From an uncultured Bacilli bacterium (GTDB taxonomy: Bacteria; Bacillota_I; Bacilli_A; RF39; UBA660): 64,000 bases of DNA. A program made the position numbers and the translations under genes. The notes under the pieces are model-generated. The model was given only the letters and a program-made list of their open reading frames with translations. It was not told where the DNA came from and did not search any database. The stretch is taken from the NCBI GenBank assembly GCA_947630575.1, contig CANRIB010000003.1, positions 15,670 through 79,669 of the forward strand. Reading direction: 5' to 3'. Positions 1 through 64,000 of this stretch are shown piece after piece (the stretch's first letter is position 1; every line of letters begins with the position of its first letter).

Positions 1-395
1 GCTACAATAAAACCGATATTTAATATTCCATAAAGAAGAATTGCTACATTAATAAATGCTGCTTTAGAAGAAAGGGGATAACTACTTTCTTTTTTTACTA
101 ATGCTAACTTCGGTCCATCATTATCTTTAGTATATAAATCATTGACATCCATAGGGTTACTTTGCCTAAAAATTTCTGCAATCTCTAAACCTTCACCATT
201 ATTTTGTTTAGCCATCTCATATAATTTATTTCCATACATAGATTTAGTTTTCCCAATATAACTATCATTAGGAATTCTAGCCAAAGTATCAATAGTCCTT
301 GCTAGTAAAACTTTATTTTCTTCCGTCAAATAATCTTTATATTCATAAGCACTAGCAATCCAAGAAAAATTTCTTTCTAATTCTTCATTATTCAT
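1..395 (-). CDS. hypothetical protein; N-terminal part only, gene runs off the window start
   Basis: Minus-strand open frame starts at ATG 395..393 (MNNEELERNFSWIASAYEYKDY...). A GGGAGG RBS lies at 403-408, and the start is 17 nt after the stop of the 412..732 ORF, which looks like an operon. No family recognised. Confidence 0.5.
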   Translation of the reverse strand, partial: MNNEELERNFSWIASAYEYKDYLTEENKVLLARTIDTLARIPNDSYIGKTKSMYGNKLYEMAKQNNGEGLEIAEIFRQSNPMDVNDLYTKDNDGPKLALVKKESSYPLSSKAAFINVAILLYGILNIGFIV

Positions 396-411
396 ATTAA
401 GGCCTCCCATC

Positions 412-732
412 CTAAACTGCATTTGAAGTATTGTAAATATTGTCTTCTAAAAACTCTACAAATTTATATAATCCCTTAGTTTCTTTATTTAAATTAACGA
501 TTTTAATAAACTCTTCAGGTGTAACATTCCAAGCATATCCCGGTAATGTTCTTAAATCAAAAGTAAGAGGAACATTAATATTTTTACCATCTTTCTGATA
601 ACATAAGACATTATCCACACAACTTAAACCACTAAGATTAGGATAAAACTCTAAATTTTGTCTAAATATAAAATCATTGATATTTATAATTTTACTTTTA
701 CTTAAGTCATTATCGTTAATCACTAGCCTCAT
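412..732 (-). CDS. hypothetical protein (106 aa)
   Basis: ORF from the track, tightly followed by the next minus-strand ORF. No motif recognised. Confidence 0.45.
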   Translation of the reverse strand: MRLVINDNDLSKSKIININDFIFRQNLEFYPNLSGLSCVDNVLCYQKDGKNINVPLTFDLRTLPGYAWNVTPEEFIKIVNLNKETKGLYKFVEFLEDNIYNTSNAV

Positions 733-828
733 CTCTCTCTATTATTATATATTGTATCAAAAAAAATATTAAAAAACAACACTAAACAAATAAAAAAATA
801 TGTAGTATAATATCAATTGGGGATTAAT

Positions 829-2124
829 ATGCAAAAAATAGACAAAAAATATGTTATAGAAATAAGTAATAAAAAAAATGAAGACCAAAAGATGTTAGAT
901 TTTCGTCTTAAATCTCTAGCTAAATTTAATGAACTAGAAAATCCAACTTTTGGCCCTAAACTAAATATTGATTTTTCATCAATCACTTATTATAAAGATA
1001 ATAAAAATAAAATTACTGATGATTGGACCAAAGTTGACAAAAATATTGAAAAAACTTTTTGCGATTTAGGAGTTATTAAAGCTGAACAAGAATATTTATA
1101 TGGAGTAACCAATCAATATGAAAGTGAAGTTATTTATCATAATATTAAAGATAAAAATAGTAAAGTTATATTCACTAGTACTGATGAAGCTTTAAAAAAT
1201 TATCCAGAATTATTTTATAAATATTTTAATAATCTAGTAAAATATGATGAAAATAAATATACGGCCCTAAATGGAGCTTTTTGGAGTGGAGGATCTTTTA
1301 TTTATATACCTAAACATACCAAATTAGATCGTCCCTTACAAAGTTACTTTCGTATTGACTCTGAAAATTTAGGTCAATTTGAACGAACTATTATTATAGT
1401 TGATGATTATGCGGAACTAGAATATATTGAAGGCTGTACTGCTAGAAGTTATTCTACAACTTCTCTTCATGCTGGAGTTGTTGAAATTTATGTTGGGAAA
1501 CACGCGAAATGCAAATATTCAACTATCCAAAATTGGAGTAAAGATGTTTATAATTTGGTTACTAAAAGAGCTATTGTAGAAGAATATGGTACCATGGAAT
1601 GGGTAGATGGTAATATTGGCTCCGGAATTACCATGAAATATCCATCTTGTATTTTAAAAGGTAATTATTCCAGTGGCAATTCTATAAGTATCGCTTACGC
1701 TAATGAAGGTCAAATAATCGATGCTGGTGCTAAAATGATTCATTTGGGCCATCATACCAAAAGCAATATTGTTAGTAAATCTATTTCTATAAATGGAGGA
1801 ACAAGTATATATCGTGGTACTACCAAAATAACTAAAAGTGCCACTAACTCTAAAGCTACTATTAAATGTGATACCATTATTTTAGACGATAAAAGTAAAA
1901 GTGATACTATTCCTAATAATATTGTTAGCAATGATAGTTCTTTTATTGAACATGAAGCTACTGTATCTAAAGTAAATAAAGAAAAACTATTCTATTTAAT
2001 GAGCAAAGGCTTAAGTGAAGAGTTAGCTAAAGAATTACTAGTCATGGGCTTTATTAAAGACTTTAAACATGAACTTCCTATGGAATATGCTGTAGAATTA
2101 AATCGTTTATTGAAAAATTACTAA
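829..2124 (+). CDS. sufB: Fe-S cluster assembly protein SufB
   Basis: SufB-type sequence blocks are present (FIYIPK, YIEGCTA, LHAGVVEIY, STIQNWS, IHLGHHTKSNIVSKSIS). ATG 829 is preferred over the track's TTG 817 because of the GGGG upstream. Confidence 0.85.
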   Translation: MQKIDKKYVIEISNKKNEDQKMLDFRLKSLAKFNELENPTFGPKLNIDFSSITYYKDNKNKITDDWTKVDKNIEKTFCDLGVIKAEQEYLYGVTNQYESEVIYHNIKDKNSKVIFTSTDEALKNYPELFYKYFNNLVKYDENKYTALNGAFWSGGSFIYIPKHTKLDRPLQSYFRIDSENLGQFERTIIIVDDYAELEYIEGCTARSYSTTSLHAGVVEIYVGKHAKCKYSTIQNWSKDVYNLVTKRAIVEEYGTMEWVDGNIGSGITMKYPSCILKGNYSSGNSISIAYANEGQIIDAGAKMIHLGHHTKSNIVSKSISINGGTSIYRGTTKITKSATNSKATIKCDTIILDDKSKSDTIPNNIVSNDSSFIEHEATVSKVNKEKLFYLMSKGLSEELAKELLVMGFIKDFKHELPMEYAVELNRLLKNY

Positions 2125-2258
2125 TTTTACTAAATCTGCTAAACAATTTTTTAATTTCTGCTTAGCAGATTTTTTATTTTTATCTAGCCAAATATCTAAA
2201 ATCTGTATTTTGACAGTTACTTGACCAAATGTTATATTGAGCTTGAAAGGAGGTCAAT

Positions 2259-2591
2259 ATGAATCAAGTAACCTTAGTCGGAAGACTAACCCAAGACCCG
2301 GAAGTTAAAACAAATTCCGATGGAACATGTCGTACAATCATAAATGTTGCTATCTCTAGGGACTATCGCAACAGTGATGGCATATATGAAGCCGATTTTA
2401 TCAAATGTGTTCTTTGGAACGGTATCGCTGCCGCGACTAAAGATTATTGTCATAAAGGCGATGTTGTCGGTGTCAAAGGTAAACTTCAAACCCGTTCTTA
2501 TGAAACTGAAAACAAAGAAAAAAAATACGTTACCGAAGTAATTGTCGATAAAGTTACTTTTATAAGTTCTAATCCACCAAAAAAAGCTTGA
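2259..2591 (+). CDS. ssb: single-stranded DNA-binding protein, short form without acidic C-terminal tip
   Basis: OB-fold SSB N-terminus MNQVTLVGRLTQDPEV with a GGAGG RBS. The 110-aa protein ends ...SSNPPKKA and has no D-D-D-x-P-F tail. Confidence 0.85.
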   Translation: MNQVTLVGRLTQDPEVKTNSDGTCRTIINVAISRDYRNSDGIYEADFIKCVLWNGIAAATKDYCHKGDVVGVKGKLQTRSYETENKEKKYVTEVIVDKVTFISSNPPKKA

Positions 2592-2714
2592 TATTTTCCT
2601 CAATATGATTGATAATTATTAAAAACTATTTGGTAATTTTTACCATAGGTGGAAAAATTACAAATCTAATGCAAGTAAAGTTATAATCAGTATTGAGGCG
2701 AGGGTGATGGGAGG

Positions 2715-3065
2715 ATGTTAAACGGAACTAGGCTTAGAGAAGTCAGAAAAAATAAAGGTTTAACACAGACACAACTAGGGGATTTAATCGGTGTTGGAAA
2801 ATCAGCAATATGCTGTTATGAAAAAGAAACACGAAACCCGACTTTAGAAGCAGTCATTGAAATGATACATGTTTTTGGAGTAAGTGCTGATTATCTTTTA
2901 GGTTCAGATTATCTTATTAAAACAAAAGAAATGACCGAATATGTCCAAATGACACGTGAAGAAATTATTTTTATTGAAGAAATCAAGAAAAATAAAATGG
3001 TTTATGAGATTTTAATGCAAGACCCTAAAAGAGGAGCAGAACTAGTAAAAAAATGGCTAAATTAA
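2715..3065 (+). CDS. XRE-family helix-turn-helix transcriptional regulator
   Basis: The N-terminus LREVRKNKGLTQTQLGDLIGVGKSAICCYEKETRNPTLE is a typical Cro/C1 HTH. A GGGAGG RBS is present. Confidence 0.8.
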   Translation: MLNGTRLREVRKNKGLTQTQLGDLIGVGKSAICCYEKETRNPTLEAVIEMIHVFGVSADYLLGSDYLIKTKEMTEYVQMTREEIIFIEEIKKNKMVYEILMQDPKRGAELVKKWLN

Positions 3066-3102
3066 GTTTTAGCTTTTTTTATTTTTCATATAATTTTTTT
3101 AG

Positions 3103-3897
3103 GTGATAACTTTGAAGAAATATTATCAATTATTTGGTTTAACCATAATTATGCTTTTTAGCTTTTACTATACAGAGCAAATTGCCACCTTAGTTTTAAA
3201 CAAAAATCCTTTAATGATTAAAATAAATAAAGAAAAAGAAAACTATAATATTAAAAGTGTTAATGCTATAATTGAAGGAGATTATATTATTCCCGGTCTA
3301 AATGGTTTAGAAGTAAATGCCCGAGATTCTTTTTATCGTATGCAAAATATTGATGCTTTTAATGAATATTTTTTAGTATTCAATCAAATAAAACCTCAAA
3401 TCTCATTAAACAACCATAAAGATAAAATAATTAAACAAGGCAATAAAACCCAAAAAAAAGTAAGTTTTATTCTAGAAGAAAATAAAGAACTAGAAAATTA
3501 TTTTATAAATAATAATATTAAAGCTAATATCTTAGTTAAATTAGATACATATCAAAAAAATAACTTCTTAGAAAGTATTAACAATGACTTAACTAACTTT
3601 AAAGCTTTAGAAAATAATCTTAACTTAAATAAAGAAAATAAAAATATATGTGTTCTAAATTATGAATTAAAAGATATATGTAAAAAATATCGCAACTATC
3701 TAGTTGAACCAACTTTAACCCTAACTAATAATAATTTAATTGAAATAAAAAAAGACCTTCAAAATGGCTCCATAATTTTACTTAAAAATACTGCCAAGCT
3801 TTCAGATTTAAAAATATTAATTAAAGAAATAAACTTTAAAAATCTAAGTATAGTCCCATTAAGTGAACTAATAAGCGAAGAAAATAAAGCAAAATAA
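3103..3897 (+). CDS. membrane-anchored hypothetical protein, possibly a degenerate polysaccharide-deacetylase-like fold
   Basis: N-terminal TM segment (FGLTIIMLFSFYY). There is weak resemblance to NodB-type sporulation deacetylases (GSIILLK..., ...VPLSELI), but the catalytic motifs are not visible. Confidence 0.35.
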   Translation: MITLKKYYQLFGLTIIMLFSFYYTEQIATLVLNKNPLMIKINKEKENYNIKSVNAIIEGDYIIPGLNGLEVNARDSFYRMQNIDAFNEYFLVFNQIKPQISLNNHKDKIIKQGNKTQKKVSFILEENKELENYFINNNIKANILVKLDTYQKNNFLESINNDLTNFKALENNLNLNKENKNICVLNYELKDICKKYRNYLVEPTLTLTNNNLIEIKKDLQNGSIILLKNTAKLSDLKILIKEINFKNLSIVPLSELISEENKAK

Positions 3898-4089
3898 AAA
3901 GCGAGACACAAACATAAATGAGGGGAAATACTTGCTAAATGAATTAATAAAATGAATTTTGGCAATGAACATATTAAATTTTTAAAATAGCAAGTAAGGG
4001 AGTTGCCTCGCTTAAAACCAGTATATTATACTAACTGCAATTTGGTAAAGAATAAAATTAACAAAAAACAACAATAATAAACATATAAA

Positions 4090-4533
4090 CTAAATAGATT
4101 CATCCACTTTCCCCAGTAAATAATCAGCAGAAACTTTATATGTTTTACATATCGCATAAAGATAAAAAGTAGAAACTAAATTACTACCTCTTTCATACAT
4201 TGCAATAGACGATTGAGTAGTTTTCAATATTTCTGCTAATTTTTCTTGTGTAATTTTATTACTTTTTCTCCAGTCTTTAAGTCTTTTTCCAATCAAAACT
4301 TTATCATTATTTATTTTTTCAAAAGTTAATTCTTTTTTAGAAGTTAAACCAAACATATAATCCATTGAAACATGATAATAATTACATAACTTAATTAAAT
4401 ATTTAAGAGGCATAATAAAACACTCGCTCTCATAATGCGTATAGGTTATTTCATTAATTCCTAAAACTTTAGCAATATCTTTTTGCAACAAATTTTTATT
4501 AATTCTAAGTTCTTTCAAAGTTTCAGCATACAT
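4090..4533 (-). CDS. tandem (double) XRE-type HTH transcriptional regulator
   Basis: Two HTH units are present (LKELRINKNLLQKDIAKVLGINEITYTHYE and LKDWRKSNKITQEKLAEILKTTQSSIAMYE). The start is moved to MYAETL, which has an AGGTGA RBS. The gene is divergent from the 4702 gene. Confidence 0.75.
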   Translation of the reverse strand: MYAETLKELRINKNLLQKDIAKVLGINEITYTHYESECFIMPLKYLIKLCNYYHVSMDYMFGLTSKKELTFEKINNDKVLIGKRLKDWRKSNKITQEKLAEILKTTQSSIAMYERGSNLVSTFYLYAICKTYKVSADYLLGKVDESI

Positions 4534-4701
4534 AGTTATCACCTGATTTAATTTTCTCATTAAACAAATTCCAAAAAAATATAACCGTTAAAACTATGAT
4601 ATTTTTCTTGACTTTTGACATTTGCTAGATTATAATTTAAGCATAAGTTAGAAATTTCTAATATGATTGATAATAAGTTAATTATAAAGAAGGGAAGATT
4701 A

Positions 4702-6117
4702 ATGAAAGTAGAGAAGTTAAGTAAAAGAAAAAGTAAGAGAATAATATTAGTTATCACAATAATAGTATTGCTAGTAGGAATAATATATATAACAAATAGC
4801 AAAGCAAAATATCAAATAACCAAAAGTGTACAAATAGTTAATGGTAATGTTAATTATAGTTTAGCAGATTTAAATGTGTTAGCATTACAAGTACAAGATA
4901 GTAAAGGTAGTGAAACATATAATCAAGTAGAAACAGTGCCAATTGGTAATTATAAAGTAAATGTAGATAAAAGTTATTGCAAATATCCAGGAGATAATCT
5001 AGAGCATAAAGATATACCAATGGAATATAAAAATAATAGAGTTAGTATAAGTATAAACAAAAAGGGAACAAAATGTTATATATATTTAGATGTAGCAAGC
5101 ACTAAAAAAGTAGAAACAGCATTAGGAACTATAGATGTTAATTTATATATACCAGATTTTAATAAAACATCATGTGAAGATGGCTGTGAAGAAGCAACCA
5201 ATGGAATATATGAAGGAGAAGAAAATGGATTACCAACATATTATTTCCGAGGAACAGTAGATAATAACTATGTATTATTTGCAAATATGTATTGGCGCAT
5301 CATCCGAATTAATAGCAATGGTTCAATCAGAATTATTTATAATGGTTCTACACCAGGAGCAACAGGAAAAGCAACACAACTAAATAATGGAGAAGCGCAA
5401 ACATTTAGTAAAGATGCTAAAAACGACGACAATGCTTATGTAGGATATATGTATGGAGAAACTAGTCAAGCGCAAAGTCTAGATGGCTACAATGCAACTC
5501 ATGCAAACACTCATGATAGTGGAATAAAAGAATATATAGATAATTGGTATAAAAATGTATTATCAAAAGCAAAAAATAATGAAAAAAATGCAACAGAATA
5601 TATAGACATAGAAGCGGGATTTTGTGGAGATAGAACACCATTTCAATTTGATGGGATAAGTGTAACAACCAAACCAGATAAAAATGAATATGGAGCAGGA
5701 ACAACACCAACATATTATGGAGCATGGTATAGAAGAGATAGATCACATCAACTAACATTTGATTGTCCAAATGTATCAAATGACTTGTATACAGTAAGTG
5801 GAGCAAAAACTGGAAATCATGCTTTAACTAATCCAATAGGTTTAATAACAGCAGACGAAGTAATGTATGCAGGAGGACAACATAAAATTAATTCTGAATA
5901 CTGGTTATATACAGGAGAAGCAGGCTATTGGACCATGTCTTCGTCTAGCTTTAACAAAAATCCAGCTTTAGCTACCATACTGCATGTTAGTTCGGATGGC
6001 ACTCTGGGAGGCGACTACGTGAGCACAAAGCGTGGTGTGCGTCCTGTAATAAATTTGAAGGCTAATACTAAATTTACAGGAAGTGGAACAACAGATAGTC
6101 CATTTGTAGTTCAATAA
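4702..6117 (+). CDS. exported/membrane-anchored protein, paralog family member A1 (DUF6273-like C-terminal domain)
   Basis: N-terminal basic stretch plus TM (KRKSKRIILVITIIVLLVGIIY), with GAAGGGA RBS before the MKVEKL start. The C-terminal roughly 330 aa look about three-quarters identical by eye to the 56234..58081 product (YYFRGTVDNNYVLFANMYWRIIRINSNGSIRIIY, NPIGLITADEV, VRPVINLKAN). Confidence 0.75.
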   Translation: MKVEKLSKRKSKRIILVITIIVLLVGIIYITNSKAKYQITKSVQIVNGNVNYSLADLNVLALQVQDSKGSETYNQVETVPIGNYKVNVDKSYCKYPGDNLEHKDIPMEYKNNRVSISINKKGTKCYIYLDVASTKKVETALGTIDVNLYIPDFNKTSCEDGCEEATNGIYEGEENGLPTYYFRGTVDNNYVLFANMYWRIIRINSNGSIRIIYNGSTPGATGKATQLNNGEAQTFSKDAKNDDNAYVGYMYGETSQAQSLDGYNATHANTHDSGIKEYIDNWYKNVLSKAKNNEKNATEYIDIEAGFCGDRTPFQFDGISVTTKPDKNEYGAGTTPTYYGAWYRRDRSHQLTFDCPNVSNDLYTVSGAKTGNHALTNPIGLITADEVMYAGGQHKINSEYWLYTGEAGYWTMSSSSFNKNPALATILHVSSDGTLGGDYVSTKRGVRPVINLKANTKFTGSGTTDSPFVVQ

Positions 6118-6380
6118 TCTAATAATTTAAAATCCTTGCCTAAGTCGCTCTAAACTTATTCTTAGGCAAGATTAAATTCCATGCGAGGATATTCTCCTCG
6201 TCTTTTTTATTTATATAAATTAAAAAAATCAAATTATTCCCCATAATAAAACCTTATTAAAGGCTTATTATTAACAATAATTTGACATTTACTATTTTTT
6301 ATGTTATTTTTATTCTGCAAGGCACACCTTAGGGGGTTCTTGGAGCTTGCCACAATCTTCCAATGAAGGGAGTGGTTATT

Positions 6381-6449
6381 ATGAGTAAAAAAGATTTTTT
6401 AATCTCAACACTTTTAATAATAATTATTCTTTTAATTATTTTTAACTAG
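6381..6449 (+). CDS. candidate type I toxin, 22-aa hydrophobic peptide (MSKKDFLISTLLIIIILLIIFN)
   Basis: Too small for the ORF track. GAAGGGAGTGG RBS lies about 6 nt upstream, and a TTGACA(6282-6287)-17 nt-TGnTATTTT promoter lies upstream. The 5' UTR is complementary to the 3' UTR (see findings). Confidence 0.4.
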   Translation: MSKKDFLISTLLIIIILLIIFN

Positions 6450-6471
6450 AAATACTTAAAAACATTAAAAA

Positions 6472-6551
6472 TAAAAAAAGCACCACCAATTCCAAATAGG
6501 TAAGTGGTGCAAACCAATATATGGCAAGCACTAATCGTGCCTTGCTATATT
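6472..6551 (-). ncRNA. candidate antisense (antitoxin) sRNA overlapping the 3' UTR of the 22-aa ORF
   Basis: A minus-strand intrinsic terminator is present: stem 6504-6510/6480-6486 followed on the minus strand by C+T7 (6472-6479). A minus-strand TATAAT sits at 6563-6558, but the -35 is poor. Confidence 0.3.
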
Positions 6552-6677
6552 AAGTATATTATAATTTTTAATAAAAGTAAAGTGGTACTTGTAATATAAA
6601 CAGTTTTTTGGTATAATTAAAAACACCTTAAAACTTTTTTATTTATTATTTATATTAAATGAACGGAGGAATTTTAA

Positions 6678-8312
6678 ATGAGTAAAATAAAAATTTTTAG
6701 TTTGGGCGGACTTGACGAAAATGGCAAGAATATGTACGCGATTGAAATAGATAAAGATATTTTTTTATTTGACTGTGGTCTTAAATATGCCAGTGGTAAT
6801 ATGTTAGGTATTGATTACATAATTCCTGATTTTTCTTATTTAGTTAAAAATAGAAAAAGAATTAAAGGCTTATTTATAACTCATGGTCATTATGAAAACA
6901 TGGGTGCAACAAGTGATTTATTATCTGTTATTCCGAATTTAAAAGTTTATGCTACTAAATTTACTAAATATGTTTTAATGGAAATGGGTGTCAATAAAGA
7001 AAATATTATTGAAATAAAAGCTCATAAAAAGATTAATTTTGGTCATGTAAGTATTTTTCCTATCAGCGTTTCTCATAGTGCGCCCGATGCAGTCATGTAT
7101 GTTGTAAACACAAGAGATGGAGCTATATGTTATACTGGTGATTTCATTTTTGATCCATCTATGATGGGTGCTTATGATATGGACTTAGGTAAAATTGCCT
7201 ATATTGGTAAATTAGGGGTATTATGTTTATTATCCGAATCAGTATTTAGTGAAAATATTGGTCATACATCACCAAATCACAAACTTGAAGAAGTATTTAA
7301 AAAATCAATTAAAGATGCTGAAGGCCGTGTTATGTTCATGGTTTTACCAACCCATTTATATACTATTCAAGAAATATTTGATGCTGCCGTTAATTCCCAT
7401 CGTAAAGTTGTAATCATGGGTAAACGTCTTCAAAATATGATTAACTTTGGGTTAAATGAAGGATATTTAAAAGTAGAACAAGATATGCTTGGTGATTTAA
7501 CGAATATTAATGATTCTAATTCCATATTATTAATATGCGACGATAAAGCCAGTCCTTATGCTGCTATGTCTAAAATTTATAATGGTTATGACAAATTTAT
7601 CAAACTAAAACCTGATGATACTATTGTCTTTTCTGAGCCTCGCTACGACAGTAATGAAAAATTACTCGTAAAACTAGAAAATGACTTATCAGAAGTAGGC
7701 TGTGAAATTGTTAATATTCCAAGTGATAAAACTATTTTACATCATGCCTCAAGTGAAGACTTAATGCAAATGATAAAATTAATGCGTCCTAAATATTATA
7801 TGCCTGTAAAAGGTGAATACCGTTATATGGTTGGTAATGCGAATTTAGCAAATAGTTTAGGTATTCCAAAAGAGAATATTATCTTAAAGCAAAATGGTGA
7901 AGTTATTGAATTTGACAATGGTGAACTTATTGATAAACAAGAAAAAATCAAAGTAAATGATTGTCTAATCGATGGTAAATCAAGTGATGATATAGGAGAA
8001 CTAGTAATTAAAGACCGTGAAATGTTAAGTGAAAATGGTATAGTTTTAATTAGTGCTACTATCTCTAAACAAGATAAAGTCTTATTAGTAGGACCAGAAG
8101 TAACTACCCGTGGATTTATATATATCAAAGATAGTTTAGATATGATTAGTGAAATTAAAAAAATAAGTACCACTATTATTGAACGTAATATTACCCCAAA
8201 TTATGTTGATTACAATAAAATAAAAACTGAAATTAGAGATGAACTAAGTTATTATTTATATGGTGAAACAGAATGTAAACCTATGATAATCGCGGTAGTT
8301 CAAGAAGTATAG
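6678..8312 (+). CDS. rnj: ribonuclease J family protein (RNase J2-like, degenerate metal site)
   Basis: Collinear with the RNase J beta-CASP architecture (GGLDENGKNMY, LGIDYIIPDFSYL, KGLFITHGH, YTGDFIFD, RPKYYMPV.GEYR, GPEVTTRGFIY). Motif 2 reads HGHYEN instead of HGHEDH. Confidence 0.85.
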   Translation: MSKIKIFSLGGLDENGKNMYAIEIDKDIFLFDCGLKYASGNMLGIDYIIPDFSYLVKNRKRIKGLFITHGHYENMGATSDLLSVIPNLKVYATKFTKYVLMEMGVNKENIIEIKAHKKINFGHVSIFPISVSHSAPDAVMYVVNTRDGAICYTGDFIFDPSMMGAYDMDLGKIAYIGKLGVLCLLSESVFSENIGHTSPNHKLEEVFKKSIKDAEGRVMFMVLPTHLYTIQEIFDAAVNSHRKVVIMGKRLQNMINFGLNEGYLKVEQDMLGDLTNINDSNSILLICDDKASPYAAMSKIYNGYDKFIKLKPDDTIVFSEPRYDSNEKLLVKLENDLSEVGCEIVNIPSDKTILHHASSEDLMQMIKLMRPKYYMPVKGEYRYMVGNANLANSLGIPKENIILKQNGEVIEFDNGELIDKQEKIKVNDCLIDGKSSDDIGELVIKDREMLSENGIVLISATISKQDKVLLVGPEVTTRGFIYIKDSLDMISEIKKISTTIIERNITPNYVDYNKIKTEIRDELSYYLYGETECKPMIIAVVQEV

Positions 8313-8322
8313 GAGGGATTTC

Positions 8323-8970
8323 ATGCCAAATTATAAACAAAAATATTTAAATGCTAAAAATTATGAAGAATTAAAAAATAATGATATTTTTACTAACATA
8401 TTAGCTATGTCATTTATTGAAAAACTTGCTATTATTAAAGAATTAATTAATCGTGGACCTATAACTAGTTTTGATTTCTATAAAATCGAAGCCTTAGCTA
8501 AATATATATCTTTAGAAGATTCCTTTGAAGTCATGATTGCTATCAAATATACTATCCGTGAAATAAAAAAATATGAATATCTAATAAATTCTAAAGACTA
8601 CCAACAATTATTTAAAAGCCTAGTCGCTTATTATCAAGAAATGGAACAAAATATTGATATTAAAAAATCTCGTAATTGGTATTATAATTTAACTCGTATA
8701 ACTAATAATTATCATGAAGCCCAATCTCTTTATACCAAAGAAAACAATCAAGAAGGATTAATTAAAATATCTAAAACCTATGATTTAGCCATTTTATTAA
8801 TTAAAGAAGCTAAAACTGATTTATATTTTCCTGAAATAATTGTTGAATTAACTAACTTAACTTTTACTAATCATGAATATGATAATGAGCTTATTTCTAA
8901 AATTGCTATATATTTAGGAAAAGAATCATTAATAAATAAACCAAATAAAAAAATATTAAACAAAGTATAA
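8323..8970 (+). CDS. hypothetical protein (215 aa)
   Basis: ORF with AGGAGGG RBS, 10 nt after the rnj stop. No motif recognised. Confidence 0.5.
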   Translation: MPNYKQKYLNAKNYEELKNNDIFTNILAMSFIEKLAIIKELINRGPITSFDFYKIEALAKYISLEDSFEVMIAIKYTIREIKKYEYLINSKDYQQLFKSLVAYYQEMEQNIDIKKSRNWYYNLTRITNNYHEAQSLYTKENNQEGLIKISKTYDLAILLIKEAKTDLYFPEIIVELTNLTFTNHEYDNELISKIAIYLGKESLINKPNKKILNKV

Positions 8971-9012
8971 AAAATTCTAAAATCACTCATAATATAAATG
9001 GGTGAATTTTTA

Positions 9013-9453
9013 ATGAAAGAAAATGAAAATATTAAATTTTTAAATTTAATTTATCAAAATGCGGAAATGGGCTTATTAGGTATTGACTGTGTTTTAGACA
9101 AAGTAGAAGATAAAGAAATTTTAAAAATAATTAAAGAACAAAGAAAAGAATATGAAGAGTTTTGTAATGATGCTGAAGCTATACTAGCTAAATATGGTGA
9201 TAAAGAAGAAGAAATTAGTGCCATTAAAAAATTATCTAGCCGTCTTATGAGTGAAATGATGACTATTAATAAAGAAGATAAAAATATTGTTAAACTTATG
9301 ATGGAAGGAAATGAAAAAGGGGTAATAGCTATCAAAGAAAAACTTAACATGTATAAAAATAGAGATGACATAGACCCTGAGATAATAAAACTTGCTGAAA
9401 GGTTATACGCGACTGAAGAACATAATAGAGAAGAATTTGAATCTTACTTATAA
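9013..9453 (+). CDS. hypothetical acidic helical protein
   Basis: Track ORF, with ATG 9013 preferred because of the GGGTGA RBS. No family recognised. Confidence 0.45.
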   Translation: MKENENIKFLNLIYQNAEMGLLGIDCVLDKVEDKEILKIIKEQRKEYEEFCNDAEAILAKYGDKEEEISAIKKLSSRLMSEMMTINKEDKNIVKLMMEGNEKGVIAIKEKLNMYKNRDDIDPEIIKLAERLYATEEHNREEFESYL

Positions 9454-9580
9454 AAGTTTAGATTCTTTTTTTATATTAAAAAAGAGGCTTCATAAATGAC
9501 TTTTCTTTCTTTGTTAAAATTTAATAAAAGATTGATTTTTAATTTATTTTTAGATATAATTATTAATTGTAGGAGGGTAT

Positions 9581-10213
9581 ATGAAGAAAGTATTCCTACT
9601 AAGTATTATTCTTGTTTTATTAACAGGATGTACTAGTATTAAAAGCGATAATTTAGATAATATTATTAATAAAGCCTTAAACAGTACTTTAGTTACAAGA
9701 AATACTAACCGTGTAGGTTATCGTTATTATCTTCCTAAAGGTTTAAGTATAAGATATAGTGATAATTATAATGAAATATTTACCAGTGAAAAATATACTT
9801 ATTATTTATATGTAGATATAGTAAGTTATAACAGTAAAATTGAATATACATATAATAAGAATAATAATGCTTATTATTCTCGCACTCTCACTTTAGACGA
9901 CAAAAAAGGCTATATTGAAATAAATAATTATAAAAATAATCAATATTTGATTGAAATTATGTATAATTATGCTAAAATAGAAGTAATAGTATATGAGAGT
10001 GATATTAATAGTAGTGTTCTTTATGCTATGTCAGTTTTATCATCTATAATGTATAATGACAATGTCATTGAAAGTTATCTAAAAATAGATGACATGGAAG
10101 AAGTCGAAGAAAGTTTTAATATATTTGAAATCACCGGCAGTGATAATTATTTAGAATTTGCTACTGATGAAGAAACAAATGATGAAAAAAATGACCCGGA
10201 TTATATAAAATAG
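9581..10213 (+). CDS. putative lipoprotein
   Basis: Signal peptide with lipobox LLTGC (MKKVFLLSIILVLLTGCTS) and an AGGAGGG RBS. Confidence 0.7.
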   Translation: MKKVFLLSIILVLLTGCTSIKSDNLDNIINKALNSTLVTRNTNRVGYRYYLPKGLSIRYSDNYNEIFTSEKYTYYLYVDIVSYNSKIEYTYNKNNNAYYSRTLTLDDKKGYIEINNYKNNQYLIEIMYNYAKIEVIVYESDINSSVLYAMSVLSSIMYNDNVIESYLKIDDMEEVEESFNIFEITGSDNYLEFATDEETNDEKNDPDYIK

Positions 10214-10228
10214 GAAGGTGTTAGTACT

Positions 10229-11176
10229 ATGGGCTTAATGAATAAACTAAAAAATATTTTATTTGAAGAAGAAGAGGTAGAAATACCCGTTTTAGAAAAG
10301 AAAGAAAAAAAAGCTCCCATCTCAAGAGAAGCTCCCACCTATAAAGAGCCTCCCAAAAGTGAGCCAACATACAATAATAGTTTTTATGATGATTTAAAAC
10401 CTACAATTGAAAAAGAAAGCAGACTTGAAGAAGAAGCCAAAAAATCAAGTCCTATTCCTATTCGTGAAGATGCAAATATTTCTGATCGTGAAATGTTTCG
10501 CAGTGATAAAACATTTAATTTTCCTGCCTTTGATGAAGAGGAATTTGAAAGCATCAAAACTCCTAGAAATACCAATGTAATGGTTCATGAACGTAAAAAA
10601 ATGGAAAAGAAAAATGAATATAAAAGAATCGAGAAAAAAGAAGAAACTAGGGGCGATACAAAATTTAAACCTTCTCCAATTATAAGCCCTGTGTATGGTA
10701 TTTTAGATAAGAATTATACTCCTGAAGAAATTACCAGTAGAACACCTGTCAATAAAAGATTAGATTTAGACAGTGTTCGCAAAAAAGCCTTTGGTAGTCC
10801 TGAAAAAAATGAACCAACTAAAACTAAAGATAATGAAGAAGTTATCATTAAAGATTACCAAGATTATGATGATAAAATATTAGAAGAAAAATTAGAAAAA
10901 GCTCGTACTATTGACGAATTATTAAAAGATAGTAGTGATGATGTAATAACATTAAGAGAAGAAAAAGAAGAAACTACAGAAGAAGTAAATTTAAATACTT
11001 TAGATGATATTAAAGAAGATGAAGAATTAAGTCATGATGTTTTAGAAGATGACGCGATTACATCATTAGATGAACTTACCCCTAAAAAAGATAATAACAT
11101 GGAAGATGATACCTTAGAAAGTGATTTATTTGATTTAATTGATTCCATGTATGAGAATAGAGAGGATGGTGAATAA
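10229..11176 (+). CDS. acidic, low-complexity protein with SepF-like N-terminal amphipathic segment
   Basis: The N-terminus MGLMNKLKNILFEEEE resembles the SepF membrane-targeting helix. The rest is E/K/D-rich, and no SepF core is visible. Confidence 0.4.
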   Translation: MGLMNKLKNILFEEEEVEIPVLEKKEKKAPISREAPTYKEPPKSEPTYNNSFYDDLKPTIEKESRLEEEAKKSSPIPIREDANISDREMFRSDKTFNFPAFDEEEFESIKTPRNTNVMVHERKKMEKKNEYKRIEKKEETRGDTKFKPSPIISPVYGILDKNYTPEEITSRTPVNKRLDLDSVRKKAFGSPEKNEPTKTKDNEEVIIKDYQDYDDKILEEKLEKARTIDELLKDSSDDVITLREEKEETTEEVNLNTLDDIKEDEELSHDVLEDDAITSLDELTPKKDNNMEDDTLESDLFDLIDSMYENREDGE

Positions 11177-11475
11177 TGGATTTTTGGCTATCATTTCTAC
11201 CAATAATAATATATATTTTGTTAATAATTTTATTAGTTGTTGGTATAATATTAGGAATAAAATCTATTATAACGGTTAATAAAGTCGAAAAGGTAGTAGA
11301 TGATGTTAATGAAAAAGTTGAGTCATTAAATGGTTTATTTCAAATTGTTGATTTTACCACTGATAAACTAGTTACAATGACTGACAAAATTGTTGATGTC
11401 GCAGGTGCTATTGCATCGAAGTTATTTTTCCGTAAAAAAGCAAAAAAAATAGAGGAGGAAAAGGGAAATGAGTAA
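11176..11475 (+). CDS. DUF948-like (YtxG-like) membrane protein
   Basis: N-terminal TM then a coiled segment. It is translationally coupled (ATGA overlap) to the upstream gene and overlaps the YtxH-like gene, as in the B. subtilis ytxGH arrangement. Confidence 0.5.
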   Translation: MDFWLSFLPIIIYILLIILLVVGIILGIKSIITVNKVEKVVDDVNEKVESLNGLFQIVDFTTDKLVTMTDKIVDVAGAIASKLFFRKKAKKIEEEKGNE

Positions 11476-11929
11476 AAAGGAAAAAAAAGAAAACAAAAAG
11501 AGTGGTTTAGGTAAATTTTTAGTTGGTGCCGGAATTGGTGTTGGGCTTGGGATTTTATTTGCTCCCAAAAGTGGTAAAGAAACTCGCCAAGATTTAAAAA
11601 ATAAAATGGATGATCTAGTTGCTAAAGCCAAAGAAATCGAAGCCAAAGACATAAAAAATGCTATTGAAGATAAAGTTAATGAAATCAAAGAAGATTTAAA
11701 AGATTTAGATAAAGAAACAGTATCTGCAACAATTAAAGAACAAGCTAAAAAAATTAAAAAGAAAGCTGACGATTTAGTTGACTATGCTGTTAAAAAAGGC
11801 ACTCCTGTAATAGAAGCTGCTGCCAAAGAAGTTAAAGCATCAACCATTAAAACTTTAGAAAGTATTACTTCTAAATTAAAAGATGAACCTGAAAAACCTG
11901 TAAAAAAAACTACTAAAGCTAGTAAATAA
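11468..11929 (+). CDS. YtxH-like protein
   Basis: Contains the YtxH signature GAGIGVGLGILFAPKSGKETRQDLK followed by a K/E-rich helix. Confidence 0.7.
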   Translation: MSKKEKKENKKSGLGKFLVGAGIGVGLGILFAPKSGKETRQDLKNKMDDLVAKAKEIEAKDIKNAIEDKVNEIKEDLKDLDKETVSATIKEQAKKIKKKADDLVDYAVKKGTPVIEAAAKEVKASTIKTLESITSKLKDEPEKPVKKTTKASK

Positions 11930-12078
11930 AAATTATACCTCGTTAAATACTATCGAGGTTTTTATATGGTTCAAAAAAATTAAATTTATTACCAATATTT
12001 TGCACAAAAATAGGCATTTTTCTTGACAATTAATCATATAAAAGATATACTTAACATATAGAAAGTAAGGGTGGTATT

Positions 12079-13971
12079 ATGGAAAAAGAATACAGGGTGA
12101 GTTGGTTAAAAGTCTTCAGTGTTACACTAGTTATATTTATAATAATAGGAATAATATTTTTTATTTATCCCAAAAATAAAAATAAAACTCAGACTGCAAC
12201 AGCAACCTACATAACTAATATTAATTTAATGAAAGAAGCTGGATTTGAATATTTTCAAGGTTCTAATTTGCCAGAAAAAATTGGTTCTTCATATGAAATG
12301 ACTTTAGGCGAAATGATTGATAGCAAACTAGTAATGGAATTTGTTGATGAAAAAGGTAAAAGTTGCAATTTAAATGAAAGCTATATTAAAACTACTAAGA
12401 CTTTAGATAATGAATACGCTATGAAAGTATATCTAAGTTGTGATAGTAAAAGTGATTATATTGTAACATCAATCGCCAATAATGTTGTTTGCACCAATTG
12501 TGAATTAGCCCAAAATGTTGATACATCTACAAATAATGTAACTGATAATTCTTCTGAAGAATATTATGACAATAATTATGATAAAAATGGTAAATATATA
12601 GGTTCAACTAATACAACATCTAGTACAACTAATAATAAAAATACAAGCAGTACCAATAACTATTACTATAATACATATAATTATAATACTAACACTAATA
12701 ACAATACAAATAACAATAATAATTATAATAATTGTAATAATGCTAATTGTTATTGCACTGATAACTGTGAGAGCAATGTTTATTATTCAGTTAATTTTGA
12801 TTCAGCAGGCGGTTCATATGTTGCAAGACAATTAGTAAAAGCGGGAGAAACTGCGGATTATCGTATTACAACTAGAAGTGGCTATGACTTCTTAGGCTGG
12901 TATTTAAATGGTCAAAAATATGACTTTAATACTCCAGTAACTCAAAAAATAACTTTAGTAGCAAAATGGGGCAAAGCCGATACTAATCGTTATCAAGTTA
13001 GATTTAATCCTAACAATGGTGAAAATAGTACAGTTACTACTGTTGAAGATGGCGATACTGTTGGAAGACCAAACAATCCATATCGTAAATGTTATCGTTT
13101 CTTAGGTTGGTATTTAAATGGTGTCAAATATGATTTTAGTCGACCTGTATATGGTGATATTGTTTTAGAAGCTAAATGGGAAGACGATGGTACATGTCAT
13201 AATAAAACATACACAGTTAAATTTAACAGTGAAGGTGGTTCAAGTGTTAAAACTCAAACTGTAAATGAAGGAGAAAGAGCATATAAACCAAGCAATCCTA
13301 CCAAAAGTGGTTATACTTTCATTGGTTGGATGGACAAATATGGAAATATCTTCAACTTTAACAATAGAATATATGAAAATACAACTTTATATGCTGAATG
13401 GGAAAAGAACGAAACAAAATATAACAAATATTGTAAAATTAGTGAAGACCGCATTTATTCTACCGGATACGTTGGTAAAGTAGATATTGGCAATGTAACA
13501 TCTAAAAATTTTGCTTATACTTTACAATATTACAAAAATAATGTTACTTCTATGAAAGTAATAGATTATGGAAATATTTCATCTTTACAAGAATACAACA
13601 ATGCTTATAACTATTGGAAAAATAAAGGCAATGGAGTATTATCTATGGTTGGTGGTTCTGGAACCGGAATCGATGCTGGAAGTGGCTCAAGTTTAAAAGC
13701 ACATGCTTTAAAAATTAATAATATGAATCCTACAGTATCATATAGTTATCGCAATGGAAATAATTGGTATTTCAATGTTAATGTCAGATTAAATAATTTA
13801 AATAATATAGTTAATACTACACCATTCTATACAAGTAGCACATATTATGTTTACTTTACTCCATTATATTTTGATATTGAATATACTGATTTAAACAATT
13901 GTGAAACTGATTTAGCAAGTAAATCAAGTAATTATCGTAATTATGAAATAGTTGATACATTTTATCGCTAA
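12079..13971 (+). CDS. membrane-anchored surface protein with three Listeria-Bacteroides (Flg_new / InlB B-type) repeats
   Basis: N-terminal TM, then an N/T/Y low-complexity tract. Three repeats follow the pattern Y.V.F...GG......V..G.....P....GY.F.GW......YDF...V.....L.A.W. Confidence 0.7.
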   Translation: MEKEYRVSWLKVFSVTLVIFIIIGIIFFIYPKNKNKTQTATATYITNINLMKEAGFEYFQGSNLPEKIGSSYEMTLGEMIDSKLVMEFVDEKGKSCNLNESYIKTTKTLDNEYAMKVYLSCDSKSDYIVTSIANNVVCTNCELAQNVDTSTNNVTDNSSEEYYDNNYDKNGKYIGSTNTTSSTTNNKNTSSTNNYYYNTYNYNTNTNNNTNNNNNYNNCNNANCYCTDNCESNVYYSVNFDSAGGSYVARQLVKAGETADYRITTRSGYDFLGWYLNGQKYDFNTPVTQKITLVAKWGKADTNRYQVRFNPNNGENSTVTTVEDGDTVGRPNNPYRKCYRFLGWYLNGVKYDFSRPVYGDIVLEAKWEDDGTCHNKTYTVKFNSEGGSSVKTQTVNEGERAYKPSNPTKSGYTFIGWMDKYGNIFNFNNRIYENTTLYAEWEKNETKYNKYCKISEDRIYSTGYVGKVDIGNVTSKNFAYTLQYYKNNVTSMKVIDYGNISSLQEYNNAYNYWKNKGNGVLSMVGGSGTGIDAGSGSSLKAHALKINNMNPTVSYSYRNGNNWYFNVNVRLNNLNNIVNTTPFYTSSTYYVYFTPLYFDIEYTDLNNCETDLASKSSNYRNYEIVDTFYR

Positions 13972-14100
13972 TTACCAAAAAAGAACTTAAAGCTCTAAAG
14001 CTAACTACTTTAAAAGAGTTCAAATAAAGTTCATAAATAAAGGTGGTATCATAAGTTTTCATCCTTTGTTTATGAACTTTTTATTATAAAGGAGAGTAAA

Positions 14101-15300
14101 ATGGATAATAAAAGAAAATATGCCAAATTTTTAATTGAAGGATGTTTAAATTTAAGTGCTGATGATAAATTATTTATTATATCTTCCACCATCATTAATG
14201 ATTTTACAAACTTAGTTATCGATGAAGCACATAAATTAGGTATTACTAAAATAGAAACCTTAATGACGGAGCCTTTCAAACAAAAAGAATTGTATTTAAA
14301 TAATTCTTATGAAGAAATAATAAACAGTCCTTATTTTTCCAAAGAAAAATACAATAAAATGGCAAAAGAAGGGTACGCCTTTTTAAACTTATTTTCCCCA
14401 ATGCCGGGTTTTTTCGATGAAGTTAATTCAGAATTATTGTCACAAGTAAGTAAATATCAAACTAAAAGCATAAGCTTATACCGTGATTATCAAAATAAAG
14501 GTCTAATAAAATGGAATATTAGTGCTGTTCCCAATAATCTTTGGGCTAAAAGTATTGATAAGCTAAATGGAATAGATGAACTTTGGGATTTAGTTTACAA
14601 TATATGTTTAATTAAAACAGAAAATCCCAAACTGGCATGGCAAGAAAAGATAAATAAACTTCAAAAAAGAGCCAAATATTTAAACAACTTGCAAATAACT
14701 AAACTAGTTTATAAAAATAGTTTAGGAACAGATTTAGAAATAGGATTACCTAAAGGATATTTATTTCAAAGTGCAGAAGGTAAAAATCTTGTAAATATGC
14801 CTACCGAAGAAGTATTTACATCTCCAAATCGTCTTGAAGTAAATGGTAAAGTATATTCTGCTACAGATTTATATTACAATAATAATCTTATATCCAATTT
14901 TTGGTTAGAATTTAAAGATGGTCAAATAATTAATTTTGATGCTGAAAGAGGAAAAGAAATATTAAAAGGCATAATTGAAACAGATGAAGGTTCTCATTAT
15001 CTCGGCGAAGTTGCTTTAGTAGATTATGATTCCCCAATCTCTAATACTAACATAATTTTTAAAAATACTTTATATGATGAAAATGCCTCTTGTCATCTAG
15101 CTATAGGTGAAAGTTTTGCCGAATGTTTACAAAATGGTTTAAACATGAATAATGAAGAACTTTTATATCATGGGTTAAATCAATCAAATGAACACGTTGA
15201 TTTTTTTATCGGTACACCTGATTTAAAAATAAAAGCAGTCTTGCCAAATGGTGAAGATTTAGTTATAATGGAAAATGGAAATTTTGTGGAGGTACAATAA
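14101..15300 (+). CDS. aminopeptidase, M29 (AmpS/PepS) family
   Basis: M29-type blocks are present (EGSHYLGEVALVD, LYDENASCHLAIG, NQSNEHVDFFIG). Confidence 0.8.
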   Translation: MDNKRKYAKFLIEGCLNLSADDKLFIISSTIINDFTNLVIDEAHKLGITKIETLMTEPFKQKELYLNNSYEEIINSPYFSKEKYNKMAKEGYAFLNLFSPMPGFFDEVNSELLSQVSKYQTKSISLYRDYQNKGLIKWNISAVPNNLWAKSIDKLNGIDELWDLVYNICLIKTENPKLAWQEKINKLQKRAKYLNNLQITKLVYKNSLGTDLEIGLPKGYLFQSAEGKNLVNMPTEEVFTSPNRLEVNGKVYSATDLYYNNNLISNFWLEFKDGQIINFDAERGKEILKGIIETDEGSHYLGEVALVDYDSPISNTNIIFKNTLYDENASCHLAIGESFAECLQNGLNMNNEELLYHGLNQSNEHVDFFIGTPDLKIKAVLPNGEDLVIMENGNFVEVQ

Positions 15301-16526
15301 TGAATTTTTTTGAAGATTTAAAATGGCGAGGATTAATAAAAGATATATCAAGTCCTAAAATAGAAGAATTATTAAATAATGGTGGAGTTACCTTTTATAT
15401 AGGTACTGACCCCACTGGAGATTCTCTTCATATAGGACATTTCTCATCCTTTTTAATGGCCGCGAGATTAAAAAAAGCCGGACATAATCCAATTTTATTA
15501 ATTGGGGGAGCAACAGGCCAAATCGGGGACCCTAAACCAACCGCGGAAAGAGCTATGATTACTAAAGAAGAAGTAAATCATAATGTTGAAGCTTTAACTA
15601 ATCAAGTAAAAAAAATATTTGGCTTTGAAATTGTTAATAATTATGATTGGAGTAAAGATATTAATTTTATTGATTATTTAAGAGATTATGGCAAATATTT
15701 TAGTATTAATTATATGTTAGATAAAGATATAATTAAAAGAAGATTAGATGCTGGTATAACTTATACTGAATTTTCTTATATGATTATGCAATCTTTAGAT
15801 TTCTTATGGCTATATCAAAATAAAAACTGTATTATGCAAGTCGCTGGTCAAGACCAATGGGGAAATATAACCGCCGGAATTGATTTAATCCGAAAAAAAA
15901 CGGGCAAAGAAGCCTATGGTTTTACAATGCCTTTAATAACTAAAAAAGACGGCACTAAATTTGGTAAAAGTGAATCTGGAGCAATTTGGTTAGATATTAA
16001 TAAAACATCTAGCTATGAACTATATCAATTCTTCATTAATGTTGAAGATGAAATGGTTATTGATTATCTAAAAAAATTAACCTTCCTTTCTAAAGAAGAA
16101 ATATTAGAACTAGAAAAAATTCATAATGAAAGCCCAGAAAAAAGAATTGCTCACAAAAAATTAGCCGAAGAAGTTATTACTTTCTTGCATGGTCATGAAG
16201 AATACGAAAAAGCTCTAAAAATAAGTGAAAGCTTATTTAGTGAAAAAGTAACAGAGCTATCTAGTACAGACATTATTAATTCCCTAAAAGGAGTACCAAC
16301 AATAGATATAAAGTTAAACCAAAATATTATTGATTTTATAGTTAATTATCATATTTGTTCTAGTAAAAGAGAAGCAAGAGAATTTATAACTGCTGGAGCC
16401 ATCAGTTTAAATAATAAAAAAATAAATGATTTAGATTATAGCATAAATGAAAAAGACACCATAGATAATAAAGTAATAATTATTAAAAAAGGTAAAAAGA
16501 ACTATTATTTAGGACTAATAAAATAG
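15300..16526 (+). CDS. tyrS: tyrosine--tRNA ligase
   Basis: HIGH motif (DSLHIGH), KMSKS-type KFGKS, and a C-terminal S4-like domain. The start overlaps the stop of the aminopeptidase gene. Confidence 0.95.
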   Translation: MNFFEDLKWRGLIKDISSPKIEELLNNGGVTFYIGTDPTGDSLHIGHFSSFLMAARLKKAGHNPILLIGGATGQIGDPKPTAERAMITKEEVNHNVEALTNQVKKIFGFEIVNNYDWSKDINFIDYLRDYGKYFSINYMLDKDIIKRRLDAGITYTEFSYMIMQSLDFLWLYQNKNCIMQVAGQDQWGNITAGIDLIRKKTGKEAYGFTMPLITKKDGTKFGKSESGAIWLDINKTSSYELYQFFINVEDEMVIDYLKKLTFLSKEEILELEKIHNESPEKRIAHKKLAEEVITFLHGHEEYEKALKISESLFSEKVTELSSTDIINSLKGVPTIDIKLNQNIIDFIVNYHICSSKREAREFITAGAISLNNKKINDLDYSINEKDTIDNKVIIIKKGKKNYYLGLIK

Positions 16527-16630
16527 TCTTTTTAAATGTAAATTAGAAGTAAAATAAAAAAAGCAATAATTTAATTAATTGTAAAAAATTAAAAAATATG
16601 CTTAAATAAAAATGAAAAGAGGAAATCAAT

Positions 16631-17362
16631 ATGTCCAATAAAAGTAAATATATGATTATAGCAATATGGGTTATTATATCCCTTTTTCTCCTAAGTGGGG
16701 CAGTTTATTTACTAATTAAAAATATCCCTAAAGAAAAAGAATCAGATAATGAAGAATCAAAAATTACTATCACCGGAAGTGAACTTAATAATTATTTAAA
16801 GTATATCCCTAAAATAAGTACTGATTATGAAGGTAATCTCTTTTATTCTCATAATAAAAGAACTATTAATGATATAGCAGAAGAAGATTTAGTTGGCACT
16901 GCTCTAAGAACTAAAGTTAATGGCACAATGGAGTTAAATACCGAAGTTGCAACTAAAGAAGAAATAGACGAATTAATTAAAAAAATGTACAATAAAAATA
17001 TTGAGTCTAATAACTTAGAATTTATTACTGATGGCATAAATATATATGATTTAAAAAATAATAAATATATAACAATAAACTATACTAATTATCCTCAATA
17101 TTATGAAGTTATTACTAAACATGAAATTAATAAAGAAGAATTAATAATATATACTCATGTTGCTATGAAGTATCCTAATGATAATTCACTTTATGCCCCA
17201 GCTGGAAACATAATAAAAGAATTTACTAATGCAAATAAAGAGGAATTGGTAAAATACATTAAAGAGCATAAAGAAGAATTTACTTTATATAAACATACTT
17301 ATCAAAAAAATGATACAGGCTATTCATGGTATTCTACTGAAAACATAACTAATAACAATTAA
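16631..17362 (+). CDS. membrane-anchored hypothetical protein
   Basis: N-terminal TM (YMIIAIWVIISLFLLSGAVYLLI). No motif recognised. Confidence 0.5.
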   Translation: MSNKSKYMIIAIWVIISLFLLSGAVYLLIKNIPKEKESDNEESKITITGSELNNYLKYIPKISTDYEGNLFYSHNKRTINDIAEEDLVGTALRTKVNGTMELNTEVATKEEIDELIKKMYNKNIESNNLEFITDGINIYDLKNNKYITINYTNYPQYYEVITKHEINKEELIIYTHVAMKYPNDNSLYAPAGNIIKEFTNANKEELVKYIKEHKEEFTLYKHTYQKNDTGYSWYSTENITNNN

Positions 17363-17448
17363 AATAAGAAAGTTTTAATGTTCAAAAATATTTAATAAAA
17401 GAGTAATATTTAACTTGCAATAATTAAAAAATTTGTTATAATAATTAT

Positions 17449-17547
17449 ACCAATTCACTTAAACAAGGCGAATTGGTGCTAGTATCACACTAGTCAACCC
17501 CTTTTTATTCTTTTTGAGGCTATCTTGATTGATAGCTTCTTTTTTTA
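17449..17547 (+). ncRNA. candidate small RNA (about 100 nt) with its own promoter and terminator
   Basis: Promoter is TTGCAA (17415-17420), 16 nt, then extended -10 TGtTATAAT (17434-17442). Two hairpins follow (ccaattc...gaattgg and ctagt...actag), then an intrinsic terminator at 17516-17547 (gaggctatc/gatagcttc + T7). No ORF is present. Confidence 0.3.
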
Positions 17548-17696
17548 CCCAAAAAAACTCCTGAGCAAAAATATGAAAAAGAGTATTAATAGAGTTTAAG
17601 AATATTAATCTTTGGTATATAAATCCTGCATAAAAATAGGTATAAGTCTATATCACTTTTAGTTATTCGCATATCTTAAATTAAGAGGTGAAACAA

Positions 17697-17954
17697 ATGA
17701 ATTATCAAAATATTTATCCCTATAATAATAGGCCAATTGGAGTTCAAGGAGGCGAAAGACAATTCTTTTTTCCATTTTTAACAGGTGCTCTTGTTGGAGG
17801 TGCTGCAGTAGGTTTAACAAGACCTCGTCCAATCTACAATGTTGCTCCTAATCCTGGACAAGGTGGACCTGGACCAAGACCACCATACTATGCCCCAGGA
17901 TCTCCATATTCTTATTATTCATACGGAGGATATATTCCCGGCCCATACCGTTAA
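17697..17954 (+). CDS. small Gly/Pro/Tyr-rich protein (possible spore-coat-like)
   Basis: ATG 17697 follows an AGAGGTG RBS. Low-complexity G/P/Y composition (PGQGGPGPRPPYYAPGSPYSYYSYGGYIPGPYR), with a terminator at 17963-17986. Confidence 0.45.
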   Translation: MNYQNIYPYNNRPIGVQGGERQFFFPFLTGALVGGAAVGLTRPRPIYNVAPNPGQGGPGPRPPYYAPGSPYSYYSYGGYIPGPYR

Positions 17955-18086
17955 TTAAAATTTCTATCTTTAGATAGATTTTTTAATACTTTTATGTCGA
18001 AAAAAGAGAAGTTTTGATATGTTTTGTCGAACTCGTTGAAATCTCCTTTTTAAAGTGTTAATATACAACACTCGAAAGGAGAAATT

Positions 18087-18923
18087 ATGCAAGATTTTAA
18101 GTTTTTAAATGATGATTTAACATTTAAATATGTTTTTTCTCATGCTTATATTTTAGAATATTTTATTAATTTATTTTTAGATTATATTAATTCTAATTTA
18201 AAGTTTAATATTACTAATGTAGAAGCACAAACATATATTATGCCTAATAATAAAAGTATTAGTTTATATTATGGAGATTTAGTAGCTAATTTATCTAATG
18301 GAACTATAATATCTTTAGAGATGTATAAAAATAAATTTACTTTAAATGATTATAATAAAAGTTATGCTTATAAATGTCGCATATTTGCTAATCAGTTAAA
18401 GAAAGTAAAAAAGAATAAAATAAATTATAAAGATATGAAGCAAGTAATAAGTTTAAATTTAATAAGAGGAAACTTTAATAAAATTAATAATAATATTATA
18501 AATTGTTATAGATTTAAAAATGATAAATTAAATGGAATCATAAAAGATAACACCATTATATATTTAGTAAGATTTGACATAGTAGAAAAAATAGAATATA
18601 ATGAGAATGAACATAAATTTATAACCCTTTTAAGGTTAATAAATGGAGAAAACATCAATGATTTAAAGAAGTATGCGAATGGAGATGAGATAATGGAAGA
18701 TATAATAGAATATGTATTTGAATGGAATAAAGAATCAGCCAAAAATGGCTTAGAAAAACTAATAGAAGATAGAAGTAATGAAGCAGCTTCTAAAGCCGAA
18801 AATAAAGGCCGAAATCAAGAAAAATTTACGATAGCTAAAAATATGTTAGAATTAGATATGTCAGTTGATAATATACATAAAGCAACAGGTTTATCTAAAA
18901 AAGAAATTTTAAGTCTAAAATAG
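18087..18923 (+). CDS. Rpn-family / PD-(D/E)XK nuclease-family putative transposase (paralog 1)
   Basis: N-terminal LNDDLTFKYVFSH and a GD...SLEMYK nuclease-like core, with a C-terminal HTH-like ATGLSKKEI. It is a paralog of 24960..25760. Confidence 0.7.
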   Translation: MQDFKFLNDDLTFKYVFSHAYILEYFINLFLDYINSNLKFNITNVEAQTYIMPNNKSISLYYGDLVANLSNGTIISLEMYKNKFTLNDYNKSYAYKCRIFANQLKKVKKNKINYKDMKQVISLNLIRGNFNKINNNIINCYRFKNDKLNGIIKDNTIIYLVRFDIVEKIEYNENEHKFITLLRLINGENINDLKKYANGDEIMEDIIEYVFEWNKESAKNGLEKLIEDRSNEAASKAENKGRNQEKFTIAKNMLELDMSVDNIHKATGLSKKEILSLK

Positions 18924-18999
18924 ATGCATTGACATCTTTTTTAAATGCAATCTATACTTTAAAAGAAATTTATGATAAAATTTATAAAGAGGTCTTATT

Positions 19000-19464
19000 A
19001 TGAATTTAGAAAAAATTGTTAAGTATTTAATTCAAAACAACTTAACTATATCTACCATGGAATCTTGTACTGGGGGCTTACTTGCTAGTTTAATTACAGA
19101 TATTCCAGGAGCAAGTAATATTTTAAAATTTAGTGCTGTAACATATAGTAATGAATACAAAATAAAAATGGGAGTTAACAGAAAAACAATAGAAAAATAT
19201 ACCATTTACAGTAAAGAAACAGCAGAAGAAATGGCCGCAAGTATCGCTAAATTTACCAATAGTACTATTGGAGTTGGTATAACAGGTCGTCTAACTAGTA
19301 ATATTGCTGAAGAAAAAAGTGTTGATATATGTATTTATGATACTAGAACTAATAAATATTATCATAAACATAGTCCTATTTTAAAAGATAAAAGAAAAGA
19401 TAATAAATTAGAAGTAATAAAAGTATTTAAAGATTTATTTAATTCGACATATAATTTAAAATAG
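19000..19464 (+). CDS. CinA C-terminal-domain protein / nicotinamide-nucleotide amidohydrolase PncC-like
   Basis: Contains the CinA_C block TISTMESCTGGLLASLITDIPGASN and GVGITG. Confidence 0.8.
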   Translation: MNLEKIVKYLIQNNLTISTMESCTGGLLASLITDIPGASNILKFSAVTYSNEYKIKMGVNRKTIEKYTIYSKETAEEMAASIAKFTNSTIGVGITGRLTSNIAEEKSVDICIYDTRTNKYYHKHSPILKDKRKDNKLEVIKVFKDLFNSTYNLK

Positions 19465-19493
19465 ATGTGCTAAAATTTTTTTGGTGATTAGTA

Positions 19494-19664
19494 ATGAAAG
19501 TAAAATTATTTGATGAATCTCACGAAAAAGATTTAGAAGATAAAATAAACAATTTTTTAAGTAGTATAGATGGTGAAGTAATTGATATAAAATTGCAAAC
19601 TAGTATTGCTATGTTTGGAGAAGAACAAATATATTGTTTTACAGCCATGATTATATATACATAA
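19494..19664 (+). CDS. cse60: sporulation protein Cse60-like (56 aa)
   Basis: Too small for the ORF track. MKVKLFDESHEKDLEDKINNFLSS...IYCFTAMIIYT matches my recollection of the Cse60/YteV pattern. A GGTGA RBS is present. Confidence 0.6.
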   Translation: MKVKLFDESHEKDLEDKINNFLSSIDGEVIDIKLQTSIAMFGEEQIYCFTAMIIYT

Positions 19665-19677
19665 AGGATGTGGAAGT

Positions 19678-21315
19678 ATGAAAAAAAATTCATTTATTGA
19701 AGGAACAATTATTGCCACTTTAGCAATAGTTTTTGTCAAGATAATAGGTATGTTATATGTAATACCTTTTTATGCTACTGTAGGTGTAGAAGGGGCTGCT
19801 TTATATGCTTATGCTTATAACATTTATGGTCTATTCTTAGAAATATCTACTGCTGGCATACCTAATGCCGTAAGCAAACTAATAAATGAATTTAATACTT
19901 TAAATAAACAAGAAGCTAAAATTAGAACTTATCGCATTGGCAAGAAAATTTTAAGTTTTATTGCGATTATTGCCTTTATCATTATGTTTGTTTTTGCTGG
20001 TAAAATCGCCGCCCTAATTCATATAGAAGGGGGAAATAGCATCTCAGATATTACTTTTGTTATTAGAAGTGTTTCTTTTGCTATTTTAGTCTTTCCTTTT
20101 TTAAGTGTTTCTCGGGGTTTCTTTTTAGGCCATAATGTCATTTATGTTTCTAGCATCTCTCAAGTTATAGAACAATTAGCTCGTGTAGCAGTCATTATTG
20201 GTGGCAGTTACATAGCTCTTAATTGGCTTCATTTAAGCACTAGAGATGCGATAGGAATCGCCGTATTTGGAGCCTTTATTGGAGGAGGCTTTGCTTTACT
20301 TTATGTATTAAATAAGCTTCGCCAAAATAAAAGTGCTTTAAATTTAGATAAAACCTTTAAAGAAAAAGATAAAGTTACTGATAAAGAGATAATAAAAAAA
20401 ATAATAAAATATGCTATACCTACAGTCATTATAAGTATAGCCTTTACTATCTATAATAATATTGATATGATTTTATTATTAAAAGTCATGGATTTCTTAG
20501 GATATACTGCTGCTGATACTGAATTTATTGCTACTGGTCTAAGTACTTGGGCTGCCAAAATATTTATAATTATTTCCTCAGTTGGTTTAGGAATGTCCGC
20601 GAGTCTAATACCTAATATGGTTGAATCATTTACTTTAAAAAAATATGAAGATGTTAATCATAAATTTAATAAAGCTATGGAAATAATTTTATTTATATCT
20701 CTTCCTATGTGTATTGGAATATCATTATTAAGTTCTTCTATATGGACTGTATTTTATGGTTATAATCCCTTAGGAACAAGCATTTTAGCTGTAGGAATAT
20801 TCGCTCCTTTATTTACAAATTTATTCTCAGTTGCTAATTATACTCTTCAAAGTATGAATAAATTTAAAGTTGTTTATATTGCCTCAACTCTAGGAATATT
20901 ATTAAATACCATCTTAGATGCTCCATTTATGTTTCTTTTAGATTTAATAGGTTTACCAGCTTACTGGGGTGCTACTTTTGCCACTGCTTTAGGTTTAGGC
21001 TCTACCATTTTTGTAGCTATGTATGTACTCAAAAAAGAATATAAATTCAAATATCATGAAATACTTACTGTCATGAAAAAAAGTTTAATTCCTCTTATTA
21101 CTATGATTGTTGTTGTAATATTAATGAAAATGTTTATTCCTATTAACTATGATAGTAGATTGTCATCAATTATTTATATTGCTGTAATCTCTTTAATTGG
21201 TGCTGGAATATATTTCTTAATATCTTATAAAATGGGTTTAATAGATAAAGTTTTAGGCTCAGATTTTCTTAAAAAAATAAAAAATAAATTTATCTCTTCA
21301 AAAAAAGAGGCCTAA
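19678..21315 (+). CDS. MOP-superfamily flippase (MurJ/SpoVB/YtgP-like polysaccharide biosynthesis protein)
   Basis: 545-aa protein with about 14 TM segments. The N-terminus GTIIATLAIVFVKIIGMLYVIPF...GAALYAYAYNIY is typical of the SpoVB/YtgP family. Confidence 0.75.
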   Translation: MKKNSFIEGTIIATLAIVFVKIIGMLYVIPFYATVGVEGAALYAYAYNIYGLFLEISTAGIPNAVSKLINEFNTLNKQEAKIRTYRIGKKILSFIAIIAFIIMFVFAGKIAALIHIEGGNSISDITFVIRSVSFAILVFPFLSVSRGFFLGHNVIYVSSISQVIEQLARVAVIIGGSYIALNWLHLSTRDAIGIAVFGAFIGGGFALLYVLNKLRQNKSALNLDKTFKEKDKVTDKEIIKKIIKYAIPTVIISIAFTIYNNIDMILLLKVMDFLGYTAADTEFIATGLSTWAAKIFIIISSVGLGMSASLIPNMVESFTLKKYEDVNHKFNKAMEIILFISLPMCIGISLLSSSIWTVFYGYNPLGTSILAVGIFAPLFTNLFSVANYTLQSMNKFKVVYIASTLGILLNTILDAPFMFLLDLIGLPAYWGATFATALGLGSTIFVAMYVLKKEYKFKYHEILTVMKKSLIPLITMIVVVILMKMFIPINYDSRLSSIIYIAVISLIGAGIYFLISYKMGLIDKVLGSDFLKKIKNKFISSKKEA

Positions 21316-21317
21316 GC

Positions 21318-21668
21318 CTAAACCATATAAACATTCGTGTTATCTATATCATCAGTAGTATAAAAATTATTATTCTCTAATTTATTAAGTCTTAAATCAA
21401 GTCTATTTAACTGTCTTTCAATTTTAGATAATCTTGCCTCAATATCTGAATAATCATAATTATTATAATTAGCAATATTATTTTGATTTTGTGGTATTCC
21501 TGTGTTATAATTCATAGGTACAGATCCAATAGGCCCTGCATAAAAACCTTGATTAGCGTAACTAGAAGTTGCAAAAGGCTGAGTATTCATATTAATATTA
21601 GGATTAGGAATACCCATATTACTCATATAACTAGCTTCTTGAAAAAAAGTATTTCGATCTTTTTTCAT
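21318..21668 (-). CDS. hypothetical Asn/Gln-rich protein with C-terminal coiled coil
   Basis: Track ORF, N/Q/P/Y-rich, followed by the heptad-like DIEARLSKIERQLNRLDLRLNKLENN. Confidence 0.45.
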   Translation of the reverse strand: MKKDRNTFFQEASYMSNMGIPNPNINMNTQPFATSSYANQGFYAGPIGSVPMNYNTGIPQNQNNIANYNNYDYSDIEARLSKIERQLNRLDLRLNKLENNNFYTTDDIDNTNVYMV

Positions 21669-21722
21669 ATTGATTTTCCTTTCAATCTTATTATATGAAA
21701 TAAATAGAAAGTAGTGATATCT

Positions 21723-22358
21723 ATGCGTTTAAGAAATTTAAAAGAAAAAGATATATTAATAACAAATTGCCCTTACTTAGAAAAAGAACCAGAAAAAAAT
21801 AAAAACAACTGGTCTAAAGTATTTAAAAATAATAATCCTATTCATTTAGAAATAGGTATGGGAAAAGGGGATTTTATTTATAATATGGCTTTAAAATATC
21901 CCAATATAAATTTTATTGGTCTTGAAAAATATACTGGAGTTATTGCTCGTGCTATAAAAAAATATCCAAACAAATTACCTAACTTAAGAATAATTAATGA
22001 TGATGCTTTAAATTTAAATAATATCTTTAATAAAGAAATAGCAGTTATATATCTTAATTTTTCTGATCCTTGGCCTAAAAAAAGACAAGCAAAAAGAAGA
22101 CTAACTAGTCCCATCTTTTTAAATATCTATGATAAAATTTTTAACAAGAATAAGAAAATAATTATGAAAACAGATAACTTAAATCTCTTTGCCAGTTCTT
22201 TGGTAAATTTAAGTAACTATGGATATATTTTAGAAGATGTTAATCTTGATTTAGCTAACAGTGATATTCCCAATGTTTTAACGGAATATGAAACTAAATT
22301 TATTAAAGAAGGCATAAAAATAAATTATTTAGTAGCAATAAAAAAATCAAGCTCTTAA
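21723..22358 (+). CDS. trmB: tRNA (guanine46-N7)-methyltransferase
   Basis: TrmB blocks are present (HLEIGMGKGDF, NFSDPWPKKRQAKRRLTS, TEYETKF). ATG 21723 is preferred (MRLRN...). Confidence 0.9.
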   Translation: MRLRNLKEKDILITNCPYLEKEPEKNKNNWSKVFKNNNPIHLEIGMGKGDFIYNMALKYPNINFIGLEKYTGVIARAIKKYPNKLPNLRIINDDALNLNNIFNKEIAVIYLNFSDPWPKKRQAKRRLTSPIFLNIYDKIFNKNKKIIMKTDNLNLFASSLVNLSNYGYILEDVNLDLANSDIPNVLTEYETKFIKEGIKINYLVAIKKSSS

Positions 22359-22366
22359 CTTGATTA

Positions 22367-23992
22367 TTAATTCTTAACTAAAACCGCGTGTACAACTAAT
22401 CGTTTTGAACCATTATCAGAACAAGTAGATAAAGTCAAAATCTTATCTTCAGCATTTACAGGGACTTTAAAATCATAAATGCTTCTTTTAGTTATCATAT
22501 CTGCAAAATCTAAAAAATCTTTATCATCCTTAAAAACAACTTTTAAATAATCATTAGTTTTAGGCACTCTATATATTGAAAAAATTTTAAATTGCATATT
22601 TTCATATAAACTATCATAAGTAATAATTTGATTTTCTGGATTAGTGTACCAACTTTTATTAGCAACTTTATAAAGTGTTCCAAACATAACTCCACTGTAA
22701 TAAACATTATGTCCATAAATAATAGTATTCTTATCCATATTCATTGAATTATTTCGATAATCCATAAATATCCATCCATTTATGGTTTTTTTGCGATTTA
22801 AATCATATTCTAAATAATAATCATTGTCTTTAGTTTGTACAACCGGATAATCAACATTAGTATTATTAACAGTTAAATGTCCGACAATATCTTGATTAAT
22901 AGGAAGCAAACTTGCCAGTTCTGCATTAGTAATCAATTTAATATTATCTTTAGGAACATCTTTTTCCAATGCTTCTTCATTAACTTTTTCTTGTTGTTCA
23001 TCTATTATATTTTTAACTTTTTCATCAGGGGTATTTTCAATTACTTGAGCTAAATTATCTTTTATTGAATCCACATCTTTTAAAGCTATATAATTAGAAA
23101 CTCCAACATAAGTAACCACTAAAATAATTAAACTACAAATAATTAACCCACAAACCTTTAACATATTTGCTATTGTTTGAGCAAAAATATTTTTATCTAA
23201 ATAGTCCTTTGTATATTCTAAAGTTAAATAAATATGATATTTTCTTTTATAAGTTTTATTTAAATCCCTTAAATAATTAGCAGTTTTCTCATCACTTATA
23301 TTTTCATGAATCACAATTTTAATATTTCGTCTATTTAAACTACTTAATATTTTTACTAAACTTTCTAATTCACTATTTATTAATTTATTAACATGTATAA
23401 CTTTCAAATATTTATTAATTTTACAAAAATCCCTAAAATCTTTTAAATCTTCCAAAGTAAAAGGGAAGGTTATTCTAACATTAGTTTTATAATAGATATT
23501 AGAATAACGAATTAAATTATTACTTTCCATAAAATTACTTATATAAAGTATTTCCGAACGAGTATCACACATAATATTATGTTTATCTAAAAGTTCAATC
23601 ATAAAAGGTTGTAAAGCATAACAATTTATATGTTTAATATGTTCTATCTTAATTAACAATTCACATATATTATAAGTTAAAGCTTCATCTTCAAGCAAAG
23701 TAAATTCTTCAATTTGTATTGCTTTCATAAGAAGAGGTAAAACCAATTCCGCTAATTCTATTTTACTTATAACAACTTTATTAATATTATATTGAACAGC
23801 TAATTCTTTAATAAAAGAAGAAAGTATCTTATAGTTATCTTTTATATAGACATCACTAAAAATAAGTTCATTATTACTAATGATATTTGTATTTATTAAA
23901 TCTTTATTAATTTTACTTTTATTCGAATCATAAGAAAAACCAATTTGATTATTATTAATACTAATTAATACCTTTTTCACATTAGCCACCAT
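22367..23992 (-). CDS. sortase (class B-like) fused to a roughly 280-aa N-terminal cytoplasmic domain
   Basis: The C-terminal domain carries a sortase His (IIYGHNV), the TLxTC motif (LTLSTCSD) and an Arg (KRLVVHAVL). A single TM lies near residue 280-300 (VCGLIICSLIILVVTYVGV). The N-terminal domain was not recognised. Confidence 0.75.
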   Translation of the reverse strand: MVANVKKVLISINNNQIGFSYDSNKSKINKDLINTNIISNNELIFSDVYIKDNYKILSSFIKELAVQYNINKVVISKIELAELVLPLLMKAIQIEEFTLLEDEALTYNICELLIKIEHIKHINCYALQPFMIELLDKHNIMCDTRSEILYISNFMESNNLIRYSNIYYKTNVRITFPFTLEDLKDFRDFCKINKYLKVIHVNKLINSELESLVKILSSLNRRNIKIVIHENISDEKTANYLRDLNKTYKRKYHIYLTLEYTKDYLDKNIFAQTIANMLKVCGLIICSLIILVVTYVGVSNYIALKDVDSIKDNLAQVIENTPDEKVKNIIDEQQEKVNEEALEKDVPKDNIKLITNAELASLLPINQDIVGHLTVNNTNVDYPVVQTKDNDYYLEYDLNRKKTINGWIFMDYRNNSMNMDKNTIIYGHNVYYSGVMFGTLYKVANKSWYTNPENQIITYDSLYENMQFKIFSIYRVPKTNDYLKVVFKDDKDFLDFADMITKRSIYDFKVPVNAEDKILTLSTCSDNGSKRLVVHAVLVKN

Positions 23993-24108
23993 CTATATAA
24001 TATCATATCTTTACATTTTTTTAAACATTTTGCTAAAAAAATATTTCTTTTTTACATTTTTATGCTATAATTAAAACATAATAATAGTAGAAAGAGGTTA
24101 TTTTAAAT

Positions 24109-24759
24109 ATGAAAAAATTAATGGGATTATTAAGTTTAATAGCAATTATGTTATGTATCTTACCAGCAAACGTTTCAGCCGATTCAAAATCAGTCAATAT
24201 ACCAGCTTATGGCACACTTACAATTGATGAAACACCATGGACATCAGAAAATAAAGTTGTTACTCAAGTATATTCAATTACTAAATCTGGACCAATCACG
24301 GCAATTACAATTATACCAGTTTTAAACGTATCTAATGTTAAAATTACAGCTTCATCTTATTTTGACATCATAGATGAACAAACAGGCAGCGATGGATCTG
24401 TTACTGTCTATTTAAAAGCTAAAAATGGTACAGGCGTAAATGGTACTAAAACTGAATTATTAACCGCGGTTGCAGATGGTAATGATAATATTCCATCTGA
24501 AGGTTGTAATTTATCATATAGCCCTATATCATTAAATTGTAGTACAAAAGTAGAAGGATATTATTTTGACGATAATGGCAATAGCATAACTGAAGAAGAA
24601 TATAAAGAAGCTTGTGAAGGAGTAGTTCCACCAAGTAATGATGTTCCAAGCCCTGACACTGGAAGCGTTGTTCCTTATATCGCAGTTGGTGGAGGATTAA
24701 TCGCTATCGCCGGTGTATATCTATATAGTCGTAAATCAAACAAAGTATATAAAATTTAA
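24109..24759 (+). CDS. cell-wall-anchored surface protein with SPDTG sorting signal
   Basis: Signal peptide (LPANVSADS). The C-terminus has SPDTG (24649-24663), a hydrophobic stretch (SVVPYIAVGGGLIAIAGVYLY) and a basic tail (SRKSNK). The gene is divergent from the sortase gene. Confidence 0.7.
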   Translation: MKKLMGLLSLIAIMLCILPANVSADSKSVNIPAYGTLTIDETPWTSENKVVTQVYSITKSGPITAITIIPVLNVSNVKITASSYFDIIDEQTGSDGSVTVYLKAKNGTGVNGTKTELLTAVADGNDNIPSEGCNLSYSPISLNCSTKVEGYYFDDNGNSITEEEYKEACEGVVPPSNDVPSPDTGSVVPYIAVGGGLIAIAGVYLYSRKSNKVYKI

Positions 24760-24959
24760 GTAGAATAAATAAAACCTCGCTTCTTAACCAAAGAAACGAG
24801 TTTTTTTATCTAAATTTTTATTAAAAACTACTTGACCAAAAAATATTTAGTAAGATATATTATAAATTATAAATATATTTAATGTCGGAATTTGTCGAAC
24901 GGTTTTTCTTGCTTTAAAACCATTTTTAGGTTTAGAATAAATCTAAGGGGGAAAAGTCT

Positions 24960-25760
24960 ATGAACTACAAAACATTAAAAGATGATCTAACATTTAAATA
25001 TGTTTTTTCTCATGAAGATATCCTAAAAGATTTTATTGATTCTTTTTTAAATTTTATGGGTCTAAATTATAAAGCTACTCTAACTAATGTTAAAGTTCAA
25101 GATTATATGTTACCTAATAAAGAAAAAGTTAAAGGGTTTTTTGGTGATATAGTCGTAACTTTAAATAATAGTTATATAGTATCATTAGAAATGTATAAGA
25201 AAAATTTCTCTAAAAGAGAATATAAAAAGAGTTTAAGTTATTTACATAAACTAAGTATAGAACAAATGAAGCCTGGCGAAAAGAATTATGAAAAGATAAA
25301 AAAGGTAATAGGAATAAGTTTTATGCAAGGAAACTTTAGAAGAATAAATAAAGAAATAGTAAATAGTTATAGTTTTAGAGAAGAGATAACAGAAAAAGTA
25401 ATAGATGAAGGAGATATAGAATTATACTTAGTAAGATATGATTTAGTACCAAAAAGAAGAACTAAAAAAGAAAAAAGATTTATAAAATGGTTAAGAATGA
25501 TAAATGCCAAAGACATAGAAGAACTAGAAAAAATAGGGAAAGGAGATAAAATAATGGAAAATTCAATTAGAGTAGTAAAAGAATGGTTAGAAGATAGTGC
25601 CAAACATGGATTAGAAAGATATATAGATGATGTTAAATTTGAAGCTACCGAAAATGAAAAAATAAATATAGCGAAAAACATGCTTAATAAAAACATGGAT
25701 ATAAAAGACATTATTGAAATAACAGGTTTATCTAAAAAACAAATTATGCATTTAAATTAA
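24960..25760 (+). CDS. Rpn-family / PD-(D/E)XK nuclease-family putative transposase (paralog 2)
   Basis: Contains LKDDLTFKYVFSH, GDIVV...SLEMYK and a C-terminal ITGLSKKQI. It is a paralog of 18087..18923. Confidence 0.7.
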   Translation: MNYKTLKDDLTFKYVFSHEDILKDFIDSFLNFMGLNYKATLTNVKVQDYMLPNKEKVKGFFGDIVVTLNNSYIVSLEMYKKNFSKREYKKSLSYLHKLSIEQMKPGEKNYEKIKKVIGISFMQGNFRRINKEIVNSYSFREEITEKVIDEGDIELYLVRYDLVPKRRTKKEKRFIKWLRMINAKDIEELEKIGKGDKIMENSIRVVKEWLEDSAKHGLERYIDDVKFEATENEKINIAKNMLNKNMDIKDIIEITGLSKKQIMHLN

Positions 25761-25849
25761 TCACTCCATTTTATAATTTATAGATAATTAACAAGTTTTG
25801 TTTGCTAAGTTAAACAAATTATGTTATATTATGAATGGAGTTGATTATA

Positions 25850-27328
25850 ATGCGCGAATTTACAGAACAAGAATTAGTCAGAAGAGAAAAATTAAATAAA
25901 ATAAAAGAAATGGGAATTGACCCTTTTGGAGACAAATATGATGTGACAGCTTTTTCTTTAGATATAAAAAATAAATATCAAGAAAAAAGTCATGATGAAT
26001 TAGAAGAATTAAATGAAAAAGTAAGAGTTGCTGGACGTATTATGTTTATCCGCAAAATGGGTAAAGCAAGCTTTTTTACAATCAAAGATAAATTAGGAAA
26101 TATTCAAATATATATATCAATTAATGATATTGGAGAAGAATCATATGCTTTATTTAAAACTGCCGACATCGGTGATATTGTTGGAGTTGAAGGAACAGTT
26201 ATGAAAACTGGTACTGGAGAAATAACTATTAAATGTCAAAAGTACACTCATTTAGTTAAAGCTTTAAAACCTCTTCCCGAAAAGTTTCATGGTTTAAATG
26301 ATGTTGAAGAAAGATTTAGAAGAAGATATGTAGATTTAATAATGAATGATGAAGCAAGAAAAGTTGCTTTTGCTCGTCCTAAAATTATTCGTTCTATTCA
26401 ACATTATCTAGATAATCTTGGTTATGTAGAAGTTGAAACCCCTATTTTAGGTACTATTTTAGGTGGAGCAGCTGCCAAACCATTTATTACTCATCATAAT
26501 AGTCAAAACATCGATATGTATTTAAGAATAGCAACAGAGCTTAATTTAAAAAGGCTCTTAGTAGGCGGCATGGACGCGGTTTATGAAATCGGCCGAATTT
26601 TCCGTAATGAAGGTATGGACCGCAAACATAACCCTGAATTTACAAGTATTGAATTATATAAAGCTTTCAGTAATCTTGAAGGTATGATGGATATTACTGA
26701 AGGAATAATATCTAATGCGGCAATGGAATTAAATGGCACCTATGAAGTAGACTTTTTAGGTCATCATATAAGTTTAGCTCCTGGTTTTAAAAGATGCCAT
26801 ATGGTAGATTTAATTAAAGAAAAAACTGGTATAGATTTCTTTAAATTAAATGAAGAAGAAGCTTTTGCTTTAGCTAAACAACACAATATTGAAATAGAAA
26901 GTCATTTTAAATTTGGCCATATTGTTAATGCTTTCTTTGAAAAATATGTTGAAGACACAATTATAGAACCAACCTTTGTTTATGGGCATCCAGTTGAGAT
27001 AAGTCCTTTAGCTAAAATGAATAAAGAAGACCCCAGATTTACTGAAAGATTTGAATTATTTATTGTTGGTTCCGAATACGCTAATGCTTTCAGTGAATTA
27101 AATGACCCAATTGACCAATATAATCGTTTTGAAAATCAATTAAAAGAAAAAGAAATGGGTAATGAAGAAGCAAATGATATGGATATTGATTTTGTTGAAG
27201 CTTTAGAATATGGTATGCCACCAGCCGGCGGAATGGGTATGGGCATAGATCGTTTAGTTATGCTCCTAACTGGAAGTGAAACTATAAGAGAAGTAATATT
27301 ATTTCCAACAATGAAACCATTATCTTAA
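25850..27328 (+). CDS. lysS: lysine--tRNA ligase (class II)
   Basis: N-terminal OB domain (VRVAGRIMFIRKMGKASF), followed by the class II motifs (FRNEGMDRKHNPEFTSIE and GGMGMGIDRLVMLL). ATG 25850 is preferred. Confidence 0.95.
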   Translation: MREFTEQELVRREKLNKIKEMGIDPFGDKYDVTAFSLDIKNKYQEKSHDELEELNEKVRVAGRIMFIRKMGKASFFTIKDKLGNIQIYISINDIGEESYALFKTADIGDIVGVEGTVMKTGTGEITIKCQKYTHLVKALKPLPEKFHGLNDVEERFRRRYVDLIMNDEARKVAFARPKIIRSIQHYLDNLGYVEVETPILGTILGGAAAKPFITHHNSQNIDMYLRIATELNLKRLLVGGMDAVYEIGRIFRNEGMDRKHNPEFTSIELYKAFSNLEGMMDITEGIISNAAMELNGTYEVDFLGHHISLAPGFKRCHMVDLIKEKTGIDFFKLNEEEAFALAKQHNIEIESHFKFGHIVNAFFEKYVEDTIIEPTFVYGHPVEISPLAKMNKEDPRFTERFELFIVGSEYANAFSELNDPIDQYNRFENQLKEKEMGNEEANDMDIDFVEALEYGMPPAGGMGMGIDRLVMLLTGSETIREVILFPTMKPLS

Positions 27329-27449
27329 CTATAAATAATAAAATAAATTAATAAAAATCAAGTTTTTTCTTTAAAAATTAAACTAAAATGAAAAAATATA
27401 CCTTTTATTTAGAAAATTTTGTGATATAATCAAAAAAGGAGGGAAATTT

Positions 27450-28883
27450 ATGAAGAAAAAAGAAAAAAAGTATGGTTTACTTAAAGGAGTCGTAATATTA
27501 GTTCTTATAACTTTAATTCTTTCATGGGTAATTCCAAGTGGTGAATTTGCTGCCAGTGGTTTCGCAAGTGATGGAGTTCCAACAAGAATAGGTTTAAACA
27601 ATTTAGTCTGGCTAATTTATTATGGCTTATATTTTAGTATTGATAAAATCATCATGTTATTAGTTATCGGTGGTTTATATGGAGTTCTTGGTAAAATTAA
27701 GGGATATAATAAACTAGTTACCAACATTGCCTCTAAACTAAAAAAACATAAAAAAGTAACAGTAATATTATTCTCTATTATTATTGCTGCCTTAACAAGC
27801 GTTTTAACTCAGACCTTTGTAGTAATAATATTCATTCCATTTATTGTAGCTATATTAAAAAGAATGAATCTCGACAAACTAACTATTTTAGCCACAACTT
27901 TTGGTTCTATTATGGTTGGAGTATTAGGAGCAACATATGGAACTGAAGGTTTACTATATTTAAGCGAATACATGATAACTGGTGAACAAACAGTTGGGGA
28001 TGTTATTCACATGGGCTTATTAGTTCGTGCTGGTATTTTAGCTATAGGTTTAGTACTATTCAATTTCTTTACTATAGTTCATATGGATAAAGTAAAAAAC
28101 AAAGAAGAAAGTGCTGAAATGTTTGAAATCGAAGAAACAGAAGACACTAAAAAAGCTTATCGTATTCCAATTATTATTTTAGGAATTATAACTTTTGTTA
28201 TAGTTATATTAGCATTTATTAATTGGAATAATAATTTTGGCTTAACTATATTTGAAGATTTCCATGATGAAGTATTTAATATTAAACTTGGTAAGGATTT
28301 CTATATTTTTAAAGATTTATTAGGCGCTAATATGGATGCACTTGGAGCTTGGGATTTATTTTCAATTACAGGACTCATCTTATTATTTACTGGTATTTTA
28401 GCAATATGCTATCGTGTAAAATTTGATGAATTAGTTGAAGGATATATAAATGGTATTAAAAAGATGTTAAAACCAATTGCTTGTGTTTTTGGGGCTTTCA
28501 CATTATTAGTAGTAGTTTATATGTCACCATATGTAGCAACAATAATAAATAAACTCTTTACTTTAACAGATGGGTTTAATTTAGCAACAATGAGTTTATC
28601 TGCTCTCTTAAGTAATATTCTTCATACTGATTTAGGATATACAGGCTATGTACTAGGCTCATATTTAACAACTGAATATATTGATTATATTAATCCAATA
28701 TATATAATATTTACATCTCTATATGGCTTTGTTCAATTCTTTATTCCAACAAGTATTATTTTAGGTATTGGTTTAACATCATTAAATGTTAAATATACTG
28801 ATTGGTTAAAACATATTTGGAAATTCTTAGTTGGAATGTTAATTTGCTTATTAATAATCTTCATATTAATAACAATATTATAG
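27450..28883 (+). CDS. YfcC-family (DcuC-like) polytopic membrane transporter
   Basis: 477-aa multi-TM protein. The N-terminus ...VILVLITLILSWVIPSGEF is typical of YfcC-like carriers. A GGAGGG RBS is present. Confidence 0.6.
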   Translation: MKKKEKKYGLLKGVVILVLITLILSWVIPSGEFAASGFASDGVPTRIGLNNLVWLIYYGLYFSIDKIIMLLVIGGLYGVLGKIKGYNKLVTNIASKLKKHKKVTVILFSIIIAALTSVLTQTFVVIIFIPFIVAILKRMNLDKLTILATTFGSIMVGVLGATYGTEGLLYLSEYMITGEQTVGDVIHMGLLVRAGILAIGLVLFNFFTIVHMDKVKNKEESAEMFEIEETEDTKKAYRIPIIILGIITFVIVILAFINWNNNFGLTIFEDFHDEVFNIKLGKDFYIFKDLLGANMDALGAWDLFSITGLILLFTGILAICYRVKFDELVEGYINGIKKMLKPIACVFGAFTLLVVVYMSPYVATIINKLFTLTDGFNLATMSLSALLSNILHTDLGYTGYVLGSYLTTEYIDYINPIYIIFTSLYGFVQFFIPTSIILGIGLTSLNVKYTDWLKHIWKFLVGMLICLLIIFILITIL

Positions 28884-28920
28884 GAAGCTTAAAGCTTCTT
28901 TTTTGTTGCAATAAAGGGAC

Positions 28921-28949
28921 TTGAAAAAATGTTTGCATCATGCTATAAT
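28921..28949 (+). promoter_or_regulatory. sigma-A-type promoter of the Tad-like operon
   Basis: TTGAAA (28921-28926), 17 nt, then extended -10 TGcTATAAT (28941-28949). It lies just after the terminator of the upstream transporter gene (gaagctt/aagcttc + T6, 28884-28905). Confidence 0.6.
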
Positions 28950-28973
28950 TAGAAGCAGAGGTTGGTGTATACT

Positions 28974-29738
28974 ATGAAAAATTTTAAAGTATTAGCTTTA
29001 ATATTATTCATGCTTTTTGTTAGTAAGCCCGTAGTAAATGCCGCATGTTCCGTTGAAGAGAACAGTAAACTATACAAAGAAGCCAGTAATGTTAAAGTAA
29101 GTTATGAAGTGCTTCAGCGCGATGCATCCAATGATCCAGGATTCAATTTCCCTGATGGAATGACTGATGAACAAATCGAAAATTTTACTTGGATGGAAGA
29201 TTATTTTCGGATTTACATTTCAAATTTAACAACAAATTTATATGTAGAAGTTAAAAATAATGTAACTGATGAAGTAAAAACATATAGCTATAGTGATTCT
29301 AATAATGGAATTGTATCATTTGACCAAATGGACAAAGAGCAAATATATAATTACACCGTTACTGTATATAGTTCCATTAATACTAATTGTGAGGGTACAA
29401 AATTATATACCGCTTACACATCAACACCTATGTTCAACTATGTAAGTGATGAGCCCGCTTGTGAAGGTGTCGAAGAATTTTATGCTTGTAAAAAATGGTT
29501 ATCCGTTCCAATTACTAATATGGAAACATTATATGACCGCATTGAGAAATATAAAGAAGGTTTAATTGACAAAGATGGTGAAGAAAAAGAAGAACCATCA
29601 AAAGAAGAAGAAAAGGGATTTAAAAAATTTGTTAAAGAGAATAAAGCAATTATAATTGCTACAACAGTATGCATTGTAGCAGTAGGGGGATTAGTTACAG
29701 TGATAATAGTAAAAAAGCAAAGGAGTAAGAGAATATGA
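28974..29738 (+). CDS. exported type I membrane protein (signal peptide + C-terminal TM), first gene of the Tad-like operon
   Basis: Signal peptide MKNFKVLALILFMLFVSKPVVNA|AC, six further Cys, a C-terminal E/K-rich linker and TM AIIIATTVCIVAVGGLVTVIIV+KKQRSKR. Its stop overlaps the next start (ATGA). Confidence 0.65.
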   Translation: MKNFKVLALILFMLFVSKPVVNAACSVEENSKLYKEASNVKVSYEVLQRDASNDPGFNFPDGMTDEQIENFTWMEDYFRIYISNLTTNLYVEVKNNVTDEVKTYSYSDSNNGIVSFDQMDKEQIYNYTVTVYSSINTNCEGTKLYTAYTSTPMFNYVSDEPACEGVEEFYACKKWLSVPITNMETLYDRIEKYKEGLIDKDGEEKEEPSKEEEKGFKKFVKENKAIIIATTVCIVAVGGLVTVIIVKKQRSKRI

Positions 29739-32700
29739 AAAAAATCTTAAAAAATGCTAATTTATTCATTATTACAATACTTTCATTATTTATCTTTAAT
29801 GTAAAAGCAAATGCTGCTTGTAAAGTAAATACCAAAGATTGCGATCCAAGAAGCGCAGAAAGATATGGCAATATTTATATTACTGGTGAAGATCCAGTAG
29901 GATGGATAAGAAATACTTATGATTCACAAACAACTAAAACCAATAAACATTTTGTTGGTTCTGGAAATCCTCATGTTCAAAAAGAAAATCACTGGAAGCT
30001 AAGTCAAATGGGAGTTACTAAACATGGAAAACATGGATCAGGTGTATTTTCTGTTTATGCCGATCAATATAATTTTCCATTATATTGTTTTGATGCTCAT
30101 AAAATAGGTTATCAATCATTATTTGCCAAAAGATTTTTAATAAATGGTTATGAAAATACAAGCCATGTTGAAATATTTGACCATGCCTTAATGGCAATTT
30201 TAACTTCAGGAAATAACACAATTGCTAATAGTGTTTCATCAGTTAAAAATTATTGGGCTAAATTATTAGCTTTAAGAGGTGTAATAGCCACTTTTGGATA
30301 TTTATCAAGACAAACATCAAGTACATATGATACTGATATATTCTTAGTTTATGGAACTGCCTACAATTGGTTAACTGAAAATAATAATGCGTTATATAAT
30401 AAATTACACGCAGTGGATTCCCATATTGCTAAATTATCAGACATGAATACATATCGAACTTATGGTGGCAGTACACATTACTTTAGTGGTGGACAAGTTA
30501 GTGCAGCTAAAAGCTTATTTATTAAAGGAATTAATGCGGCGATTGACTTTGCCAAAAATCCAACTAAAAAAGTTAGTGCTCAAAATGTAAGTACTCCAAG
30601 TTATGGTGAAAAAGTAGAAAGTCTTAGTCCATCAGGAGATACTATTGTTAGCCAAGATATAGTCCACAAAATTAAAATTAACAATTTAACTAATAGTGCA
30701 GCAACATTAATAGTTAATGATCCTACCTATACAGGTACAGTGCCAAAAGGAATAACAACTCCTCCAACTGTTACAAAAATAAAAATAGGGGATAAAGAAC
30801 TAGATCATTCTGCAGTTGGTCAAAATTTAATTCCATTATCTGGAGCTGATTTCAGTAAAGAAGTTGTTGTTGAAATCACTGTTCATATTGAAGGAAGAAA
30901 AGAAGCTTTTGTAGATACTTCCAATTTAGGAGCAATTTCTCCAGGAGAAGTATTAAAGTGTGGTCAACAACCTATCGAATACGAATTAAAAGTTAAATAT
31001 GATAATAAAGAAAAAAGAGATTATTCTGATTGGGTTGGTGTTGTATGGCAATCAGTTGAGTCAAATTCTCAACGTTATGTAGCAATATATCCAAACGGAA
31101 ATAAAACAGATAGTACTGAACAAGAATTAATTTCTAAAGGTTCAACTGAATTAATTCCACAGTGTGATTGCAAAGATTTAGAAAAATCATGTGAAGTTGA
31201 AGCTAAAGAAACAGGAAACTTAGATGGCCCAGCATGTCAAGAATTAAAAGATTCTAACTGTGGTGATTGTAGTATAATTGAAATTGCATGTGATGTATTA
31301 AAAGATCCAGAAGCTTGTGACGAAAAATATAAATCTTGCGATGTAACATGTAAAACAGAAGTAGATGAATTTGATTGTTGTGATTATTCTGGTGATACAG
31401 CCCATTTAATTGTTGAAGGGGAAAATATACCAGTTAATATTAACGGCCCAGAAGAATCATATGGTTGTTTCGTCGTTGGCGTAGATAAACAAAAAGAAGT
31501 ATCAATTCAAAGTAAAAGTTATGAACAATCTGGATATTCTAATGTAGAAGGTGTTAAAGATGATACCGAAAAAAATACTTATACTTTAACTAAAAATAAA
31601 TATTGTTTAATTTCCTGCAAAGAAGATTATGCAATGTCTCTTCCAACAGCAAGACAAGTAAATGCTGGAAGATACTTTACTTTCAAAGCTCAAGTAAATG
31701 GTACTAAAACATGCTACTCTAATACAATTGATGTGAAACAATTTAATGTAGATATAGGTGATATTGCAAAAGAAATGGAGACGGCTTTAAATAAATATAT
31801 TACTTATAAATATGTTTATGACAATGCTTCAAATTTACTTGACGAACATAAATATAAAGGCGCAAGAACACCTTTACTTGGATGTGGATGTATACCTGAT
31901 AGTTCAAAAGATAAATCAGGAGTAAGTACTAATATACGAGTACCACACTATCAATTTACAATTTCCGAACCAAGTGTAAAATCTATATCAATTCAATACA
32001 CAGCAGCATCAAATTCAAGCTATACATATAATTATACAAATGATTATATTGCAAATTCTATTGAAGATGTTAAGAACTATATCGAAAAAGGGCAATCAGG
32101 AACAACTGCTATTACAGATGGAGGATACTCTTATCAATGTGATAGTCCATGTGGTAAAAATAGTACTACATTAGGAGATAATGCCCATGCTGGAAACCCT
32201 GAATTAGTTAAAGCTAGTCTTAAATATTACAGAGATTATTGGAAAAGCATATTTAATAAATTACAAGATAGATATAATGAACTATTAAAAGAATATGACG
32301 ATTGTTCCAATGATTCTTGGTCAAGTCATTTAAATTATGACCCTAAAATTTATTATAATTATGAAGAGAATTATTTAACAGAATTCTATAATAATTATGG
32401 CACTATGGTTGAATCAAGAGAAGAAGAAAAAACAAATAGTTGGTATTGTCAACCAGGAAAATTAAATGGTGAATATGAAAAAGAAAATTGTAGTTCTAAT
32501 ACAACAAATAGAAATCTACAAAGTATTAAGAGCATATCTTGTAATCTAGATTCAGGGAATATTGACACTATGTGTTCTAATCCAACAAAAAATTTACCTT
32601 ACATTGAATATATAAGTAAATCATCACAAATAACTGCTAATTATAAACCGGAAGTACTATTCTACAATGTTCATCCAAGTGGTGAAATTCTAGACAAAGA

Positions 32701-33643
32701 AAAAGCAAGTAGTAGAGATGATGTTACTCCAGTTACTGATAAAGAAGGAAATGGTGGTTTACCAGTATCCTTAAATACTGAACGAGGAATTTACAAATAT
32801 ACAATTAATATTCAAAAACTTGGTGAATTCTATAGTGATGATTGTAAAAATTCAAATTGTGAATTAGGTCGTTTAATTGGTGGTGGCGAAAATGCTGTTA
32901 TCAATGAAAAAGATTACGAAAAGATTGTTAAAAACAATATTGGTTCATATTCATGTGCATACTTAGTAAATATTAAAAATACTGAAGGTTGGGTATGTGA
33001 CTTTGATCAAGAATGTACAGACGATTGTATATCTGATTGTATAGGACCATATTGTGAACAAGAAATTTGTACAGGAGTTAATTGTATATCTGATTGTGTA
33101 GGTATTGGATGTATATATGATGTAGATGCTGGAAATTCATTTACTCAAAGAACTGTTAGCTTAAGTACATTATTCCCTAATGGAACAACATCTCCAAACT
33201 GGGATCGTTCAAAACCTAAAGCTCAAACTACAATTGATGAGATAGAAGGATTACAAAATAGTGTTTATGAACAACAACCAATATTAAGTATAAAACTTAC
33301 AGGTACTGCTGCTCGTGATATTCAAAAATATAATGCTGAAAATATTCCAGATGGTGATAATAACAGCGGTTCTTGGAACTTAGATTTAGAAACTCTAGGG
33401 GGATATTCAAATCATACTTTAGACTGTTATGCTTTAGGCGATTACAAAGAAGTTGCATGTTATAGTACATTTATTGATGATGTATTAGCAAACAAGTATG
33501 GTAAAATTGTTAATTCTAATAGTTTAATTGCCAATAGTAATTACCGAACTCGTGGTGATGTTAATGGTTCTAAAGATGAATACTTCGAAAAATGGACTGG
33601 AACTGTATCTGAAACTGATATGGTAGGACCAGCTTGGAAGTAA
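29735..33643 (+). CDS. giant exported Cys-rich protein (1302 aa)
   Basis: Signal peptide MKKILKNANLFIITILSLFIFNVKANA|AC. Two dense Cys clusters lie at about nt 31160-31390 and 32990-33125. No TM or sorting signal was seen at the C-terminus. Confidence 0.7.
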   Translation: MKKILKNANLFIITILSLFIFNVKANAACKVNTKDCDPRSAERYGNIYITGEDPVGWIRNTYDSQTTKTNKHFVGSGNPHVQKENHWKLSQMGVTKHGKHGSGVFSVYADQYNFPLYCFDAHKIGYQSLFAKRFLINGYENTSHVEIFDHALMAILTSGNNTIANSVSSVKNYWAKLLALRGVIATFGYLSRQTSSTYDTDIFLVYGTAYNWLTENNNALYNKLHAVDSHIAKLSDMNTYRTYGGSTHYFSGGQVSAAKSLFIKGINAAIDFAKNPTKKVSAQNVSTPSYGEKVESLSPSGDTIVSQDIVHKIKINNLTNSAATLIVNDPTYTGTVPKGITTPPTVTKIKIGDKELDHSAVGQNLIPLSGADFSKEVVVEITVHIEGRKEAFVDTSNLGAISPGEVLKCGQQPIEYELKVKYDNKEKRDYSDWVGVVWQSVESNSQRYVAIYPNGNKTDSTEQELISKGSTELIPQCDCKDLEKSCEVEAKETGNLDGPACQELKDSNCGDCSIIEIACDVLKDPEACDEKYKSCDVTCKTEVDEFDCCDYSGDTAHLIVEGENIPVNINGPEESYGCFVVGVDKQKEVSIQSKSYEQSGYSNVEGVKDDTEKNTYTLTKNKYCLISCKEDYAMSLPTARQVNAGRYFTFKAQVNGTKTCYSNTIDVKQFNVDIGDIAKEMETALNKYITYKYVYDNASNLLDEHKYKGARTPLLGCGCIPDSSKDKSGVSTNIRVPHYQFTISEPSVKSISIQYTAASNSSYTYNYTNDYIANSIEDVKNYIEKGQSGTTAITDGGYSYQCDSPCGKNSTTLGDNAHAGNPELVKASLKYYRDYWKSIFNKLQDRYNELLKEYDDCSNDSWSSHLNYDPKIYYNYEENYLTEFYNNYGTMVESREEEKTNSWYCQPGKLNGEYEKENCSSNTTNRNLQSIKSISCNLDSGNIDTMCSNPTKNLPYIEYISKSSQITANYKPEVLFYNVHPSGEILDKEKASSRDDVTPVTDKEGNGGLPVSLNTERGIYKYTINIQKLGEFYSDDCKNSNCELGRLIGGGENAVINEKDYEKIVKNNIGSYSCAYLVNIKNTEGWVCDFDQECTDDCISDCIGPYCEQEICTGVNCISDCVGIGCIYDVDAGNSFTQRTVSLSTLFPNGTTSPNWDRSKPKAQTTIDEIEGLQNSVYEQQPILSIKLTGTAARDIQKYNAENIPDGDNNSGSWNLDLETLGGYSNHTLDCYALGDYKEVACYSTFIDDVLANKYGKIVNSNSLIANSNYRTRGDVNGSKDEYFEKWTGTVSETDMVGPAWK

Positions 33644-33663
33644 TAGGAAAGGAGTTTTAAAAT

Positions 33664-34074
33664 ATGTCAAGTTCTTATTGGGGTTACTGGTTAGTTGTTT
33701 TAGGCGTTGCTATTGTTGGACTTATTACAGTAGTAAACGGTATAACAACTACCACAACCCAAGATTATTTAAGTATAAAAGAAATAACTGATGCCTCAAT
33801 GTTAGAATCTGTAGACTACGGTTATTATAGAGATTACAACGAAGTTAGAATCAATAAAGAAAAGTTTATGGAAGTCTTTATTAGAAGACTTTCTCAAACA
33901 ATGCAACTACAAGATGAATACGAAGTTAATTTTTATGGAATTTATGAAGCACCTCCAAAAGTAAGTGTAGAAATAAAGAGTTCAACTGGCTCCACAGCTA
34001 TGGCTGCTGGCGGAATGGATGTAATAACTAGATATAATGGCATACTTCAAGTTCATTCACAAGATGGAAAATAG
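33664..34074 (+). CDS. small N-terminally anchored protein (136 aa), possible minor pilin/pseudopilin-like component
   Basis: Single N-terminal hydrophobic segment (YWGYWLVVLGVAIVGLITVVNG) then a Thr run. It sits immediately upstream of the CpaB-like gene. No Flp or TadE consensus is visible. Confidence 0.4.
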   Translation: MSSSYWGYWLVVLGVAIVGLITVVNGITTTTTQDYLSIKEITDASMLESVDYGYYRDYNEVRINKEKFMEVFIRRLSQTMQLQDEYEVNFYGIYEAPPKVSVEIKSSTGSTAMAAGGMDVITRYNGILQVHSQDGK

Positions 34075-34083
34075 GAGGATAAA

Positions 34084-34890
34084 ATGGGAAATATTATAAC
34101 AACACTAAAAAGATTTTTAGCCAACAAAAATACTGTTACAATTATTGGTGTGTTGTTAGGCTTAGTGGTACTTTTTATAGGATATAATTATCGTGTAAAT
34201 AACGCAGTAGAAACGCAAGTAATTCCATATGCAACAAGAACTATTACTGCTACTTCAGAAATTACTAAAGATGCAGTAAGTACTATGGAAGTACTTCGTT
34301 CTACAGTTAAAGATAATACTGCAATAATTTCAAATATCAACTCAGTTTTAAATACTAACGAAACATATTGTGCTTCAGATCGAAGCAATATTCCAGCTGG
34401 TAGTTTCTTCTATACTGAACAAGTAATTCGTTGTGAAGATGTTGCTAATAATGCTCTAAAAAGAATGCCAGACGACTATAGAGCCGTTAATTTACCAGTA
34501 GATTTACAAGACACATACGGAAATTCTATGTATCCTGGAGATTTTATTGATATTTATGCTAAGATGGACATAGATGGAAAATTATTTTATGGTGAATTTA
34601 TTACTAAATTGCCAATCTTAGATGTTCGTGATAGCAATGGTCGTAGTGTATTCTATGGCAATAATCAAAATACTACTCCTGCCTTATTATTATTTGCTTG
34701 CCCTAAGGAATTATATGAATTATTAAGTAGTGCTATATTATTAGGAACTAGCAAAGTAGAATTAATACCTGTTCCTGGTAATGCTAGATATACAAGTGAA
34801 GAAGGAGAAACTGAAATTACCAGCGAGTTCATTAGAGACCGTATTGAATACTATCTAATGCATGACCCTGGAAGTACATCAATAGAATAA
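34084..34890 (+). CDS. CpaB/RcpC-like (SAF-domain) pilus assembly protein
   Basis: N-terminal TM (VTIIGVLLGLVVLFIGY) is followed by VIPYATRTITATSEITKDAVSTMEV, which resembles the SAF domain of CpaB. The gene is directly upstream of the ATPase. Confidence 0.5.
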   Translation: MGNIITTLKRFLANKNTVTIIGVLLGLVVLFIGYNYRVNNAVETQVIPYATRTITATSEITKDAVSTMEVLRSTVKDNTAIISNINSVLNTNETYCASDRSNIPAGSFFYTEQVIRCEDVANNALKRMPDDYRAVNLPVDLQDTYGNSMYPGDFIDIYAKMDIDGKLFYGEFITKLPILDVRDSNGRSVFYGNNQNTTPALLLFACPKELYELLSSAILLGTSKVELIPVPGNARYTSEEGETEITSEFIRDRIEYYLMHDPGSTSIE

Positions 34891-34925
34891 AAATAAAAAA
34901 AGAATAAAATAAAGGAGGTGTTATA

Positions 34926-36017
34926 ATGAATGATGCAATATTTTCCCAAATAGATTTTGGACCTTTAAAAGAATTTATTGACATAGATGATATCACCGAT
35001 ATATCTTACACCAATGGTGGTCAAGTTTGGTTAAAATCATTAACTAAAGGTGTATATCGTGTTGATAGGCCGGAAATAAATAATGCGTTAATTGAAAAAT
35101 TAGCATTTCAATGTTCAAACGTCATGGGAAAAACATTCAATATGGCACATCCTTTTTTAGATGCTGAAAGTACTGAATTGCGTTTAAATTTCGTCCATGA
35201 TTCGATTGCTACTAATGGAATTGCTTTAGTTATTCGTAAAACTCCCGCTAAAATACGTTTAAATAGGGATAAATTATTAAATGAAGAATACGTAAGCGCC
35301 GATTTACTTGATTTTCTTCTTAACTGTGTTCAAGGCCATGCCAATATTATTGTAAGTGGAGAAACTGGTTCAGGTAAAACTGAATTAGTAAAATATTTAG
35401 CTAGTACAACCAAAGAAAATGAGAAAATAATTACTATCGAAGATACTCTAGAACTTCACTTAGATAGAATATTTCCTCATCGGGATATAGTTGCCATGAA
35501 GACTAATAATATTGCTTCCTATTCTGATGTTTTAGTAACATGTATGCGACAAAATCCTATTTGGATTTTATTATCCGAGGTTAGAAGTGCTGAAGCAGTT
35601 ATGGCTGTTCGTAACTCAATTTCATCTGGACACCATATCATATCTACTATTCACTCAGATAAAGCTGCTTTAATTCCTATGCGTATGTACAGTTTAATAG
35701 AATCAAATATTGATGTTGACCAATTTTTAACAACAATTCATCGATATGTTCAAATAGGAATTTATGTAAAAGGGTATATGAGCGAAAAATTAGGTAGATT
35801 TCAAAGAGAAATTATGGAAATATGCGAGTTTTATGTTGATGATAATAATAAACCTCAAGTCAACACCATCTATCAAAAAACATTGGATGGTAATTTTACC
35901 TTAAATAATCCAACTAAATATTTAAAAAATTATTTATCTATTCAAGGGGTTATCTTAGATGATGATTTATTCCATCTAAATAATAACAAAGTTAATAACG
36001 AAATCGAAGCATTATAA
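34926..36017 (+). CDS. CpaF/TadA/VirB11-family secretion ATPase
   Basis: N-terminal ITDISYTNGGQVWL, Walker A GETGSGKT, Asp box IITIEDTLEL, Walker B-like IWILLSEVRSAEA and His box GHHIISTIHSD. Confidence 0.8.
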   Translation: MNDAIFSQIDFGPLKEFIDIDDITDISYTNGGQVWLKSLTKGVYRVDRPEINNALIEKLAFQCSNVMGKTFNMAHPFLDAESTELRLNFVHDSIATNGIALVIRKTPAKIRLNRDKLLNEEYVSADLLDFLLNCVQGHANIIVSGETGSGKTELVKYLASTTKENEKIITIEDTLELHLDRIFPHRDIVAMKTNNIASYSDVLVTCMRQNPIWILLSEVRSAEAVMAVRNSISSGHHIISTIHSDKAALIPMRMYSLIESNIDVDQFLTTIHRYVQIGIYVKGYMSEKLGRFQREIMEICEFYVDDNNKPQVNTIYQKTLDGNFTLNNPTKYLKNYLSIQGVILDDDLFHLNNNKVNNEIEAL

Positions 36018-36030
36018 TAGGAGGTTAATT

Positions 36031-36927
36031 ATGGAATATATAATAGTAGTATTAATTGCTTTATTTATAATTGTATATCGTAAAAATGACGGTACAGATT
36101 CTTTTTATAATTTTGTTAAAAAGCAATTTAATGCAGTATACAAAAGATATGCTCCATACAGTTATCAAACTATAAGTGCTAAAATGAAAGATTTAAAACA
36201 AGAATATACAATTAAAGATTACACTATTCAAGTTGTAGCTATAGGTGGCCTTGCTGGTGCTATAGCATATCTATACTTTTATAGTTTAATTTTAGTTATA
36301 GTCTATGCAGGAATTGCTATAGCGTTTATCCCATATCTAGCATATTTAAGAAGTAAAAGAATTTATAGTGAATATATATTTGAACAAATTCAAGTTTATA
36401 CAACCAATGTAATTATGGAATTTAATACAACTCAAAGTTTTGTTAAATCTCTTGAAGGTGTAAGAGATTCAGGAATTGTTGAAGATCCCGTATTAGAAGA
36501 TATTAAAACAATGATTAATATGTCATATCAAAATGGAACTATTGATGAATCAATCGAATATTTTAATCAAAAATATCCCTATTACATGGTAAAAAATATG
36601 CACCAATTATTTTTACAGATAACTAAAGAGGGTGCTAAAGACTCAGGTGAAGCTCTAGAAAATATGAGTATGGATATTGATGCTTTAGTTGAAGGTGTTT
36701 ATCGTGACCAAATGGATAGAAAACAATTCCATACCAAATTTATAACTTTCGCTTTAGTATTATTTTTATTAGTATTAGTAATGCAAGTTTTATTAGGTAA
36801 AAATAGTTATTTGGAACTTCTAGAATTATGGTATGTTCATATAATTTTACACGCTATAATAATTATAAATTGTTACTTCCTACTTACAGGCGAAAAATAC
36901 TATAATGATGATGTGGGGGTAGAATAA
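36031..36927 (+). CDS. TadB-like (T2SS-F family) inner-membrane platform protein
   Basis: Topology is an N-terminal TM, paired central TMs, a cytoplasmic helical domain of about 130 aa, then C-terminal TMs. It lies directly after the ATPase and is coupled to the next gene. Confidence 0.55.
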   Translation: MEYIIVVLIALFIIVYRKNDGTDSFYNFVKKQFNAVYKRYAPYSYQTISAKMKDLKQEYTIKDYTIQVVAIGGLAGAIAYLYFYSLILVIVYAGIAIAFIPYLAYLRSKRIYSEYIFEQIQVYTTNVIMEFNTTQSFVKSLEGVRDSGIVEDPVLEDIKTMINMSYQNGTIDESIEYFNQKYPYYMVKNMHQLFLQITKEGAKDSGEALENMSMDIDALVEGVYRDQMDRKQFHTKFITFALVLFLLVLVMQVLLGKNSYLELLELWYVHIILHAIIIINCYFLLTGEKYYNDDVGVE

Positions 36928-37715
36928 TGCAAATAGAAATCGCAATAGTTGCACTAATAATATTTTATATTTTAACCAAAAGTGGCAAAATTAGCATAAG
37001 TAAATTAATTGCCGATAATGAAATGTATCTTCGTCGATTAAAAGAAAGCGATTATGATTTTTATGTAAAAGCCAAGTATGGTGATTCTGTAAACCCAGAT
37101 ATTTTATTCAGTAAAAGACTTCAAAATGCTTTAATAGTAATGTTAGTAATATTCTGTTTATTATTAAAAAACATGTCTTATGTTTATTTAATAGTGTGTA
37201 TAGTTGCCGGTTTTGCTTTCTTTAAGCTTGATTACATAAACTTAAAGAATTATTATAAAAGGCATTTGCATGAAATAGATACTATGCTTCCATATTATTT
37301 AAAAGGTTTAGAAATATTGATTCAACATTATACCGTTCCTGTAGCCATTGGTAAATCATTAGAAGATGCTCCCGATATATTCAAAGATGGTCTAAAAGAA
37401 TTAATTAATGAAATTAATGCTGGTAATGATACAATAGAACCATATATGGAATTTGCTAGACAATATCCAGTTCGTGATTCTATGCGTATGATGCGTTTAT
37501 TATATCGTTTAAGTCTTGGACGTCAAGAAAGAAAACAAGAACAATTACTTGCATTTTCTAAAACAATTTCAAATTTACAACAAAAAGCTCGAGAAACAAA
37601 ATATAAAAATAGACTTGATAAAATGGAAAGTAAAACAATGAGTATGCTTGTTACTACTGGCTTAGGTGTTATGATTTTATTAGTTTTAGCGGTTATTACC
37701 ATGATGGGAATATAG
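36927..37715 (+). CDS. TadC-like (T2SS-F family) inner-membrane platform protein
   Basis: Same topology class as the previous gene. ATG overlaps the previous stop (TAATG). Confidence 0.55.
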   Translation: MQIEIAIVALIIFYILTKSGKISISKLIADNEMYLRRLKESDYDFYVKAKYGDSVNPDILFSKRLQNALIVMLVIFCLLLKNMSYVYLIVCIVAGFAFFKLDYINLKNYYKRHLHEIDTMLPYYLKGLEILIQHYTVPVAIGKSLEDAPDIFKDGLKELINEINAGNDTIEPYMEFARQYPVRDSMRMMRLLYRLSLGRQERKQEQLLAFSKTISNLQQKARETKYKNRLDKMESKTMSMLVTTGLGVMILLVLAVITMMGI

Positions 37716-37806
37716 ACAAAATTTGACATAAAAATAGTGAAAAACTTGACAAGTATCGTAAGATAATATAAAATATAGATATAAATAAGAAAGCGAGGGA
37801 ATTAAT

Positions 37807-38160
37807 ATGTTATTAATGGCACCGTCAATATGTACAGATTTAGCCCCAATATGGCAAATTATTGGTTGGGTATTATGGGTATTTAAAATTGCAATTCCAA
37901 TAGTTATAATTGTTTTTGGAATGATTGATTTAGGAAAAGCAGTTGTAGCAAGTAAAGATGATGAAATTAAAAAATCTGTTAAATCTTTAGTAATGCGTGC
38001 TATCGCAGGTATCGTAATATTCTTTATTCCAACAATTGTAGGAGCAATTTTTGGTTTAGTAAGTGAGTTCAAAGATGATCCTGCATATACTAATGAATTT
38101 AAAATATGCCGAACTTGTATTGTTCATCCTGGGGATAGTAATTGTAATCCAAATAATTAA
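37807..38160 (+). CDS. small 2-TM protein, TrbC/VirB2-type pilin-like, with Cys-containing C-terminal tail
   Basis: Has its own promoter: TTGACA, 17 nt, then TAAAAT (about 37746-37774), plus a GAGGGA RBS. Two hydrophobic helices flank the loop GKAVVASKDDEIKKSVKS. Terminator at 38168-38192. Confidence 0.45.
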   Translation: MLLMAPSICTDLAPIWQIIGWVLWVFKIAIPIVIIVFGMIDLGKAVVASKDDEIKKSVKSLVMRAIAGIVIFFIPTIVGAIFGLVSEFKDDPAYTNEFKICRTCIVHPGDSNCNPNN

Positions 38161-38167
38161 AAATAAT

Positions 38168-38192
38168 AATTCCATTTTTGGAATTTTTTTTT
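38168..38192 (+). terminator. intrinsic terminator closing the Tad-like locus
   Basis: aattcca-tttt-tggaatt followed by a T-run. Confidence 0.7.
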
Positions 38193-38726
38193 AAACTAAA
38201 ATATAAATGCTTGCCCAAGAAAATTAGCAAAGTTCCAATTTTTGAAAATTGATATTAAATTTTAATAAAAGTTTTCAATAAAATAAAAATTAGTTTTTCT
38301 TGAATAAAAAGCACATATATAGTGAATAAAATAATTAAAAATATTAAAAACATTTGCCTTTTTTAAAATTAAGTGCTAATATATAAACATCAATTTAAAA
38401 AGAGGAACATATTTAGAACTAAACACTAAGCAATGTTTTTTAAACAAAGTTCTCACTTTTTGAATGATAAATATATAGTTGATTAATGACTTATTTGTCA
38501 TGAATAATTACTTAGTTAGGACATAAGTAATTATTTTTTTAAATAAAAATTAAAGAATAGATATTTTTATTATTTAATTTAAGCTCTAGGAACATTATTT
38601 ATATTTTTAAACTAAATTCTCATCTAATATTTTTCGGGAACTTTAAATAATAAGTAACATTTTTGAAAATTTTGTGCATAAAAATATTGACTTTAAACAT
38701 AATATATACTATACTTTAGTAGTACT

Positions 38727-38802
38727 GCCCAATTAGCTCAGTCGGTAGAGCGCACGGCTGTTAACCGTTAGGTCGTAGGTTCGAGTCCTACATTGGGCGC
38801 CA
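38727..38802 (+). tRNA. tRNA-Asn (GTT anticodon), CCA encoded
   Basis: Cloverleaf readable by eye: acceptor gcccaat/attgggc, D-arm gctcagtcggtagagc, anticodon loop ctGTTaa, T-arm gtaggttcgagtcctac, then gCCA. A TTGACT-17-TATACT promoter lies upstream. Confidence 0.95.
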
Positions 38803-38980
38803 TTAAGAATATTAAGCAAGTTTGATAAATATCCATACTTGCTTTTATTTTGTATTTAACTAAAATTATTTCAAAAATCTAACATTATAAATTATGATTG
38901 TATAATAGATTCAAAATAAATATTTAATTGTAAAAAGTTTTTCAATATAGTATAATAATTTTATTACAGGAAGGTTTATC

Positions 38981-41305
38981 ATGGAAAAGCTAATAATAAT
39001 TACAAGTAATGAAAATAAAAAGAAAATACTTAAAGAACTTACTAAAAATAAACTATTATACAATATTAAATTTTATTCTTTATCAGAATTAAAGAAAAAA
39101 CTATATTTTGATTATAATAATGATACTCTTGCTTATATAATGCAAAAATATCAAGTGAATTTAAGTATTGCTCAGGTTTATTTAAATAATCTATATTTTT
39201 TATCAGATATAGAAAATAAAAAAGTTAAATTTTTGCTTTCTTTAAAAAAAGATTTAGAAAAAAATAATTTACTAATTAAAAGTCCTAATTTTAAATCTAG
39301 CCTCAAAAATAAAAATATTATCTTATATGGATATAATCACTTAACTCCAGAAGATAATTTAATATTAAATGAACTAGAAACTAATATTACAATTAAAAAA
39401 GTACCTAAAAAAGAATACATTCCAAGCATCTATGAAGCTGATACCATCGAAGAAGAAGTGGAATTTATCATGGATGAAATAAGCAAATTAATACATGATA
39501 ACATAGATATATCCAAAATAAAAATAATATCTAATAATGAATACACCACAGTTTTAAAAAGATATGCCAAACTTTACAATATTCCTATAAATATAAAAAA
39601 TAAAGCATCTTTATATAGTACTTTTATTGCTCAAGATTTTCTAAATAACTATGATTACATGAGCCTTAAAGAAAACATTTTAACATTAAGTGAAAAATAC
39701 ACCAATATAAATGATTTAATTAAAGTACTTAATAAATCAGCATCTATTGAAAACAATCAACTAAGAAAAGAATTTATCATAAACGATTTAAAAAATAGTT
39801 CTATCAATAATATTAAGTATAAAAACGCTATAGAAATATGCAATATTAAAGATAATTTCCAAGATGATGAACACATTTTCCTTTTAGGATTTAACATCAA
39901 TAGTTATCCCAAAATTGAAAAAGATGAAGAATTTTTAAGTGATAATATTAAGGAAAAACTTGGCCGTAACACCAGCACCATAAATAATAAAATTAACAAA
40001 GAAATATTAAAAGAACAAATATTATCAATTAAAAATTTAGTTATAACTTATAAGTTAAGTAGCAAATCCGGAACTTTTTATCCTTCCTTATTAATAAAAG
40101 AAATGTCTTTAAATGTTTCTAAAATAAACATTGATCGCTTAATAAGCTACTCCAAATTAAATAGTTCTTTAGAATATGCGAAAAATCTTGATAAACTAAT
40201 CAAATTTAATATTCTAAGTCCTGAATTAGGATTATATCAAAATAGTCTAAATATTCCATATCGTGAATATAATAATGTTTTTAAAGGCATCAATAAAGAT
40301 AGTTATCAAAAAAGCTTAAATAATAACTTATCTCTTGCATACACCAACATGGAAATGTATAACGAATGCCATTTTAAATATTACTTAAGTAAAGTTTTAA
40401 AAATAGATAAATATGAAGAAACTTTTAAAACCATGTTAGGAACTATAACTCACCACATATTAGAACTATCCTTAACTAAAGACATTGATATAGCAACCGA
40501 AATAATTAATTTTACTAAAGAAAAAGAATATAATTTAAATAAACGTGAATATTTTTATTTAGATAAATTATGTTCTGAACTAAAAGAAATCATTGAAATA
40601 ATTAAAGAACAAAAAAAACATACTAAATTAACTAAATATCTTTTCGAAGAAGAATTATATGTTTATAAAGATATAGAAAACATGAATATTACCTTTAAAG
40701 GTTTAATTGACAAAATTATGTATAATGAATTTAATAATAAACAAGTTATCGCGGTCGTAGATTATAAAACTGGTAATACCAAAATAAATTTAAATAATTT
40801 AAAATATGGCTTAGATATTCAATTACCCATTTATTTATATTTATTAAAAAAGAGTTCTAAATTTAAAGATGCTGAGATTGGTGGTTTTTACATCCAAAAA
40901 GTCTTAAATAAAGTTCCTTCAATTAGTTCTAAAACTCTCGCTGAAATTCGTCAAGATAATTTAAAACTTCAAGGCTATTCCAACAAAGATGAAAACATAC
41001 TCGCTTTATTAGACGATGAATACACCAAAAGTACAGTTATAAAAGATTTAGTCTATAAACAAAATGGTGAAATAAGTAGTAAAGCAAAAGTCTTATCTAA
41101 CCAAGAAATGGAAGAATTAACTTATCAGGTAGAAGAAAAAATAAATGAATGTATAGACTCTATTTTAAATGCCGAGTTTTCCATAAATCCTAAAATTCAA
41201 GATAAGAAAAATCGTTCCTGTACCTATTGTTTATTTAAAGATATATGTTTTAAAACTAAAAAAGATGAAGTAATATTAGGAGGTGAAGAAAATGAAATGG
41301 ACTGA
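38981..41305 (+). CDS. addB: helicase-nuclease subunit AddB (short form, no Walker A)
   Basis: It lies upstream of and overlaps addA. The C-terminal nuclease/Fe-S region has ...NECHFKYYL... and ...SCTYCLFKDIC. It is 774 aa, compared with about 1160 aa in B. subtilis. Confidence 0.8.
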   Translation: MEKLIIITSNENKKKILKELTKNKLLYNIKFYSLSELKKKLYFDYNNDTLAYIMQKYQVNLSIAQVYLNNLYFLSDIENKKVKFLLSLKKDLEKNNLLIKSPNFKSSLKNKNIILYGYNHLTPEDNLILNELETNITIKKVPKKEYIPSIYEADTIEEEVEFIMDEISKLIHDNIDISKIKIISNNEYTTVLKRYAKLYNIPINIKNKASLYSTFIAQDFLNNYDYMSLKENILTLSEKYTNINDLIKVLNKSASIENNQLRKEFIINDLKNSSINNIKYKNAIEICNIKDNFQDDEHIFLLGFNINSYPKIEKDEEFLSDNIKEKLGRNTSTINNKINKEILKEQILSIKNLVITYKLSSKSGTFYPSLLIKEMSLNVSKINIDRLISYSKLNSSLEYAKNLDKLIKFNILSPELGLYQNSLNIPYREYNNVFKGINKDSYQKSLNNNLSLAYTNMEMYNECHFKYYLSKVLKIDKYEETFKTMLGTITHHILELSLTKDIDIATEIINFTKEKEYNLNKREYFYLDKLCSELKEIIEIIKEQKKHTKLTKYLFEEELYVYKDIENMNITFKGLIDKIMYNEFNNKQVIAVVDYKTGNTKINLNNLKYGLDIQLPIYLYLLKKSSKFKDAEIGGFYIQKVLNKVPSISSKTLAEIRQDNLKLQGYSNKDENILALLDDEYTKSTVIKDLVYKQNGEISSKAKVLSNQEMEELTYQVEEKINECIDSILNAEFSINPKIQDKKNRSCTYCLFKDICFKTKKDEVILGGEENEMD

Positions 41306-44300
41306 AGAACAAGAAGCTGCGATTAATGAAGAAGGCTGTAATATTATTGTTTCTGCTGGTGCTGGTTCCGGCAAAACCGCAGTTTTATCAGAGCGTGTAT
41401 TAAGAAAAGTAAACTCTGGCATTGATATTAGAAAAATCCTAATGTTAACATTTACTAATGAAGCCGCCGGAGAAATGAAAAATCGTATTCGCAAAAAATT
41501 AGCTAAAGCCGGATTAAAAAAAGATTTAGAATACATTGACAGTGCTTATATTACTACTTTTGATGCTTATGCTCTATCATGTGTCAAAAAATATCATTAT
41601 TTATTAAATATTAGTCCTAATATTACCATTATTGATTCATCTCTAATTGACTTAGAAAAAAATAAAATATTAGAAGATATATTTTTAGAATTATATGAAC
41701 AAAAAGAAGCAAACTTTCTAAAATTAGTTGGTGATTTTACTAATCGTGATGACAAAACTATCCAAGAAGCCATCTTAAATATTAAAAAATCATTAGAACT
41801 AAAATATGATATGGAAGATTATTTAAATAATTATATTGATAATTATTATAATGAAACCTATATAGATAACTTACTTACTGAATATTTTAATTATTTAAAA
41901 AATATTTCTGAACAAATCGCCGATGATTTAGCCGTATTAGAAAATTATCTAGATGAAAAAGACTATATTAAAGTATATGATACTTACAGCAAGCTCACTC
42001 AAATCCGTTCTTATGAGGATTTATATAAAATTAAAGAATGCAAATGTACTTTTAGAAATGTTCCGGAAGAAGCTATAAATATTAAGGATGATTTAAAAGA
42101 AAATGCTAAAACTTTAATGGAACTTACTAAATATAGTTTAGCTGAATTAAAAGAACAATATTACATGACTAAAGATTATGTTTCTATAATTATTAAAATT
42201 ATTTTAGAATTAGAAAAACGGCTTCAACTATATAAAAAAGAAAAAGCTGCTTTTGAATTTACTGATATAGCCAAAATGGCCATTAAAATTGTAAAAGAAC
42301 ATCCCGATATAAAAGAAGAACTAAAAAATACTTATAATGAAATATTAATAGATGAATATCAAGACACAAATGATTTACAAGAAACATTTATAAATGAAAT
42401 ATCAAATAACAATGTTTATATGGTCGGCGATATTAAGCAATCAATTTATCGCTTCCGCAATGCTAACCCTGATATTTTTAAAAATAAATATGAAAATTAT
42501 AGTAAAAATATTGGTGGCAAAAAAATAGATTTATTAAAAAATTTTAGATCTCGCAAAGAAGTTTTAACTAATATTAATGAAATATTTAATTTAATTATGA
42601 CTGAAAAAATAGGGAAGGTAAATTATCATCATAATCATGAAATGGTTTATGGTAATCTTGCTTATATTAATGAAGGTGCCAATAATTATAACAATAATTT
42701 AGAAATTCTAAAATATGATTATCAAGACAAAGAATATAGTAATGCCGAAATTGAAGCTTTTAGTATTGCCCAAGATATTAAAGCCAAAATGCAGATTAAT
42801 TACCAAGTATTTGATTTTGATTTAAATCATAATAGAGATATTACATTTAGTGATTTTTGCATTATTTTAGACCGGGGAACAGATATGCCTTTATATAAAA
42901 AAATATTTGAATACTTAAATATTCCTATGGAAGTTTATAAAGATAATAATCTAACTGAAGAAAATGATATAATGGTTATTAAAAATATCATTAATTTAAT
43001 CTTATGTATTAAAAATAAAGATTATAATATCAATATGCGTTATGCCTTTATAAGTATTGCTAGAAGTTTTTTAAGTGACTTAGATGATGCCCAAATATTT
43101 GAGCTTATAAATAATAATACTTTTTATAACCATGAAATATATCAAAAATGTTATAATTTAAGTTTAAATATTGATAATAAGACTCCTGAAATATTATTAG
43201 AAGAAATAATTGACACTTTTAATTTTTATGAGAACTATCTAAAAACTGGAGAAATAATCGCAAGTTTAACTCGTCTTGATAATTTATTTGATATTGCCAG
43301 TTCTCTAGAAGATTTAGGCTTTACTATTATAGATTTTTCTAATTATTTAGATAACATGATAAAAGAAGCCAAAGAAATTAGATACAAAGAGAAAAAGAGT
43401 AGTTCCAACTGTGTCAAAATAATGAACATCCATAAATCAAAAGGTTTAGAGTTTCCTCTTTGTTACTATGCTGGTTTTAAAAAAACATTTAATTTAGGTG
43501 ATTTACAAAGTAGATTCATGTATGACAAAAAATATGGTATTTTAACTCCCTTTTTCAAAGAAGGAATAGGGACCTTATTTACTAAAGAACTAATAAAAAA
43601 TAATTATTATTTAGAAGAAATATCCGAAAAAATTCGTCTTTTTTATGTTGCTTTAACCCGCGCTAAAGAAAAGATGATTATAGTAATACCTAATTTTGAA
43701 ACTGAAAAATCTGCCCAAGGCGAAGTAGATTTTCTAACAGGAATGAAATATCGTTCTTTCTATGATTTTATTAATTCTATTTCACTTAATTTATCAAAGT
43801 ATATGAAATTAATCAATATAAATGATTTAAGTTTAACTAAAAAATATGAATATCAAAGTTTGATAACTAATAAAAACCCTAAAAGTAATCAAAAAATAAC
43901 TTTTATTACTAATAATATTCCAAATGAAATAATTGAAAATAAACATGCCTCAAAAACCATCACTAATCTTTTAACTAAAGAAGAACAAGCTAATCTAGAT
44001 TATGGAACTAAAATACATGAATTATTAGAATATACAAATTTTTTAGATAATAATAATCCCAATAGTATTATAACTAATTTAAAAAATACTTTTAATTTTC
44101 AAGATGCGGAAATATATCAAGAATTAGAATTTATTTTTACTGAAGATAATAATGAATATCATGGTATTATTGATTTAATGCTAGAATATGAAAATGAAAT
44201 AAAAATAATAGATTATAAATTAAAAGAAATAGATGATGAAGCATATCAACATCAACTTAATATTTATTATAAATATATCCAAAAAATCAAAAATAAACCC

Positions 44301-44375
44301 ATTAAATTATATTTATATTCTATAATAGAAAACAAAATAAAAGAATTAAAAATTGAACCCAATATGTCAATTTAA
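41292..44375 (+). CDS. addA: ATP-dependent helicase/nuclease subunit AddA
   Basis: UvrD-type motifs are present (SAGAGSGKT, ILIDEYQDTN, VGDIKQSIYRFRNA, MNIHKSKGLEF, LFYVALTRAKEKM) with a C-terminal RecB-type nuclease (GIIDLM...IIDYK). ATG 41292 follows a GGAGGTG RBS. Confidence 0.9.
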   Translation: MKWTEEQEAAINEEGCNIIVSAGAGSGKTAVLSERVLRKVNSGIDIRKILMLTFTNEAAGEMKNRIRKKLAKAGLKKDLEYIDSAYITTFDAYALSCVKKYHYLLNISPNITIIDSSLIDLEKNKILEDIFLELYEQKEANFLKLVGDFTNRDDKTIQEAILNIKKSLELKYDMEDYLNNYIDNYYNETYIDNLLTEYFNYLKNISEQIADDLAVLENYLDEKDYIKVYDTYSKLTQIRSYEDLYKIKECKCTFRNVPEEAINIKDDLKENAKTLMELTKYSLAELKEQYYMTKDYVSIIIKIILELEKRLQLYKKEKAAFEFTDIAKMAIKIVKEHPDIKEELKNTYNEILIDEYQDTNDLQETFINEISNNNVYMVGDIKQSIYRFRNANPDIFKNKYENYSKNIGGKKIDLLKNFRSRKEVLTNINEIFNLIMTEKIGKVNYHHNHEMVYGNLAYINEGANNYNNNLEILKYDYQDKEYSNAEIEAFSIAQDIKAKMQINYQVFDFDLNHNRDITFSDFCIILDRGTDMPLYKKIFEYLNIPMEVYKDNNLTEENDIMVIKNIINLILCIKNKDYNINMRYAFISIARSFLSDLDDAQIFELINNNTFYNHEIYQKCYNLSLNIDNKTPEILLEEIIDTFNFYENYLKTGEIIASLTRLDNLFDIASSLEDLGFTIIDFSNYLDNMIKEAKEIRYKEKKSSSNCVKIMNIHKSKGLEFPLCYYAGFKKTFNLGDLQSRFMYDKKYGILTPFFKEGIGTLFTKELIKNNYYLEEISEKIRLFYVALTRAKEKMIIVIPNFETEKSAQGEVDFLTGMKYRSFYDFINSISLNLSKYMKLININDLSLTKKYEYQSLITNKNPKSNQKITFITNNIPNEIIENKHASKTITNLLTKEEQANLDYGTKIHELLEYTNFLDNNNPNSIITNLKNTFNFQDAEIYQELEFIFTEDNNEYHGIIDLMLEYENEIKIIDYKLKEIDDEAYQHQLNIYYKYIQKIKNKPIKLYLYSIIENKIKELKIEPNMSI

Positions 44376-44447
44376 AATAAAATTTAAAGGAATACTTGAG
44401 CTAAAAACCAATTTATGATAATATAATCTTATAGGAGGATTATATAT

Positions 44448-44999
44448 ATGAAATGGCTTATTATATTAATAATAATTGTAGTAATTATTGTCTTATGGGT
44501 TTTAGCAACTTATAATACTTTAGTATCACTTCGTAATCGTGTTAAAGATTCATGGAGCCAAATCGATGTTCAATTAAAAAGAAGATTTGATTTAATTCCT
44601 AATTTAGTTGAAACCGTTAAAGGCTATACTAAACATGAAAAAGAAACACTAGAAGATGTTGTTAAAGCAAGAAACTCTTACTTAAGTGCTACTTTACCAG
44701 AAGACCAAATGAAAGCTGATGGTGAACTTACTAAAGCTGTAAGTAAATTATTTGCCTTATCTGAAAGCTATCCCGATTTAAAAGCTAACACTAATTTTAT
44801 GGAACTACAAACAGAATTAAATGAAACTGAAAACAAAATTGCTATGTCAAGACAATTTTATAATGATATTGTCATGCAGTATAATAACAAAGTAGAAATG
44901 GTTCCTTCAAATATTGTTGCCGGTATGTTTAAATTTACTAAGGAAGCTTTCTTTCAAGCAAATGAAACTGAGAAACAAAACGTTCAAGTTAAATTTTAA
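44448..44999 (+). CDS. lemA: LemA family protein
   Basis: N-terminal TM plus the LemA blocks YNTLV.LRN.V...WSQIDVQLKRR.DLIPNLV, ESYPDLKAN and R..YN. Confidence 0.9.
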   Translation: MKWLIILIIIVVIIVLWVLATYNTLVSLRNRVKDSWSQIDVQLKRRFDLIPNLVETVKGYTKHEKETLEDVVKARNSYLSATLPEDQMKADGELTKAVSKLFALSESYPDLKANTNFMELQTELNETENKIAMSRQFYNDIVMQYNNKVEMVPSNIVAGMFKFTKEAFFQANETEKQNVQVKF

Positions 45000-45037
45000 G
45001 ACTTAGGTTTCTAAGTCTTTTTTTGAAGGAGAATAAC

Positions 45038-46957
45038 ATGAAAAAATTTATTTTAAGTATATTTTTATTTATTTTAATGCCCACCAGTGTTTTGGCGGCT
45101 AACTATGATATAACAAATCAATTAATTAAGGCAGAAATAGAACCCAATGGTGATTTAAAAATCTCAGAATTAATTGTTATGGATGGAACTTTTAATGGCT
45201 ACGAAAAAACTTTAAGTTATGCTAATTCTTTATTACAAGATAATTTATCAAGTACTGAGAATAATAGTTTATATAACGCATCTAATTTAGAATTAATTGC
45301 CATCAAAGGAAAATATGTCAATGCCGTTAATTTTGATACCTTTAATGATTCTGATTTTGAAACTTTTGATTTAGTTAGTTATGCCTCTAATGGGGATAAA
45401 GCCAAATATACCCAAAACTCTAATTATAATGGTTACACCTATCGCCTATATTATAAAACAGATAATAAAAAAACAGCATTTTTAATTACTTATCGCTTAA
45501 AAAGGGTAGTTGTTTTACACTCTGACGTAGCAGAATTATATTGGAATTTTATTACTCCCAATGATTATGATGATATAAATAACATTAAAGTTCAAGTATT
45601 ATTACCTAACTCTGATAATTCCGATAATTTTCGTATTTGGGCGCATGGAGATTTATCAGGAGAAATAAACAAACTAGAAAACAATAAAGGTGCTCTTGCT
45701 GCGATAAACCATATGGATGCTTCATCTACTCTTGATATTCGTATGACTTTTGATAAAAACTTAATAACTGATGAAAGCACAATTAAAAAAGATTCTTATT
45801 CTACTTTAGATGATATTATTGCCATTGAAGAAGAAAGGGCTGAAATTGCCAATAATCTTCGTGAAGAACTAAAAGCAAAAAGAAGATTTGGTATTATAAG
45901 CACAATCTTTATGTATATAGCCATAATTATTTCTACTATTTTTATATATTTTAAATATGGTAAAAGTCCTAAATCAACTTATTATTCTAAATATAATCGA
46001 GAATTTATTGATGATTATAATGTTGAAGTAATCGATTATTTAATGCACCGAAAAATAACGCCAAATGCTATGAGTGCATCTATCATGAATTTAATATATA
46101 AGAAAAACTTATCTGTAACCGAAATCCCCAATCCTAAAAATTCCAATAAAAAAGAATATAAATTTACTTTAGAAAATATGGATAATATTAATGAAAGTGA
46201 AAAAATATTAATTGATTTTCTATTTAATAAAGTTGGAGAAGAAAATATTAATGCTGAAAATAAAAAAGAATTTACAACTATCGAATTAAAAAAATATGCT
46301 AAAAGTACTAAAACTTGCAATACCTTTGTTAATAGCTATACAGCTTGGAAAAATAATGTTATAGAAGTAGGTAAAAATGAAAAATTTTATATATCATCTG
46401 CTGTTCCTAAAATAATTGGTGCCATTATTATGGTCTTATCTTATTTTGTATTTATGTTTAATATTACTAATGACACTGTATTTATTCCCGCCTTTTTACT
46501 TATCTTTATTGCTATTGCTTTTCTAATTTATTCTCTACTTGTTATTAAAAAAACCGAAAAGGGAAGTGAACACTATACCAAATGGAACGCCTTTAAAAAT
46601 TTCTTAAATGATTTTGGCTCTTTTGAACTAAAAGAATTACCCGAAATAATTTTATGGGAAAGATATTTAGTTTACGCGACTGTCTTTGGTCTTGCTGATA
46701 AAGTTGAAAAAAGCATGAACGTCAAAATTAAAGAAGTAGATATTTCTACTTACAATTATTATCCATCTTTTGTTTATTTCAATTTTGGACCATCTATTAA
46801 TAATAGTATCACAACCGCGGTTAATAATGCCTATCATAGTCAAGCAGCAAACTACGCTAATACTCACTCATCAAGTTCCAGTGGAGGAGGCTTTGGTGGT
46901 GGCTTCTCATCAGGTGGTGGCTTCGGTGGAGGTGGCTCATCAGGTCATGGTTTCTAA
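45038..46957 (+). CDS. DUF2207-like membrane protein with Gly-rich C-terminal tail
   Basis: Signal peptide, central TMs and the tail SSSSGGGFGGGFSSGGGFGGGGSSGHGF. The LemA/DUF2207 gene pairing is common. Confidence 0.7.
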   Translation: MKKFILSIFLFILMPTSVLAANYDITNQLIKAEIEPNGDLKISELIVMDGTFNGYEKTLSYANSLLQDNLSSTENNSLYNASNLELIAIKGKYVNAVNFDTFNDSDFETFDLVSYASNGDKAKYTQNSNYNGYTYRLYYKTDNKKTAFLITYRLKRVVVLHSDVAELYWNFITPNDYDDINNIKVQVLLPNSDNSDNFRIWAHGDLSGEINKLENNKGALAAINHMDASSTLDIRMTFDKNLITDESTIKKDSYSTLDDIIAIEEERAEIANNLREELKAKRRFGIISTIFMYIAIIISTIFIYFKYGKSPKSTYYSKYNREFIDDYNVEVIDYLMHRKITPNAMSASIMNLIYKKNLSVTEIPNPKNSNKKEYKFTLENMDNINESEKILIDFLFNKVGEENINAENKKEFTTIELKKYAKSTKTCNTFVNSYTAWKNNVIEVGKNEKFYISSAVPKIIGAIIMVLSYFVFMFNITNDTVFIPAFLLIFIAIAFLIYSLLVIKKTEKGSEHYTKWNAFKNFLNDFGSFELKELPEIILWERYLVYATVFGLADKVEKSMNVKIKEVDISTYNYYPSFVYFNFGPSINNSITTAVNNAYHSQAANYANTHSSSSSGGGFGGGFSSGGGFGGGGSSGHGF

Positions 46958-47059
46958 TCTAAACTAAAAATGATAATTTATAAAAAAGTTATCATTTTTT
47001 TAATAATTAAATTTACTATCAAAAAAAGCGATATTTATTATCACTCTTAAAAGCATTAA

Positions 47060-47257
47060 TTATTCATTCTTATAAAAATTTAAATCATCAGTTGATAAAT
47101 TAAGAAGCGCAAACTCTATACATTCATTTAGTATTCTATTAATAGATAAATTTGAAGATATAGATAATTCTTCTACTTTTTGCAAAGTAGATAACTTAAG
47201 TCTTATTGTTTTTAAAACAGTTTTCTCTTCTGCAGTAGGCAATTTAAATTTTGGCAT
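47060..47257 (-). CDS. small putative ribbon-helix-helix DNA-binding protein (65 aa)
   Basis: Start moved to MPKFKL, which has an AGGAGTG RBS. The pattern KTIRLKLS (strand), TLQKVEELS (helix), SINRILNECIEFALLNL (helix) fits an RHH fold. The gene is divergent from the 47378 gene. Confidence 0.4.
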   Translation of the reverse strand: MPKFKLPTAEEKTVLKTIRLKLSTLQKVEELSISSNLSINRILNECIEFALLNLSTDDLNFYKNE

Positions 47258-47377
47258 AGATATCACTCCTAATAAAATTTTAATAAATTGTATTACTTTT
47301 TGTAAGTTACACAATTTGTGTTACATTTATTCAAAAAATATGTTATAATAATTTTAATTAAAATAGGAGTGATAAAA

Positions 47378-49231
47378 ATGCAAAAAAAAATAAAAAATTT
47401 ATTTATTATTGAAGGAATAGTACTATTAATAATCCTATCTATTGGTATTGGGTATGCTTTTTTATCAACAAGCGATAAACAAGAATTAGCAAATACTTTT
47501 ACAAGTGGATGTTTAAATATAACTATTGAAAATGAATCTTCTTCAATTAATTTAAATAACCAAATACCAATCACAGACATAGAAGGATTAGAAAAAGACA
47601 ATTATAGTTTTAAAATTCATAATACCTGTAAAAATAGTACTAATTATCAAATAAATTTAGAAAGCTTAAATAAAACTGAAAATACTTTAGACATCAAATA
47701 TGTAAAGGTATCAATTTCTAGCAATACCATGGATAACATTATAACTAAATTAAGTGATAATGATAAAGCAGAAAATTTAATTGTAAAATCTTACGATTCA
47801 AGAACTTTGTATTCAGGAATATTAGAAGGCGAAGCAACTAAAGAATTCACTTTAAAAGAATGGATAGATTATGATACAACTGTAGAACAAGGAGCAAGCA
47901 AAACTTATCAATCTCAAATAAATGTAATTGCAGGAACAAACTTTAATGTGTCTAACACACCAGAAATTCAATATACATTTAAAGATGGTTTATATATAGG
48001 AAAAATTACAGGAGATGCAACAACAGGCAAATACTGCATAACTACTGCCAATAAATGTGAACCATCGACAAATTTAGACATAGAAGAAAAAACTGCTAAA
48101 ATAGAAATAGGAAATATAAAAGAAAAAAATATGGTATGCACTTCACTTGGCGATAAAAGAACATATTGTAGTAACCCAAATACAAAAGGAATAGTTATTT
48201 TGGCTACATTAAATGGAGAACCATCAAAAGTTTTTTATGAAAAAGAAAGTGGATATACACCAATAAATATAGAGTGTACTAATGGAGTAAAAGCTTCATT
48301 TGACTACAATAAATGGAGTATAAAAATAGATGCTATACAAGATTCTACAACTTGTACAGTAGATTTTAAAGAAAATATAAATCAAAATTTTAATACATAT
48401 CTTAAAAGTAAACAATGCACTGCAGAAGAAATAAAAACAGATGAAGGAGCAAAAGATTGCTTGGTAAATGAAAATGGATACAGATATGAAGGAAGTGACC
48501 CAAATAATTATGTAATGTTTAATAATGAATTATGGCGTGTAATAGGTGTATTTAATACTACATTAAGTAATGGTTCAACAAAACAAGATTTAGTAAAATT
48601 AATAAGAAATACTCCTATAGGAGCGTTAGCATGGGATGGCAATAGCAAAAATGTATGGAACAATTCAACATTAAAAAAACAATTAAATAGTGGATATTTA
48701 AATAGCCAAGACACAACATGTAATGGATATTCAACAAATATAATGAGAAATTGCAAATTTAGTGCTATAGGAATAAAGGAAGAAGCAAAAGAAAAAATAG
48801 AAGATGTAACATGGAATTTAAGAGGGCCAAGCAATAATAACATAACAATAAATGATATATATAATAGTGAATTAACAGGTGGCATAGCTAAAGATGGAGA
48901 TGCAACCGGAACAGGTAAAATAGGATTAATTTACGCTAGTGATTATGCGTATGCAGCACTTGCAAATAATTGTTCAAGAACAACTTACATAAAATCTTAT
49001 ACAACACAAACATGTAGTGGAAATAATTGGATTTATAATGGTGATGATTTATTTACTATTACGGCTGAAGCAAATCAAAGCGTAAGTGTAATTGTTATTT
49101 TGCCTCCTGGTAGTATAAGCCCTAATTATACCATGCGTACTTTTGGTGTTATTCCATCTGTATATTTAAAATCAAATATACAAGTTAAAGGTGGAATTGG
49201 TACAATAGAAAATCCATATACATTAAATTAA
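47378..49231 (+). CDS. exported protein, paralog family member B1 (TasA/camelysin-like signal region + DUF6273-like C-terminal domain)
   Basis: The N-terminus MQKKIKNLFIIEGIVLLIILSIGIGYAFLSTSDKQELANTFTSGCLNI resembles SipW-dependent signal peptides. The C-terminal half is homologous to 49248..50378 (YRYEGSDPNNYVMFNNELWRVIGVFN, IPSVYLKSN). Confidence 0.7.
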   Translation: MQKKIKNLFIIEGIVLLIILSIGIGYAFLSTSDKQELANTFTSGCLNITIENESSSINLNNQIPITDIEGLEKDNYSFKIHNTCKNSTNYQINLESLNKTENTLDIKYVKVSISSNTMDNIITKLSDNDKAENLIVKSYDSRTLYSGILEGEATKEFTLKEWIDYDTTVEQGASKTYQSQINVIAGTNFNVSNTPEIQYTFKDGLYIGKITGDATTGKYCITTANKCEPSTNLDIEEKTAKIEIGNIKEKNMVCTSLGDKRTYCSNPNTKGIVILATLNGEPSKVFYEKESGYTPINIECTNGVKASFDYNKWSIKIDAIQDSTTCTVDFKENINQNFNTYLKSKQCTAEEIKTDEGAKDCLVNENGYRYEGSDPNNYVMFNNELWRVIGVFNTTLSNGSTKQDLVKLIRNTPIGALAWDGNSKNVWNNSTLKKQLNSGYLNSQDTTCNGYSTNIMRNCKFSAIGIKEEAKEKIEDVTWNLRGPSNNNITINDIYNSELTGGIAKDGDATGTGKIGLIYASDYAYAALANNCSRTTYIKSYTTQTCSGNNWIYNGDDLFTITAEANQSVSVIVILPPGSISPNYTMRTFGVIPSVYLKSNIQVKGGIGTIENPYTLN

Positions 49232-49247
49232 AGAAAGAAGGAAAATT

Positions 49248-50378
49248 ATGAAAAAAAAAATAATAGTATTTTTATTAATAGCAATAGTATTATTTATTAA
49301 TAATAAAGAACAATTTAATAATAATAGTAATAAATATCAAATAAAGACTTATATAGATGGAAAGTTAGCAATGGAATTACCAAAAAGTAGTGATGGAGTT
49401 AAATTTAAAAAAGCATTGTGTACTAATGGAACTGCAACTTTTGATAGTTCAAGCTGGAGATTAGAAGTAAAAGACTTAACAAAAGATGCAATCTGTACAA
49501 TAGAATTTGAGAATAGTACAGAAAAAAATTTTAACGAATTTTTAAAAGGTAAACAGTGCACTGCAGAAGAAATAAAAACAGATGAAGGAGCAAAAGATTG
49601 CTTGGTAAATGAAAATGGATATAGATATGAAGGAAGCGACCCAAATAATTATGTAATGTTTAATAATGAATTATGGCGTGTAATAGGTGTATTTAATACT
49701 ACATTAAGTGATGGTTTAACAAAACAAGATTTAGTAAAATTGATAAGATATGAACCAATAAGTGGCTTAGCATGGAATGCGAATATGAAAAATACGTGGA
49801 ATGATTCTCCATTAAAAAGTAAATTAAATAATGAATATTTAAATAGTCAAGATAGCCTATGTAATATAGGAAAAGAAATTACAAGAAATTGTAAATTTAG
49901 TGCTATAGGAATAAAACAAGGTGCAAAGGAAAAAATAGAAAATGTAACATGGAATTTAAAAGGATATAATAAGTATACATGTGATATTACTGTAGATGTA
50001 ATGTACAATAATGAAAGACTTCTAAATGGTCTAATACCAGAAGGAGGATCAGCAACTGGAACTGGAAAAGTAGGATTGATGTACGCTAGCGATTATGGAT
50101 ATGCAGTGTTGGCAAACAGCTGTAATAGAACAATTAATCTAAATTCTTACAGTAAACAAGAATGTGGAGGAAATAATTGGTTATATAAAGATGGTAATAC
50201 ATATACTCTTGCTCCGTTAGCTGGTTCGTCAAATGTTACGGGTATTGGTTTTGATGGTAGTCTTGCTCAAACATCTTCACATGTTTCATTTGATATTTTA
50301 CCAACAATATATTTAAAATCTAATGTTAAATATATGAGCGGTACTGGAACTTACTTTAATCCATTTATAATTAACTAA
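49248..50378 (+). CDS. exported protein, paralog family member B2
   Basis: N-terminal TM or signal (KKIIVFLLIAIVLFI). It shares near-identical stretches with B1 at both protein and DNA level. GAAGGAA RBS is present. Confidence 0.7.
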   Translation: MKKKIIVFLLIAIVLFINNKEQFNNNSNKYQIKTYIDGKLAMELPKSSDGVKFKKALCTNGTATFDSSSWRLEVKDLTKDAICTIEFENSTEKNFNEFLKGKQCTAEEIKTDEGAKDCLVNENGYRYEGSDPNNYVMFNNELWRVIGVFNTTLSDGLTKQDLVKLIRYEPISGLAWNANMKNTWNDSPLKSKLNNEYLNSQDSLCNIGKEITRNCKFSAIGIKQGAKEKIENVTWNLKGYNKYTCDITVDVMYNNERLLNGLIPEGGSATGTGKVGLMYASDYGYAVLANSCNRTINLNSYSKQECGGNNWLYKDGNTYTLAPLAGSSNVTGIGFDGSLAQTSSHVSFDILPTIYLKSNVKYMSGTGTYFNPFIIN

Positions 50379-50441
50379 GTAATTACTAAATTTATATTTA
50401 TTTTAAGTAAGAATAGATAACATAGTTATTCTATTTTTTGA

Positions 50442-51680
50442 AAAGTTGTGTTAAACTTTATGACTGATTAATGTATTCAGCATAAGCAACATTTAAATCA
50501 ATAGGCATTTTAATTGAAAAAATATCTTTAGTTTTTATATAATTATTGTCTATTATAATTCTTGAATAAGATTCAGTTTTTATTTTATTTAACATGAATC
50601 TTTTTTTCATAGTAAAAATATAAACAAACCAATCTAAATATTCTTGTAAGTGTCTAGTTGATACACCTCTAAATTTCCTGAACCAAGTTTCCAGTTGAGA
50701 GTGAACTCCATTTATTTCTGATATATTATAAATATCATTTTTATGAAAACCAGATGGAATAGCATTTAATACTAAATTGTTGCTTTTACAAAATTCTTGA
50801 TAAGCACTCGCACTATCGGCCGTTATTGATTTGGCTTTGTTTATTTTCTGACCAAGCGATTGGTTTAGCATATCAGTTGTACATCTTCCTAAACCGACTA
50901 TCTTTAATAATAGATTATCTTCTTCGTCTATACTTGAAACTACACATATTTTATGATGACTTATGCCTCTGTAAGGTGAACTCGTTGATGTTCTTTTTTT
51001 AGAATATCTTGGCATGTTTTTTGTTTTTGTCCCTTTTAAATTAATTGAAAAATACTTTTCATCTGACTGTATTTCTCCAGATAAATTAATACTTTCTATA
51101 AAATGTTTTAAAGCATATAAAACTTTATGCCTTAATCTAAAAGATGTTAAAAGAGAAATATTATTTTCTTCAGCTATTCTTCTTAAACTAAAACTATTTA
51201 GTAAATTATCTATAACATTCCTCCATATTTCAAATGATAATTTACTATGACAAATTATTGTATCAGTTGTTTGTGAAGAAGTTACTCCATATCCACTACA
51301 AATATATTTTTGAATGCCACTTTTAGTTGTTCCATTTTTATATAATTTACAACCACATTTTTCACAGAACATTTCTTCTTGTTTAAAGTTAGATATGATT
51401 TTTGAATTTGAATTTTTTTTAGAACATAAATCAGATAAATTTTCTAATAAATAATTTTTAAATTCAATGATTGTTACTGGATCTAATTCTTTTAATAATT
51501 CCTCTATTTTCATACTACATAAAAATATCCTTAATCAGCTAGCTCCAATCAGTATAATATCGCCAAATAAAAACTGTAGATGAACTAGCTGATTAAGGAT
51601 ACTTCCTTTCTACAATTTTTATTTGGCACTTCTATTATACCACTTTTTTGTTTATCAGTCATAAAGTTTAACACAACTTT
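50442..51680 (-). mobile_element. IS1595-family insertion sequence (1239 bp) with perfect 27-bp terminal inverted repeats
   Basis: IRL 50442-50468 (aaagttgtgttaaactttatgactgat) is the exact reverse complement of IRR 51654-51680. The element encloses a single transposase ORF. Confidence 0.8.
50458..51513 (-). CDS. IS1595-family (ISXO2-like) transposase
   Basis: N-terminal zinc ribbon (CEKCGCKLYKNGTTKSGIQKYIC), a DDE-type core (SDEKYF..., ADSASAY) and the C-terminal block GVHSQLETWFRKFRGVSTRHLQEYLDWFVY. Confidence 0.8.
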   Translation of the reverse strand: MKIEELLKELDPVTIIEFKNYLLENLSDLCSKKNSNSKIISNFKQEEMFCEKCGCKLYKNGTTKSGIQKYICSGYGVTSSQTTDTIICHSKLSFEIWRNVIDNLLNSFSLRRIAEENNISLLTSFRLRHKVLYALKHFIESINLSGEIQSDEKYFSINLKGTKTKNMPRYSKKRTSTSSPYRGISHHKICVVSSIDEEDNLLLKIVGLGRCTTDMLNQSLGQKINKAKSITADSASAYQEFCKSNNLVLNAIPSGFHKNDIYNISEINGVHSQLETWFRKFRGVSTRHLQEYLDWFVYIFTMKKRFMLNKIKTESYSRIIIDNNYIKTKDIFSIKMPIDLNVAYAEYINQS

Positions 51681-51706
51681 GTATTAAAAAAACTTGTCTA
51701 AGCAAG

Positions 51707-52690
51707 TTAATTAACCATTTCCATATATATAGTTTTATCAAATTGATGTTCTTTACTAGTTATATTACTATCAGCAGTTTCTAACTCTTCTGTACTAATA
51801 AGCAAATATTTATGATATAAATAATCTTTATTGTCACTGCTAACTGGATCATCCCAAGTAAGATCTAAATGCACCCATACTTCTTTAAGCGAATCAGTTT
51901 TTTCTTTATCATCTTTATTTTTTTCTTGTTCTTTAATCTTTGCAGCATTCCAAACATGTCCCTCTGTTTTATCACCATTTTCATTAGTTGTAGCTATTTT
52001 AAAATTATCATACCCCATATAAGTTAAAAATATTGCCATTAAATCTGTATATCCATTGCATGTTGCTAAATGATTAAATAAAGCTCCATAAGCATTATAA
52101 GTCTTTAAATCTTTATTATCTTTTAAATCATATTTAGTATTATTAATAATATAATCATGTACAGCTTTAATCTTATCATAATCAGTTTTTAAATCTTTAG
52201 TAATAACAGTATTCATTAATTCTTTAACTTCTTTATCAACTGCCTTAATCTCATCTTCTGTATATAAATATTTAACTTTTAAATTAATTTCTCCTGAATC
52301 TGAAATAGTCGTATTAATACTTGTAAAAGAATTATATGGATGAACAAAATTATTTAAATGTGTAAGTAAATTAGCATCATTACTAAAAAGATTAACATCT
52401 TTAATACAGTTATTATATTCTTTAGGACAATAAAAAGTAAAATTATCTAATTTAGCATTAATGACTGTATAAATAATATTTAACAAATCTTGTTTACCAT
52501 AAGGAACAAAATCTTCTGTATTTGTAACAAAAGCATAATTACTATCTTTATAATATGGATTATCAATATTTATTTTGTTATAGCTAGGATGATTTAAAAT
52601 ACTAATAATTTTATCAGTAATAGTGTTAACATTTAATAATACCAACAAAATTAAAATAATACATCCCACTGGAATAATAATCTTTTTCAT
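51707..52690 (-). CDS. membrane-anchored transglutaminase-like cysteine protease-fold protein
   Basis: N-terminal TM. A Cys-His-Asp triad context is present (ATCNGYTDLMAIFL, EGHVWNAAKI, WVHLDLTWDD). Confidence 0.75.
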   Translation of the reverse strand: MKKIIIPVGCIILILLVLLNVNTITDKIISILNHPSYNKINIDNPYYKDSNYAFVTNTEDFVPYGKQDLLNIIYTVINAKLDNFTFYCPKEYNNCIKDVNLFSNDANLLTHLNNFVHPYNSFTSINTTISDSGEINLKVKYLYTEDEIKAVDKEVKELMNTVITKDLKTDYDKIKAVHDYIINNTKYDLKDNKDLKTYNAYGALFNHLATCNGYTDLMAIFLTYMGYDNFKIATTNENGDKTEGHVWNAAKIKEQEKNKDDKEKTDSLKEVWVHLDLTWDDPVSSDNKDYLYHKYLLISTEELETADSNITSKEHQFDKTIYMEMVN

Positions 52691-52741
52691 ATAACCACCA
52701 GTATAAGTATAACAAAAAAAAAAGAAGTGTACAATAATTTG

Positions 52742-53005
52742 TTACTTCATATTTTTGACTTTATTAGATAATCTCTTTTTTTGTCTATCAGCTGTATTGC
52801 TTTTTATTAAGCCTTTGCTTACAGCTTGGTCTAAATATTTTTGAACATCTTTATATAAAGTATTTGCTTTTTCTTTATCATCACTAAGAATAGCTTTTTC
52901 AGTTTCTTTAATTAAATTTTTAACTCTAGCTTTAAGTTCATGATTATTTTCAGTTTTCTTAGCAATTACTTTAATGGCTTTTTTAGAACTTTTAATATTT
53001 GCCAA
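52742..53005 (-). CDS. rpsT: 30S ribosomal protein S20
   Basis: (M)ANIKSSKKAIKV... is a typical S20 N-terminus. A TTG start at 53005 follows an AGGAAGGAG RBS. The longer ORF in the track is an upstream extension. Confidence 0.9.
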   Translation of the reverse strand: MANIKSSKKAIKVIAKKTENNHELKARVKNLIKETEKAILSDDKEKANTLYKDVQKYLDQAVSKGLIKSNTADRQKKRLSNKVKNMK

Positions 53006-53179
53006 TTCGGACACTCCTTCCTCAATATCAGTATCAATTCTATCAAAAAACCTTATCTTTTTCAAGCATTTTCGCACTAATTATTACTTTTCCTTATAAT
53101 TTTATGCAAATTTAAATAGAATAATTGACAAATAAATAAAATATGCTAAAATATAAAGGCTCTTAAAGGGGGAGTAAAT

Positions 53180-54736
53180 ATGGGTAGTGAGATAACAAAA
53201 TTATTAAAAACTCGTTTTAATGATGATAAATATAAAAAAATAAAACTTATTCTTAATTTCAAATATCAAGAGTATTTAAAGAACTATAAATTTCTAAATT
53301 TAGAAACTACAACTATTCAAAAATGGTTTTATTTAGCTATTAAACAAAATATTAATGAAGAAGATTTTATTAATAAAGTTGAAGCTACTCTTTATGAATA
53401 CTTTAATAATTATCTAAATAGTTTAATTGCTAATTTAGATACCGTATTTTTAAATAATATTTTAATTGAAATAAATACTTTAATTAATAATTCTAGTACA
53501 AAATTAAAATTATTTTATAACAAATTAGACGAACTAAATATAACTCTTACTGAAGAATATTTTAACAAACTAAAAAGAACATCAAAAGAATTTAATAAAA
53601 TAATTAATACTCTTAAAATAACTTCCTTTACTAATGAAGATATTAAATTATTAAATACAGGTAAATATGATTTATATCTAAAAATCAAAATAGAAGGCCA
53701 AACTTTTAAATGGACCATAACTACTTTTGATTATATAAATTCATTTTTAAATCCCCAGTATGACTTAAATTATAGAAATTTTAATCAATTAAAAAAAATC
53801 AAATTACTTTTAGAAAATTATGATACCATAACAAAAATAATTACTATATTATTAGAATATTATCCCGATAAAAATTATTTAAATCAAATTATTTTCAACT
53901 GTAATTATAATCAAATACTAAAATTATTAGAGGCTTATTCCGCAAATTCTTTAAATGCTTTAGCTATATTCCAAAATCTTATAGAAGTAAATGTAGAAGA
54001 AAAATCTAAATCCATTTATGATGAGTTTCCCATAAAAACAGATACCTCTACCAGAAAAATAATTGTTGATCATCTTTTAAGTGAACTATCACCAACAGAA
54101 AAAGAATTGTTATTCAATTATTTAAAAAATAAATGGAAATGTCCAACCGCAGAAACTAAAAAAGGAAGAGTAATATTTGATCATCTTCGCTTTCGTTATT
54201 ATCGTCAAAAGTTTACTCTTAACTATGATAATCATACTATAAATGAAAATGGCTATAAATATTTCTTTAAAAATAATAATGATCATATAAAAAAGTTTAT
54301 AATTGATGTTTTATGGGAATATCTAGAACCCTATGAACAAAATATTTTAAATTCTTATTTTACTAAAGAATTTTCTAGCTCTAAATTCTATAATCTTAAA
54401 GTTATTAATATCATACAAAAAATAGATGCACTTTATCAAAAAATATTAACTGATCAAATATTCCCTTATTATCTCGAAAAAATCATCTTTAATTTAAATA
54501 CTAGTATTAATATTATTATTAAATGTTGGTATAATCTGGGATTAGAAAAAAGAAATCTTCTTCGTCAAATGCTTATCTTAAAAGAACAGCAAGCTTTAAA
54601 TTCTGGTTTAAGTAAAAAAGAATTTTATTTAAATATGATAGATAAAGCTAAAAATATTTCTATACCAAGTAATTTTAATTTAGAAAAAATAATAACTTAT
54701 ATCATAACTAATGAAGATATATCTTTAACTATTTAA
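53180..54736 (+). CDS. hypothetical Asn/Ile/Leu-rich protein (518 aa)
   Basis: ORF with GGGGGAG RBS and no TM. Short helix-turn-helix-like segments recur (SPTEKELLFNYL, EPYEQNILNSYF, EKRNLLRQML). No family recognised. Confidence 0.5.
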   Translation: MGSEITKLLKTRFNDDKYKKIKLILNFKYQEYLKNYKFLNLETTTIQKWFYLAIKQNINEEDFINKVEATLYEYFNNYLNSLIANLDTVFLNNILIEINTLINNSSTKLKLFYNKLDELNITLTEEYFNKLKRTSKEFNKIINTLKITSFTNEDIKLLNTGKYDLYLKIKIEGQTFKWTITTFDYINSFLNPQYDLNYRNFNQLKKIKLLLENYDTITKIITILLEYYPDKNYLNQIIFNCNYNQILKLLEAYSANSLNALAIFQNLIEVNVEEKSKSIYDEFPIKTDTSTRKIIVDHLLSELSPTEKELLFNYLKNKWKCPTAETKKGRVIFDHLRFRYYRQKFTLNYDNHTINENGYKYFFKNNNDHIKKFIIDVLWEYLEPYEQNILNSYFTKEFSSSKFYNLKVINIIQKIDALYQKILTDQIFPYYLEKIIFNLNTSINIIIKCWYNLGLEKRNLLRQMLILKEQQALNSGLSKKEFYLNMIDKAKNISIPSNFNLEKIITYIITNEDISLTI

Positions 54737-54781
54737 GTATATCTTTTTTTTATTTGTACAAATTAATAAAAGGTGTTATAT

Positions 54782-55510
54782 ATGAAAAAAGTGTTTATTG
54801 ATTCTTCTAAAATAATTAAAGATAATTTACTTAAAATAGACGAAGTTAACCATCATGGTTATAGTATTACTCATTTTAAAGTAAACGAAACTAATGAAAA
54901 GCTCTTAAAAAGAATAAAAGGGGACTATTACACGATTAATTTTGACTATGTAAGTTTACAAAAAAAATCTAAACAAATAAAAAAAGAATTAATGAAAATA
55001 CTAAATAATCTTTTTAAAAATGAAAATCCTCCTAAACCCTTAATAATAGGCTTAGGTAATTCTAGTATTACCTGTGATAGTTTAGGTGTTAATGTCACGA
55101 ATAAAGTTATGGCCACCAATCATTTTAATGATTTTTTAAATATTCCTAAAGTGGCTTTATTTAATCCTGAAGTAACTGAAAAAACAGGTATAAGCTCTTT
55201 TAGTTTAATTGAAATGGTCGTAAAAAAATTAAAGCCCACCGTGATAGTTATGATAGATACTTTAGCAACAAATAATGAGAATAATCTAAATAATTGTATT
55301 GAAATAAATAATACCGGTATTATTCCGGGAAGTGCTATTAAAGAAAATAAAAAAATAGATGCTAAAACATTTAATATTCCTGTAATAGCAATCGGAGTAC
55401 CATTAGTATTAGAATTTAATAAAAATCTTTATACTACTCCCAATGTTGCAAATATAATCGAAATAACTAGTAATATTATTAGTAGTGCTCTAAACGATTT
55501 ATTCTTTTAA
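54782..55510 (+). CDS. gpr: germination protease GPR (short form)
   Basis: Collinear GPR blocks are present (LIIGLGNSSITCDSLG, VIVMIDTLAT, INNTGIIPGSAI, IPVIAIGVPLVL), including both catalytic-Asp contexts. It is 242 aa, compared with about 370 aa typically. Confidence 0.75.
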   Translation: MKKVFIDSSKIIKDNLLKIDEVNHHGYSITHFKVNETNEKLLKRIKGDYYTINFDYVSLQKKSKQIKKELMKILNNLFKNENPPKPLIIGLGNSSITCDSLGVNVTNKVMATNHFNDFLNIPKVALFNPEVTEKTGISSFSLIEMVVKKLKPTVIVMIDTLATNNENNLNNCIEINNTGIIPGSAIKENKKIDAKTFNIPVIAIGVPLVLEFNKNLYTTPNVANIIEITSNIISSALNDLFF

Positions 55511-55557
55511 ATCAAAAATACTTGCATTTTACCTATGTTTTAGTATATAATATGATT

Positions 55558-55646
55558 AGGACAAACAAAAAGAGGCACTTGTTGGTGTTCTCAGTCCAAT
55601 GTTTTTGGTTTTGAACACCTAACAAATTGTAGGTGTTCTATTTTTT
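55558..55646 (+). ncRNA. candidate antisense (antitoxin) sRNA of the second type I TA-like module
   Basis: Promoter is TTGCAT (55522-55527), 18 nt, then TATAAT (55546-55551). An intrinsic terminator gaacaccta/taggtgttc plus T-run lies at 55613-55646. The sRNA is convergent with the 19-aa ORF and lies in its 3' UTR. Confidence 0.35.
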
Positions 55647-55651
55647 ATTAG

Positions 55652-55711
55652 TTATTTTAATATTTTGGCAATAAGTACCAAAATCAAAATAAGTACAATC
55701 AAGTACTCCAT
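55652..55711 (-). CDS. candidate type I toxin, 19-aa hydrophobic peptide (MEYLIVLILILVLIAKILK)
   Basis: Too small for the ORF track. AAGGAGAAG RBS lies 2-3 nt upstream (tight spacing). The minus-strand promoter is TTGACC (55851-55846), 18 nt, then TATAAT (55827-55822). 5'/3' UTR complementarity is present. Confidence 0.4.
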   Translation of the reverse strand: MEYLIVLILILVLIAKILK

Positions 55712-55934
55712 ACTTCTCCTTAAAACTAAGTAGCTTCATGGACTTCACCTCACTTTCTATAATATTATTTCTAATAAAATAGGACTGAGGAATAAAACAC
55801 CAAACTTGTGCCTCTAATAAAATTATAAAATGCTAAATATATTTTGGTCAAATAAATTTTACATAAGTTTACATAAATATTTTTAAACATCTAACAAATA
55901 AGTGTAGATGTTTTTTTAGTTTACTAATTATTAT

Positions 55935-56150
55935 TTATTTTTGTGCTTCAATAATAATATTTAAATCAAATTCTTTAGCAATGTTAATTAATGTTTCAAA
56001 AGTATAATTAACAGTTCCATATTCATACTTCTCAATAGAACTTTTGCTAACATTAATTTTTTTAGCAAATTCTTCTTGAGTTAAATTTAAACTTTGTCTT
56101 ATAAATTTTAGAATATCATTAGCTTTATATTTTTTTGCATCTATTTTCAT
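55935..56150 (-). CDS. XRE-family HTH transcriptional regulator
   Basis: ILKFIRQSLNLTQEEFAKKINVSKSSIEKYEYG is a typical HTH. The start is moved to MKIDAKK, which has a GGGTGA RBS. The gene is divergent from the 56234 gene. Confidence 0.75.
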   Translation of the reverse strand: MKIDAKKYKANDILKFIRQSLNLTQEEFAKKINVSKSSIEKYEYGTVNYTFETLINIAKEFDLNIIIEAQK

Positions 56151-56161
56151 TAAATCACCCG

Positions 56162-56216
56162 TTGACATCGTAACATATTACGTATATAATATTAATGAAA
56201 GTCGTAATATATTACG
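56162..56216 (+). promoter_or_regulatory. promoter of family member A2 with two palindromic operator-like sites
   Basis: TTGACA (56162-56167), 17 nt, then TATAAT (56185-56190). cgtaaCATAttacg (56169-56182) fills the spacer, and the perfect palindrome cgtaatatattacg (56203-56216) lies just downstream. Confidence 0.5.
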
Positions 56217-56233
56217 AGTAAAGGAAGGGCAAA

Positions 56234-58081
56234 ATGAAAAAGAATAAAAGAGTAATAATATTGTTAAGTGTATTAATATTAGGAATAGGTGTATCTTTAG
56301 CATACTTTGTAGGTAAAACAATATTTAAGGGAACAGGAGCCACAACAGAAGGAAGAACGGCAACCATAAATGGTTCAACATTAGATATAAGTGGTAATAT
56401 AGAGTTTAAAGATATAGATATATATCCAGGACATCAAACATTATCTAAAGTAACAGCGACTGCAACAGGTAATAATGAACTTATAGCCTATAACTTAACA
56501 TGGATAGGAACAAATGATTTAAGTACTAATTTAAAATATAAAGTATATGTATCAGAAGAAAATAAAGATATAGAATTAAATTGTGAAAAGAAAAAGAAAG
56601 TAGTAAATGGAGCCCAACAATTAAATGAAGTATGTACATCAAATATAGAAGAATTAGGAGAACCAATAAGTGAAGGAGAGATATCAGAAATAACAGAAGA
56701 AGAACAAACAATAAAAATAACTAATACCGAGTTTATAACAGCAAAAGAAAAAGGAACAAAGAAATATTATTATATCATAGTAGAATATCCAGATAAAGAA
56801 GATCAAAGTATAGATATAGGAGAAGGCTTTAAAGGAAAAGTATATGGAGAGATAAGTAATACTAAAGCAGATATAAACCTAGTGGCATTTTATCAAGAAA
56901 CAGAAGAAGGCAAATATGAAGAAGTAGAAGAAATACCGAAAGAGGGATATGTATTAAATCAAAAAGAAACAAAATGTAATAATGAAGAAGTGAAAGTGAG
57001 AATAGAGAATAATGAGATAATATTAACAAATGTAAGCAAAAGTGGAACAGCTTGTTATTTGTATTTTTCTAAACCAACATCAGATAAAACATTGGCAGCA
57101 TTAAAATTAACATTGAATAATGAAATTCCAGATTTTAGTAAAACAAGTTGTGAGGAGGGATGTGACGAATCAACCAATGGAGTGTTTAAAGGAGAAGAAA
57201 ATGGACAACCAACATATTATTTCCGAGGCACAGTAGATAATAACTATGTATTATTTGCAGGATATTATTGGCGAATCATCCGAATAAATAGTAATGGCTC
57301 AATTCGTATAATTTATAGTGGAACCACAGCCGGAGCAACAGGAAAATCAGCTCAATTAAATAATGGAATAACTCAAGTATTTAATAGAGTAGATGATGAT
57401 AATGCATATGTAGGATATATGTATGGGGAAACTAGTCAACCACAAAATGCAGCAGGATATGATGCAACCCATAAAAATACAAATAATAGCGTAACAAAAA
57501 CCTACATAGATAATTGGTATACAAATACATTGTCAAAAGCAAAAAATAATGGAAAAAACGCAACAGAATATATAGATACAGAAGCAGGTTTTTGTGGAGA
57601 TAGAACACCATATGAATATGGTAATTTATCGATAGATTCACAGCCTGACAATAAAAAGTATGGCATAGGAAAAATAACAACATATTATGGAGCATATTAT
57701 AGAATAAATAAATCGCATCAACCAACATTTGATTGTCCAAATCCTTCAAATAATTTGTACACAGTAAGTGGAGCAGAAACAGGAAATAAGTCTTTAACAA
57801 ATCCAATAGGCTTAATCACCGCAGATGAAGTAATATATGCAGGAGGGCAAACAAAAGAAAACAGATATTACTGGTTGTATACAGGCGGAGAAGCTTATTG
57901 GACAATATCACCATATTATTTTGACGGGACTTATGCTGTTATATCTAATGTACATTTGGATGGAGGTATTAATTATAATCGAGCAGATAATGGAAAGAGC
58001 ATTCGACCTGTTATAAATCTTAAGGCAGATGTATCAATAACAGGAAGTGGCACAATAGATTCTCCATATGAAATATCTTAA
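56234..58081 (+). CDS. exported protein, paralog family member A2 (TasA/camelysin-like signal region + DUF6273-like C-terminal domain)
   Basis: The N-terminus is MKKNKRVIILLSVLILGIGVSLAYFVGKT...GSTLDISG. The C-terminal roughly 330 aa are paralogous to 4702..6117. Confidence 0.75.
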   Translation: MKKNKRVIILLSVLILGIGVSLAYFVGKTIFKGTGATTEGRTATINGSTLDISGNIEFKDIDIYPGHQTLSKVTATATGNNELIAYNLTWIGTNDLSTNLKYKVYVSEENKDIELNCEKKKKVVNGAQQLNEVCTSNIEELGEPISEGEISEITEEEQTIKITNTEFITAKEKGTKKYYYIIVEYPDKEDQSIDIGEGFKGKVYGEISNTKADINLVAFYQETEEGKYEEVEEIPKEGYVLNQKETKCNNEEVKVRIENNEIILTNVSKSGTACYLYFSKPTSDKTLAALKLTLNNEIPDFSKTSCEEGCDESTNGVFKGEENGQPTYYFRGTVDNNYVLFAGYYWRIIRINSNGSIRIIYSGTTAGATGKSAQLNNGITQVFNRVDDDNAYVGYMYGETSQPQNAAGYDATHKNTNNSVTKTYIDNWYTNTLSKAKNNGKNATEYIDTEAGFCGDRTPYEYGNLSIDSQPDNKKYGIGKITTYYGAYYRINKSHQPTFDCPNPSNNLYTVSGAETGNKSLTNPIGLITADEVIYAGGQTKENRYYWLYTGGEAYWTISPYYFDGTYAVISNVHLDGGINYNRADNGKSIRPVINLKADVSITGSGTIDSPYEIS

Positions 58082-58291
58082 AGTAAAATAAATTCCTTGT
58101 CTATTATGCTTATCCTTTTTATTAATAGACAAGATTATGGGTTACCTTTACCCAACATAATACATGAATAGAAAGTTTTTACTTTCTGTTCTTTTAATTT
58201 AAAAAATAATTATCTTAAAAATAAACATTAATATTATACTTCGACAAGTTTTTCTAAACTTATTATATATAATATACTAAAGGTGAATTAT

Positions 58292-59206
58292 ATGCGTCGA
58301 TTTATAACTAAAAGAAAAGTAAAAATCCCCAGATATAAAATATTATCAATAAAAATAGTATCATTTTTACTTCTATTTTCATTTATATACATAATATTTA
58401 GTATCATAATTACCAAAGATAATTCTCCACTTTTAAATATTATAGGCAGCAATTCTTTTGGTAATAATTTAAGTAGTTATAACATATATAAAAATAACAA
58501 ACAACTATTTTATCAAAACAGTTTTGGCTCATATTCCAGTACCACCAAAACAAGTTACAATAGTTCTAACTTACATGAATTAATATTATCTAAACCTCTT
58601 ATATACATTTATAATACTTTCCAAACTGAAAAATATAAAAGTACAAATAATAATGATTATAATGTTAATTCCGTTATAAGTGCCGCGAGTTTAATACTAT
58701 CCGAATATTTAAAAAAAGAAGGTATTAAATCTCTAGTAGAACTAGAAAATATTGATAAACTAGCTCAAGAAAAGAATTATAGTTCTAACTATCTTACATC
58801 TAAGTATCTTTTAAATAAAGCCAAAAAAGAAAATCCCAGTCTAAATTATTATTTTGATCTTCAAATATCTTCCGCCTCCTATTCTGAAACAACCTATGAA
58901 ACCCCAGAAAAAAATTATGCTAAAATAAGATTTATTATTGGTACCAATTATGATTCTTATAAAGAAAATCTTAAATTTGCAACTTTACTTAACACTAAAT
59001 TAACCATCCAAAATTCCAATTTATCTCGCGGAATATCTTTAGAAGGTGGAACTGATAATGAAGGAATATATAACGAAGACATAAACTCTCATGTTTTATT
59101 AATTGAGGTTGGTGGTAAAGAAAATACTATCGCGGAAGTTAATAACACTTTAAAAGTTTTTGCCAGTATTATAAAGGAGGCCATCAATGAAGAAGAAAAA
59201 AAGTAA
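58292..59206 (+). CDS. spoIIP: stage II sporulation protein P
   Basis: N-terminal TM, with the SpoIIP blocks PLIYIYNTFQTEKY and HVLLIEVGGKENTIAEVNNT. Confidence 0.8.
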   Translation: MRRFITKRKVKIPRYKILSIKIVSFLLLFSFIYIIFSIIITKDNSPLLNIIGSNSFGNNLSSYNIYKNNKQLFYQNSFGSYSSTTKTSYNSSNLHELILSKPLIYIYNTFQTEKYKSTNNNDYNVNSVISAASLILSEYLKKEGIKSLVELENIDKLAQEKNYSSNYLTSKYLLNKAKKENPSLNYYFDLQISSASYSETTYETPEKNYAKIRFIIGTNYDSYKENLKFATLLNTKLTIQNSNLSRGISLEGGTDNEGIYNEDINSHVLLIEVGGKENTIAEVNNTLKVFASIIKEAINEEEKK

Positions 59207-59516
59207 TTTATTTATTAAAATTTTATCTTTATTATTTATAGTTTATGTTGCATTACTTATTGCCTTTGAAAGTGGTTATTATGATACTAAAGTCGGTAAT
59301 AAAGCTATTCTTACTAAAGAAGCCATGGAAAGATTTGAAGAAGATATAGAAAAAGGCGAAATGGTTGACGTCAAAGATTATTTACAAGAAGAAAAAGTAG
59401 ATTATTCTAATACCGTTACTAAAATAGGAAATAAAGCCTCTAAATGTCTTGAAGAAGTCATGACTAAAGGTTTATCTGGACTTATAGATACTTTAAAAGG
59501 CTTATTTTGGAAGTAG
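59187..59516 (+). CDS. small membrane-anchored hypothetical protein
   Basis: GGAGG RBS and an N-terminal TM (LFIKILSLLFIVYVALLIAF). It overlaps the end of spoIIP. Confidence 0.5.
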   Translation: MKKKKSNLFIKILSLLFIVYVALLIAFESGYYDTKVGNKAILTKEAMERFEEDIEKGEMVDVKDYLQEEKVDYSNTVTKIGNKASKCLEEVMTKGLSGLIDTLKGLFWK

Positions 59517-59589
59517 ATTAACACTAATAAATAAAAAAATTATAGTTTTTTTGAAAATTTATAGTATAATTAGATTGAGAGGTGAGTTT

Positions 59590-60672
59590 ATGCGTATCGT
59601 TGTTAGTGCTGGTGGCACAGGTGGTCACATTTATCCCGCTTTAGCCGTTATAGATAAACTAAAAGAAAAATATTCTAATTTAGAAGTTCTCTACATTGGA
59701 ACTAAAAATCGTATGGAAAGTGAAATTATTCCCGAAAGAGGAATACCTTTTCAAGGCCTAGAAATTTATGGTTTTACCAAAAATATAGGTCGTGATTTAA
59801 AAAATATTTATTTAATAACCAATAATTATTATAAATGTAAAAAAATCTTAAAAGAATTTAAACCGGATTTAGTCCTAGGATTTGGTGGTTATGTAACCTA
59901 TCCCGTTATTAAAGCGGCTAAATCTTTAAAAATAAAAACTTTTTTACATGAACAAAATAGTATAGTTGGCAAAACTAATAAAGCCTTAGCAAAAAATATT
60001 GACTTAGTGGCAGTATCTTTTTTATCTACTGTAAAAAAATTTAATAAAGCGAAAAAAGTCATATATTCTGGTAATCCCTGTGGTGAAGCTGCCATCAATA
60101 CCAAAGAAATTAAAAAAAGAGATTTAGGCTTAGACGACAAGAAAAAACTTGTTATAGTTGTAGCCGGGTCTTTAGGTAGTAGTACCCTAAATGAAAAAAT
60201 GAAAGAATTTTTACGTTTAAGCAAAAAAAGTAATTATCAAGTAGTTTATATTACGGGCAAAAACCATTATGAAGATTTTATTAAAGGTAGTCGTTTTGGT
60301 TCTAATATTAAAATTTTACCATTTTTAGATAACCTGCCGGGCCTTATGAAAAATGCTGATTTAATAATAACTAGAGCCGGAGCAAGTACCATGAGTGAAG
60401 TTCTTGCTCTAAGCTTACCTGCCATATTTATCCCTAGTCCTTATGTAGCAAATAACCATCAATATTATAATGCCAGAGAAATCGTCGATAATAATGCTGG
60501 TTTAATGCTCGAAGAAAAAGACTTAAATGCTAAAGATTTATATAAAATGGTTGAAAATATTTTACAAGATAAACAAAAATATGAAATAATGAAAATGAAT
60601 TTAAAAAGTTTAGGTAAAATAAACAGTCGTGAAATCATTGTAAATGAAATAGGAGAGTTGTTCCATGATTAA
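59590..60672 (+). CDS. murG: undecaprenyldiphospho-muramoylpentapeptide beta-N-acetylglucosaminyltransferase
   Basis: Contains MRIVVSAGGTGGHIYPALA, HEQN, ITRAGASTMSE and NHQYYNA. ATG 59590 follows a GAGGTGA RBS. Confidence 0.95.
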   Translation: MRIVVSAGGTGGHIYPALAVIDKLKEKYSNLEVLYIGTKNRMESEIIPERGIPFQGLEIYGFTKNIGRDLKNIYLITNNYYKCKKILKEFKPDLVLGFGGYVTYPVIKAAKSLKIKTFLHEQNSIVGKTNKALAKNIDLVAVSFLSTVKKFNKAKKVIYSGNPCGEAAINTKEIKKRDLGLDDKKKLVIVVAGSLGSSTLNEKMKEFLRLSKKSNYQVVYITGKNHYEDFIKGSRFGSNIKILPFLDNLPGLMKNADLIITRAGASTMSEVLALSLPAIFIPSPYVANNHQYYNAREIVDNNAGLMLEEKDLNAKDLYKMVENILQDKQKYEIMKMNLKSLGKINSREIIVNEIGELFHD

Positions 60673-61543
60673 AAGTTCTAACTTAGAGATAATTAAAAAC
60701 GCATCTTTAAAAAATTTAAATACCTATAAAGTTGATTCTCATGCTAAATATTTAATAAAAGTATTAAATATAGAAGGTTTAAAAGAAATACTTACCTATA
60801 TTAAACAAGAAAACTTAGACTATTTTATTTTAGGAAATGGTTCTAATATCATTTTAGATGAATACTTAGATGGTATTATTATTAAATTAGATGGTTTAAA
60901 TAAACTTACAATTAAAGATCAAACTGTTATATGTGAAGCAGGAGTCAAAATGCCTACTTTAGCAAGTGAAACTGTGAATAATAATTTAACTGGTTTAGAA
61001 TGGGCTATTAACATTCCCGGTTCTGTCGGTGGTAGTATCATTGGTAATGCTGGTGCCTATAATTCAGAAATATTTGATAATTTAATAAGTATAAAAGTAA
61101 TAGATAAAAATTTAAATATTCAAGAATTAAAAAAAGAAGATATTAGTTATTCTTATCGGCATACTAGTTTAAAAAATAAAAATTACATAGTTTTAGAAGC
61201 TAAATTTAAATTAAATAAAGGAAACAAAGAAGAATCTTTAAATTTAATCAAAGACCGTACAGCAAGAAGAAAAGCAACTCAACCAATAGATATGCCGAGT
61301 GCCGGTTCTGTATTCCGTAATCCTGAAAATGACCATGCCGGAAGACTAATAGAAGAAGCAGGATTAAAAGGAAAAAAAATCGGTGGTGCTGAAATTTCTA
61401 AAAAACACGCCAATTTTATTGTAAATACTGGTAATGCTACTAGTAAAGATATTAAAAGTTTGATAAAATTAATACAAGCAGTAATTAAAGAAAAGTATAA
61501 TATTGATTTAATATTAGAGCAAGAAATAATTGAATGGAAGTAA
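60665..61543 (+). CDS. murB: UDP-N-acetylenolpyruvoylglucosamine reductase
   Basis: MurB blocks are present (LGNGSNIL, NIPGSVGGSIIGNAGAY, YRHT, PSAGSVFRNP, GGAEISKKHANFIVN). Confidence 0.95.
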   Translation: MIKSSNLEIIKNASLKNLNTYKVDSHAKYLIKVLNIEGLKEILTYIKQENLDYFILGNGSNIILDEYLDGIIIKLDGLNKLTIKDQTVICEAGVKMPTLASETVNNNLTGLEWAINIPGSVGGSIIGNAGAYNSEIFDNLISIKVIDKNLNIQELKKEDISYSYRHTSLKNKNYIVLEAKFKLNKGNKEESLNLIKDRTARRKATQPIDMPSAGSVFRNPENDHAGRLIEEAGLKGKKIGGAEISKKHANFIVNTGNATSKDIKSLIKLIQAVIKEKYNIDLILEQEIIEWK

Positions 61544-61547
61544 AAAA

Positions 61548-62345
61548 ATGGAAAAAAGGGTTAAAAAAGTAAGAAGACTAAATATTAAAGCTTTGCTTGT
61601 ATTACTATTGATTATCTATTTAATAGTAATGTTTTTATATACTTTTTTAACTATGCCCATTAAAAATATCTATATTAAAAATACTAAATTACTTACTGAT
61701 AATGAAATAATTGAAATTGCCGGCTTAAAAAAATATCCATCTATAATTAAAATAAACACTAAAAAATTAGAAAAAAAAATATCTAGTTTAGAATTAGTAA
61801 CAAGTGTCCATATTAAAAAGAATCTTCTTGGCAAACTTACTATTGATATTGAAGAAGCTAAACCTTTATTTTATAATCGTAATACTGAAAAAGTAGTTTT
61901 AAGTAATGGTTTAGAAGTAAATAAAAGTAATAAATATTTAGGTATTCCTACATTAGTTAATTATGTTCCTAAAGATTTATTAAAAGAATTTATTTCTTCT
62001 TTTAAAGATGTAAATTCTGATATTATAAGTATGATTAATGAAATATTATATGACCCCGATATAAAAGAAGAAGTAACTATTGATGATAAAAGATTTAAAT
62101 TAACTATGAACGATACTAATTTAGTTTATGTAAATGTTTTAAATATGGAAAGATTAAATAATTATATTGAAATATATGCTTCTATAAGCAGTGCTGCTGA
62201 TGGTAAAAAAGGAACTCTTTATTTAGATAGTTATCTAAGTGAAAACAATTTATTTACTCCTTTTGATGGCAATAAAGATAATAAAAATGATTCTAAAGAT
62301 GAAAATAATAAAAATACAGGGGATGAGGAAAATGGAGAAGATTAA
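61548..62345 (+). CDS. divIB: cell division protein DivIB/FtsQ-like (POTRA)
   Basis: N-terminal TM then POTRA-like IKNIYIKNTKLLTDNEIIEIAGL. It lies after murG-murB and has an acidic, low-complexity tail. Confidence 0.7.
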   Translation: MEKRVKKVRRLNIKALLVLLLIIYLIVMFLYTFLTMPIKNIYIKNTKLLTDNEIIEIAGLKKYPSIIKINTKKLEKKISSLELVTSVHIKKNLLGKLTIDIEEAKPLFYNRNTEKVVLSNGLEVNKSNKYLGIPTLVNYVPKDLLKEFISSFKDVNSDIISMINEILYDPDIKEEVTIDDKRFKLTMNDTNLVYVNVLNMERLNNYIEIYASISSAADGKKGTLYLDSYLSENNLFTPFDGNKDNKNDSKDENNKNTGDEENGED

Positions 62346-62949
62346 TTATCAAAAAGTATTATTGAATCTAGTCGCCACTTTTAAAGATAAACCAAACTTA
62401 TTATTACATAGTTGCTGTGGCCCATGTTCTACTGAAGTTATCAATTTTTTAAAAGATTATTTTAATATTACTGTATATTACTATAATCCTAATATTGAAC
62501 CTCAAGAAGAATATTTAAAAAGAAAAAAAGAACAAATAAGATTTATTAATGAATATAATAAAGAACATCATGATAAAATAAACTATTTAGAGTGTAATTA
62601 TGAAAATGAAAAATTTAAAGATGCCACAATAGGTCTAGAAAATGAAAAAGAAGGGGGAGCTAGATGCCCCAAATGCTTTTATTTACGCTTAAAAACTACC
62701 GCCCAAAAAGCTAAAGAAGAAAATTTTGCTTATTTTGGCACAACTCTAACAGTAAGTCCTCACAAAAATAGTGAGATTATTAATAAAATAGGGGAAGAAA
62801 TTGCCAAAGAAGTTGGTACAAATTATATATATGGTGATTTTAAAAAAAATGATGGCTATAAAAAAAGTATAGAATATAGTAAAATTTATAATTTATATCG
62901 TCAAAATTACTGTGGCTGTTTATATGGAAAGGAGTATAACCATGATTAA
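62332..62949 (+). CDS. queH: epoxyqueuosine reductase QueH (DUF208)
   Basis: Contains LLLHSCCGPCST, YYNPNIEPQEEY, GGARCPKCFYLRL, TLTVSPHKN and YRQNYCGC. ATG 62332 is preferred (MEKINYQK). Confidence 0.85.
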   Translation: MEKINYQKVLLNLVATFKDKPNLLLHSCCGPCSTEVINFLKDYFNITVYYYNPNIEPQEEYLKRKKEQIRFINEYNKEHHDKINYLECNYENEKFKDATIGLENEKEGGARCPKCFYLRLKTTAQKAKEENFAYFGTTLTVSPHKNSEIINKIGEEIAKEVGTNYIYGDFKKNDGYKKSIEYSKIYNLYRQNYCGCLYGKEYNHD

Positions 62950-63418
62950 TAAATATATTATATTTTTAACTTTTATCCCATGGATTATTATTTTTATTAT
63001 AAATTCTCTTCGTCTACTTAATAAAAATAATAATGAAAAGATAACTATTAAATTTATTTATAAAAATTTTTTTAAAATCTTTAGATTAGATACTTTATTT
63101 CTAATAATAGTTTTCTTCTATTTTGCCTCATATAATAAAGATTTTGTTAATCAATATTTATTTGCTGTAATGAATATCTATCTATGTGTAAATAGTATCT
63201 ATGAAAAAAAAGCTAAATATCCTAAAAATTTCTTAAAAAATAATATCTTTAACTTTATACTATTATTAGTAGTCTTATTAATTCCATTTATTATTTACTT
63301 TACTAACAAAAATTTAACTTTAACTTATAAAATAATGCTAATATATTTATTCCTAGAATATATTATAATATTACTAATACTTAATATATCTAAGTTACTT
63401 AAAAAAATTACTAAGTAA
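62942..63418 (+). CDS. polytopic small membrane protein, hypothetical
   Basis: GGAGT RBS and four or five hydrophobic segments. A terminator hairpin (agttactta/taagtaact + T-run) overlaps the stop. Confidence 0.5.
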   Translation: MINKYIIFLTFIPWIIIFIINSLRLLNKNNNEKITIKFIYKNFFKIFRLDTLFLIIVFFYFASYNKDFVNQYLFAVMNIYLCVNSIYEKKAKYPKNFLKNNIFNFILLLVVLLIPFIIYFTNKNLTLTYKIMLIYLFLEYIIILLILNISKLLKKITK

Positions 63419-63872
63419 CTTTTTTTCATGTCAGTGAAGGGGAAGGGTGAGGGGAATAAACCCAAGAGAAATAAAAAGCTCATGTTGTTTATTAAATATA
63501 GGAAGGGTATTAATAAATTAAAGGATATATCTTCCTTATCTTCTTTAATTAATATCTTCTCCTAGAAATATATCTCTTGCCCCTCATTAGGCATCTATAT
63601 CTCTTCTTTTTCCTCTAATCTTCTTCCCATCTTGTTTAGGATCTTTTCTTCTCTTCTATTATCTCCTCTTTTTTCATATATTTCTTACGGGGGCGTCCCT
63701 CCCATTGCGCACCTCTCCCTCGCGGGCTCGGTCCTCATCACCATCCCCCCACAGCGCACCTCTCCATCCCCTTTACCCCTCGGCTTGACATTTTTTTAAA
63801 AAATAGCCATCCTTTTGCCTTCTTTTTTTTTGGTCTTTTTATGTTATTATTGTAACGTGAAGGAGGAAGAAG

Positions 63873-64000
63873 ATGAAAAATCTTAAAAGGTTATTAGGTT
63901 TAATGGCTATATCTGGATTTGCTTTCGGATTTGCTGGTAATGTTAAGGCTGAAGAAACAACAGTAGACAATGCAAGCGCATGTGCATCAGTAGAAAGCTC
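63873..64000 (+). CDS. exported protein, N-terminal fragment (runs off window end)
   Basis: AGGAGG RBS at 63861-63866 and signal peptide MKNLKRLLGLMAISGFAFGFAGNVKA|EE. Confidence 0.55.
   Translation, partial: MKNLKRLLGLMAISGFAFGFAGNVKAEETTVDNASACASVES

What the first reader, a model, noticed from the sequence alone, without database searches (positions are those of the whole stretch)
55522..55851. Type I toxin-antitoxin-like module 2: mirrored copy of the same architecture with an unrelated 19-aa peptide
Seen in sequence:
- A minus-strand promoter (TTGACC-18-TATAAT) and an AAGGAGAAG SD precede the ORF MEYLIVLILILVLIAKILK (55711-55652).
- The mRNA 5' segment (plus-strand coordinates 55782-55814, ggactgaggaataaaacaccaaacttgtgcctc) is an inverted repeat of 55572-55597 (gaggcacttgttggtgttctcagtcc), which lies in its 3' region.
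- A plus-strand sRNA is predicted from TTGCAT-18-TATAAT to a clean terminator (55613-55646). It covers exactly that 3' region.

The layout is the mirror image of module 1, although the peptides are not similar. This module sits directly upstream of cassette A2.

Inference: two independent type I TA-like modules flank the A-type cassettes and may stabilise these accessory insertions.
Basis: partly seen in the sequence, partly recalled or inferred. Interest (0 to 1): 0.6.

Follow-up and report, generated by a model that had tools for sequence, protein, structure and literature searches.

The report
Tiny membrane peptide with antisense RNA
This 330-base stretch is a self-contained gene pair: a 19-residue greasy membrane peptide and a convergent antisense RNA, built like a type I toxin-antitoxin module. 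It belongs to a family with no match in the curated libraries searched, found only in one lineage of small-genome, uncultured gut bacteria.

Summary
The unit occurs five times in this 1.33-Mb genome (three full copies, two partial). A covariance model finds it in 41 of 401 genomes (30 of 214 genera) of the same GTDB family. A class-wide sample gave no hit outside that family.

Across about 30 loci:
- The peptide frame (consensus M-E/D-Y-L-[IV]-x-L-[IV][IV]-I-L..., 17-24 aa) is kept by NTN codons and by ATG/GTG/TTG starts.
- The first bases of the mRNA pair with its last bases in a long closing helix with strong compensatory changes.
- That helix starts 5-7 nt after a -10 box and ends directly before a U-run.
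- The hairpin after the stop codon carries its U-run only on the opposite strand.
- An antisense -10 box sits at a fixed distance beyond the helix.

The best reading is a new type I toxin-antitoxin-like family, with the antisense RNA overlapping the mRNA 3' end. Peptide and RNAs match no Pfam, NCBIfam or Rfam family.

Not shown: transcripts, toxicity, and any role in stabilising the neighbouring cassette. The cassette link holds only in this genome and one close relative.

The parts
55822..55851 (-). Promoter of the peptide mRNA: TTGACC-18-TATAAT
   Evidence: 11 of 12 matches. In 29 related loci a TATAAT-like -10 ends 5-7 nt before the first base of the 5' arm.
55561..55816 (-). Predicted peptide mRNA (about 255 nt), from the first base of the closing helix to the U-run after it
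   Evidence: Folding z = -7.2. All six full-length relatives fold the same way on their own. The ends are inferred from the promoter and the U-run. No transcript data are available.
55782..55815 (-). 5' arm of the closing helix (AGAGGCACAAGUUUGGUGUUUUAUUCCUCAGUCC)
   Evidence: Pairs with 55572-55597 at -35.4 kcal/mol. 14 of 18 consensus pairs show compensatory changes.
55712..55781 (-). 5' UTR with a local hairpin (CCUCA/UGAGG), a GUCCAUG element that pairs with the start-codon region, and the SD AAGGAG (55721-55716)
   Evidence: MFE structure. CCUCA/UGAGG changes to CCUCG/CGAGG in copy C4 and in L039. Predicted P(unpaired) of the ribosome-binding site is about 0.45.
55652..55711 (-). ORF for the 19-aa peptide MEYLIVLILILVLIAKILK, with stop codon
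   Evidence: Family-wide codon-position entropies are 1.23 / 0.34 / 1.46 bits. The synonymous fraction is 0.37 in this frame against 0.17 and 0.03 in the other two. Paralogues differ by synonymous and K-to-R or I-to-V changes.
55613..55648 (+). Intrinsic terminator of the antisense RNA (GAACACCUA...UAGGUGUUC plus U-run), ending a few nt short of the stop codon
   Evidence: In 26 of 31 family loci the U-run is on the antisense strand; in 0 of 31 it is on the peptide strand.
55572..55597 (-). 3' arm of the closing helix (GGACUGAGAACACCAACAAGUGCCUC). Its complement is the body of the antisense RNA.
55561..55571 (-). U-run (UUUUUGUUUGU) directly after the closing helix: the presumed 3' end of the peptide mRNA
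   Evidence: 31 of 34 loci have at least 6 T in the 9 nt after the helix. Only 1 of 34 has any local terminator downstream on this strand. No minus-strand terminator was found in 55000-56400.
55522..55551 (+). Promoter of the antisense RNA: TTGCAT-18-TATAAT
   Evidence: Read from the sequence. An antisense TATAAT/CATAAT lies within 40 nt beyond the helix in 25 of 34 loci, against 10.8% background (p = 1e-17). The offsets cluster at 16-21 nt. TTGCAT-N16-18-TATAAT recurs in C4, C18, L039, L041 and L050.
55558..55648 (+). Predicted antisense sRNA (about 90 nt), fully complementary to the mRNA 3' region and not overlapping the ORF
   Evidence: Bounded by the promoter and the terminator above. Fold (z = -2.1). 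No Rfam match.

Best explanation
The region is a self-contained type I toxin-antitoxin-like module.

The minus strand makes a mRNA of about 255 nt for a 19-residue hydrophobic peptide. The very first nucleotides of this mRNA pair with its last nucleotides in a three-part closing helix that ends directly at a U-run.

The plus strand makes a convergent sRNA of about 90 nt. Its own promoter lies just beyond that helix, and it ends at an intrinsic terminator placed just after the peptide stop codon. The sRNA is therefore the perfect complement of the 3' arm of the closing helix and of the 3' UTR.

Proposed working (inferred):
- The closing helix buries both ends of the peptide mRNA and makes it long-lived, while the ribosome-binding site is partly sequestered by a local stem.
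- The sRNA invades the 3' arm and forms a duplex of about 85 bp, which is a substrate for RNase III. This frees both mRNA ends for decay and keeps the peptide from being made.
- If the sRNA is lost, the stable mRNA is translated and the peptide inserts into the membrane.

Shown here by comparison of about 30 loci: the peptide frame is under coding selection, the closing helix is under RNA-level selection on the peptide strand, the hairpin terminates only the antisense strand, and both -10 boxes are positionally conserved.

Inferred only: actual transcripts, RNase III involvement, and toxicity.
For: - Anatomy at the stated coordinates, with folding z = -7.2.
- Five copies in the 1.33-Mb genome. 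Peptide differences between them are only synonymous or conservative.
- Covariance model R1 finds the unit in 41 of 401 genomes and 30 of 214 genera of the same family, with up to 7 copies per genome. A class-wide sample gave hits only in genomes of this family.
- 31 loci keep an M-[ED]-[YFH]-[LI] hydrophobic ORF of 17-24 aa, with ATG, GTG or TTG starts.
- Codon-position entropies are 1.23 / 0.34 / 1.46 bits. The frame has no stop in 30 of 30 unique sequences.
- The closing helix is found in 29 of 33 loci. Cognate arms give -34.3 kcal/mol against -23.3 for non-cognate arms.
- 14 of 18 pairs show compensatory changes. 96% of cells are paired against 84% when shuffled and 25-47% when slid; 0 of 500 shuffles reach any observed measure.
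- The helix is stronger on the peptide strand in 22 of 29 loci (p = 3e-4), with 57 G-U pairs.
- A -10 box lies 5-7 nt before the helix start, and a U-run follows the helix in 31 of 34 loci.
- The terminator is antisense-specific in 26 of 31 loci against 0 of 31.
- The antisense -10 is enriched and positionally fixed (p = 1e-17).
- RNase III is encoded in the genome.
- All the partial copies noted (C4 partial, C20, L054, L059, L060, L073) lack the 5' arm, and in some the start of the ORF too, on the peptide-promoter side, and keep the sRNA side.
- The layout (convergent genes, 3' overlap, sequestered RBS) matches Gram-positive type I systems as described in PMC8594479, PMC6562991 and PMC7472228.
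Against: - There is no transcript evidence. No RNA run holds the stretch, so both RNAs and their ends are predictions.
- Toxicity is untested. The hydrophobic core is only about 12-16 residues, short for a membrane-spanning helix.
- There is no homology to any known type I toxin or antitoxin RNA.
- The -35 of the sRNA promoter in this copy is weak (3 of 6).
- Promoter-like hexamers are not enriched over shuffles in this AT-rich DNA.
- The arms used for covariation counts were picked by a duplex search, which inflates the percentage paired. It does not inflate the excess over shuffles or slides.
- Predicted RBS accessibility does not change when the 3' arm is removed. How sRNA binding would affect translation is therefore unclear.
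- The family was not found on plasmids or phages, where addiction modules are common.
Confidence: 0.7

Rival explanations
1. It is a harmless small membrane protein gene, for example a modulator of a membrane complex, whose expression is tuned by a cis-antisense RNA. It is neither a toxin nor an addiction module.
For: The coding and RNA evidence shows a translated peptide and an antisense RNA, but says nothing about toxicity. In other genera the unit sits in ordinary chromosomal intergenic regions. No plasmid or phage copies were found. The N-terminus MEY is conserved, which could reflect a specific partner.
Against: The distribution is patchy: about 10% of genomes, and absent from one of the two sampled same-genus genomes. 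Copy number varies from 1 to 7 per genome. There are tandem and truncated copies, and these lose the peptide-promoter side and keep the sRNA side. The C-terminal tails evolve fast. These traits are typical of selfish TA loci rather than of a housekeeping small protein.
Confidence: 0.17
2. It is a non-coding dispersed repeat, such as a MITE-like element with terminal inverted repeats or a purely structural RNA, and the small ORF is incidental.
For: It is multicopy. Inverted repeats of about 30 nt flank a core of about 170 bp. Copies are intergenic, and paralogues are up to 95% identical.
Against: - A three-base periodicity shows selection for hydrophobic codons, and no stops occur in the frame across 30 diverged sequences.
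- The start codon and SD are kept, including through GTG and TTG starts.
- The arms covary rather than keep a fixed transposase-binding sequence. They include 57 G-U pairs, which work only on one strand.
- Both promoters lie outside the inverted repeats.
- No target-site duplication was noticed in the flanks read, though none was specifically searched for.
Confidence: 0.04
3. It is a 3'-end element of the neighbouring genes. The plus-strand hairpin would simply be the terminator of the convergent upstream gene (gpr here), and the minus-strand unit would be a 3' UTR or attenuator of the XRE regulator gene.
For: gpr (54773-55510) has no terminator of its own before 55613. In most loci the downstream gene is convergent. 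In copy C20 the ORF follows the regulator gene without a promoter of its own.
Against: The unit carries its own conserved -10 boxes on both strands at fixed distances. It keeps the same anatomy next to unrelated genes, including loci where the downstream ORF listed is not convergent (L058, L064, L065, L074). The first base after the promoter begins the closing helix, which argues for a separate transcript.
Confidence: 0.05

Closest known systems
Bacillus subtilis txpA/RatA, bsrG/SR4 and bsrE/SR5 (type I TA with 3'-overlapping antisense RNA)
   Same: The toxin and antitoxin genes are convergent, and the RNAs pair at their 3' ends. The toxin is a small hydrophobic peptide. The ribosome-binding site is sequestered in a short stem. 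The expected decay route is RNase III (PMC6562991, PMC8594479), and RNase III is present here.
   Different: There is no sequence similarity. The peptide is much shorter: 17-24 aa against 30-59 (the lengths of the known toxins are from my own knowledge). The antisense RNA stops before the ORF instead of overlapping it. The target of the antisense RNA is one strand of a helix that closes the whole transcript. These loci are not on prophage-like elements as far as I could see.
Enterococcus faecalis par (fst RNA I / RNA II) and the Fst/Ldr superfamily
   Same: Promoters are convergent, and the antisense RNA overlaps only the 3' UTR. An intramolecular helix sequesters the extreme 5' end of the toxin mRNA, and a stem sequesters the SD (PMC7472228). 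The peptide has a charged C-terminal tail.
   Different: The peptide has no PXXXG(C) motif and no Pfam hit. The terminator is one-directional, not bidirectional. No direct repeats give a second pairing site at the translation start. Here the 5' end pairs with the very 3' end of the mRNA.
hok/Sok (plasmid R1) and AapA1/IsoA1 (Helicobacter pylori)
   Same: The full-length toxin mRNA is locked by a long-distance 5'-3' interaction, and several alternative pairings are possible (PMC6733600; Franch et al. 1997, as cited in PMC8594479).
   Different: In those systems the antisense RNA targets the 5' region, and 3' trimming activates translation. Here the antisense RNA targets the 3' arm, and removing that arm in silico does not open the RBS. 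Those systems are from Gram-negative hosts and their peptides are unrelated.
Ibs/Sib of Escherichia coli
   Same: The peptide is of similar size (the Pfam Ibs_toxin model is 19 positions) and is extremely hydrophobic. The loci are multicopy.
   Different: The Pfam Ibs_toxin match has E = 1.2 and 9.7 bits against a cut-off of 27. Sib RNAs span the whole ORF (PMC8594479), whereas here the sRNA does not reach it.

Membership tests
Type I toxin-antitoxin systems (generic) | Small (under 60 aa) hydrophobic peptide ORF with its own promoter and SD | tested here: met
   19-aa ORF with SD and promoter. Coding selection across 30 unique sequences.
Type I toxin-antitoxin systems (generic) | Antisense RNA gene with complementarity to the toxin mRNA | tested here: inconclusive
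   The conserved antisense -10 and the antisense-only terminator predict an sRNA of about 90 nt. No transcript data exist.
Type I toxin-antitoxin systems (generic) | The peptide is toxic when overproduced, and the RNA neutralises it | not testable with these tools
   Needs expression experiments.
Fst/Ldr (par-like) | Toxin with a PXXXG(C) motif (PMC7472228) or a match to a Pfam type I toxin family | tested here: not met
   None of 31 peptides has Pro in the hydrophobic core. The only Pfam type I toxin family to surface was Ibs_toxin, at E = 1.2.
Fst/Ldr (par-like) | Bidirectional terminator shared by both RNAs, and direct repeats DRa/DRb giving 5' complementarity | tested here: not met
   The U-run is on the antisense side only. 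There is no direct repeat between the sRNA and the mRNA 5' region. sRNA pairing with the mRNA 5' part is no better than shuffles.
TxpA/RatA and BsrG/E/H-type | Convergent antisense RNA overlapping the mRNA 3' end and part of the ORF, with homologous toxin or antitoxin sequences | tested here: not met
   The 3' overlap is met, but the sRNA ends before the stop codon. There is no Rfam, Pfam or NCBIfam match.
Ibs/Sib | Match to Pfam Ibs_toxin (PF13956), with an antisense RNA covering the whole ORF | tested here: not met
   Best E = 1.2, 9.7 bits against a cut-off of 27. The sRNA does not overlap the ORF.
hok/Sok and AapA/IsoA-type regulation | A 5'-3' long-distance interaction that locks translation until 3' processing, with the antisense RNA at the 5' region | tested here: inconclusive
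   The long-distance helix is met with covariation. The antisense RNA is at the 3' end. The RBS opening predicted after truncation is not seen (0.445 against 0.42, p = 0.29).

The most novel reading that the evidence does not exclude
The closing helix is itself the intrinsic terminator of the peptide mRNA. Its stem would be formed by the first and last roughly 30 nt of the transcript, with the whole message as the loop, zipped up from a conserved inner helix (CCUCAGUCC/GGACUGAGG) as the 3' arm emerges.

The antisense RNA has nearly the same sequence as the mRNA's own 5' arm. It would act by strand displacement: it replaces the 5' arm on the 3' arm and so uncaps both ends of the mRNA at once.

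A further layer may exist. The same (G)AACACCUA(A/C) motif recurs in the sRNA terminator and in the 3' arm. This gives alternative pairings, including an antiterminator-like form of the nascent sRNA.
Probability: 0.3. Interest if true: 0.75.

Novelty: new member of a known kind. Interest (0 to 1): 0.55.

Why it matters
[quoted passage not shown] This adds a family with no detectable sequence relatives. It is defined by RNA structure as well as by the peptide, and it occurs in uncultured gut Bacilli with genomes of about 0.5-1.7 Mb, where such loci would not be annotated.
- **Peptide size.** At 17-24 residues the peptides are among the shortest candidate type I toxins.
- **A testable RNA design.** With about 30 diverged examples and clear covariation, the family is a clean natural case of an mRNA whose two ends are tied together exactly from the transcription start to the U-run, with an antisense RNA aimed at one strand of that tie. 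This makes three questions directly testable: long-range termination, protection of mRNA ends, and control by strand displacement.
- **Annotation.** The covariance model can flag these loci in metagenome-assembled genomes.

Tried and rejected
- **Rfam.** At gathering and at permissive thresholds there is no family for either strand.
- **Pfam and NCBIfam on ten family peptides.** Nothing significant; Ibs_toxin scored E = 1.2.
- **RNA-seq evidence.** No RNA run holds the stretch. DNA contigs of four gut-metagenome runs (rabbit and other) showed near-identical pieces of the module, but no clear empty site or informative joint.
- **blastn across the family.** Apart from the own-genome copies, only one real hit (G107); the rest were short AT-rich chance matches.
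- **Exact-pattern scans.** Genome contigs gave 4 species. Metagenome contigs gave one real hit, nearly identical to L040, and one chance hit in 59% GC DNA.
- **Plasmid and phage collections.** No match.
- **hok-like activation by 3' trimming.** Predicted RBS accessibility is the same in full-length and truncated mRNAs. Not adopted.
- **par-like second pairing site at the RBS.** None found.
- **Co-variation between the terminator 5' half and the 3'-arm motif.** The cognate advantage is small (-9.4 against -8.1 and -11.2 against -9.5 kcal/mol). Reported as an observation only.
- **The alternative-frame 36-aa ORF (55638-55748).** Rejected. Its frame has almost no synonymous changes (0.03), and its stop is lost in paralogues (read from the sequences).
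- **Module 1 as a member of the same RNA family.** It scores only 18.6 bits, E = 0.17.

Full report
**What is there.**
On the minus strand a strong promoter (TTGACC-18-TATAAT, 55851-55822, 11 of 12 matches) is followed 6 nt later by AGAGGCAC..., the start of a 34-nt segment (55815-55782). After a 5' UTR come the SD AAGGAG (55721-55716) and a 19-codon ORF (55711-55655, TAA at 55654-55652) that encodes MEYLIVLILILVLIAKILK. Downstream lie an A-run, a 9-bp GC-containing hairpin (55638-55613 as read on this strand), a spacer, and the segment GGACUGAGAACACCAACAAGUGCCUC (55597-55572). That segment pairs with the 5' segment. A U-run (55571-55561) follows directly.

On the plus strand, TTGCAT-18-TATAAT (55522-55551) points into this 3' region. 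The same hairpin followed by TATTTTTTAT (55613-55648) is the only terminator-like site in 55000-56400. The predicted plus-strand sRNA of about 90 nt is therefore the exact complement of the mRNA 3' arm and 3' UTR, and it stops a few nt short of the stop codon.

The predicted mRNA folds with the 5'/3' helix at -78.5 kcal/mol against -48 for shuffles (z = -7.2).

**Not chance: recurrence in the genome.**
The window comes from a 1.33-Mb assembly with 27% GC and 92% completeness. Public runs that hold the stretch are rabbit-gut metagenomes. The 350-bp unit occurs five times:
- this copy;
- C18:2629-2978, 95% identical;
- C4:52158-52498, 81% identical;
- a truncated copy abutting it at C4:52492-52660, which keeps only the sRNA side and the end of an ORF;
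- C20:14076-14307, which keeps the SD, ORF, hairpin, 3' arm and sRNA promoter but lacks the mRNA promoter and 5' arm.

The peptides are identical in C18 (one synonymous change), MEYLIVLILILVLIARILR in C4 and MEYLIVLILILVLVAKILK in C20. These differ by synonymous changes plus K-to-R and I-to-V only.

**Relatives.**
- An exact-pattern scan of one genome per species found the hairpin and 3'-arm motif in four other uncultured gut or rumen genomes. L039, from a rabbit MAG, has the unit at the same place, convergent with gpr.
- A covariance model covering SD, ORF, hairpin and the start of the 3' arm (R1) found matches at E <= 0.01 in 41 of 401 genomes and 30 of 214 genera of the same GTDB family. 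Some genomes have up to 7 copies.
- In a sample of 401 genomes spread over the class, the only hits were in genomes of this family.
- blastn alone was nearly blind to the relatives.
- Nothing was found in the plasmid or phage collections.

**The ORF is coding.**
In 33 of the 36 loci examined a hydrophobic ORF of 17-24 aa starts at the expected place, and 31 of them begin M-[ED]-[YFH]-[LI]. It uses ATG, GTG or TTG. The consensus is M-E/D-Y-L-[IV]-x-L-[IV]-[IV]-I-L-x-[LI]-[LI], followed by a variable polar tail that often ends in KKD, SKD or KD.

Over the first 15 codons of 30 unique sequences:
- entropy is 1.23, 0.34 and 1.46 bits at codon positions 1, 2 and 3 (NTN codons);
- the frame never has a stop;
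- 37% of codon differences are synonymous, against 17% and 3% in the other frames.

The overlapping 36-aa alternative frame is not conserved. The peptides match no Pfam or NCBIfam family.

**The closing helix is an RNA structure on the peptide strand.**
- All six full-length mRNAs first collected fold with the 5'/3' helix on their own, although their arm sequences differ.
- In 29 of 33 loci the 3' arm finds a partner in the upstream 230 nt. Together they form a three-part helix: a variable outer part (AGAGAUACAUUUGAU/AUCAAAUGUAUCUC-like), a middle part (GUUAGGUGUU/AACACCUAAC) and an inner part (CCUCAGUCC/GGACUGAGG).
- Cognate arms pair at -34.3 kcal/mol on average, against -23.3 for non-cognate combinations.
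- RNAalifold on 26 distinct arm pairs gives 18 consensus pairs, 14 with compensatory changes.
- Pair counting gives 96% paired against 84% in shuffles and 25-47% when slid by 1-3 columns. There are 59 doubly changed cells against 14.8 expected, and 0 of 500 shuffles reach any observed measure.
- The arms were selected by a duplex search, so the raw pairing percentage is biased upward. The excess over the controls is not affected.
- The helix is more stable on the peptide strand in 22 of 29 loci (p = 3e-4) and has 57 G-U pairs. This argues against DNA-level terminal inverted repeats.
- A TATAAT-like -10 ends 5-7 nt before the first paired base in almost every locus.
- 31 of 34 loci have at least 6 T in the 9 nt after the last paired base, and only 1 of 34 has any local terminator further downstream on that strand.
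- The transcript therefore appears to run exactly from one strand of the helix to the other.

**The antisense RNA.**
- The hairpin after the stop codon is preceded by an A-run on the peptide strand in 26 of 31 loci. It is followed by a T-run on that strand in none. It is thus a terminator for the opposite strand only.
- An antisense TATAAT or CATAAT lies within 40 nt beyond the helix in 25 of 34 loci, against 10.8% of random 40-nt windows from the same loci (p = 1e-17). Seventeen of these lie at offsets of 16-21 nt, typically 6-9 nt before a conserved GGAC.
- Some lineages insert an extra 5' hairpin between the promoter and GGAC.
- No transcript data could be found. The RNAs remain predictions.

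**What the data do not support.**
- Removing the 3' arm in silico does not open the ribosome-binding site: mean P(unpaired) is 0.445 against 0.42, p = 0.29. A hok- or AapA1-like activation by 3' trimming is therefore not supported.
- The sRNA has no significant complementarity to the mRNA 5' part or RBS, and no direct repeats link them. A par-like second pairing site is absent.
- Rfam has no match.

**Context.**
Here the unit lies in a 2.8-kb block inserted between gpr (Peptidase_A25, 54773-55510) and spoIIP (58283-59206). The block also holds an XRE-type regulator (HTH_3, 55935-56168, minus strand) and the 615-aa exported protein A2. A2 is 55% identical to A1 at 4663-6117.

In this genome all four loci lie immediately downstream of a small regulator gene, on the same strand, and the regulator is divergent from a surface-protein gene. 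The syntenic relative L039 also lies just downstream of an XRE-like gene. The C18 copy sits next to a third A-type paralogue.

In other genera the neighbours are unrelated housekeeping-type genes (by my reading of the translated ORFs; not searched against any library), and the unit usually sits between convergent genes. The cassette link is thus a feature of this lineage, perhaps through co-duplication, and not of the family. A stabilising role is untested.

**Mechanism.**
What is shown is a conserved translated micro-ORF, a conserved transcript-closing helix, and a conserved antisense promoter and terminator pair that places an sRNA over the 3' arm. The following steps are inferred:
- The helix protects both mRNA ends, as the 5' upstream helix does for fst RNA I (PMC7472228).
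- The local stem limits ribosome access, as in txpA, bsrG and bsrE (PMC6562991).
- The sRNA pairs perfectly with about 85 nt of the 3' region. This displaces the 5' arm and creates an RNase III substrate. The enzyme is encoded in this genome, and this is the route used by RatA, SR4 and SR5 (PMC6562991).
- Loss of the sRNA would let the stable mRNA be translated into a membrane-active peptide.

All the partial copies noted lack the 5' arm, and in some the start of the ORF too, on the peptide-promoter side, and keep the sRNA side. This is the direction of decay expected when the peptide is harmful, but the numbers are small.

**Comparison and novelty.**
In layout the module works most like the Gram-positive 3'-overlap type I systems, with a 5'-3' lock reminiscent of hok, AapA1 and the fst upstream helix. 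It is not a member of any of those families:
- the peptide motif, bidirectional terminator and direct repeats of Fst/par are not met;
- the ORF overlap and sequence homology of the TxpA/Bsr type are not met;
- Ibs_toxin scores far below its cut-off.

It is best filed as a new family of a known kind.

The most novel reading not excluded is that the closing helix doubles as a long-range intrinsic terminator, and that the sRNA, which mimics the 5' arm, acts by strand displacement.

**Verdict.**
The type I TA-like interpretation is well supported at the comparative level (about 0.7). Toxicity and the cassette-stabilising idea remain open.

Noticed in passing
window 55856-55912 (+): Just upstream of the peptide promoter lies a second plus-strand hairpin with a T-run (AAACATCTAACAAAT...GTAGATGTTT TTTTTAG). 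It is 89% identical over 19 nt to the start of the sRNA terminator (D2). It is preceded by a stretch 75% like the sRNA promoter region (D1). R1 scores it 18.5 bits on the hairpin positions. It looks like a decayed partial copy of the sRNA side, as at the tandem C4 locus. It could also stop plus-strand read-through into the XRE gene.
   Followed up: partly
window 55857-55876 (minus-strand reading TTATGTAAAC TTATGTAAAA); also C18 and C4 copies: A tandem 10-nt repeat, TTATGTAAA(C/A), lies directly upstream of the -35 of the peptide promoter. It is conserved in the three full copies of this genome but not in L039. It could be an operator or UP-like element, or part of the decayed copy described above.
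   Followed up: no
family loci L041, L047-L052, L055, L057, L058, L061-L063, L068, L069, L071, L074 (SD region): An out-of-frame AUG sits immediately 5' of, or overlapping, the SD (consensus CUAUGA(A/G)AGGA, 13-16 nt before the real start). It is preceded by GGUCC, which can pair with the SD. In the window copy the equivalent GUCCAUG pairs with the start-codon region. The purpose is unknown: it could be an anti-SD stem, or a decoy or stand-by start.
   Followed up: partly
window 55579-55625 (+) and family loci: The motif (G)AACACCUA(A/C) occurs both in the 5' half of the terminator hairpin and in the 3' arm. The 5'-arm element GUUAGGUGUU, and the same element in the sRNA, can therefore pair with either. 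In the nascent sRNA, before the 3' half of the terminator is made, the MFE is a 12-bp antiterminator-like helix at -18 kcal/mol. The motif changes in parallel in a few lineages (ACGCUU in L062 and L074; GUAC in L053 and L069). The overall cognate advantage is small.
   Followed up: partly
A promoter is followed by a 5' arm (GCAAGGCAC...GCTTGCCA), then an SD and a 22-aa ORF, MSKKDFLISTLLIIIILLIIFN. An A-run and a hairpin after the stop codon form an antisense-strand terminator, followed by the 3' arm and an antisense TATAAT. The peptide is unrelated, and R1 gives only 18.6 bits (E = 0.17). The genome thus carries at least three separate families of such modules, counting the 30-aa family noted earlier.
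   Followed up: partly
G000 C4:52492-52660, C20:14076-14307; L054, L059, L060, L073: All the partial copies noted lack the 5' arm, and in some the start of the ORF too, on the peptide-promoter side. They keep the hairpin, the 3'-arm complement and the antisense promoter. These look like orphan antitoxin remnants.
   Followed up: partly
G000 C18:53-2584; window 4090-6117 and 55935-58081: There are three paralogous A-type cassettes, each an exported protein of 484-646 aa with a divergent HTH regulator. A1 and A2 are 55% identical. The C18 paralogue shares an almost identical N-terminal 30 residues with A2. Two of the three carry this peptide module directly behind the regulator gene.
   Followed up: partly
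window 55638-55748 (-): A 36-aa ORF in another frame (GTG start; MKSMKLLSFKEKYGVLDCTYFDFGTYCQNIKITNKK) overlaps the 19-aa ORF. It starts just after a GAGGUG element. It is not conserved: only 3% of differences in that frame are synonymous, and its stop is lost in paralogues.
   Followed up: yes
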